39,046 nucleotides of DNA, from positions 1-39,046 of the IMG/VR virus record IMGVR_UViG_3300032329_000529; one strand, 5' to 3'. The DNA comes from a virus (taxonomy: Duplodnaviria > Caudoviricetes). The number at the start of each line of letters is the position of its first letter. The first letter of the stretch is position 1. The notes under the pieces were generated by a model. It was not told where the DNA came from. It saw only the letters and a list, made by a program, of their open reading frames with translations, and did not search any database. The translations under genes were made by a program, and so were the position numbers. Positions 1 to 39,046 of the stretch are shown here, in pieces.

Positions 1-150
1 AGTTCTATTAGATTCTCCATCTTTGTACCATATATTACAAAGTTTACCATTAAATTTTTTCCATCCCATATACTCCGCTATCACCTCACTCATTTGAGCG
101 ATTTGTTCGAGGGTTAATTCTGTGCTATTACTAGTTGTTACTGTTGTCAT
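1..150 (-). CDS. Hypothetical phage protein, N-terminal part; runs off the window start and continues in frame into 39046-38726 if the genome is circular
   Basis: ATG at 150 opens 50 sense codons (MTTVTTSNSTELTLEQIAQMSEVIAEYMGW...SNRT) with no stop before base 1. Confidence 0.65.
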   Translation of the reverse strand, partial: MTTVTTSNSTELTLEQIAQMSEVIAEYMGWKKFNGKLCNIWYKDGESNRT

Positions 151-397
151 TGTTAGTTAGCTTTAATTCTTTATAATAATTTAACCAAAAAGCATTTAGT
201 GCTTTTGCAGGGGATTGCCCAAACCCTACTATACAATTTCTTTCTGGTAATTCACCATAAATACAACACCATTGGTTACCATCAACAATTAATTTAGGCT
301 GCAACATTTTAAATAAAATACTTTCTGCTTCCAATTGTATATTAGCAATTAATTGTTCAACTATACACTGCTGTTGTATTCCTGTTAGTAATTCCAT
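131..397 (-). CDS. Hypothetical phage protein
   Basis: 88-aa ORF in the tightly packed leftward operon. Confidence 0.75.
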   Translation of the reverse strand: MELLTGIQQQCIVEQLIANIQLEAESILFKMLQPKLIVDGNQWCCIYGELPERNCIVGFGQSPAKALNAFWLNYYKELKLTNNDNSNN

Positions 398-403
398 AAT
401 ATT

Positions 404-910
404 CTATTTTTCACTTGTTATTAAATACGGATTCTTATCACCTAATGTTCTAGGGTCAATTGAATTAATTGTATCAGGAAATATATTTATTCTACGGGAG
501 AATAGATATTGAAATAATAATAGTTGATTGTCAATTAAGTAAAAACGTTTGGTGTCAATCCCATAAAAATAAAATGATTCACAATCATAATAAAATTTAC
601 GATAATGATAATTTAATTTATTACCTTCTATCACATAATCAATAGTATCATTTATTATAAAACCCTCAATCTTTGCCAATTCTACTAATGGTATTTCTTC
701 TACACCTTCGTGAATTATTGTTTCTGTGAGGCATGATAGAGGGTATAATAATATTTTGTTTAAATTTGAATACCCATCTCCCAAAGTACCATCATTAAAT
801 TGAAGTATATTACCACTAATACTATTTAAAGTTAATATAGTATTACCATCTGGTCTAACTACCTTTACCTCACTATTCAAGTAGTGTATTAAGTTGTTAT
901 TTGTGTTCAT
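404..910 (-). CDS. Hypothetical phage protein
   Basis: 168-aa ORF preceded by the TTTTAGAAA-ATG start motif. Confidence 0.8.
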   Translation of the reverse strand: MNTNNNLIHYLNSEVKVVRPDGNTILTLNSISGNILQFNDGTLGDGYSNLNKILLYPLSCLTETIIHEGVEEIPLVELAKIEGFIINDTIDYVIEGNKLNYHYRKFYYDCESFYFYGIDTKRFYLIDNQLLLFQYLFSRRINIFPDTINSIDPRTLGDKNPYLITSEK

Positions 911-921
911 TTTCTAAAAAT

Positions 922-1098
922 TTACTGATTAATTAACTTTACTGTTTCTGGATAAATTTCGTAGCGTTTACAAAGCCTTTCATCACAAATAAAGTGCTTA
1001 TCTATAATGTTATCGTAGTGATAATATCCTGTAATTTGTAGTTTTATATCTCCGACAATTACTCCTTTAACTAATAGTTGTGTTTTAGGATTGTTCAT
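922..1098 (-). CDS. Small hypothetical protein (58 aa, weak YopX-like YEIYPETV end); not in the ORF track
   Basis: Manual translation MNNPKTQLLVKGVIVGDIKLQ...YEIYPETVKLINQ; fills the operon gap; preceded by TTTTAGAAA. Confidence 0.6.
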   Translation of the reverse strand: MNNPKTQLLVKGVIVGDIKLQITGYYHYDNIIDKHFICDERLCKRYEIYPETVKLINQ

Positions 1099-1267
1099 TT
1101 TCTAAAATTTTAATTACTTTTTTTGTTTCAAAAACTGATTTGCGCAACCACGACTTAGCCTTATCATTATTAGCCTGTTTAAGACGTTCATTTCTAATTA
1201 CTAAGCGTTGCCTATAGTGTTCTAAAGTATTGGCATCGTGAGTGCCTAAGAAGTCATTAGCGGTCAT
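1085..1267 (-). CDS. Hypothetical phage protein
   Basis: 60-aa ORF overlapping its neighbours as expected in an operon. Confidence 0.65.
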   Translation of the reverse strand: MTANDFLGTHDANTLEHYRQRLVIRNERLKQANNDKAKSWLRKSVFETKKVIKILENEQS

Positions 1268-1421
1268 TTGATGAAGGTTTGTTGTCTATTAATACTTGTT
1301 TACAATGTTCGATTTGCTCATCAGTTATCATAGTTCCACTTTCTAGGATTATTATAACCGCATTGAGATTCTGCCAAATGTTCTCACATTTTTCAAAAAT
1401 GGTTAATTCCAGCTTGTTCAT
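1257..1421 (-). CDS. Small hypothetical protein (54 aa), first gene of the leftward operon; not in the ORF track
   Basis: MNKLELTIFEKCENIWQ...; preceded by AAAATTAGAAAAT and the minus-strand promoter TATCTTCG. Confidence 0.6.
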   Translation of the reverse strand: MNKLELTIFEKCENIWQNLNAVIIILESGTMITDEQIEHCKQVLIDNKPSSNDR

Positions 1422-1442
1422 ATTTTCTAATTTTATTTGATG

Positions 1443-1529
1443 CGAAGATAGAATAATATTTGAATAAAAATGAAAATAAAAAAAATATTTTTAAAATAAA
1501 TGAAAATCAAAAAGAAATTACTATATTTG
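1443..1529. promoter_or_regulatory. Divergent early promoter region: leftward -7 TATCTTCG (1450-1443) and rightward -7 TATATTTG (1522-1529)
   Basis: Matches the Bacteroidota TAnnTTTG -7 consensus; gene orientation switches here; AATGAAAAT occurs at 1469 and 1499. Confidence 0.7.
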
Positions 1530-1545
1530 TAAAAAATTAGAAAAG

Positions 1546-1728
1546 ATGAATAAGCATGATTTAAAAGTAGGAGATAAAGTAACGTTTATAAATAAGTTGA
1601 ATACCACTATAATAAAGACAATTACTAGAATAGAATTTAAAAGCGTTTATAGCAATAATTGTAGAGAATCTTGGAATACAGTTAATGACTTAATAGATAA
1701 TTATAACGCAACTATTATACGCAATTAA
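1546..1728 (+). CDS. Hypothetical protein (SH3/KOW-like LKVGDKV start)
   Basis: 60-aa ORF directly after a promoter and the AAATTAGAAA motif. Confidence 0.7.
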   Translation: MNKHDLKVGDKVTFINKLNTTIIKTITRIEFKSVYSNNCRESWNTVNDLIDNYNATIIRN

Positions 1729-1745
1729 ACAAACAATAAACATAC

Positions 1746-1970
1746 ATGGATAGTAGACAGTTAGAGGCTATCAAATTAAAGATAGCGGATATTAAGGCAG
1801 AGGTTAATGCAGAAGATAAAAAGGAACTTGTAGCTAATGGCATTTGTAGTATGGGTACTATAGATACTTATGTAACTAAGGGCGATGCAAAGGATTTTAC
1901 CCTAGCTAACAAAATATACAAGTTCCTTAATAAAAGAGTAGAATATCGTTTCAAACAATTAAACAAATAA
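1746..1970 (+). CDS. Hypothetical protein, possible Cro-like HTH
   Basis: 74 aa, helical, near the divergent promoter; the HTH call is weak. Confidence 0.55.
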   Translation: MDSRQLEAIKLKIADIKAEVNAEDKKELVANGICSMGTIDTYVTKGDAKDFTLANKIYKFLNKRVEYRFKQLNK

Positions 1971-1974
1971 CAAA

Positions 1975-2196
1975 ATGCAAAAAACAAACTTAGAATTAGC
2001 ACACGAAACGGCAGCATTAATAGGCTGCATTGAAGACAACTTTAGCCTATTTGATGGAATGGCTATTGATAAAGAGGAACTCATAAAAGAGTCATTATCG
2101 ACAATTCAAAAAAACATTGCGCAACTAAATAGTATCTATAATTCGCCATTGGTTGAGATGATGTCAGTTGTGGAATTAGCGGAAGAAATTAATTAA
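1975..2196 (+). CDS. Hypothetical protein
   Basis: 73-aa acidic ORF in the operon. Confidence 0.65.
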   Translation: MQKTNLELAHETAALIGCIEDNFSLFDGMAIDKEELIKESLSTIQKNIAQLNSIYNSPLVEMMSVVELAEEIN

Positions 2197-2201
2197 ACGA
2201 T

Positions 2202-2297
2202 ATGCTTGCTACAATAATAATCGCTGCCATCTTTATATATGACTTACGCCTAATGAGTAAGGCTCATGTAATTGATAGTAAAGAGGATTGGTTTTAG
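2202..2297 (+). CDS. Small membrane peptide (31 aa)
   Basis: Manual translation MLATIIIAAIFIYDLRLMSKAHVIDSKEDWF; fills a gap. Confidence 0.45.
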   Translation: MLATIIIAAIFIYDLRLMSKAHVIDSKEDWF

Positions 2298-2324
2298 AAA
2301 AAATAGTTTATTAACATTTACAAA

Positions 2325-2981
2325 ATGAAAGTATTAAACTTATATGCTTGTCTCGGTGGTAATCGTTACAAATGGACTGATTGTAATGTAACAGCAGTTG
2401 AATTAGACCCAGTACTTGCATCATTATATCAAGAACGTTTCCCAAATGATACTGTAATAGTTGCCGATGCTCACCAATATTTATTAGACCATTATAAAAA
2501 GTTTGATTTTATTTGGAGTAGTCCTCCGTGTCCGAGTCATAGTAGGGCTAGATATTGGAGTAGCAGTAATTATGATACCGCTACGGATGCTGTTTACCCT
2601 GACATGAAATTATACGAAGAAATATTGTTTTTACAACATTATTTTAAAACAGGTAAATATGTAGTTGAAAATGTTATCCCTTATTATAAGCCTCTTATTG
2701 AATATCAAGAAAGAGATAGGCATCTTTATTGGACTAATTTTAAATTGCCAAATAATATTAGCTCTCGTCATTTTGATGGGATGTGCCAAACAAGTAATGA
2801 GCTTAAAAAGCTTTGTAAATTTCACGATTACGAATTTAAAAAATATGTAGATATGGGTGGGAAACAAATTGTTATTAAGATAGCTAGAAACCTTGTAGAT
2901 TATGAAGCAGGGCTAACAATATTTAATACTGCTAGAGGAATAATAACAGCTAATAATACTAAACAACTAACACTATTATAA
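2325..2981 (+). CDS. C5-cytosine DNA methyltransferase (short phage type)
   Basis: Motif I variant LYACLGG, motif IV SPPC (catalytic PC), motif VI ENV. Confidence 0.9.
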   Translation: MKVLNLYACLGGNRYKWTDCNVTAVELDPVLASLYQERFPNDTVIVADAHQYLLDHYKKFDFIWSSPPCPSHSRARYWSSSNYDTATDAVYPDMKLYEEILFLQHYFKTGKYVVENVIPYYKPLIEYQERDRHLYWTNFKLPNNISSRHFDGMCQTSNELKKLCKFHDYEFKKYVDMGGKQIVIKIARNLVDYEAGLTIFNTARGIITANNTKQLTLL

Positions 2982-3200
2982 ATGAGCAAACACACCTTTC
3001 AAATAGGCAACAAACTAGGCGGCAATAAGCCTAAGCCGTATAAGACTAAACAGATAAGGAAACACGTACCAGAGGATATTTTTAATGAAGTGATAGATAA
3101 TATTAACGATACAATAAAACAATGGAAACTTTTGAGCGGACACAAAAAAAGCAAATCACTAAAAGCATTGAAAATGTTAAAGGGATTACAAAAATCTTAA
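2982..3200 (+). CDS. Small basic DNA-binding protein (ribbon-helix-helix-like)
   Basis: KTKQIRKHVPEDIFNEVIDNI fits a strand-Pro-helix pattern. Confidence 0.5.
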   Translation: MSKHTFQIGNKLGGNKPKPYKTKQIRKHVPEDIFNEVIDNINDTIKQWKLLSGHKKSKSLKALKMLKGLQKS

Positions 3201-3249
3201 AATTTCATTAAAAGATTAGCGTTGTGTATTTTGGTACTATTTAACATTG

Positions 3250-3257
3250 TATATTTG
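3250..3257 (+). promoter_or_regulatory. Bacteroidota -7 promoter element
   Basis: TATATTTG, 16 nt before ATG 3274. Confidence 0.7.
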
Positions 3258-3273
3258 TAGAAAATTAGGAAAT

Positions 3274-3510
3274 ATGAATACGCAAGATTTTAAAAATAAA
3301 ATTGAAAGTATATTAAACATTAATATTAAAGAAAGAGTAAAAATAATAAATGCAGGCACTTCTTTTGAAAGCATTGGTATTATTTACAAATTATCTTTTA
3401 AAGTTGGTTATGACTATTCTATTTCTGATTTACAATTGATGCAAATGATTGACTCCAAAATAAATGTTGGGTATTCAAATGACAAAATAACATTAACAAA
3501 ATACAACTAA
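3274..3510 (+). CDS. Hypothetical protein in its own promoter-gene-hairpin cassette
   Basis: The ORF track starts at 3247, but ATG 3274 follows the promoter and AAAATTAGGAAAT. Confidence 0.7.
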   Translation: MNTQDFKNKIESILNINIKERVKIINAGTSFESIGIIYKLSFKVGYDYSISDLQLMQMIDSKINVGYSNDKITLTKYN

Positions 3511-3519
3511 CCCCATCAC

Positions 3520-3549
3520 AGGCGGCTAACTACCGCCTTTAAATTTTTT
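3520..3549 (+). terminator. Hairpin / probable intrinsic terminator
   Basis: AGGCGG-ctaacta-CCGCCT followed by a T-rich run. Confidence 0.55.
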
Positions 3550-3554
3550 CATTA

Positions 3555-3635
3555 ATGTACACACAAAAACAATGGACAGAAACAAAGCAAGCAATCGCCA
3601 TCATAATAGGCTTAATCCTAATGATGTTCGTATAA
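3555..3635 (+). CDS. Small membrane peptide (26 aa)
   Basis: MYTQKQWTETKQAIAIIIGLILMMFV. Confidence 0.4.
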   Translation: MYTQKQWTETKQAIAIIIGLILMMFV

Positions 3636-3708
3636 TTAACACGCTACTTAAAGTAGCAATACCGATAATGTTTTTTTTAATAATGGTACAAAAATAAAAT
3701 TAGAAATT

Positions 3709-4596
3709 ATGCAATTACTGAAAGCAACTAGAAAAAAAGTTAAGTTAAGATTAGGTTTATCAGCCGTTAGCGGTGGTGGTAAAACGTATAGTGCAATACT
3801 ATTAGCAAAAGGATTAGTAGACGGAGACCTTAGTAAAGTAGCCGTTATTGATACAGAAAACAATAGTGCATCATTGTATAGTCATTTAGGTGAATATAAT
3901 ACTATTGAATTAACTTCCCCTTATACCCCTGAGCGATATATTCAAGCTATCAAAGTTTGTGAAGATGCTGGAATGGAAGTAATTATTATTGATTCTATTA
4001 CCCACGAATGGGATGGCAAAGGCGGTTTATTAGAAATACATAGCCAAATGACAGGTAACAGCTTTACTAATTGGTCAAGCCTAACTCCTCGTCACCAAAA
4101 GTTTATAGATAGTATTTTACAGTCCAAATGTCATGTTATAACCACCGTTCGTCGTAAGACTGAATATGATATGCAAAAAGATAGCAATGGTAGGACTAAA
4201 GTAGAAAAGTCAGGTTTAAAAGAAGTAACTCGAGAAGGCTTTGAATATGAGTTAACTATTAACTTTAACTTAGACGAAAAGCATAATTGTACAGCGTCTA
4301 AAGACCGTACAGGGTTGTTTATGGATAAACCTTTCTTTACTATCACAGAAGAAACAGGCAAAATGATTAAACAATGGTGCGAAAGTGGTGTAGAAGTACC
4401 TAAGCCATCTATTACACCTCAACTTTTTAAAAAAGCAATTGAACGTATCAATGCAGGTGAAATTGAATTGATAGCAAAAGCTAAGTCTACTTATTCATTA
4501 ACAAAAGAACAATTAACAGAACTTAGTAATGCTTCAAATTGTTTTTTAAAAGATAAAGATGAACGTTACAATTTTAACGCAGATATAAACGGTTAA
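3709..4596 (+). CDS. AAA ATPase, Sak4-like ssDNA-annealing/recombination protein (AAA_24)
   Basis: Walker A SGGGKT, IDTE, Walker B IIIDSITHEW, GFEYE and SKDRT motifs; lies near ssb. Confidence 0.88.
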   Translation: MQLLKATRKKVKLRLGLSAVSGGGKTYSAILLAKGLVDGDLSKVAVIDTENNSASLYSHLGEYNTIELTSPYTPERYIQAIKVCEDAGMEVIIIDSITHEWDGKGGLLEIHSQMTGNSFTNWSSLTPRHQKFIDSILQSKCHVITTVRRKTEYDMQKDSNGRTKVEKSGLKEVTREGFEYELTINFNLDEKHNCTASKDRTGLFMDKPFFTITEETGKMIKQWCESGVEVPKPSITPQLFKKAIERINAGEIELIAKAKSTYSLTKEQLTELSNASNCFLKDKDERYNFNADING

Positions 4597-4598
4597 AT

Positions 4599-4790
4599 AT
4601 GATACAGTTACAGCAACAAGAAATAGTTAGTCAATACTTAGATGAAGTAGTGACAGGCAAAAAACAAAAGCAGTCCACAAGTAAGTGGGCTGCTAAGATT
4701 GAACTATCAAAACAATACTCACAAGATGAGTTAATTAATAAAGAAACTGAATATTATAACAGACAAAATAGGTACAATGAAAGCAAGTAA
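4599..4790 (+). CDS. Hypothetical protein
   Basis: 63-aa ORF in the operon. Confidence 0.6.
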   Translation: MIQLQQQEIVSQYLDEVVTGKKQKQSTSKWAAKIELSKQYSQDELINKETEYYNRQNRYNESK

Positions 4791-5226
4791 AGAATTAGTG
4801 CAGCATATCAGCACACGCTTTTGGGATAAGTCAAATAAAGAAGTAGCACAATGTTTAGCAGATTTTAAAGGGAAGTGGTTTGAAAGTGAAGATGAAGTAT
4901 TGCCCACTAAAATAAACCTAGATATTGAAGAACCTAAGCAGCGTGATTGGACGGGGGTTAGGTATAGGCATAAAAGTACTGGCGAAATAAGGAAGATAGA
5001 TAAAGGTAGCTACTCAGAGGATTACCCGTATTCAATATTGAATAATAGTGTTCATTATAAACAGATTGAAGTTGATAGACTATTTTCAGAAGGCGCATGG
5101 ATTGAACTACCATCCGAAACTGAACAGCATACTATACACGCTGAAAAGCCTAATGATTTGGAATCGAGAATTGAGGCGTTGAATAATAGGATAATAAACT
5201 TAGAAAAACGCTTAAACATTCTATAA
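4777..5226 (+). CDS. Hypothetical protein with C-terminal coiled coil
   Basis: 149-aa ORF. Confidence 0.75.
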   Translation: MKASKELVQHISTRFWDKSNKEVAQCLADFKGKWFESEDEVLPTKINLDIEEPKQRDWTGVRYRHKSTGEIRKIDKGSYSEDYPYSILNNSVHYKQIEVDRLFSEGAWIELPSETEQHTIHAEKPNDLESRIEALNNRIINLEKRLNIL

Positions 5227-5386
5227 TGCATACGGCGAAAAGGATAAGCAACGACCCGAACTTCATCAACACATGAAAACAATACCTAGTAATGGAAAGC
5301 TAGTCGATTGGGATAGGTTTCTGCCACTAATGAATATTGACACGGGAGAAAGTCGGCAAGTAAAATTGAAGTTAAAATCGTAAAAG

Positions 5387-5578
5387 TTGATAACAGTAAA
5401 AATAAACGCTAACACCATCACAATATCGGACGACAGAAATACGCCGTTTATTGAGGAAGTGGTGATAACGAAGGAAGAATTAAAATTAATAAACAAAAAA
5501 GTAAGGCTGCTTAAAAGCCGTGTTAAAAATGATAAAATTACTCGTAATCGGGAATCTAACAAAAGACGCTACTACTAA
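5387..5578 (+). CDS. Hypothetical protein
   Basis: 63 aa, TTG start, overlaps the ssb start by 50 nt. Confidence 0.4.
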   Translation: MITVKINANTITISDDRNTPFIEEVVITKEELKLINKKVRLLKSRVKNDKITRNRESNKRRYY

Positions 5579-5954
5579 TAAAGTAGGCGAGCGCACAGTT
5601 ATCAACTTTACAGTTGCACATAATGAAAAGTATAAGGATGCAAGCGGCGAGCATAAAAGTAAAGTTACTTACGTTGATTGTGCATATTGGTCGGAAAAAA
5701 CTGCAATAGTGCCGTATCTAAAAAAAGGTACACAAGTATATTCGGAAGGTAAGCCAGAAATAAAAACGTACAGTAAACAAGATGGATCTACAGGTGCTAG
5801 TTTTATCTGTAACGTTTCCACCGTTCAACTTTTGGATAGCAAACAAGACGCACAACAGCCGCAACCACAAACTACAGCACCGCCTACATCACAACAGAGT
5901 GCCGCTAATTCAGCAAAGATAATTGAAGATGAACCACAAGATTTACCATTTTAA
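5529..5954 (+). CDS. ssb: Single-stranded DNA-binding protein
   Basis: IGNLTKDA...FTVAHNE...LKKGTQVYSEG OB-fold, Q/P-rich linker, acidic DLPF tail. Confidence 0.95.
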   Translation: MIKLLVIGNLTKDATTNKVGERTVINFTVAHNEKYKDASGEHKSKVTYVDCAYWSEKTAIVPYLKKGTQVYSEGKPEIKTYSKQDGSTGASFICNVSTVQLLDSKQDAQQPQPQTTAPPTSQQSAANSAKIIEDEPQDLPF

Positions 5955-5966
5955 TCTATTCACCAC

Positions 5967-5992
5967 GCTGCAAGTAATACCGCTTGCAGCTT
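5967..5992 (+). terminator. Hairpin after ssb
   Basis: GCTGCAAG-taataccg-CTTGCAGC, 8-bp perfect stem, weak U tract. Confidence 0.5.
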
Positions 5993-6003
5993 AACTATAC
6001 CTT

Positions 6004-6195
6004 ATGTATCAACCTCCTAAGCAGTTTACCTACTACTATAACGAAACGGCTACATTTGTCAGTACTCATACAAATAACACGCAGTATTGGTATAGTGTAT
6101 ATGATCCGACAAAAAACAAAGTAGTAGAACTTCCACTAACAAAAGGAAACATTGATTATTTACTAAAAAATATAAAACAAAATGCCACTAAGTGA
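6004..6195 (+). CDS. Hypothetical protein
   Basis: 63-aa ORF. Confidence 0.6.
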   Translation: MYQPPKQFTYYYNETATFVSTHTNNTQYWYSVYDPTKNKVVELPLTKGNIDYLLKNIKQNATK

Positions 6196-6718
6196 TTTAA
6201 AAATTATAGAAGAAGTAGAAAAGGGGAATATAATTATTGAGGATTGGGACATTAATAGGCTTAACGCTTGTAGTTATGATGTTAGAATTTCCAATATTAT
6301 TAAAGCCCCAAAGAATTATGTGCTAGATACCCGCACCGAAAACGAGTGGATAGAATACCCAATAGAAGAAAAAGGGTTTGTAATTGAACCCGGCACAATA
6401 TACAACTCTTGCATCATTGGTAAATTTGGCGTTAAAGGTAACATTTGCGCTAAGGTTATGGGTAAGTCTAGTTTAGGGCGTTTAGGATTAGATGTAACCG
6501 TAGGAGACGTTGGGCATTGTGAACCGAATTTCGAGGGCAGCTTAGTCATTGAACTTGCAGCTAAACAGCCGACTATTATCTATCCGAACATGAAGATAGG
6601 ACAAGTTTTATTCTATTACATAGACGGCGAAATAGAGCGTTATTATTCTAAAGTAAAAAGTAGTAAGTACATGAATCAATCAGGCATTCAAACTTCTTTG
6701 AATCATTTGAATTTTTAG
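6182..6718 (+). CDS. dcd: dCTP deaminase (trimeric dUTPase superfamily)
   Basis: LSD start, SYDVR, GKSSLGRLGL, EPNFEGSLVIEL, PNMKIGQ and KYMNQ motifs. Confidence 0.9.
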   Translation: MPLSDLKIIEEVEKGNIIIEDWDINRLNACSYDVRISNIIKAPKNYVLDTRTENEWIEYPIEEKGFVIEPGTIYNSCIIGKFGVKGNICAKVMGKSSLGRLGLDVTVGDVGHCEPNFEGSLVIELAAKQPTIIYPNMKIGQVLFYYIDGEIERYYSKVKSSKYMNQSGIQTSLNHLNF

Positions 6719-6720
6719 AG

Positions 6721-6839
6721 TATATTTGCCGAGCAGTTAGTTTATTGAAGGGACGCTTTAAACTAATTTAAAAACATTGGTTAATTTTTAACCGAGCCTC
6801 TTTTTTGCACGTCCCGCAGATTAGGGGCTTTTTTATTTT
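6721..6839 (+). promoter_or_regulatory. Promoter plus structured leader/attenuator upstream of the replication operon
   Basis: TATATTTG at 6721-28, three hairpins, the last followed by a U tract; the loops GGGACG and CGTCCC are complementary. Confidence 0.7.
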
Positions 6840-7388
6840 ATGATTGAAGAAATTAAAGTTGAAAAATCAAGAAAACCAATTTCTAAAAAATTACGTTTTG
6901 AAATATTTAAACGTGATAATTTCACTTGCCAATATTTCGGTTCAAAAACGCCTAATGTAATTTTAGAGGTAGACCATGTTTTACCTATTAGTAAGGGTGG
7001 AAATAATTCAATAGATAATTTAATTACATCATGCTTTGATTGTAATAGAGGTAAAGGAGCAATTGAACTTTTTAGCATTCCATTGTCATTAGAGGAAAAA
7101 ATATCTATAAGCAAATTAAAAGAAAGTCAATATAAAGCTTATAAACAGATGCTAAAACAAATTGATACTAGAATTGAATTAGAAATAAATGAACTTGAAT
7201 ATATAATAGGAGAAATATATTATTGCCACTTTTCTAATAAGTTTAGATTTAGTGTAAAATCTTTTATAGAAAAAATAGGATTTAAAGAAACTAAAGCAGC
7301 ATTAGAAAAAAGTACTAGATTAAATGATTGCGAAGATTGTTTAAAATATTTTTGTGGAATTTGTTGGAATATTATAAAAAATAAATAG
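6840..7388 (+). CDS. HNH endonuclease-domain protein
   Basis: RDNFTCQYFG...VDHVLPISKGG.N..DNL..SCFDCNRGK. Confidence 0.9.
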   Translation: MIEEIKVEKSRKPISKKLRFEIFKRDNFTCQYFGSKTPNVILEVDHVLPISKGGNNSIDNLITSCFDCNRGKGAIELFSIPLSLEEKISISKLKESQYKAYKQMLKQIDTRIELEINELEYIIGEIYYCHFSNKFRFSVKSFIEKIGFKETKAALEKSTRLNDCEDCLKYFCGICWNIIKNK

Positions 7389-7390
7389 CC

Positions 7391-8083
7391 ATGGAAGAAA
7401 GTAAATTAGATATATACTCCCTATCTAGGAACTTTTGGAATTATGCTTTTGATAATCCAGAGAAAGTAAATACTAATCATATTGCTATTTATTTTTTTGC
7501 AGTAGAACATTGCAATAGATTAGGATGGAAGGAAAAGTTTGGGTTTCCTACGTCTATGGCAATGGAAGCAACGGGTATAAAAAATTGGCGTACTTATTCA
7601 AAAGCGTTTAATGAGTTGGTAGAATTTGGGTTGATTAAATTGATTGAAAAAAGCACAAATCAGTATTCTAGCAATATTATTGCTATTGTAAAAAATACAA
7701 AAGCACAATCAAAAGCACTAGACGTAGCACTGCAAAATCACAGTCAAAAGCAACGCCAAAGCAAAGCTAGTATAGATATACAAGATACAACTATACAAGA
7801 TACAATTATTGGTGCATCCGCACCCACTAATAAATCTATTGAAGAACGTTACAAAGAATTTTACAACGAAGTAGCTACTTTCAAGGAACTTTATAAAGCT
7901 GAAACACTAAGGGCTTTTTTCAACTATTGGATTGAGCAGAATAAATCAAAAACTAAGATGAAGTTCGAACTTGAAAAAACATGGAATACTAGCCTAAGAT
8001 TGAAACGTTGGGAAAGTAATAACTTCAATACCCCAAAGCTACCACAAGAACCCGTTAAACGAATCCCACAATTTGAAATGTAA
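7391..8083 (+). CDS. Phage replication initiator (winged-helix N-terminus, iteron-coding linker, conserved C-terminus)
   Basis: HTH-like N-terminus; internal DNA repeats; FFNYW.E...KMKFELEKTW...RL..W C-terminus; lies upstream of the primase-helicase. Confidence 0.75.
   Translation: MEESKLDIYSLSRNFWNYAFDNPEKVNTNHIAIYFFAVEHCNRLGWKEKFGFPTSMAMEATGIKNWRTYSKAFNELVEFGLIKLIEKSTNQYSSNIIAIVKNTKAQSKALDVALQNHSQKQRQSKASIDIQDTTIQDTIIGASAPTNKSIEERYKEFYNEVATFKELYKAETLRAFFNYWIEQNKSKTKMKFELEKTWNTSLRLKRWESNNFNTPKLPQEPVKRIPQFEM
7669..7805. repeat. Iteron-like repeats, putative replication origin inside the initiator gene
   Basis: CAAAAGCAC-like units at about 12-nt spacing (7698-7765), TATACAAGATACAA twice, palindrome TAGCAAT-att-ATTGCTA. 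Confidence 0.6.
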
Positions 8084-9990
8084 TGATTAGTCAAACAACG
8101 ATAGAAGCGATAAAGCAACGAATAAACATTACCGAGCTAATAGGTGACTTTGTTAAGCTAAAAAAGGAAGGCGCAAACTATGTAGGATTATGCCCTTTCC
8201 ACGATGAAAAAAGCGGGTCGTTTACCGTTAGCCATTCGAAGAATATGTTTAAATGCTTTGGATGCGGCAAAAGTGGAGACGGGATAAACTTTATCATGGA
8301 GCATAACAAACTAGGTTATGTTGATGCGATTAAATTACTTGCCACAAAATACAACATTGAAATAATCGAAGTAGAATACGAAGAAACCAAAAGAACTTAT
8401 ACAGCACCAGCTCCAAGACTTGAAAAGATTAGTAAGCGTTTTATTGAGTGGTTCGAAAATAGAGGCATAAGTAATAACACACTTTTACGGTTTAAAGTTA
8501 CCGAGTGCCTAGAATGGATGCCAAAGGCTAGAAAAGAGACTACAACGCTTTGTTTTAATTATTATGAGCAAGACAACTTAGTAAATATTAAATTTAGGGC
8601 AGCAAACAAGGATTTTAAGCTCTCAAAGGATGCTCGCCTTATATTCTATAACCTAGATGCAATTTCTGGGCTAAATGAGGCTATAATTAGCGAGGGCGAA
8701 ATAGATGCTATGTCATGGCATGAAGTTGAGGAATACGCAGTAGTAAGCGTTCCTAATGGTGCAGGAACAGGTAACTTGAAATTAGAGTATTTGGATAATT
8801 GCTATTCTTATTTTGAAGGCAAAACGAAAATTTATATTTCAACCGATAATGATGAGGCGGGGCGTAGATTATGTGAAGAACTTTGTAGGAGGTTAGGAAA
8901 AGAACGTTGCTACATTATCGAATACCCTAAAGACTGCAAAGATGCCAATGATGTATTAGTAAAACATGGGAAAGAAACATTGAGGAAATTAAAGCAAGAT
9001 GCAAAACTTTACCCATTAGACGGCGAAAGTACTATTGAGTCAATGAAGCCTATTTTATACGACTTTTACGAAAACGGTTATCCGAAAGGGTGCGAAAGTG
9101 GATTGATAGATGACAGTGGCGCAAATGAAGGATTTTTAACTTTTATCCCGCAGCAACTCACAATGGTAACTGGCATAAATGGGCACGGTAAAGATGAAAT
9201 AGTTAATGCGATTTGTGTCGGACTTGCCAAAGGTAGCGGGTGGAAAACGGCTATTTGCCAATTTGAGGAAAACCCAGAGATAACGGCGAGTAAGATAATA
9301 GAAAAGTTTGTAGGTAAAGCGTTTGATTTTCGTAAAGATGCAACTAAGCGAATGAACAAACAGGAATTTGAGCAAGGACTTTTATTTGTCGATGAATATT
9401 TCAAGGTGATGAATGTCAATGAGATGGGAACGAGTATCGACGAAATTTTAGAGAAAGCACGTCAAATGATTTTTAGATATGGCATTAATGTTTTAGTCAT
9501 TAGCCCGTGGAATTGTATTGAGCATCAAATACCAAACGGGATGGCTGAAACAAACTACATAAGTCTTACATTATCAAAGATAACTAGATTTATAAAGAAG
9601 TTTAATATACATTGCTTTCTTATTGCTCACCCAACTAAGATGCAAAAAAATTTGCAGACTAAAAAGTATGAAGTACCGACACTACAAAATATTAGCGGAT
9701 CAGTTCACTTTGCGAATAAGGCACATAATGGGCTTTCTGTATATCGTAATTTTGACGACTTTACAACAGAGGTTCATATTCAAAAGGCTAAGTTCTATTG
9801 GTTGGGTCGTATCGGTATGCGATTATTTTACTACGATTCGAAGGTTAGGCAGTATGTTAGTCAATACGCTACAACTCCAGAGAATAAACCAGTCATGCCC
9901 CCACCTAATTTTAAAAAAATAGACATCCCACCTAATTTAGAGGAAGGGCATTTATTTATAGATGAAGATTTGCAAGAACAACCGTTTTAA
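8083..9990 (+). CDS. DNA primase-helicase fusion (CHC2 zinc finger, TOPRIM, SF4/DnaB-like helicase)
   Basis: CPFHDEK...CFGC, EGEIDAMS, DND.AG, KDAND, P-loop GINGHGKD, AHPTK, ISGS. Confidence 0.93.
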   Translation: MISQTTIEAIKQRINITELIGDFVKLKKEGANYVGLCPFHDEKSGSFTVSHSKNMFKCFGCGKSGDGINFIMEHNKLGYVDAIKLLATKYNIEIIEVEYEETKRTYTAPAPRLEKISKRFIEWFENRGISNNTLLRFKVTECLEWMPKARKETTTLCFNYYEQDNLVNIKFRAANKDFKLSKDARLIFYNLDAISGLNEAIISEGEIDAMSWHEVEEYAVVSVPNGAGTGNLKLEYLDNCYSYFEGKTKIYISTDNDEAGRRLCEELCRRLGKERCYIIEYPKDCKDANDVLVKHGKETLRKLKQDAKLYPLDGESTIESMKPILYDFYENGYPKGCESGLIDDSGANEGFLTFIPQQLTMVTGINGHGKDEIVNAICVGLAKGSGWKTAICQFEENPEITASKIIEKFVGKAFDFRKDATKRMNKQEFEQGLLFVDEYFKVMNVNEMGTSIDEILEKARQMIFRYGINVLVISPWNCIEHQIPNGMAETNYISLTLSKITRFIKKFNIHCFLIAHPTKMQKNLQTKKYEVPTLQNISGSVHFANKAHNGLSVYRNFDDFTTEVHIQKAKFYWLGRIGMRLFYYDSKVRQYVSQYATTPENKPVMPPPNFKKIDIPPNLEEGHLFIDEDLQEQPF

Positions 9991-9992
9991 TT

Positions 9993-10304
9993 ATGGAAAA
10001 ATTTAATAAATACAAATTCTACATTGAACAGAAATTGCAAGAATATTGCAATCGCAAAGGGTATACTTTAGTGAAAGAGTGGCAGTTCCATAAAACTAGA
10101 AAGTTTCGTTTTGATTTTGCCGTGTTAGAAATAGCGTGTGGATTCGAATTTGATGGGATTATGAGCGCAAAAAGTAGGCATACTACAGTTACGGGCTTTA
10201 CAAATGACTGCATAAAAACTAATTTAGCGCAAAATTGCGGTTGGAAAGTGTATCGTTTTACTGTTCTAAACTATACGGATATTGATAAATTAACGTCTGA
10301 TTAA
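9993..10304 (+). CDS. PD-(D/E)XK nuclease (Vsr/DUF559-like)
   Basis: EWQFH..RKFRFDFA...EFDG...RH...K.NLAQ..GWKVYRFT. Confidence 0.8.
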   Translation: MEKFNKYKFYIEQKLQEYCNRKGYTLVKEWQFHKTRKFRFDFAVLEIACGFEFDGIMSAKSRHTTVTGFTNDCIKTNLAQNCGWKVYRFTVLNYTDIDKLTSD

Positions 10305-10312
10305 AAAAATAT

Positions 10313-10365
10313 TTGCCTATTCACCGATTAGTTTATTAATGTAACCAAAAATGACTATATTTGTG
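10313..10365 (+). repeat. Repeated promoter cassette, copy 1
   Basis: TTGCCTATTCACCGA plus TTTATTAATGTAACCAAAAATGACTATATTTGTG; near-identical to 11671-11744. Confidence 0.8.
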
Positions 10366-10381
10366 TCATAAACAAAAAGAT

Positions 10382-10567
10382 ATGAAAAAGATAACAGATT
10401 TAAAAGTAGTAGTAAAAACAAAGAGTAACTACAAAGGGCTTAATGGACAAATTTTAAAAGTAAAGGAAATACTAAACACAACAATAGTTTGCTTAGTTTT
10501 CTTAGAAGAACTTCAAAAAGAAGTTACAGTAGACTTCAACATTAAAGAGATTGTTAAGTTTATCTAG
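10382..10567 (+). CDS. Hypothetical protein
   Basis: ATG 10382 follows the -7 element at 10356-63. Confidence 0.7.
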   Translation: MKKITDLKVVVKTKSNYKGLNGQILKVKEILNTTIVCLVFLEELQKEVTVDFNIKEIVKFI

Positions 10568-10614
10568 TAAAAATGATAGGTTGAAATACACCTCTCAAAA
10601 TTTAATTTTACAAA

Positions 10615-10647
10615 TTTATTTTTGTAACCATAAATAACTTATATTTG
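10615..10647 (+). promoter_or_regulatory. Repeated promoter cassette, partial copy 2
   Basis: TTTATTTTTGTAACCATAAATAACTTATATTTG. Confidence 0.7.
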
Positions 10648-10673
10648 CATTATAAAATTAGAAAATAGAAAAA

Positions 10674-10868
10674 ATGAAAAAGTTAACACAAGAAACAGTA
10701 ATTGCAAACACAGTAAAAATGTGGAAAGAAACAAAAGGCATAGATACATATTGCACTTTTTGGTGATTTGCAAAGCACGCAGTAAAAAACAAAAGCTTAG
10801 AAAAATTGCAACTTTTGAAAACTGAATACTACGTTTTAAAAGGAGTAAAAGTTTTTGGAACACTTTAA
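10674..10868 (+). pseudogene. Small gene interrupted by an in-frame TGA
   Basis: Promoter and AAATTAGAAA motif precede the ATG; 30 codons, TGA at 10764, then 33 more open codons to TAA. Confidence 0.5.
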
Positions 10869-10891
10869 TTTATAATTCACCCCAACAAGTT

Positions 10892-10920
10892 GGCAGACCT
10901 TCAAAACTGCCTGTTTTATT
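10892..10920 (+). terminator. Hairpin / terminator
   Basis: GGCAG-accttcaaaa-CTGCC followed by TGTTTTATT. Confidence 0.45.
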
Positions 10921-11139
10921 ATGCTATCCTCAACCCCGCTATTTATACGTTCATTTCGCTTATCTCATGTGCTAGATAGACAAACACTAGCAGTTAAGCG
11001 TAAAATGTCTAAATACGGCTGGAATGTGTTTTTACATCGTAGAAATGATATTTTAGCTAACAGAAAAAAAATTGTAGAATATTATGAAAAAAAGCAACGC
11101 AGGGAGAAAGTCACTACCTTACAAGTCAGTGCCTCTTAA
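10921..11139 (+). CDS. Hypothetical basic protein
   Basis: 72-aa ORF. Confidence 0.45.
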   Translation: MLSSTPLFIRSFRLSHVLDRQTLAVKRKMSKYGWNVFLHRRNDILANRKKIVEYYEKKQRREKVTTLQVSAS

Positions 11140-11221
11140 TGTAAGAGTGCCTGAACCGATTAAAGAAAAAATTAAAGAACAAGTAAAAACAGCGATTAAA
11201 TTATGGAAAAGTCACCAGTAG
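11084..11221 (+). CDS. Small AT-hook-like + ribbon-helix-helix DNA-binding protein (45 aa); not in the ORF track
   Basis: MKKSNAGRKSLPYKSVPLNVRVPEPIKEKIKEQVKTAIKLWKSHQ. Confidence 0.6.
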   Translation: MKKSNAGRKSLPYKSVPLNVRVPEPIKEKIKEQVKTAIKLWKSHQ

Positions 11222-11667
11222 AATTACTATCAATTGTTTGCGAAGTTTTAAAAGCAAACGAAAATCAAATTAAAGGGAATTGTCGTGAAGGTCAATATGT
11301 TTCAATCAGACATATTTACTCGTACATAGCAAAAGAGTATTTCTATTTTACCTTAAAACAAATAGGCGATACTTTAGGCGGTCGTGACCACTCAACTATT
11401 TACCACTCTATCAATTGCATAAAGATTAAATTAGAACTGAAAGACGAAAAGTATATAACCAAAATAAGTGATGTACTAACTAAGTTAGGAATTGATTTTG
11501 AAGTTAAAAAAACTGAAAAAAATATGCTTCTTTCATTAGTAGATTTGACAAGTAAATACAATTCACTTCGTAAAGAATACGCACTACTAAATTCTGAAAA
11601 TACATTCCTTAAAAAGAAAATAAGCAATCTTGAAACGCAAAACAGACTTTATAAGATTCACCGATAA
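11203..11667 (+). CDS. DnaA C-terminal (domain IV) HTH protein with coiled coil
   Basis: RHIYSYIAKEY...TLKQIGDTLGGRDHSTIYHS matches the DnaA signature GGRDH(S/T)T. Confidence 0.88.
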   Translation: MEKSPVELLSIVCEVLKANENQIKGNCREGQYVSIRHIYSYIAKEYFYFTLKQIGDTLGGRDHSTIYHSINCIKIKLELKDEKYITKISDVLTKLGIDFEVKKTEKNMLLSLVDLTSKYNSLRKEYALLNSENTFLKKKISNLETQNRLYKIHR

Positions 11668-11670
11668 AAA

Positions 11671-11744
11671 TTGCCTATTCACCGAATAACCGATATTTTA
11701 AAACATTGTATTTATTTATGTAACCAAAAACGGCTATATTTGTG
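11671..11744 (+). repeat. Repeated promoter cassette, copy 3
   Basis: TTGCCTATTCACCGA...TTTATTTATGTAACCAAAAACGGCTATATTTGTG. Confidence 0.8.
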
Positions 11745-11777
11745 GAACAATTAATAACAAACAAAAAAATAGAAAAA

Positions 11778-12605
11778 ATGAAAAGTACAACAGTAAAAAC
11801 AGAAGTAAAAGTAATCAGCGGAATTAGTTATTCTGGAACTGAAATGATTAAAGTAGTAAGAAGAGATTGTAGTATTGGCGAAACCACATTTTTTATTAAA
11901 TTAGACAGTAAACGCCGTGTAATTTCAATATCTAACGTTTATGATTCGTTTTGCAAAATAGGATACGATTACAATTTAGCTGGTACAGATACAGGTTTTT
12001 TAGTTGATGAAATTGTTAAAGAACTAGAAAAATATAATTCTTCAGTAATCGTTATAAGCCGTGCCTACCAAAAGTATTACGATGCTAGATTATTACAAGA
12101 CTTCAAAATACAAAATAATTATGGTAATGTTTACGATTACCCACTTTATGAAATGGTTGAAGAATTAAAGTCAAACCGTGTTATTTTATCTTTACTAAAG
12201 AAAAATATCGAATTAAATTTTAACTCAAATAAGCTAAAGAAAGAAGTTGATGCAAAAAATGAAACCATAAAAGAATATGAAGAGGTTATCCGTTTTGCAT
12301 CCATTTTAAAAGCCCCTACTGTTAAAGGTAAAGTTATTGAACTTGCAAAAAATAAAGCAAAAGAAGCCGATAGAAAAAAGAAATTAGCTGATAAAAAAGA
12401 AGCTGATTACCTAAAAGCATTTTATAAAAAGTTTGGTAAAGATAAATCACCAGTTACCGTAACTCGTAATGTTTGGAGTAAAGGGTCAAGAGGTCATTTT
12501 AACCTTAAAGGAGTAGAATCGTTTAGAGGTTGTGTAATTTCTACAACGGCAAAAACCACAACGATTGAAACACTTGAAGGAGAAATTATAACTACAAAGG
12601 ATTAA
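11778..12605 (+). CDS. Hypothetical protein in a moron-like cassette
   Basis: Own promoter at 11735-42, ATG 11778 after AATAGAAAAA, terminator downstream. Confidence 0.8.
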   Translation: MKSTTVKTEVKVISGISYSGTEMIKVVRRDCSIGETTFFIKLDSKRRVISISNVYDSFCKIGYDYNLAGTDTGFLVDEIVKELEKYNSSVIVISRAYQKYYDARLLQDFKIQNNYGNVYDYPLYEMVEELKSNRVILSLLKKNIELNFNSNKLKKEVDAKNETIKEYEEVIRFASILKAPTVKGKVIELAKNKAKEADRKKKLADKKEADYLKAFYKKFGKDKSPVTVTRNVWSKGSRGHFNLKGVESFRGCVISTTAKTTTIETLEGEIITTKD

Positions 12606-12617
12606 TAATTACATACT

Positions 12618-12647
12618 AAACAAGGCAGATAACAACTGCCTTGTTTT
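12618..12647. terminator. Bidirectional-type intrinsic terminator
   Basis: AAACAAGGCAG-ataacaa-CTGCCTTGTTT, perfect 11-bp stem. Confidence 0.75.
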
Positions 12648-12722
12648 AACCTCATTCGCAATTTTGCAATATATTTCACTACACTTTTTTTTATTTCAAT
12701 ATTTAGTTGTAGTTTTGGTGTA

Positions 12723-13832
12723 ATGATTTACATAAATATAACAGACATTAAGGCAAACCCAAAAAATCCTCGTGTAATTAAAGACGAAAAGTTTTCTAAA
12801 TTAGTTAAGTCATTACAAGACTTTCCAGAAATGCTAGAAAAACGCCCATTAGTTTGCTTCACTGACATAGATGGTAAGCTAGTAGTACTCGGTGGCAATA
12901 TGCGCCTAAAAGCGGCTAAAGAATGCGGAATGAATCAGCTGCCAGTTATACTTGCAGACGATTGGACGGAAGAACAAAAGAATGAGTTTCTGATTAAAGA
13001 TAACGTAGGTTTTGGTGATTGGAACATTGAAGAGCTGCAATCCGATTGGGACGTTGAGAAATTGGGAGAATGGGGGGTGGATATTCCTGCAGGATTTAAG
13101 GTGGAACTCGAAGCCGAAGAGGATGAGTTTGATATTCATGTTGGTGGAAGCGAAACCGACATAGTATTGGGTGATTTGTTTGAGATAGGGCCGCATAGAT
13201 TGCTTTGTGGTAGCAGTATTGATGCTGACCATATAAATAAATTAATGGTTGGTATTGATCCAGATTTAATACTTACTGACCCACCATACGGAATGAATGC
13301 AGTAAGTAAAAGTGGTGTATTAAAGGAAAGATATGGTAATGATATTTTAGGAGATGATAATACAGATGTTGCAAAAGATAGTTTTAATTTAATTTATTCA
13401 CTTTATCCTAAATCACATCATATTTGGTGGGGTGCTAATTATTATTCATCTGCATTGCCTGATAGTGAATGTTGGCTAGTATGGGATAAAAATAATGGAG
13501 GCAGCGACCAAACTGATTGTGAACTTGCTTGGACTAATATTAGAAGTGTTGTAAGACAATTTACACAAGCATCAGAAAAGACAAATAGAGTCCATCCTAC
13601 ACAAAAGCCAATTAAATTGGTAGAATGGTGTATTGAAAGAACAAAAGATAAAATTAAAAATATAGCTGATTTTTTTGGTGGTAGTGGAGTAATAATGGCA
13701 ACAGGACATCAAAAAGGAGTTCCAACATTCTTAATGGAACTAGACCCTAAATACTGCCAAGTAATAATAGACAGAATGAAAAAGTTAGACCCAACAATAA
13801 AAATAAAACGTAACGGAAATGCCATTCATTAA
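12723..13832 (+). CDS. ParB-N domain fused to an N6-adenine/N4-cytosine DNA methyltransferase (beta class)
   Basis: NPKNPR...GGNMRLKA ParB-N, catalytic DPPY, HPTQKP, DFFGGSG SAM motif; -7 element TAGTTTTG at 12710. Confidence 0.92.
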
Positions 13833-14253
13833 AGGAAACAATTACGGAAATACATTTAAGAAAGGACAAAGCGGTAACCCGAAGGGGCAGCCAAAAAAAG
13901 TATTGTCACGGGTTAATGAACAGCTAAAAGAAGAGGGATATTCTGCGGCTTCGGCTAATAATATAGTTGAAGCTTATTCTATATTGATTAACCTAGATGA
14001 AGAGCGTATTAAGTCAATAATAAGCGATAATAGTTATCCTATGCTTATGCGTATCGTGGCAAAAGAAATGCTGTCTAAGAACGGTGCAGAAATGATTGAG
14101 AAAATACTAGACAGGGCGCATGGTAAGGCAATACAAAAACAAGCCAAAGTTAACAAGGACGGGGAGGATGTAAATATAGGTTATGATATTTCCAAGCTAT
14201 CCGCTGAAACAATTAAAGAGTTATTAAATGCTTCCACTCCCGAAACCAAATGA
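13819..14253 (+). CDS. Terminase small subunit
   Basis: [14 protein letters not shown]-terminus (DUF5681-like), LDRAHGK; overlaps the terL start. Confidence 0.8.
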
Positions 14254-15658
14254 GTTACGAAGACAACTTTTTAAATTATCATTCTATGAGTTTGTCGTTT
14301 ACTTTTGGGATACTATAATAAACGAAAAGCCTATATGGAATTGGCATATTGAATACTTATGTAATGAACTGCAAATAGTAGGCGAAAGAGTAGCTAAAAG
14401 ATTACCAAAAGAATACGATTACTACATTATAAATATCCCCCCCGGTTCTTCCAAGTCTACTATAGTTAGCGAGATGTATGTTTTGTGGTGTTGGACTATA
14501 GATACATCACAACGGTTTATTTGTGGTAGTTATGCAAGTACACCCGCAGAGGATATAAGCGAAAAATGCTATAACATTTATAACAGCGATAAGTTTAGAA
14601 ACTTATATCTTAACTTAGTTTCTAAACAAAGTGGAGGTAAAACGGGATTTAAAAATGGCTTAGGAGGTGAACGTTACACCACATCAACAGGTAGTAGTAT
14701 AACGGGCATTCACGCCCATCAAATTATACTAGATGACCCAATGAATCCAGATATAGCTAATAGTGATAAGCTAAGAGAAACCGCTAATAAATGGGTGACT
14801 GAAACGATAAGTAGCCGTAAAGTAGACCATGATGTAACTGTTACTATAGTTGTAATGCAACGGCTACATGAACAAGATAGTACAGGTATGCTACTTGCAA
14901 AGAAAGGGCTAAAGATTAAACATATTTGCATACCAGCTGAATTATCGAATGACGTAAAACCTATTGAATTAGCTGATAATTATGTAGATGGTTTATTTGA
15001 TGCAGTTAGAAAGAGAAAGGATATATTAGCAACTATCAAAGAGGACTTAGGAAGCTATGGATATGCAGGACAAATGATGCAACGACCTTCTCCAAGTGAA
15101 GGCGGAATAATTAAAAAGGAGTGGTTTAGAATTATCAGTAAGTTTGAGTTGCCAGTCCCTGAGTGTATTAACTTTCAATTTGATACAGCATACACAGATA
15201 AACAAATAAACGACCCTAGTGCAGGAATAGCTTACTTTAAATATAAAGGCATTGTTTATGTGGTAGGAGTTGCAGAAGTTTGGAAAGAGTTCCCTGATTT
15301 ATGCGAATGGCTTAAAGATTATACTAGAGAATATAAGTACAATCAATTAAGCCGTATATTTGTTGAGCCTAAAGCGAGCGGAAAACCTATTGTACAGAAT
15401 ATTAGGCGACAAACTAATTTGAATATAATTGAAAGTGAACCGCCTAAGATTGATAAAGTAAGTAGGGCAAGGGCTGTAAGTGCAAAGTTAGAAAGTGGAA
15501 AGGTAGTACTACTAGAATCACATTGGAACGATAATTTTTTAATGCAATTATCTTCTTTTCCTAATGCCTCACATGATGACATGGTAGATTGTTTAGTTGC
15601 ATTGACTGATAGAGAATTAATAAAACAGAGTAGTTATGGACAATACGATTTCGGATAA
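14228..15658 (+). CDS. terL: Terminase large subunit
   Basis: NWH, IPPGSSKS Walker A, ILDDP Walker B, MQRLH, YAGQMMQ.P, nuclease DTAY...D and HDDMVD. Confidence 0.95.
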   Translation: MLPLPKPNELRRQLFKLSFYEFVVYFWDTIINEKPIWNWHIEYLCNELQIVGERVAKRLPKEYDYYIINIPPGSSKSTIVSEMYVLWCWTIDTSQRFICGSYASTPAEDISEKCYNIYNSDKFRNLYLNLVSKQSGGKTGFKNGLGGERYTTSTGSSITGIHAHQIILDDPMNPDIANSDKLRETANKWVTETISSRKVDHDVTVTIVVMQRLHEQDSTGMLLAKKGLKIKHICIPAELSNDVKPIELADNYVDGLFDAVRKRKDILATIKEDLGSYGYAGQMMQRPSPSEGGIIKKEWFRIISKFELPVPECINFQFDTAYTDKQINDPSAGIAYFKYKGIVYVVGVAEVWKEFPDLCEWLKDYTREYKYNQLSRIFVEPKASGKPIVQNIRRQTNLNIIESEPPKIDKVSRARAVSAKLESGKVVLLESHWNDNFLMQLSSFPNASHDDMVDCLVALTDRELIKQSSYGQYDFG

Positions 15659-15959
15659 TAATAAACAATGGCTACAAGCAAATTATAATATTTGGGAGCG
15701 TCATAGAGTAGGAAATTTTAAGCATATTGATAGAGAAGAAGCTAAACGGTTTCAGTCAATAGCAAAAGAAATTGACGATGATAGATACTTTAGTATTTAC
15801 TCTTGTGATAAATGTATTCAAGAATTAGTTAGATTTGTATTTACTCAATACGATAAAGAAAATGGGAAAAGCATCGAAGTTAAAGGTAGCGAGGAAGTTA
15901 GCAAAGGAATATCTACCGCCAAACGAAAGTCACGAAAAGAACTTAAAAGCAGCGTATAA
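15636..15959 (+). CDS. Hypothetical protein with CxxC
   Basis: 107 aa containing CDKC. Confidence 0.65.
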   Translation: MDNTISDNNKQWLQANYNIWERHRVGNFKHIDREEAKRFQSIAKEIDDDRYFSIYSCDKCIQELVRFVFTQYDKENGKSIEVKGSEEVSKGISTAKRKSRKELKSSV

Positions 15960-16026
15960 AAAGTACGGTGCAAAAGGGTTATTAGGTTATTTTGTAGCAT
16001 TTAAGAAAGATGAAACTAACGCTTAA
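15862..16026 (+). CDS. Small basic hypothetical protein
   Basis: MGKASKLKVARKLAK..., overlaps the previous ORF. Confidence 0.45.
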   Translation: MGKASKLKVARKLAKEYLPPNESHEKNLKAAYKKYGAKGLLGYFVAFKKDETNA

Positions 16027-16681
16027 ACAATATCAAGAGGTACAAAAGATTTGTAAAGAAAATAGTGATGTAACTATTGCTAATGGCTTAACTATATCAT
16101 ATCTATTTGGGTTAACTATTGAGCAAGTAAATCAACTTTCAGCAAAGCAATACTTTAAATACTTAGGCAAAATTAGCGTTAGTAAACCATTGTTTAATTT
16201 TACTGATAGATTTGAAAATGATGTCAAAAATATTACTTTCGGGCAATGGTTAGAAGTTACACAGTGGCTTAAATATGACATTGATACCATCATTGATAAA
16301 GTAGCTGCATCTATTTTATACGATAGAACTTCACATCCATTAGACTGTAAACGTATTCAAAAGTTTAATGCAGGAATAGTTATTGATGCAGTTAGCAAGT
16401 TTATAGAAAGTTACGCTAAGTTACTTAATGAGTATGAGTGGTTATTCAAAAGTGATGATGATTTCGAAGGCGAGACAGAAGCAGAACGTTTAAGACGTTT
16501 ACGCAAAACACATCCATTTTTAAAGCAATGGGGATGGATATTCTCAGCTAAAGAAGTTGCGCAGCATAACGGCATTAAATTAGATGAAGCCTATAATTTG
16601 CATATCATAAAAGCATTAAATGATATGTGTTATTTAAAATCACTTTCTAAATATAATGAATGGCAAAGCAAATCAGTTTAG
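16010..16681 (+). CDS. Putative tail assembly chaperone
   Basis: TLKQYQE start, ITFGQW, F.KQWGW motif; position ahead of the tail genes. Confidence 0.55.
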   Translation: MKLTLKQYQEVQKICKENSDVTIANGLTISYLFGLTIEQVNQLSAKQYFKYLGKISVSKPLFNFTDRFENDVKNITFGQWLEVTQWLKYDIDTIIDKVAASILYDRTSHPLDCKRIQKFNAGIVIDAVSKFIESYAKLLNEYEWLFKSDDDFEGETEAERLRRLRKTHPFLKQWGWIFSAKEVAQHNGIKLDEAYNLHIIKALNDMCYLKSLSKYNEWQSKSV

Positions 16682-17280
16682 ATTTTATTGATAGCTTAGG
16701 GAATGGCAAAGATGACTTCTACCAAGCTAAAAGTACTAATGTTAAGACTACTGTATTAAAGTTAGGCATCCTTTACGCCAAGCACATGGCAGACGAATTA
16801 AATAAAGCCCATGCAGTAAGTAGCGGTAAAAGTGCGGATAGTTTGAATCCAGATGAAGTAGTAACAAATAACGGTGTTACTAGCGTTAATATCAAAGGTA
16901 GTTTTTATTTAAAGTTTGTTGATAAAGGGGTAAATGGTTGGGCGCAAAATAGAGGTAGTATTTATCAGTATAAGACTAAAGGAGTTAAGGCAGGTAGTCC
17001 AATGGTTAACTCAATTAAGGCTTATTTAGAGCGTGAAAAAGGATTTACAAAGGATAAGTACAAGTCGGGTAAAGCTATTAATGACAAAGAAGAAAAGCGC
17101 AATAAATTAAAGAATGTAGATATAACTACACGCCGAGCGATGACGGTATCTTATATGATTAAACGAATGGGATTAAAGCCTACTCACTTTTTAAGCAAGG
17201 CAACAGAAAAAGTAAAAAAAGATATTGTAAAAGAATTAGGCGAAGCATTCAAAAATGATATAATTTCGCAAATAAATTAG
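16660..17280 (+). CDS. Putative tail completion/neck protein
   Basis: Basic protein with Y.KFVDKGVNG and GLKPTHFL motifs. Confidence 0.6.
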   Translation: MAKQISLDFIDSLGNGKDDFYQAKSTNVKTTVLKLGILYAKHMADELNKAHAVSSGKSADSLNPDEVVTNNGVTSVNIKGSFYLKFVDKGVNGWAQNRGSIYQYKTKGVKAGSPMVNSIKAYLEREKGFTKDKYKSGKAINDKEEKRNKLKNVDITTRRAMTVSYMIKRMGLKPTHFLSKATEKVKKDIVKELGEAFKNDIISQIN

Positions 17281-17285
17281 AAAAT

Positions 17286-17651
17286 ATGAAAAGATTAATT
17301 ATTGCAGCATCATTAGTAATAGTAATACTTAGCTGCCAAAAAGAAACTACAAAAGCAAGAACATTTAGTAGTGGACAGATAACCGATACCACTTACGTTA
17401 AAGTAACTGAAATGCACAACTATAACGTTCCTGAACAGGGCGTTAGAATGATGTATTGGGCTGATACAAATGCAGTAAAAGAATTGATTTTAATGATAAA
17501 TTCAAATGATGGGCATGGATGGACGCAAAAGCAAGGGGACTTAACTTATCAAAGGTTCTTGATAGGCGGATACTACTTTAAATACTTTTTCCACTTAGTT
17601 CTAAAAGATAATAGTACTTTTGATACTCAAATAAAAGAGTATCACCGATGA
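17286..17651 (+). CDS. Lipoprotein with its own promoter (possible superinfection exclusion)
   Basis: MKRLIIAASLVIVILS-C lipobox; TAATTTCG at 17261-68. Confidence 0.75.
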   Translation: MKRLIIAASLVIVILSCQKETTKARTFSSGQITDTTYVKVTEMHNYNVPEQGVRMMYWADTNAVKELILMINSNDGHGWTQKQGDLTYQRFLIGGYYFKYFFHLVLKDNSTFDTQIKEYHR

Positions 17652-18718
17652 CTTTAGAAAGTTACCCACCACAATATAGCAGCGTGAACGATTCATTAGT
17701 TTGGGTAGTTTACGATGCACATTCAACTAATCCTACTACTTACCCAAACTATAAATATATTGCTACCTTAAATATTGGTGGGGTTGAAGTAGCAAGAAGT
17801 AGGCAGTTCCAAGACCCTACTAATAACAGAGGTATTTTTGATTTTGGACGTGATTGCCGTGATTATATTAATGCTTCTTTACTTTCAGAAATGGGGCAAG
17901 GTGTATTTGCTATTGATGTAGTAGTTAAGTTTTATGAAGAGTATAACGGCACTATTGGTAGTGTATTAATTACAGACTCAACACGAACTTTTTTCAATCA
18001 TTATAATAGTCGTTATAATGACTTTACTATTTTAGGTAACTATGCTAATAAGCCAGCAACTTCACGACCACTAAATATTGAATTATTCAGCGATACGGAT
18101 AAATATTATATCCCTTACTTCGCTACATCAACAACACCGTTCAATGTTACTATCAATGGTACTACAACTACTATCACACCTACAGTTGCCAACACTATCC
18201 AAAACATTAATATTGCAGTAGGCGCAACGAGTGATTACACCGTTATTTTAGGAGTCGTAACATACCAAGTAAAAGTTATATGCGAACCTATTACCACCCA
18301 TTATATGGTGCATTTCCTTTCGCAATTTGGCGGATTTGAAAGCATGAGTTTTCATAAGGTACACCGAAAAAAGTATTCTATAGAACGTAAGCAATGGCAG
18401 CAACCTAGCTATAGAGTTAGTAGTAGTGGGGTAGTATCTGTAAAAAGTGGTGATATTATGCACACGCAGAAAACTACTTTTGGAGTGGTATTCAATGAAA
18501 AGCTAACATTGAATACCGACTTACTTAGTGATGAAGATTATAAGTGGTTGTTTCAGTTAGTAGCCTCTCCTATTATCTACGTTCAAGATGGTACTACATT
18601 ATATCCTGTGACTATATCGGCTACTGATTACGATGTTAAACAATGCTTAGTTGACGGATTGAATACACTAACTATTGAGTGCGACTTTGGTACTAAATTT
18701 AAAGCTCAATTTCAATAA
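17648..18718 (+). CDS. Virion structural protein (distal tail/baseplate-like)
   Basis: 356 aa, beta-rich, F.SQFGGFES and L..SP.IY motifs; in the tail module. Confidence 0.7.
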   Translation: MTLESYPPQYSSVNDSLVWVVYDAHSTNPTTYPNYKYIATLNIGGVEVARSRQFQDPTNNRGIFDFGRDCRDYINASLLSEMGQGVFAIDVVVKFYEEYNGTIGSVLITDSTRTFFNHYNSRYNDFTILGNYANKPATSRPLNIELFSDTDKYYIPYFATSTTPFNVTINGTTTTITPTVANTIQNINIAVGATSDYTVILGVVTYQVKVICEPITTHYMVHFLSQFGGFESMSFHKVHRKKYSIERKQWQQPSYRVSSSGVVSVKSGDIMHTQKTTFGVVFNEKLTLNTDLLSDEDYKWLFQLVASPIIYVQDGTTLYPVTISATDYDVKQCLVDGLNTLTIECDFGTKFKAQFQ

Positions 18719-20778
18719 TGGATAAAATATATATAGAGGGAGTTCAGTTAGATAGTAGCGAAGTATTCTCTACCATGGTTAGCTATTTGATAGACGACAT
18801 AAAAGACTTTGGTAGTCGTAATTGTAGTGTTTCTAAAACAATAATATTACCAGGGACAAAGCACAATAATAAAGTATTTGGTGGCATCTATAATATTAGT
18901 TCATTCAATAATTACGACAGCACTAAGCCTAATGTTAACCTAAATTTCAATGCAAGTGTTAAGGCACAAGTACACGTATTTAGGGATAACTTACAAGCTA
19001 TTAAGGGAGTAGCGCAATTACTAGCTATTAATATAGTTGATGGATTTATAGATTATGAATTAGGCATAACAGGAGAGTTAGGCGGTTTTGTTTCTGCATT
19101 AGGTAGTAGCAAATTAGAGGATTTAGATTTCTCAGCTTACGACCATACTTATAGTATTGCTAATATAGTAGGTTCAAAGACTAATGTAGGCAGTGGCAGC
19201 GGGTATGTTTACCCATTAATTGATTACGGCACTTACTCAACAGACAAGAATAATTGGAAGTATAAAACATTCAGACCTGCACTATTTGTAAAAGAGTATA
19301 TTGATAAAATATTTACTGCAAGTGGTTATAGTTACGATTGTGACTTGTTTAGTACAGCTAGGTTTAAGGGGTTGGTAGTGCCGCATAATCAGAAAACTTT
19401 AGTAAATAATACAGATTTATATTTTCAATCATCTAGATTAAACCAAATAATAATATATTCAGCAAGCACTAAAAATATTGAATTTAATGTATTTACAGTT
19501 TTAGGTAATTTTACATATCAAACATATTTAATTTATTACCAAAAAATTAAATACAATGGGGCAACAGATATAGTTTTTAATATATCTGTTGTATCAAATG
19601 GTGTTACAGATGTTGGGGCTGTTTTTAAGATATATAAAAACGGAGTATCTGATGCAACTAAAATACACCAAATAATTGCGTATGTTGATAGCGATTTTAA
19701 ATATGTAATAAATACCACATTTTTAAATATAACATTATCAACAAATGATTTTTTAGTTTTTAGTTTTAGTAATCCTTATATTGAAATTGAAAAGATAGAG
19801 GTTAAATTTATCGGTGCAAAAAAACTACCTATTCCTATAAACTTAGGTGAGCAATTACCTATAAACGATACTATCCTCAAAAACATCCTTCAAAAAGACT
19901 TCATCTCATGGATATGTAAACTATTCAATTTATTAGTCTATGAGGATAACTTTAAAGATAAACATTTGAGATTAGCCCCGTTCAGTAGCGATGGTATTAT
20001 CGATGGATTTTATAAAGATGCTGATTCGGATAATTGGACTAATTACTTAGATTTAAGTAGTGCGATAAAGATTAAGCCAATGGGAGAACTTAATGCACGA
20101 TACTATGAGTTTAATTTTAAAGATGACAGCGACTATTATAATGATTTGTATAAAAAGCGTTATAATAAGGCTTATGGTTCTTATAAATATGATAGCCAAT
20201 ATCAGTTCTCAAAAGAAAGCCAAAAGGTTGAAATAGGGTTCTCTCCTACGCCGTTACTAGGTTATGATGGAGTTGATAAAGTCTATTCAACAATATTCAA
20301 AAGGACGGGTACTGACGCTGCACCTGTTGAAGAAAATACAGATAGCAATATTAGGATTCTTCAAACGAAGGTTATCAGTGGCGTAAGTAGTTGGAATATT
20401 CTTGACGGTGCAACAGTTTTAGGAAGTTATACCGACTACCTTTATGCAGGACATTTCGATGACCCAGATGCACCTACCAATGATATTAATTTTGGAGTAC
20501 CAGAAGAGTTATTCTTTAAGCTATTTACAGGGGCATTAAATGTTAATCAGTTTAATGTTTATTGGAGTGCTTATTTAGCTGAGTTGACTGATAAAGATGC
20601 AAGGTTAGTAACTGCTACATTTAAGCTACCACTAAAAGAAATTAGCAACTTAGATTTTAGTAAGTATAAATATGTAAGCGGTGTATTGTATCGGTTAAAT
20701 AAAATAACTGATTATAATATTAGCCGTGAAGATACTTGCAGCGTTGAACTTATTAAGGTTACGAATAAGATTTATTAA
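18718..20778 (+). CDS. Virion structural protein (tail tip/hub-like)
   Basis: 686 aa; SKTIILPGT..NN, YVYPLIDYG, QKDF..I.KLFNL; precedes the tape measure gene. Confidence 0.75.
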   Translation: MDKIYIEGVQLDSSEVFSTMVSYLIDDIKDFGSRNCSVSKTIILPGTKHNNKVFGGIYNISSFNNYDSTKPNVNLNFNASVKAQVHVFRDNLQAIKGVAQLLAINIVDGFIDYELGITGELGGFVSALGSSKLEDLDFSAYDHTYSIANIVGSKTNVGSGSGYVYPLIDYGTYSTDKNNWKYKTFRPALFVKEYIDKIFTASGYSYDCDLFSTARFKGLVVPHNQKTLVNNTDLYFQSSRLNQIIIYSASTKNIEFNVFTVLGNFTYQTYLIYYQKIKYNGATDIVFNISVVSNGVTDVGAVFKIYKNGVSDATKIHQIIAYVDSDFKYVINTTFLNITLSTNDFLVFSFSNPYIEIEKIEVKFIGAKKLPIPINLGEQLPINDTILKNILQKDFISWICKLFNLLVYEDNFKDKHLRLAPFSSDGIIDGFYKDADSDNWTNYLDLSSAIKIKPMGELNARYYEFNFKDDSDYYNDLYKKRYNKAYGSYKYDSQYQFSKESQKVEIGFSPTPLLGYDGVDKVYSTIFKRTGTDAAPVEENTDSNIRILQTKVISGVSSWNILDGATVLGSYTDYLYAGHFDDPDAPTNDINFGVPEELFFKLFTGALNVNQFNVYWSAYLAELTDKDARLVTATFKLPLKEISNLDFSKYKYVSGVLYRLNKITDYNISREDTCSVELIKVTNKIY

Positions 20779-20841
20779 AATAAAAACCCTCGCATAAAAA
20801 TGCAAGGGTACAAAAAATTAGAAATATGAAAAGCAAATATA
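20777..20841 (-). ncRNA. Candidate ~55-nt antisense sRNA with its own promoter and terminator
   Basis: Minus-strand TATATTTG (20841-34), single-stranded UUCAUAUUUCUAAUUUUUU, 9-bp stem ACCCUUGCA/UGCGAGGGU plus U tract. Confidence 0.65.
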
Positions 20842-20858
20842 AAGTAAAATAGTTTATT

Positions 20859-22997
20859 ATGGCAGATGATATACAAATACAGGCATCGTTACGGGTAGAT
20901 AGTGGAGACAGTAAGAAAAGAATAGATGAAATTAATCAGTCTATTGCGGAAGCTAAGAAAGAACTTAGCCAAGCTACTTATGGCACTAAGGAGTATGCAG
21001 ATGCACAAGATAAACTTAATAAAGCAACGGGGGATTTGACCAAAGTACAAAAAGCAATAGGAGAAGAAACTAAAAAAACTTCTACTGCATTTGGTGGGCT
21101 AAAGTCTATTATCACAGGGTTAGGAGTAATTAGTTTACTTGAAAAGGCTTTTGATATATTCAAAGAAACTTTGGGTAAAAATCAAAAAGTAATAGACTTT
21201 ATGTCTACTGCAATGGGTACGCTATCTATTGCATTCAATGACTTGTTTGGATATATTAGTAGTCATGTAGGTGATATTGCAAAATACTTTAAAGATATAT
21301 TTGATAACCCTACTAAGGCACTTACCAATTTTGCAGACGCTATAAAAAACAATCTTATAGAGCGTTTTAATTCGTTCATTAAGACATTGGGATTAGTTGG
21401 AGATACTGTAGTTAATTTAGTTACAGGGAAGTTTGCGGAAGCTGCAAAAAGCGCAAAGGCAGCAGCAAAGGAAAGTTTAGACGTAGTAACAGGTATAAAT
21501 AATACAGGTGATAAGATTGCAGATATTGCAGGAAAAGTAGTTGATTATACCAAGAAAACAGTTGATGCAGCAGCGGCACAAACAAAGCTAGCTAATAATA
21601 GTAAGTTAGCAGCAGCAGAATTAAAAGGGTTAAAAGAGCAATACGATAGAGATGCAGAACAACAAAGGCAGATAAGAGACGACCAAAGTAAAAGTATTGA
21701 AGAAAGACAGGCAGCAAATATAAAGTTAGGTAAAATACTAAAAGAGCAAGCTAGTGTAATGACTGCATTAGCTGATGTAAATATAAAGGCAGCAAGGCAG
21801 GACTTAGCGCAAAATAAAGATAACATTGATTTACAGATAAAACTAAAAGATAGTCTAACAGAACGTAAGGCGATACTTGCTCAAATATCTGGATTAGAAA
21901 GTGAGCAAAAAGTTAATGAAATAGGTTTAGCTAAGGAAAAGCTAGACCGTGATAAGGCAATAAAAGAAAGTGAGAATAAGATATTTTTAGACCGTAAAAA
22001 AGCAGCAGCAGAACTAATACAAGACGAATTAGTTAAGGCTCAAACTTTACGAGTAATTCAAGATGAAGAAAGCAAACTAGAGTTAAAGCGGTTACAAGAT
22101 AATATTAATAATACTAAGTTAGGCACTCAAGCTAGGGTTGATGCTGAAATTGCTTTTAATGAAAAGAAAAAGGATATTGATATTGCCAACGCTCAAAGTT
22201 ATTTAGCAATTGATACAATTAAAAAGCAACGTGAAAAAGATTTACTAGCAGCAAGAAGTCAAAATAATTTAGACTTAATCAACCTTAAAAAAACGCTTGC
22301 TCAAAATGAAGTTACGGATGAAATAACAAAGTCAAACAATCTTATTGCGATAGCACAGCAAGAACATGACGCTAAAATTGCATTGTTAGAGTCTCAACGT
22401 GATGCAGAAATAGCAGCAGCAGAAAAGGCAGGATTAGATACGAGTGCAATAAAAGAAAAGTATAATATCCAAATAGCTAGTACAGATGCCGCATTGGTAG
22501 CAACGCAGAAAGATTTAAGCAATGCTATTATTGAGGCTAAAATGACAGAGTATTCTACTATAAGTGGACTAGCTGGACAACTTTCTCAATTAGTTGGGCA
22601 ACAAACAATGGCAGGTAAACTATTAGCAGTTGCGCAAACTACGATAGATACTTATGTTGCAGCATTTAGAGCGTATAAGGAAGGGTTCAAGATAGACCCA
22701 ACGGGTATATTTTCTACTATTTCTGCGGGTATTGCAGCGGCTACAGGTATTGCATCGGTAAAGAAAATACTATCCGTTCAAGTTCCAAATGCAGGCGGTG
22801 GCGGTGGTAGTTCACCAAGTGCAGTTAATGCCCCATTAGCCCCACAACGTTCAAGTACTTCATTAGATGCTGCAAGTATTCAAGGGGTAGGTAATGCTGC
22901 TAATGCGGGAGTAGGTAAGTCATTTGTTTTGGCAACAGATATTAAGGATAACCAAGAAAGAGAGGCTTTATTAATTCGTAGTGCAAGGCTTCACTAA
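20859..22997 (+). CDS. Tail tape measure protein
   Basis: 712 aa, Ala/Lys/Glu-rich coiled coil with hydrophobic C-terminal segments. Confidence 0.85.
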   Translation: MADDIQIQASLRVDSGDSKKRIDEINQSIAEAKKELSQATYGTKEYADAQDKLNKATGDLTKVQKAIGEETKKTSTAFGGLKSIITGLGVISLLEKAFDIFKETLGKNQKVIDFMSTAMGTLSIAFNDLFGYISSHVGDIAKYFKDIFDNPTKALTNFADAIKNNLIERFNSFIKTLGLVGDTVVNLVTGKFAEAAKSAKAAAKESLDVVTGINNTGDKIADIAGKVVDYTKKTVDAAAAQTKLANNSKLAAAELKGLKEQYDRDAEQQRQIRDDQSKSIEERQAANIKLGKILKEQASVMTALADVNIKAARQDLAQNKDNIDLQIKLKDSLTERKAILAQISGLESEQKVNEIGLAKEKLDRDKAIKESENKIFLDRKKAAAELIQDELVKAQTLRVIQDEESKLELKRLQDNINNTKLGTQARVDAEIAFNEKKKDIDIANAQSYLAIDTIKKQREKDLLAARSQNNLDLINLKKTLAQNEVTDEITKSNNLIAIAQQEHDAKIALLESQRDAEIAAAEKAGLDTSAIKEKYNIQIASTDAALVATQKDLSNAIIEAKMTEYSTISGLAGQLSQLVGQQTMAGKLLAVAQTTIDTYVAAFRAYKEGFKIDPTGIFSTISAGIAAATGIASVKKILSVQVPNAGGGGGSSPSAVNAPLAPQRSSTSLDAASIQGVGNAANAGVGKSFVLATDIKDNQEREALLIRSARLH

Positions 22998-23201
22998 TCA
23001 CATAGCAGGAAAGTTATAATCACTAGATATATTTATTATGTTATACATATTTTCAGATATTTTATTTGTTTCTTTATTACAAATTTCTTTTAAAATGTCT
23101 TCAAATGTATAGTGAGCGAATTTATTTTTAATAAGTGAATTCCTTTTTACAAGTTCAATATTAATATATTTAATTTCATTTTTAGTTATCTTTCTTTCCA
23201 T
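22998..23201 (-). CDS. Hypothetical protein, antisense to the structural genes
   Basis: 67-aa very AT-rich ORF filling the gap. Confidence 0.5.
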   Translation of the reverse strand: MERKITKNEIKYINIELVKRNSLIKNKFAHYTFEDILKEICNKETNKISENMYNIINISSDYNFPAM

Positions 23202-23358
23202 TACTTATTAATCTATATTTAGCCTCAATAGACAATTCTAAAATGCATTGTTCAGTACGTTTTTCAATGGTAGCCATTTCAGCTACCATTTTTTTATGTT
23301 CATTACTTACCCTAACTGATTTAGTCTTAGTAAACTTATTTTTTTGGAGTGGTGTCAA
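23182..23358 (-). CDS. Ribbon-helix-helix-like DNA-binding protein divergent from the head operon
   Basis: TKSVRVSNEHKKMVAEMA..EKRT...ILELSIE; likely TTG start at 23358 (the track extends to 23406). Confidence 0.6.
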   Translation of the reverse strand: MTPLQKNKFTKTKSVRVSNEHKKMVAEMATIEKRTEQCILELSIEAKYRLISNGKKDN

Positions 23359-23421
23359 TATGCTACAATTTACTACAAACATAACTACCATATAACAAAC
23401 TAACAAATCTATTTTTACATT

Positions 23422-24045
23422 ATGGATTTGCCCATGTACGAATTAAAGATAGATGATAGCGCAGATAGCAATTTAGCTATGAGTGCCATTGCTTTGGTTC
23501 AAAGTCCAGCAGTTCAAAAAAACTTTCTTGCATTTAGTGAGCAAGTAAAAGAGTTAAAATTTTCAGCAGTTGATTTAGAACGTGGAATTATTAGCGGGTT
23601 ACTCATATCGGCAAATAAGCCAATATATCGCAATGATAAACTAGGTGAGTATTACGTGACTATTTCACCAGAAGAAAGTTACAAGTTTGTCCAAAAGTTC
23701 TTTAAAGAAGGATATAATCAAAAGTTCAATCTTAACCACGATGATAATGCACAAGCCGAAGGGGTAACGTTATTCGAGTGCTTTATTTCAGATTCAACTA
23801 GAGGCATAGCCCCAATGAAAGGATTTGAGGATGAGCAAGATGGTAGCGTATTTATTAGTTGCAAAATTGATAATGAAGCAATAAAGAAACAGATTATTGA
23901 CGGTACTATAAAAGGGTTTTCTATGCAGGGGGATTTTGGAATGAAGCGTGTTGAAAATACCGATTCACTTACACCGAAAGAATTTGAGTTTTATAACGAA
24001 GTTTTAAATAAACTACAAAATTTACAAAATGAGTTTACCAACTAG
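23422..24045 (+). CDS. Prohead maturation protease (XkdF-like serine peptidase)
   Basis: IALVQSPAV, NLNH, IKGFSMQG motifs. Confidence 0.85.
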   Translation: MDLPMYELKIDDSADSNLAMSAIALVQSPAVQKNFLAFSEQVKELKFSAVDLERGIISGLLISANKPIYRNDKLGEYYVTISPEESYKFVQKFFKEGYNQKFNLNHDDNAQAEGVTLFECFISDSTRGIAPMKGFEDEQDGSVFISCKIDNEAIKKQIIDGTIKGFSMQGDFGMKRVENTDSLTPKEFEFYNEVLNKLQNLQNEFTN

Positions 24046-24661
24046 AAAAGAGGCATTAGCCAAGATTGAAGAAGGGTTGATTAAGATTAAACAAATGTTT
24101 TCAGATGTTACTATCAAACAAAAGTTTGAAGATGTGACTTTACAAGATGGAAGCATTATACAGGTAGATGTAGTTGCTATTGGTGGTAAAGTAACACAAA
24201 ATGAGTTGCCTATTCCTGACGGTAGTTATACGTTGCAAGATGGTAGTACTATCGAAGTAGTAGGCGGATTAATTACAGAAGTTTCGGCAGCGGCAGACCA
24301 AGAGCCTACAGAAGTAGAACCTATGGATATGGCTACACCTGATAAAATGAAAGTAGCTTGCCAAAACTTTGCAACTGCAACACCAGAGCAACAACAAGCT
24401 ATGATAGTTGCCTTGATGGATTATTGCTTTGGATGGCAGATTAAAAAGGACGCCGAGGATGCAAAAGTTAAAGCTGCTATTGATGCCTATAAAGCTACAC
24501 AAGGGGCAACGATTGCAACACTTGCAGCAGTTCAAGAAACAATGAGTCAAACTTTTTCAATGGTTAAAGAAATTGGTGAAGAACCGATTAAAGAACAAGT
24601 GAAAGTTGATGAACCATTGACAGCTTATCAAAAGTTTCAAGCAAGTAAAAAAGTATTTTAA
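24029..24661 (+). CDS. Putative capsid scaffolding protein
   Basis: Acidic, PDGSYTLQDGSTIEV..GLITEV; lies between protease and MCP. Confidence 0.7.
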   Translation: MSLPTRKEALAKIEEGLIKIKQMFSDVTIKQKFEDVTLQDGSIIQVDVVAIGGKVTQNELPIPDGSYTLQDGSTIEVVGGLITEVSAAADQEPTEVEPMDMATPDKMKVACQNFATATPEQQQAMIVALMDYCFGWQIKKDAEDAKVKAAIDAYKATQGATIATLAAVQETMSQTFSMVKEIGEEPIKEQVKVDEPLTAYQKFQASKKVF

Positions 24662-24852
24662 TGGCAAAATATATTTTAAAAGATGGGTTTGAACTTACTC
24701 CATTTGGTGAAGATTCAAAGATAGATGCAAGCAATATCACAGACACTATTGCAGAGTATCTTATCGAAGTAGGTAGAGCATCATTATCTGATTTTGAGCC
24801 AATTGTAGAAGAAAAGCAAGCAAAAGATAAACAATTAAAAGTTAACAATTAA
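24661..24852 (+). CDS. Small hypothetical head-module protein
   Basis: 63 aa, translationally coupled to the upstream gene. Confidence 0.65.
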   Translation: MAKYILKDGFELTPFGEDSKIDASNITDTIAEYLIEVGRASLSDFEPIVEEKQAKDKQLKVNN

Positions 24853-24863
24853 ATTAAATAAAC

Positions 24864-25874
24864 ATGGCATTATCTTACACAGCCGTTGACATTAGGGGCG
24901 TAGCCTTTAAAGATGTACTAGGAGAAATCCTATTTACAAACAACACCTTAGAGAAGGGGTTGGTAACATTTGCCGATAACATAAAGGCAAATTCAGTTTT
25001 TACAGATACAGCGCATAGTATCACATTCGCAGCTTACACAGCAGGAACGCCAACAGCAGCAGGAACTATTGGGGTAACTGATAAGATTGTTACACCTTTT
25101 AAGTTCCAAGCCTACGATACTTTCGATATGGAAAGCTTGAGAACAGGCCGCTTCAACCGTGATATGAAACAAGGTGCATGGAACATGACTTCAAGCGAAT
25201 TTGAAGCTACTGTACTAAATGGTATTAGTCCTTATGTTTCTCGTAAGGCAGAGGATACCTTTTGGAATGGTGCTAAAACAGCTACAAAAACAGCAGTTGC
25301 AGCCCTAACAGCAGGAACAGGTAATACAAGCGTAGGCGCAGCAGAACAGACTTATGTAGCAGCAGCACCAACAGGATTGATTGATGGGGTTGTTACTAAA
25401 ATGATTTACGATACTACTACAAGTGCAGTAGGGTTACGCCAAAAAGTAGCAGGTACTACTATTACTGCAAGTAACATATTCACTGAGTATGGTAAATTGT
25501 ACACAGGTACTAATGCAGCAGTTTTGCACGACCAAACAGCTACCCCACTTATCTACGCTCCTTATTCTCATTTAGCGTTCATTCGCCAATACAATACATC
25601 TAACACTTACAAGAGTGATGTATTCGTTGATAAGATTGTAGGTAACGAAATTTACTTCCAAGGCATCCCTGTTGTGTTTGTTCCATTGCCAGAAAACTGT
25701 ATGATTTTGGCTACTAAACAAAACATTGTTTGGGCAACTGATTCAATCGACGATACTACTTATTTGAAGATAGGAATGAGAGATTTAATTTCTGATACTA
25801 TGTTCTACAAAGTTGTTTTCTTAATGGAATCACTTGTAAGGAATCAGAAGTTTAACACACTTTACTTAGGGTAA
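24864..25874 (+). CDS. Major capsid protein
   Basis: 336 aa after protease/scaffold, EDTFWNG...IDG motif, strong hairpin downstream. Confidence 0.8.
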   Translation: MALSYTAVDIRGVAFKDVLGEILFTNNTLEKGLVTFADNIKANSVFTDTAHSITFAAYTAGTPTAAGTIGVTDKIVTPFKFQAYDTFDMESLRTGRFNRDMKQGAWNMTSSEFEATVLNGISPYVSRKAEDTFWNGAKTATKTAVAALTAGTGNTSVGAAEQTYVAAAPTGLIDGVVTKMIYDTTTSAVGLRQKVAGTTITASNIFTEYGKLYTGTNAAVLHDQTATPLIYAPYSHLAFIRQYNTSNTYKSDVFVDKIVGNEIYFQGIPVVFVPLPENCMILATKQNIVWATDSIDDTTYLKIGMRDLISDTMFYKVVFLMESLVRNQKFNTLYLG

Positions 25875-25880
25875 TTAATT

Positions 25881-25916
25881 AGAGGGTAAGTTGAACTACT
25901 TACCCTCTTAACTTTT
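25881..25916 (+). terminator. Hairpin / terminator after MCP
   Basis: AGAGGGTAAGT-tgaact-ACTTACCCTCT, perfect 11 bp. Confidence 0.75.
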
Positions 25917-25930
25917 AAAAATATTTTATT

Positions 25931-26455
25931 ATGAGTTGTGCATTAACAAGCGACTATTCACAGGCATCATGTGGTGATTTGTTTGGTGGTGTTCCTACTA
26001 TATTTTTAATTGAAAAGGCAAACATTATTAGTGTAACGGTTACCTCTGACGTTGTAACTTCAATACTAAAAACAGTTCCTTTTAAATTTAGAAAATACGA
26101 GTTAAAACAAGGAACAGCACAAGGGAAAGAAACAAAGACCGTTAATAAAGAAAACGGTACTTCGTCTACAAAGCAAACTGTTACTTTCTCACAGCAAGGA
26201 CTTTCAGCAGCTTTGAGGACTGAATTAGAAATAATTTGCCAAAACTTGCTAACAGTAGTAGTACTTGATGAAAACGGTACAGGATGGCTTTACGGTAAGG
26301 ATAAAGGCATGAGAGTTACAACAGTTGATGCTGATACAGGCAAGGCATTGAGTGACTTAAATGGGTATATGATTAATTTGGAAGCAGAAGAAAAGTATTT
26401 TGCTTACCCAATTGATTCAAATACATTATCTTTACTAACAGTAATTGATGACTAA
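25931..26455 (+). CDS. Major tail (tube) protein
   Basis: MSCALT...C...GG start, ENGT, D.NG..WLYG, TG...DLNGY motifs. Confidence 0.7.
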   Translation: MSCALTSDYSQASCGDLFGGVPTIFLIEKANIISVTVTSDVVTSILKTVPFKFRKYELKQGTAQGKETKTVNKENGTSSTKQTVTFSQQGLSAALRTELEIICQNLLTVVVLDENGTGWLYGKDKGMRVTTVDADTGKALSDLNGYMINLEAEEKYFAYPIDSNTLSLLTVIDD

Positions 26456-26469
26456 GAGTGATTAATTAG

Positions 26470-26516
26470 TATATTTGTCGAAAAGGCAGCAGCTTTAAAA
26501 TGTTGCTGCCTTTTTT
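26470..26516 (+). terminator. Terminator after the tail tube gene, immediately preceded by a -7 promoter element
   Basis: TATATTTG then AAAAGGCAGCAGC-tttaaaat-GTTGCTGCCTTTTTT. Confidence 0.75.
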
Positions 26517-26531
26517 AGTATAATTCAAATA

Positions 26532-26888
26532 ATGATAGTCTTAAATAAAAGTAATAGTGAGGATAGTTTTGTTGTGACTTTTACGGAGAAATCAACCGTA
26601 GGAAGTCCAACTTATGAAATTACTTGCATAGATACTAATAATAATGTAGTTATTTTCAGCGTAACTTTTGAAGACGACATAAGCCCTTACCCTAATAGAT
26701 ATAATGAATTTGTAATAAATACTGCTTCAATATTTGCAGAATATCCATTAGGTACTTATCAATATTCGGCAAAAGAAACACAAAGTAATACTATTGTTGA
26801 AGTAGGTAAACTATTGCTAAAAGATAATACTAACTTTGAATTTACAGGATATCAGTCAGCTACAACATATAAAGGATATGGAGGATAA
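26532..26888 (+). CDS. Hypothetical virion protein (Ig-like)
   Basis: 118 aa, RYNEF, G.YQY, VEVGK; precedes the portal gene. Confidence 0.7.
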   Translation: MIVLNKSNSEDSFVVTFTEKSTVGSPTYEITCIDTNNNVVIFSVTFEDDISPYPNRYNEFVINTASIFAEYPLGTYQYSAKETQSNTIVEVGKLLLKDNTNFEFTGYQSATTYKGYGG

Positions 26889-28686
26889 TATAGGTACTTA
26901 TAATATAGTTTCATTGAAGTTTGAGCAATCAGAACGCCCAGACTTTAAGCCAGCGTATGGATTAGATTATATAAAGTTTGGAAAGGATAATAATTACCCT
27001 AGTTTTATCAATAAGCTATATAATGAAAGTAGTAAGCACCAAAGTATTATCAATGGGAAGTGTACTTATATTTATGGCAAAGGTATTAATTCAGAAAATA
27101 ATAGTATTGCTTCAAATGACTTTATAAAAAAGAATAAATCACTTATAAAAAAGTGCATATTTGACGTTGAAAATAATGGAGGGTGTTATATTTATGCAGT
27201 GCCAAATAAACTAAATACTGCCTATTCTTTTTCGCATATACCTTATAATAGAATACGTACTAATCAAGATAATACAAAGTTTTTTTACTCTACTGAATAC
27301 GGCAAAAAGCGTGATATAAAATCAATAGAGATACCGTCATTTGTGCAAGGTGTTAAACAGGCTTCTATTATAATGTACAGGGAATATAATGGAACTAATG
27401 AAGCCCCATATCCTTTACCTAATTGGTTTGCTGCTTTAAATTGGATTGAGAGCGATATTGAGGTTTCAAAGCATACTTTAACTAATGCAAAGACTGGTTT
27501 TAGTGCTAGTAAGTTCATTAACTTTTATAATGGTAAACCAACACTAGAACAAAAGAGAGTAGTTACTAAACAATTCAAATCAGATTATGGAGGTAGTGCA
27601 GGAGATAAGATAGTAATAGCTTTTAATGATCCAGATGCAAAAGCCCCTACTATTGATGACTTAGGAACAAGTGACTTATCTAAAGAAGACTTTCAACAGG
27701 TAAATGATTTAATAAGTGAAAACATCTATGCAGGGCATGGTATTACTACGCCTCAATTATTTGGAGTACCGCAAAAAGAAGGATTAGGCGGCGATGGGCA
27801 GAAATTAAAGACAGGTTACACTATATTTAATAATACTTACGTTACTGCTAAGCAACAAGAAATGGAAGACTTGTTCCAAATGTTGGCAGCACTTAACGGT
27901 ATTAATGATACTTTTAATTTTAAGCAATTAGACCCTATTGGTATAGAATTTGATACGGCAACTATTACGGCTAATTTATCACGTAAAGAGATTAGGGAGT
28001 TGTTAGGCTATGAAGATGATGGAGTAGTTACCCATAATATTGGAACTACAGAAGTAAATGACGTATTGACTAATTTAACAGGAAGGCAACGTCAAAACGT
28101 TTTGGGAATAGTTAGACAGTTCAGTACAGGTAAACTAACTAAGGCACAGGCATATATATTATTAAAGAATGGGTATGGTTTTACTGATAGTGATGTAAAT
28201 GATTTCTTAGGGATTGATAGCGACCCATTAACACACGATGAAGTTAAACAAGCATTTAGCCAAAGTGATGAAGATTTATATTTAGTATTTGCACAATTTG
28301 GCGAGACTAAAGAAGATTATACTAAAGTACTATCTAAGTCGGCTATGATTGAAGTTAAACAAATGTTTGACGTTGCCGAAAAAGAATTAGGAGTATTGAG
28401 TAAAGCAACTGATATAGCCAAGAAGTTGCCAAAGTTTGAGGTTCGTTATTCTTACGAAAAAAGACCAGAAGTAAGTGGTAAAGATATACTACCAACTAGC
28501 AGGCCTTTTTGCGTAAAGATGATGAGCGTACCTAAGTACTATTCCCGTGAAGATATTCAAAAGATTAGTAGCGTATTAGGCTATGATGTATTCAATAGGG
28601 CGGGAGGTTTTTGGAATAATAACGGGACTATTGAGCCGCATTGCAGACACGAATTTCAATCACACGTTGTAATTAAAAAAAGTTAG
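26878..28686 (+). CDS. Portal protein with C-terminal extension (minor head/MuF-like domain)
   Basis: FGKDNNYP, S.KH.SII.GK, YPLP, GH.IT.PQLFG; C-terminal SRPFC...GGFW...HCRH. Confidence 0.85.
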   Translation: MEDNIGTYNIVSLKFEQSERPDFKPAYGLDYIKFGKDNNYPSFINKLYNESSKHQSIINGKCTYIYGKGINSENNSIASNDFIKKNKSLIKKCIFDVENNGGCYIYAVPNKLNTAYSFSHIPYNRIRTNQDNTKFFYSTEYGKKRDIKSIEIPSFVQGVKQASIIMYREYNGTNEAPYPLPNWFAALNWIESDIEVSKHTLTNAKTGFSASKFINFYNGKPTLEQKRVVTKQFKSDYGGSAGDKIVIAFNDPDAKAPTIDDLGTSDLSKEDFQQVNDLISENIYAGHGITTPQLFGVPQKEGLGGDGQKLKTGYTIFNNTYVTAKQQEMEDLFQMLAALNGINDTFNFKQLDPIGIEFDTATITANLSRKEIRELLGYEDDGVVTHNIGTTEVNDVLTNLTGRQRQNVLGIVRQFSTGKLTKAQAYILLKNGYGFTDSDVNDFLGIDSDPLTHDEVKQAFSQSDEDLYLVFAQFGETKEDYTKVLSKSAMIEVKQMFDVAEKELGVLSKATDIAKKLPKFEVRYSYEKRPEVSGKDILPTSRPFCVKMMSVPKYYSREDIQKISSVLGYDVFNRAGGFWNNNGTIEPHCRHEFQSHVVIKKS

Positions 28687-28687
28687 T

Positions 28688-29275
28688 ATGAGCAAAAATA
28701 CACTATTAATTAACTATCAGATAATGATAAATAGAACAGAGTTACATACTAACGTTGACGAAAAGTTAGTAACCCCTACTATTAAGAGGGTACAGGATAT
28801 GTACTTAATGCCACTGTTAGGAACTGCATTATTTAGCAAGTTACAAGATTTAATAGATGAGTATCCTTCGCCTAATTCAATGCCTTCAAGCGATTACAAG
28901 GACTTACTAGATGACTATATAATTGACTGCATGACTAACTATGTCATGGCTGAATTAACGTTAAAGCTGAATTATCAATTTTGGAATAAAGGAGTTGCTA
29001 CTAAGAATGCACAAGATAGCACTAATAGCAATCCTACTGAACTTAATTCAGTAAGGTTGAGTTATCAAAAGTCAGGTGATTACTATGCTGAAAGGATGCG
29101 AAGGTATTTAATTAGATATTCTAAAGATAGATACCCAGAATACTTTCAAAGCATTTCTGGCATAGACCAACAAATGCCACAACAAAATACATTTGATTGC
29201 CCTATATACTTAAAGAATAATTATAGCGATATAGTACAGCCAAATGATAATTTACCCGACAATAGATTTGACTAA
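28688..29275 (+). CDS. Head-tail adaptor/connector
   Basis: NVDEKL, QD.Y..PLLGTALF, NKG, Y.ERM.RYL...YPEY; follows the portal gene. Confidence 0.65.
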   Translation: MSKNTLLINYQIMINRTELHTNVDEKLVTPTIKRVQDMYLMPLLGTALFSKLQDLIDEYPSPNSMPSSDYKDLLDDYIIDCMTNYVMAELTLKLNYQFWNKGVATKNAQDSTNSNPTELNSVRLSYQKSGDYYAERMRRYLIRYSKDRYPEYFQSISGIDQQMPQQNTFDCPIYLKNNYSDIVQPNDNLPDNRFD

Positions 29276-29988
29276 TGACTTTAAATAATATTTTTTCATA
29301 CTTACAAACTATGGGAGATTCCCATAAGCAGCTAAAGAAAACTATCATAAACGATAGAGATGAGTGGCTGTCTAATGGGGATGTAGATTACCCTTCCATG
29401 TTTTTAGAATTGAAGTCGGCTAAAACAAGTCGTGATAATAGAAGCACTATTTATACATTCGTTTGCATGATAGCAGATTTGTCAAATGTTGCTGCATTTG
29501 CACAAGAAAATCAACAGGAAGTACAAAGCGATTTAACACAAATAGCGGAGGATATACTTAGTTTATTGCAATATGAAAGCGATAAAAACAGCGACTTTAA
29601 AGCAAGTAGAGAAATTAATATCGAATACTTAACCGACCAATTAGAAGACATTGGGAATGCGATAGGTTTTGAGTTTAGTATAGCTACTAAATATGCAAGT
29701 AATCGTTGCCAAGTACCAACAAACTTTATTTCACCAAATGCACCAACTTCACCTTATATTATGGCAAACTATTCATTTAGAAATGATGCCCCAAAATATT
29801 CTTTTACTATTGAGGCATTGAAAAACAAACAAATACTATATTTGTCGATAGATGCAGAAAGCCCTTTAAAAGTAAATAGTAAACCTAATATAGATGAGTT
29901 CTACTATAATCAAAGTATAGGTGAATTTATCTTTGGTAAAGAGTTGCAAGAAGGTCAAATTATACAAATTTTAAATCGTTCAATATGA
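29275..29988 (+). CDS. Putative tail terminator with an extra C-terminal domain
   Basis: YPSMF, EVQSD..QIAEDI, CQVP, then about 85 extra residues. Confidence 0.6.
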   Translation: MTLNNIFSYLQTMGDSHKQLKKTIINDRDEWLSNGDVDYPSMFLELKSAKTSRDNRSTIYTFVCMIADLSNVAAFAQENQQEVQSDLTQIAEDILSLLQYESDKNSDFKASREINIEYLTDQLEDIGNAIGFEFSIATKYASNRCQVPTNFISPNAPTSPYIMANYSFRNDAPKYSFTIEALKNKQILYLSIDAESPLKVNSKPNIDEFYYNQSIGEFIFGKELQEGQIIQILNRSI

Positions 29989-32903
29989 GGATAATATTAA
30001 TATTTTTACTTTCAATATCTTTTTGTTATGGTCAAAATAGAGATACTTTAAAATATACGCCTAATAGGGATTATGGTGTTAATTTTAAAGCGATAAAGGT
30101 AGATAGTGCTTTTATTTTTCCTATAGATACAATAAAAAATAAACGTGGTGTAGCTATGTTAAGCAATACTATATATGTTGGTAATGGCACGTATTGGAGT
30201 TTATTAAGCGGACAATCACAATGGACTACCACAGGAAATAATATCTATTACAACGCAGGTAATGTAGGTATTAAGCTAACTAATCCGACATATCCACTTC
30301 ATGTTAATGGAGATATTAATATTAGTGGGGTAGATGCTTTTAGTAATCCAAACCAATATCGTATTAATGGAGGTGCAGGATTACTAGGTAATGGAAGTAC
30401 TTATACTAAGTTATTTAATCCTAGTGGGGCTGAAGGATTAACGCTAAATAGTAGCGGCGTTTTATTAGGCGGTTTTTATTCTGATAGTATTTTGTATTAT
30501 AATAATGGAAATAATTCTCTAAAGCTATATGGCAATATTACAACTGCTAAAGCTAGACTAGATACTACAGTTAGTAATGGATTAGTAACCCCTACAATGT
30601 TAGCTACTAAAGGAAGTGGAACAGTTACAAGCATATCAACAGGATTAGGATTGAGTGGTGGCACTATAACTAATACAGGTACATTATTGGTAGATACAAG
30701 TAGTACAAGTATATTGAGTAGACAACGTGCAGCGGCTACTTATCAATCAATTGCAGCAGCTATCACAGGCAATAGCCCTACTATAACATCAAGTAAAGTA
30801 CCAGTTACTTATTGGAATGGCACAAACCACATAGGCTATACAAACGGTGCAGTAATAGATAGCATTGCAGGTAATTTATTTGTAAACAATCTTATCGTAC
30901 GTAGCACAACAGTAATATCAAGTTCAACCCCTATCAGTATAACAGCATCTTCTATACATAATTACATTATCACAGGCAGTACTAATCAAGTGGTAAATAT
31001 GGCAAATGCTACTACATTGCCAAAAGGTGCAATGTTTACTTTTAATAACAATGGAAGTACAGGCGTAGATTCAATAAGAAATAGTTCTGGAACTTTGATT
31101 TTTGCAGTACCAAACGGAGGTTATGCTACTATTATTTTGAATGATAGCACAACGGCAGCAGGGACATGGGATTGGCATTTTAGCGCACCATCAGCAGTTC
31201 AATGGAGTACTAACACATTTAACTTGGGAAATGCAAGTATAACTAACGCAACATGGAACGGGTCAGTTATACCAGTAAATAAGGGCGGTGCAGGTGCAGT
31301 AACAGGAATATTAAAGGCAGACGGTAGTGGTAATGTTAGCGCAGCAACAGCAAACACGCCGATAACAATAACTAGCGGTGTAATAGGTGTAGATACTATA
31401 ACAAGATATACAGGATTAGCTACAATAGGCAAAACATATAATGATAGTTTAGTATTAGCAACGGCAATAAACAATAAAGGAGTAGGCACTATCACGGGCG
31501 TAACAGCAGGATTAAACTTAACAGGTGGCGGAACTACAGGAACGGTAACGCTAAATGCAGATACAACAACAGGGACAACTAAATTAGCCACACAAGGATT
31601 TGTTACTAGAAACGCAACTAATTTAACTGCATCACAACCGATAAGAATTACAGCCAATGTAATCAATGCCGACACTATTACAAGAGCAACAGGATTAGCA
31701 ACGATTGACCAATTAGTAAAGGATAGTACTGTTTTGGCGAACGGAAAACTAAACATATCCGATACAGGTAGTATGCTAAACGGCAGAATTAACGCAATCA
31801 CTTTAAACAGCAGCGGAGTAATTCACAACAGCCCTATTAATTTCACAAGATTAGGGGGAGGATGGACGGGTCAAATGACACTTGCTAATCAATCGGCTTA
31901 TCAATTATTTGGTACAGGTAATAGCACATCTACACCTACTTTTAGGTTTATCGATAGTAATTATTTTAATGGCGGATTTGCGACACAGGTAAGAGGAGCG
32001 GTAGGTAGCGGATTAACAGGTGCAATTGCAGCAGGGAGAATACCTTACGGCGCAAGTTTAACAACCCTTAGTAGTAAATCTAATTTTCTGTACGATAGTA
32101 CTAATGCGGGTGGTATAAGACTTGGAGATACAACAATTACAGGTACAGGGGTGACAAACCCGTCTTATATTGAGTTTGGGGCTAATTATAACGTATCACC
32201 TATACTTAATCCCCAAATAAGATTTGCACATACATCTAGCACATTATATGGGATAGGCGTAACTACAACAGGATTTAATATGATAGCTCCAAACACAAAT
32301 TTTATAAATCAAAACAATGGAAGCGGTAGTATATCAATTACTCCAACAGCAACAAATGGAAGTATAAATATTAATGGAACTAATGCCTTTGTGATTGCCC
32401 AAGGGTTTAGCGGAACGGCGGGTCAAAATCCTAAATATCAACTTTATCAAAGTTCGACAGGAATAGGTATTAGCGGTAGTAGTATTGATTATACAACAGG
32501 TAGTACTAACTTTAATCATGCCTTCTGGATTAATAATGGTGGAACTATTACAAGGGCGGCAACTATATTTAATACTACGGGTAATTTGAGATTAGGCACA
32601 ACAAATACAGATCCAAGCGACAAGTTAGGAATAGAAGGTAACTTGTCATTATTGAATGTAGGAAATAAATTAAAGATAGCAACAGGATTAAATGCAAGCG
32701 TAGGAACTGCCACACTATCAAGCGGAACAATTACTGTAAACACAACGGCGGTAACTGCTTCATCAATAATACTACTTACACTTCAAAACTGTTCAAATTG
32801 TGGCACTCCTTATATATCCGCTAAGACAGCAGGAACATCTTTTTTGGTAAGTTCAACCAATGTATTAGACGGGTCAATAGTGGCATATCAAATAATAAAT
32901 TAA
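29985..32903 (+). CDS. Tail/neck fibre-like adhesin with an N-terminal Sec signal peptide
   Basis: 972 aa, G/T/S/N-rich, GNVGI and GTVTSI..G.GL.GG repeats, DT..LAT stalk repeats; MRIILIFLLSISFCYG-Q. Confidence 0.8.
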   Translation: MRIILIFLLSISFCYGQNRDTLKYTPNRDYGVNFKAIKVDSAFIFPIDTIKNKRGVAMLSNTIYVGNGTYWSLLSGQSQWTTTGNNIYYNAGNVGIKLTNPTYPLHVNGDINISGVDAFSNPNQYRINGGAGLLGNGSTYTKLFNPSGAEGLTLNSSGVLLGGFYSDSILYYNNGNNSLKLYGNITTAKARLDTTVSNGLVTPTMLATKGSGTVTSISTGLGLSGGTITNTGTLLVDTSSTSILSRQRAAATYQSIAAAITGNSPTITSSKVPVTYWNGTNHIGYTNGAVIDSIAGNLFVNNLIVRSTTVISSSTPISITASSIHNYIITGSTNQVVNMANATTLPKGAMFTFNNNGSTGVDSIRNSSGTLIFAVPNGGYATIILNDSTTAAGTWDWHFSAPSAVQWSTNTFNLGNASITNATWNGSVIPVNKGGAGAVTGILKADGSGNVSAATANTPITITSGVIGVDTITRYTGLATIGKTYNDSLVLATAINNKGVGTITGVTAGLNLTGGGTTGTVTLNADTTTGTTKLATQGFVTRNATNLTASQPIRITANVINADTITRATGLATIDQLVKDSTVLANGKLNISDTGSMLNGRINAITLNSSGVIHNSPINFTRLGGGWTGQMTLANQSAYQLFGTGNSTSTPTFRFIDSNYFNGGFATQVRGAVGSGLTGAIAAGRIPYGASLTTLSSKSNFLYDSTNAGGIRLGDTTITGTGVTNPSYIEFGANYNVSPILNPQIRFAHTSSTLYGIGVTTTGFNMIAPNTNFINQNNGSGSISITPTATNGSININGTNAFVIAQGFSGTAGQNPKYQLYQSSTGIGISGSSIDYTTGSTNFNHAFWINNGGTITRAATIFNTTGNLRLGTTNTDPSDKLGIEGNLSLLNVGNKLKIATGLNASVGTATLSSGTITVNTTAVTASSIILLTLQNCSNCGTPYISAKTAGTSFLVSSTNVLDGSIVAYQIIN

Positions 32904-32908
32904 TAAGC

Positions 32909-33268
32909 ATGAAAAAAATACTTTTATCAATCAGTTTGTTTGCGGCTATTTCAGTATCGGCGCAAACTATCTACAAGTCAATAAAGACAGCTACGGTAGC
33001 GGCTGTTAATCCTGTTGTGTTTAGTCCAACATTTGCAGAGAGTGATACGGCTAAATATGTTGGCTATTTCGGCTATACAGACACTCCGAGTGATACCATT
33101 TGCAAAGTTGATTATGTAGTTAAAGGTAATAGCGACAATAGAAATGTATTGTTTGGAAGTTACACTTTAACTAAACAAGAATACGCTAATTGGGTGTATG
33201 ACGAGGATTTGATTCTATACGTGAGAAACTATTTATCGACTAAAGGCTTAACACTAACATTCAAATAA
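32909..33268 (+). CDS. Secreted protein, possible fibre chaperone or tip
   Basis: Signal peptide MKKILLSISLFAAISVSA-Q; directly after the fibre gene. Confidence 0.75.
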   Translation: MKKILLSISLFAAISVSAQTIYKSIKTATVAAVNPVVFSPTFAESDTAKYVGYFGYTDTPSDTICKVDYVVKGNSDNRNVLFGSYTLTKQEYANWVYDEDLILYVRNYLSTKGLTLTFK

Positions 33269-33303
33269 ACTTCCAATTAAAACCTATTGATTACTACTTT
33301 AAA

Positions 33304-33543
33304 ATGTCAACGAATACAATGGAACATTTACACGCCGCTAATGCTCATAACAAGTTAAGTCTAATAGGGTTGATTATATCTTGGATATGCGGAATATTGG
33401 CTAAAATTGAGATTAATGCGATAGCTAGTACGGCGTTAATATGGGTGTCATTAATCACAGGGTTAGCGACATTAGGTTTTACCATTGATAAATGGATACA
33501 AATGAGAAAGGCAATTAAAAAAGGCAACAAATACAATTATTAA
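33304..33543 (+). CDS. Holin-like membrane protein
   Basis: Two hydrophobic segments and a basic C-terminus. Confidence 0.6.
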   Translation: MSTNTMEHLHAANAHNKLSLIGLIISWICGILAKIEINAIASTALIWVSLITGLATLGFTIDKWIQMRKAIKKGNKYNY

Positions 33544-33547
33544 TATT

Positions 33548-33745
33548 ATGAAAAGTTTAAAGACAACATTAGGCGGTTTAATTGGTGGTTTGGCCTTAGC
33601 CATTAATCCATTACTTGAGGCTTACAAGGCGGGTGCATTTGATGGTAAAACAGGTAGTCAATTAGTAGGGGCTATTGCCATTGTGCTTATTGGGTATTTC
33701 TCACAAGATATTAAAAAGGCAACGGGCGGCGATACACCACAATAG
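33548..33745 (+). CDS. Holin-like membrane protein
   Basis: KTTLGGL...IG.F.QD, two TM segments. Confidence 0.65.
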   Translation: MKSLKTTLGGLIGGLALAINPLLEAYKAGAFDGKTGSQLVGAIAIVLIGYFSQDIKKATGGDTPQ

Positions 33746-33748
33746 ATT

Positions 33749-34004
33749 ATAGTGCAGTAGCAAGAAGTGTCGACAAAACGGAGACACTTGCCACTCCCAT
33801 CGAATTATAATTTAACGCAGTAATAAAAAAAAACACCAGTCGGCTTTAAGGTAACTAAACGTGCTGCGAACATTTAACCTTTAAGTTTAGTAGTTGTGAG
33901 GGTGACACAAACTGCATTATTTAAGCACCCATAATTTACTTAGGTGCAAGCCGTAGGGCGTTCAACTTGCCGCAGCCGATGAAATTGAAGCTGCGGTACT
34001 TTTT
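33749..34004 (+). ncRNA. Candidate large structured ncRNA
   Basis: Gap with no long ORF, GC-richer than the genome, more than 8 complementary helices including a 10-bp closing helix. Confidence 0.65.
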
Positions 34005-34012
34005 ATTGAATT

Positions 34013-34096
34013 ATGAAAACAATACTTGCATTAATAGGCGTTTACTTCTTACTAAGAGATTTGTGGTATTGGTTACTAAATAAAATGTTTAGATAG
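34013..34096 (+). CDS. Small membrane peptide (27 aa)
   Basis: MKTILALIGVYFLLRDLWYWLLNKMFR, stops 1 nt before the spanin ATG. Confidence 0.55.
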   Translation: MKTILALIGVYFLLRDLWYWLLNKMFR

Positions 34097-34097
34097 T

Positions 34098-34586
34098 ATG
34101 AAAAGACTGATATGTTACGCATTGGCATCAACACTATTTATAGTTGGTTGTATGTCAATTGAAAAAGCTACTGATAAAGTAATATCCGACAAAGCAGCGA
34201 CTAATAAGGTATTGGATTTGCATCCTTGTAAGCCTGTTAGTGATAGTGTGATTACTCATATTGATACACTAACTACACATGATACTATTACCAACGTAGG
34301 GTACTTTATTGACAGCGTTACTAAGTGGCGTTATGATACAGTTGTCCGAAATATTCGGACATTTCAATTGATACATAAGACGGATACACTCTTTGCAATA
34401 GACCAAAGAAAACTAGATGTTATGAATAACTCTATATCAATTCGTGATTCGCAAATTGTGGGCTTAAAACAATCCCTAGAGGACGAAACCACACATAGTA
34501 AGGATAAAGATAAATGGCTTTACTTATTTATAGGATTGTTTACATTAGTATGTGTTTATATAGCTTTTAAATTGTTTGTGAAATAA
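34098..34586 (+). CDS. Unimolecular spanin (u-spanin) candidate
   Basis: N-terminal lipoprotein signal (FIVG-C) plus C-terminal TM helix, in the lysis cassette. Confidence 0.7.
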   Translation: MKRLICYALASTLFIVGCMSIEKATDKVISDKAATNKVLDLHPCKPVSDSVITHIDTLTTHDTITNVGYFIDSVTKWRYDTVVRNIRTFQLIHKTDTLFAIDQRKLDVMNNSISIRDSQIVGLKQSLEDETTHSKDKDKWLYLFIGLFTLVCVYIAFKLFVK

Positions 34587-34729
34587 TGCTAAACGTAATC
34601 CCATTAAATGATTTAAAAGAGCATGAGGAACAATCTACTTGCGAATGTTGCCCTACTTTAATTATTGTAAACGGGGAAATGATACTAATACACAATTCAT
34701 ACATTAAACGTGAAAAAAAAGAAAATTAA
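34586..34729 (+). CDS. Small Cys/His protein (47 aa)
   Basis: MLNVIPLNDLKEHEEQSTCECCPT...IHNSY; coupled via TAATG. Confidence 0.6.
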   Translation: MLNVIPLNDLKEHEEQSTCECCPTLIIVNGEMILIHNSYIKREKKEN

Positions 34730-34732
34730 AAT

Positions 34733-35035
34733 ATGACAATAGAGCAACAAAAATTAGTATCGGCAAATAGAATAATGAATAGTAGTCCTATGATTTTAGG
34801 TAACTTATCGCCTATATTATTGCAAATACAAAAACTACTACCTAAACATTATTTAGTATCACTTAATAATGACAAAAAAAGTATTAATTGTGTATCCTTA
34901 ATTGATAAGGGCATTACCGATAATGAATGGGATGAATTTAAGCCTAAAGCAAAAAGTATTATAGGAAATAGTTTTTTAGAATTTTACAGTAATATATGTA
35001 CTAATCATTTAGATTTTATTATTTATGTCAAATAA
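34733..35035 (+). CDS. Hypothetical protein
   Basis: 100-aa ORF. Confidence 0.7.
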   Translation: MTIEQQKLVSANRIMNSSPMILGNLSPILLQIQKLLPKHYLVSLNNDKKSINCVSLIDKGITDNEWDEFKPKAKSIIGNSFLEFYSNICTNHLDFIIYVK

Positions 35036-35423
35036 AATTAAGCAACGCCCAGACTACTATTTAAGGCAACAATGTACTTCTAAGGATTTAAAGGCTATTT
35101 GCTATTTCAATAGAATAATAAAAAATTATAAAAGAATGTTACTAATGGATAATAATAAGTAATTATGCAAGAAGTCGCATATTATATATTTAAGCAAATA
35201 ATAAAGTATACGGTAATAGCTACTGTTGTAGTTTATGGCATAATCTATTTACTATATAAACTATTTTAAATGAAAGAATACACAGTAACAATCAACGGCG
35301 GTAATCCTATCACGGTACTAGCTAACACCTTAGAAGAAGCAACGCAAAAAGCTATGAACTACAACATGATAGGCGATTGTGATGCAGTTGAATATTTGAG
35401 TAATATGTTTAATTTGAAAGGTA

Positions 35424-35885
35424 ATGAACACAGTAAATAAGGCAACTATAGACTTAATAAAGTCATTCGAGGGATTTAGTGCAAAGGCTTATCATGATGC
35501 AATAGATCCGCCAAATGTGGACACAATCGGATATGGAAGTATACTTTATGAGGATGGAAGAAAAGTAAAGGTAGGTGACGCAGATATAACAGAACAAAGA
35601 GCTGTACAAATATTAATGTGGGAAGTAAACTTAAAATCTAAAGCAGTAAGTAAACTAATTACATCGAAAGTAAACGATAATCAATTCGGGGCTTTGGTTT
35701 CATTTGCCTATAATTTAGGCGAAGGCAACTTATCTAGCAGCACATTACTAAAGAAAGTTAACGCTAATCCAAACGACCCTAGTATTCAGCTTGAATTTGA
35801 TAAATGGATATACTCTAACCACTTGCCCGTTAAAGGCTTAGAACGCAGGCGTAGAGCAGAATGGACACTATATAATACTAAGTAA
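35424..35885 (+). CDS. Endolysin, GH24 (T4/P22-like) lysozyme
   Basis: IKSFEG...AYHD...TIGYG catalytic E-D-T arrangement, QFGALVSFAYNLG, GL..RR.AE. Confidence 0.95.
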   Translation: MNTVNKATIDLIKSFEGFSAKAYHDAIDPPNVDTIGYGSILYEDGRKVKVGDADITEQRAVQILMWEVNLKSKAVSKLITSKVNDNQFGALVSFAYNLGEGNLSSSTLLKKVNANPNDPSIQLEFDKWIYSNHLPVKGLERRRRAEWTLYNTK

Positions 35886-35945
35886 TATGCCTACTCCTAT
35901 AATTCGATTTGAACCTTTGAAGATTATTAACACAATGTCTAAAAT

Positions 35946-37187
35946 ATGTCTACCGATAAGGAAAAAAGTAAAGGGAAAGTTGAATTAATAAAGGAGTATT
36001 ATTTAGCTAATCAGTCCGAAGATTTACAAGTAATTTCCGATAAGTTCAAAAGCAGTAAACACACAGTATCGAATATTGTATCGTCTCTTCGAAAAGAGGG
36101 TAAAGTTCCACCATTGCCAGAAGGTTATAATAAAGGCAAAAGAGATAAACATAAGGCATTAGAGCAAGAGTGTGAAGTAACAGGATTACCCGCTGAAAGA
36201 GTATCGCATTATTGGTGGAAAACAAAAGACGCATCTATATTTGTCAAGTGTGAACCTAATGAAGAAATCGACATTTTAAATCAAATAGAGGACTTAATAA
36301 CCGAAAGATTAACAACTAGAATACAAATACCAATAGACCCTAAAGAAAGCTGCCAAAAAGCATTAAAAGTAACCATTTCCGATGCGCACGTGGGTTTAGA
36401 ACCAAACCCCAATGGTTACGGAATTTATAACTACAAATACAACGCTGATATATTCTTTCAAAACTTAGATAGCGTTTACAATTCTGTTATAGCTAAATAT
36501 AATCAATTCGGGAAATTTGACACTTTATTTATTGATGACTTAGGGGATGGGTTAGACGGATGGAACGGATTAACTACTCGTGGCGGTCACGACTTACCAC
36601 AAAATATGAGTAACGTAGATGCCTTTAAAACTTTCGTTACAGGAAAACTAAATTTAATCGAAAGGCTAATAGCCGCTAATGTATCGGATAACATAGAGTG
36701 CCGTAATGTGTCAAATGATAACCATAGCGGAGACTTTGCAAGGATAGCGAATGAGACTATCAAAATGATATTAGATAGGATTTACGGTGAAGGACAAATA
36801 GGATTTAAGATACTCAATAAATTTGTTGAGCATTTTTTTTATGGCGACCACTGCTTTATCCTTACTCACGGGAAAGACGAAAAGCAAAGAGTTAAAAATC
36901 TATCTTTAGACCTTACACCAGCTATTGTAGAATTTTTTAGAAGTTACATTGATTATCACGGTATTAATTCAAAGTTTATTCATGTAGATAAAGGAGATTT
37001 GCACCAATTAGGATATAAGCGTTGTAATAAGTTCGATTACCGCAATTATATGTCATTTGCGCCGCCATCCTTTCACAGTAGCCATAATTACAACGGCTCT
37101 TATAGTGGCTATTCAATTCAAGTAATAGACAAACATTCAGCAACGGTAAGCCATGAAGATTATTTCTTTGATTTGACTAAGTTATAG
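35946..37187 (+). CDS. Calcineurin-like metallophosphoesterase with N-terminal HTH
   Basis: SDAHVG, LGDGLDG, NDNH, THG and GDLH metal-binding motifs. Confidence 0.85.
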   Translation: MSTDKEKSKGKVELIKEYYLANQSEDLQVISDKFKSSKHTVSNIVSSLRKEGKVPPLPEGYNKGKRDKHKALEQECEVTGLPAERVSHYWWKTKDASIFVKCEPNEEIDILNQIEDLITERLTTRIQIPIDPKESCQKALKVTISDAHVGLEPNPNGYGIYNYKYNADIFFQNLDSVYNSVIAKYNQFGKFDTLFIDDLGDGLDGWNGLTTRGGHDLPQNMSNVDAFKTFVTGKLNLIERLIAANVSDNIECRNVSNDNHSGDFARIANETIKMILDRIYGEGQIGFKILNKFVEHFFYGDHCFILTHGKDEKQRVKNLSLDLTPAIVEFFRSYIDYHGINSKFIHVDKGDLHQLGYKRCNKFDYRNYMSFAPPSFHSSHNYNGSYSGYSIQVIDKHSATVSHEDYFFDLTKL

Positions 37188-37391
37188 TTTACAATACACT
37201 ACAAATAACGTAGTAAAATGCAAACATTAATACCAATATAAGCCTTAATGTTGCCATATTACTACAAAGCGTTCACGTTTACATGAACAGTCAAGTTTTG
37301 TGTACAAAATACTTGATAAATCCTATCAACAAAATCATGTAAAATAAAGCCATATTTGTCGATAGAATGTTGATAGAAAATGTTGATAGAA
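37188..37391. repeat. Array of five imperfect palindromes plus three TGTYGATAGAA direct repeats
   Basis: Inverted repeats at 37188-217, 37218-257, 37271-288, 37291-316 and 37320-368. Confidence 0.7.
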
Positions 37392-37393
37392 AT

Positions 37394-37422
37394 AAAAAAA
37401 GCGTCCCCCATTGGTAACGCTT
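37394..37422 (-). terminator. Intrinsic terminator of the leftward operon
   Basis: Minus strand AAGCGUU-accaaugggg-GACGCUU plus U run. Confidence 0.7.
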
Positions 37423-37521
37423 CAAAGCAAAAGAAATGACCAGTAAGCTGTTCTAATGGGAAACAATCATTATATAAATGATGTTTACTGCAATAAAATT
37501 AATTAATTTATTTCTCATTGT

Positions 37522-37707
37522 CTATAATTCATTTGGTGTCTTAATGCGAGGTAAATCTAAAAATTCGAAGTCCTCTTCCTTTAAGTATAAACCACTATGG
37601 CAAGTACAAACATCCCCGTCACTATCTATATATGCTATGATAATTATTTTTTCTTTTTTGTACTTTTCATAAACCCAATAGTATCCGCTTTCTCGTGTCA
37701 TAATCAT
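37522..37707 (-). CDS. Hypothetical protein
   Basis: 61 aa with a RESGYYWV motif. Confidence 0.65.
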   Translation of the reverse strand: MIMTRESGYYWVYEKYKKEKIIIIAYIDSDGDVCTCHSGLYLKEEDFEFLDLPRIKTPNEL

Positions 37708-37907
37708 TCTTGTTTATAAGTTTCATTGTAATAATTGTCATCATACCTTCCATTTTCACCATGAGATAATCCTTTATTGTATGCATCAGTTATTTGCTGT
37801 TTTTCGAGTTCTTTTGCTAAAATACAAGCCTTTACTAAATCATTACCGATAAAGTATTGGCTATTTTTCATAAATTCTATTATAGTATCTACTGCTGTTT
37901 TACTCAT
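37704..37907 (-). CDS. Hypothetical phage protein (KTAV...AKELEKQQI.DAY type)
   Basis: 67 aa; resembles a small-protein pattern I associate with Bacteroidota phages. Confidence 0.75.
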   Translation of the reverse strand: MSKTAVDTIIEFMKNSQYFIGNDLVKACILAKELEKQQITDAYNKGLSHGENGRYDDNYYNETYKQE

Positions 37908-37909
37908 AA

Positions 37910-38143
37910 TTATTGTTTATAAGTGTCTTTAAGTTTATACTTATTTTTACTGCCAGAAATTAATTCTATAATACTATGTTTCTTTAAAAAATTAACAGTA
38001 GGCTTGTGTATTGAAATGATAAGGCATATATTATTTTGCCAAACTTTACTCCAATGATAGTAACCGCTTTCTAGTAAATAAGCATCTTCTTTACTAAGTT
38101 ATTCCACTACATTCATTTGAGCTGCTGATAGTTTAATTTTCAT
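37910..38143 (-). pseudogene. 77-codon gene with an internal TAA at codon 15
   Basis: MKIKLSAAQMNVVE*LSKEDAYLLESG...KYKLKDTYKQ fills the operon gap exactly. Confidence 0.55.
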
Positions 38144-38292
38144 AATTAATATTCTTTAAAAAATTCCAAATAACCTTCATCTAGCATTAATTGTTTGATA
38201 GATTCGAGCGTTTCGTTATCATTATCTCTGCCAAATAACCAACGCTCTAAGAGTGATTCTATTTGTGATAGTGTTTCTTTTTCAGTCATAAT

Positions 38293-38517
38293 TTACATTT
38301 TTTCAAGTTCAGATAAAATTTTATTACAATAATCACTAGTTAAATAGTCGGCTACAAAAATGCCTAAATTACTCCAATATTTAATACTAAATGTACTTTC
38401 TATATTAGATTCTACTTGAATTATTGCGCATTTAATAGCTTGATAATCAAACCGTACATATTTATTGTATTTTCTTACAATTTTAATTGCCTTTTCTTTT
38501 GCTTCGATGTTTGTCAT
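38293..38517 (-). CDS. Hypothetical phage protein
   Basis: 74 aa, AKEKA...AIKCAII.V pattern. Confidence 0.7.
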   Translation of the reverse strand: MTNIEAKEKAIKIVRKYNKYVRFDYQAIKCAIIQVESNIESTFSIKYWSNLGIFVADYLTSDYCNKILSELEKM

Positions 38518-38735
38518 AATTTACATCTATTTTTTACTGACTGCCTTTGTTTCCTGTTAAGATTAATTTCTTTTAAATCTGTACGGTAAAGTCTAGTGTG
38601 TACGTCGTAGTACCATATTTGACCTTTTACCACTCGTTTGAGCCTATTTTTTACTTGCCAATTTTTGTACCTATGTACCATATTAGCATTTACCATTGTA
38701 CGCATAAATACTTGATGTTTTGTTTTTAATCCCAT
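38514..38735 (-). CDS. Hypothetical basic protein
   Basis: 73 aa, overlaps its neighbours. Confidence 0.55.
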   Translation of the reverse strand: MGLKTKHQVFMRTMVNANMVHRYKNWQVKNRLKRVVKGQIWYYDVHTRLYRTDLKEINLNRKQRQSVKNRCKL

Positions 38736-39046
38736 TTTACTTCAATTTCTTTGCCTATAGTAAATAATCTGATTAATTGTTGTAATTGATGCAAGTATTG
38801 AATAGTGCATCTTTCATCATAAAAAAATCCATTATCTCTCTCCCACAAAACTATATCATCAGTAATATAATAGCCACCAGTACCAACTTTTACTACTCCA
38901 TCTATCCTCTCCATTATTTCGGGAGTTAGTTTGATGTGTTTAATATTAGCAAATGCAGGATTAACATCTAAGGTAAGTAGTGTAATTGGACTAACTTTAA
39001 ATTCAACATCATTTCTTAATACCCAATCCCCGACCATTAATTTTAA
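38726..39046 (-). CDS. Hypothetical phage protein (LMVGDWV...I.LTPEI...YLHQLQ type); open to the window end
   Basis: 103 aa from ATG 39037; the frame stays open to 39046. Confidence 0.75.
   Translation of the reverse strand, partial: LKLMVGDWVLRNDVEFKVSPITLLTLDVNPAFANIKHIKLTPEIMERIDGVVKVGTGGYYITDDIVLWERDNGFFYDERCTIQYLHQLQQLIRLFTIGKEIEVKWD

Follow-up and report, generated by a model that had tools for sequence, protein, structure and literature searches.

Does the gap between the holin and spanin genes of this phage encode one large structured RNA and, if it does, what would such an RNA do to the late message? The DNA analysed here, referred to as the window, is one complete virus record of 39 kb (39,046 nucleotides), in which the stretch 33749-34004 lies between a holin-like and a lipoprotein-like open reading frame (ORF), 1.4 kb upstream of the endolysin gene. 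A first-pass annotation had described this stretch as a single pseudoknotted RNA of approximately 250 nt, closed by a 10-bp helix. The genes flanking the gap are all on the plus strand and are as follows.

33548..33745, plus strand, gene for a 65-aa holin-like membrane protein (ORF)
34013..34096, plus strand, 27-codon ORF read from the sequence, a possible small accessory gene (no Pfam match)
34098..34586, plus strand, gene for a lipoprotein-like protein with a hydrophobic C-terminal segment (ORF)
35424..35885, plus strand, endolysin (PHROG 7, E = 1.6e-37)

The labels holin and spanin rest on anatomy and on leads from the Atlas, without family matches. The holin-like ORF has no match in PHROGs or Pfam, and its nearest Atlas cluster (score 0.95), automatically named holin, serves as a lead only. 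Likewise, the product of 34098..34586 gave no family match in PHROGs or Pfam and has as its nearest named Atlas cluster a lipoprotein anchor (0.88; a lead only); with an invariant Cys18 and a hydrophobic C-terminus conserved in three relatives, it is likely to be a one-piece spanin.

Two features point to a Bacteroidota host. A virion structural protein of Cellulophaga phage phi46:1 shares 45% identity with the product of ORF 24864-25874, and TATATTTG boxes are found repeatedly in the intergenic regions of the window, TAnnTTTG being what we take to be the Bacteroidota promoter motif. The flanking genes all run on the plus strand and no TAnnTTTG box is present on that strand from 29928 to 36236, so that the holin-spanin gap probably sits within a long late transcript. 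None of the sequencing runs listed as containing this sequence is an RNA run, which carries no information on its expression. On the minus strand, 33746-33773 matches a sigma-70-type promoter at 11 of 12 positions, directed antisense into the holin-like gene; relatives have a different sequence here, and the promoters of the host are probably of another type.

The gap has, as first annotated, no long ORF (longest stop-free stretch at most 32 codons), and all 10 helices named in it pair fully. The "dense complementarity" put forward as evidence did not, however, separate the gap from shuffled sequence, stems of 5-10 bp being no commoner than in shuffles. Watson-Crick stems of at least 7 bp numbered 3 against 2.5 expected and, in the best of ten such tests, the observed count was reached in 6 of 60 shuffles. 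The folding energy, proposed as a check against shuffles, gave a divided answer. The whole 276-nt region folds more stably than 200 of 200 shuffles (z = -3.31, with -2.47 for the minus strand), whereas the core at 33814-33918 shows no such excess (z = 0.3-0.4), and the value for the region drops to -1.4 once the last hairpin is removed. The folding score of the region thus stems from its first and last hairpins, which belong to two of the three interchangeable cassettes (A and C) for which the gap was shown to be a hot spot:

33749..33813, plus strand, cassette A, a variable hairpin containing the 5' arm of the 10-bp closing helix (z = -2.23)
33814..33918, plus strand, cassette B, a predicted multi-pseudoknot RNA of about 105 nt (homologue at 3077-3178 of record L179)
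33922..34004, plus strand, cassette C, two small hairpins at 33925-47 and 33950-59, then a third, terminator-like one carrying five U at 33968-98 (homologues)

The modular nature of the gap was evident from public contigs, of which pieces were obtained for 3 of 4 sequencing runs; X2, X3 and X4 below denote runs. An 18.7-kb contig, approximately 90% identical on both flanks, has 8 letters in place of 33810-34012 and lacks both B and C; the deletion in X4 ends exactly at the ATG of the 27-codon ORF (34013), and cassette A of X4 carries 7 listed indels. The X2 and X3 contigs match from 33784 onward, X3 with 1-2 differences per 140-nt piece, and have other sequence upstream, while one further contig matches 33923-33973 only. 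Related phages were gathered by pattern scans and an endolysin search, and their slots were tabulated for the 20 closest endolysin loci, 19 of which reach the holin-spanin gap. B occupies 5 of these 19 gaps, with all five copies identical to each other, and C occurs without B in 3 of them; the remaining gaps hold different hairpin units, or another module of ~95 nt in the slot of B. In other relatives the slot of cassette A likewise holds a different hairpin, and C is present without B in L121 and L130. In the second lineage, represented by L179, B is found without A or C, starting a few bases past the stop codon of a holin that is only marginally like that of the window. Profile and model searches of 60 more distant endolysin loci, outside the table, gave nothing beyond chance.

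These comparisons largely refute a 250-nt RNA in which 33749-58/33911-20 forms the closing helix and long-range pairings reach the 3' hairpins, a model to which we now give hardly any credence. In this one genome the long closing helix has the lowest energy of the options (-11.2 kcal/mol, versus -4.4 for P1, the closing helix predicted for B) and may form. Its 5' arm, however, is absent around L179, X2 and X3 carry other sequence in the part upstream of 33784, and in X4 the 5' arm persists, altered, where the 3' arm is missing; judged from these alignments, the helix cannot belong to the conserved unit. Partner arms for the pairings 33900-04/33926-30 and 33841-46/33948-53, both part of the original proposal, and an arm of the hairpin 33765-89 are also absent around L179. 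In place of a single RNA there is thus a core of ~105 nt, the remainder being two cassettes that relatives carry independently. As a general account, a leader setting the timing of lysis is unlikely, since the core is absent from 14 of the 19 related lysis regions.

B itself travels as a unit: the B-carrying record G014 gave no tblastn match to the head, portal, large terminase and tape-measure-region ORFs of the window. Close to the small terminase, the window and G014 have two adjacent ORFs in common, at 83-97% identity. Within 12723-14253 of the window, the N-terminal part of ORF 12723 (83%) and ORF 13819 (97%) are shared with G014 and absent from the B-lacking records tested, and this sharing probably reflects mosaic exchange.

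Other elements were seen in the same region of relatives. Module F (~95 nt; L182 502-595, also in L183 and L185) takes exactly the place of B behind the same holin; it contains several complementarities that cross one another, is of a single sequence type and has no Rfam match. A family of hairpins whose internal loops have similar letters and whose apical stems vary, also without an Rfam match, follows the holin stop codon in L121 (2400-2436), L130 (2122-2171), L184 (788-855) and L186 (2635-2702). Placed among the lysis-region RNA cassettes are a Tad2-like anti-defence gene (L130 2202-2432; Pfam E = 3.2e-21) and a crAss001_48-like gene (L184 993-1253). Even if B does not cleave RNA, several RNA modules that are uncatalogued share this slot, in alternation with an anti-defence gene.

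Cassette C looks like a terminator or a 3'-end hairpin. Its 17 pairs are all kept in 3 sequences, the last helix showing two double changes, so that homologues bear out the final hairpin as first drawn; a pair-count control nevertheless equalled this in 100 of 500 shuffles and was not significant, and a terminator scan did not call the 33968-98 hairpin, its loop being 13 nt. A tRNA-like reading of 33957-71 was rejected, as ARAGORN reported 0 genes and the T-loop-like 33961-67 varies in L121 and L130. An analogous three-hairpin unit of different sequence lies 3' of B in L179, and a terminator-like hairpin is found 50-90 nt downstream of B in both lineages.

The L179 homologue of cassette B was detected by nhmmer with an E-value of 9.6e-12, and a model built from the window alone aligns it at 88.6 bits. 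The two versions are identical in 84 of 100 columns. Six helices are compatible with both sequences, and all 30 of the 30 modelled pairs are kept in L179. The predicted pairings are given below, with an alternative to P1.

33817-21/33911-15, plus strand, P1, predicted closing helix of B (5 bp invariant; 8 bp in L179)
33816-22/33862-68, plus strand, alternative to P1, mutually exclusive with it (7 bp in the window, 6 bp in L179)
33834-37/33901-04, plus strand, helix between a hairpin loop and the stretch 3' of the A-rich run (six-helix model)
33841-44/33863-66, plus strand, helix whose 33863-66 strand lies in the long middle loop of the pseudoknot (six-helix model)
33848-52/33877-81, plus strand, S1 of a predicted H-type-like pseudoknot (invariant)
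33854-60/33885-91, plus strand, S2 of the predicted H-type-like pseudoknot (covaries)
33894-98/33906-10, plus strand, hairpin of 5 bp with a 7-nt loop (within a 23-nt block invariant in L179, no covariation)

The homologue upholds the inner pseudoknot formed by S1 and S2 and the hairpin at 33894-33910, both proposed at first pass. The helix 33816-22/33862-68 survived in part, retaining 6 bp in L179 and losing its end pair through a change at 33816, a position outside the counted columns. A further alternative pairing in B joins 33877-83 and 33897-903.

Having two mutually exclusive partners for 33817-21 in both sequences, followed by a terminator-like hairpin in both, B might be pictured as a switch, or a sensor for a ligand, governing read-through of that hairpin and thereby timing the spanin and endolysin. 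We consider this improbable, as the downstream units differ in sequence between the lineages and occur without B, the pairings of the window's B with C are absent in L179 and neither alternative pairing overlaps the terminator.

Evidence for the fold comes from S2, which in L179 shows two compensatory double changes and one deletion on both strands. Since S2 was predicted from the window alone beforehand, its conservation is a real test of the proposed pseudoknot. In an alignment-free comparison S2 has 7 bp in both versions (shuffle p = 0.012 and 0.002), whereas strands mixed between the window and L179 give only 2 and 4 bp. Outside S2, changes fall at 0 of 33 paired positions versus 10 of 53 others for the helices named in the first-pass annotation (Fisher p = 0.012), and at 0 of 46 versus 10 of 40 for the six-helix model (p = 0.0002, with two helices chosen after seeing the alignment). 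B is known from two sequence types, between which five of its six helices never vary and so stand as predictions; the pair-count control on these two rows was equalled in 131 of 500 shuffles and was not significant, and 28 of 2000 column shuffles gave some helix with two double changes. When both versions were aligned without guidance, S2 did not emerge as a helix common to them, and folding of B without pseudoknots gave no signal (z = 0.33 and -0.21). Taken together, the comparisons indicate that B is very probably a selected RNA fold, and the covarying homologue supports the original proposal of a structured, pseudoknotted, uncatalogued RNA candidate.

Selection on pairing, as shown by the compensatory changes in S2, also bears on two other readings: that the cassettes work at the DNA level, whether as recombination sites formed by folded single strands or as mini mobile elements, and that B is a neutral passenger that has recently spread. 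The slot is occupied by modules in some cases and by small genes in others, recalling attC-like arrays of the kind discussed for the DUF1874 motif in the part of PMC5737381 available to us, and the 97% identical gene common to the window and G014 attests to recent exchange. Yet B is single-copy in each record searched, and its crossing helices and G-U pair suit an RNA better than a hairpin recombination site; a DNA-level or neutral element therefore seems improbable as well.

In keeping with the first-pass statement that no known RNA class could be assigned, Rfam 15 gave 0 matches in the window at the gathering threshold; at E-values up to 10, the best scores in the window and the homologue were no higher than 16.5 bits. 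Neither of the outcomes set beforehand against the annotation, poor folding energy together with no covarying homologue, or an Rfam match, was observed. The rest of this genome yielded no known ribozyme either. Models for pistol, twister-P1, twister-sister and HDV-like (RF02682) ribozymes each matched 0 of 5 records at E up to 10, circular permutations of pistol, twister, twister-sister and HDV-like ribozymes lying outside the scope of these models. For the hammerhead, the core motifs CUGANGA and GAAA, which surround its three-way junction, are absent on both strands of both B copies and the type II model (RF02276) matched 0 of 5 records. A group I intron, judged by a P3-P7 core with an invariant G-binding pair and a P4-P6 domain, was likewise rejected: RF00028 matched 0 of 5 records, no gene is interrupted and the would-be P7 helix varies freely. 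ARAGORN found 0 tRNA or tmRNA genes.

The hatchet model (RF02678) gave a partial match in 1 of 5 records, the L179-type copy, at 12.7 bits (cut-off 51; E = 0.128). For this match B has to pair with coding sequence of the holin, which is missing from the window; the window itself scores nothing, and the likeness comes down to one short run of similar letters in the L179-type copy. According to the sections seen of PMC4604424 and PMC6561176, hatchet is cleaved at the 5' base of its P1 hairpin, which has 3 or 6 bp, and contains conserved segments at C20-A22, U28-G31, G63-G66 and A73-A75. In contrast, the window contains no complement to 33817-22 upstream of B for such a 3- or 6-bp hairpin, the letters aligned with U28-G31, G63-G66 and A73-A75 differ in L389 and the window has A at the place equivalent to G66, a change that nearly abolishes cleavage in hatchet (excerpt of PMC6561176).

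Comparison was also made with type III antitoxins, which consist of tandem repeats of 34-36 nt, the length given for the ToxI-type monomer in an excerpt of PMC5086642, with a terminator and a toxin gene. B is single-copy, about 105 nt long and has extra helices; no repeat longer than 7 nt occurs within it, the ToxI model (RF02519) has no match at B and only weak matches elsewhere, and the genes downstream match no toxin family. B was accordingly rejected as ToxI-like on repeats, length and model score (compared with excerpts of PMC5086642, PMC8860590 and PMC3475682). It does resemble the pseudo-ToxI of phage TE, described in the portion of PMC3475682 available, in its H-type-like knot, A-rich single strand, phage location and the anti-defence gene nearby in one relative. 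On this precedent B, once excised from the late message, could work in trans by decoying a defence protein of the host, as phage mimics of type III antitoxins do, and in L130 the equivalent slot is taken by the Tad2-like gene. We regard a decoy as rather unlikely, given that B has no tandem repeats, is three times the length of a ToxI-type monomer, goes unmatched by RF02519, lacks a promoter of its own and would be expressed late. As regards an antisense role, the longest match to B elsewhere on the plus strand of the genome is an A-rich 11 nt.

The explanation we rank first is that B punctuates the late transcript by self-cleavage, to which we assign a probability of about 0.35; it is followed in order by a stabilising or RNase mark, the decoy, the switch, the DNA-level or neutral element and the 250-nt model. 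B would fold into a compact multi-pseudoknot RNA inside the late message and cut it between the holin-like gene and the spanin and endolysin genes, separating the holin message from the downstream messages, which could then decay or be translated independently. Such a cut would be an optional refinement, because most relatives are without B. Self-cleavage is placed first because B has the size, knots, invariant junction letters and operon position of small ribozymes; its changing neighbours also fit. The small phage ribozymes (hammerhead, twister, twister-sister, pistol, hatchet and HDV-like) are like B in their ~100-nt size, pseudoknots and position in operons, but B, with a predicted fold, has no covariance-model match, none of the core motifs and a different order of crossing helices. 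As precedents, hammerheads are found flanking changing prophage genes and, in vitro, cleave polycistronic RNA (excerpt of PMC3088659), and processing of polycistronic messages is the role proposed for such ribozymes in the section seen of PMC6765202.

The figure is no higher because, in the same part of PMC6765202, many conserved RNAs near ribozyme-associated genes did not cleave and because motifs with 3' terminators were judged to be at odds with self-cleavage, and did not cleave, in the portion of PMC5737381 at hand. The terminator-like hairpin 3' of B in both lineages speaks against cleavage in the same way. B has no constant downstream gene and no conserved pairing with that hairpin. [quoted passage not shown]

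The terminator-like hairpin also bears on the second-ranked explanation, for which we hold a lower, though not negligible, expectation, namely that B is passive punctuation, a knot that blocks host exonucleases or offers an RNase site and so stabilises the holin message. B begins just after the stop codon in L179, and plain hairpins or module F take its slot elsewhere, as expected of exchangeable stabilisers. However, a terminator-like hairpin is already present 3' in both lineages, and the invariant loop and junction letters of B, including the 23-nt block, are more than a roadblock needs.

Few small ribozyme classes are known, and what they do in phages is still conjecture. We put forward, tentatively, that B may be the first of a new class of small self-cleaving ribozymes with three crossing helix sets, and that this gap in Bacteroidota-type phages swaps undescribed catalytic or regulatory RNAs. 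B exists in two natural versions, and its present and absent alleles in otherwise similar lysis regions offer a direct test of an effect on the operon.

Further copies of B were sought in several ways. A 14-mer scan of viral contigs (57 of 64 parts) returned 119 loci, all chance, and a scan with a hairpin-loop 14-mer (38 of 64 parts) also returned 119, in which the sole B copies were of the L179 type (3 loci). No new homologue emerged from holin and spanin as single-protein queries or from whole-record searches of 50 and 40 virus records, two patterns had 0 matches in GTDB genomes, and blastn against cultured phages and plasmids gave short chance matches only. A sequence-free descriptor applied to 3.4 Mb recovered the two known B types and 13 unrelated sites, taken as chance; L398, a weak model match inside a coding gene, was rejected as a homologue. 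Two unrelated records, L259 (~2400-2540, minus strand) and L336, share the hairpin-loop 14-mer in what appears to be another conserved non-coding stretch, without a match to the B model.

No paper describing B was found by title or by the start of the abstract in a mostly open-access literature. In the catalogue of conserved RNAs from IMG/VR (csRNAs; 8,495 alignments; Fremin et al., 2023, PMC10690425, of which parts were consulted), three motifs, each searched as DNA and as RNA, are absent from 3 of its 6 files, and an anonymous prior listing of B there is possible. On present comparisons, B can be described as a real, rare, uncatalogued RNA module of ~105 nt, new in its predicted fold, whose role is probably of a known kind.

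An 18-mer of cassette C (33943-33960) is identical to a segment of most members of a group of phage N4/N6 DNA methyltransferase genes. About 9 independent chance matches to the 18-mer were counted and none of six related records has such a gene, and the identity may be due to chance. In the methyltransferase genes (L134 2501-2630, L138, L141, L150, L153, L154, L160, L163 and L164), the DPPYG codons are immediately followed by a stop codon, owing to a conserved insert of 8 nt (9 nt in L150), and no paper on this insert was found by title or abstract start in the mostly open-access literature. The segment shared with cassette C is a 5' segment complementary to the DPPYG codons, with compensatory changes in L141, and the insert is a candidate for programmed ribosomal bypass or a mini-intron.
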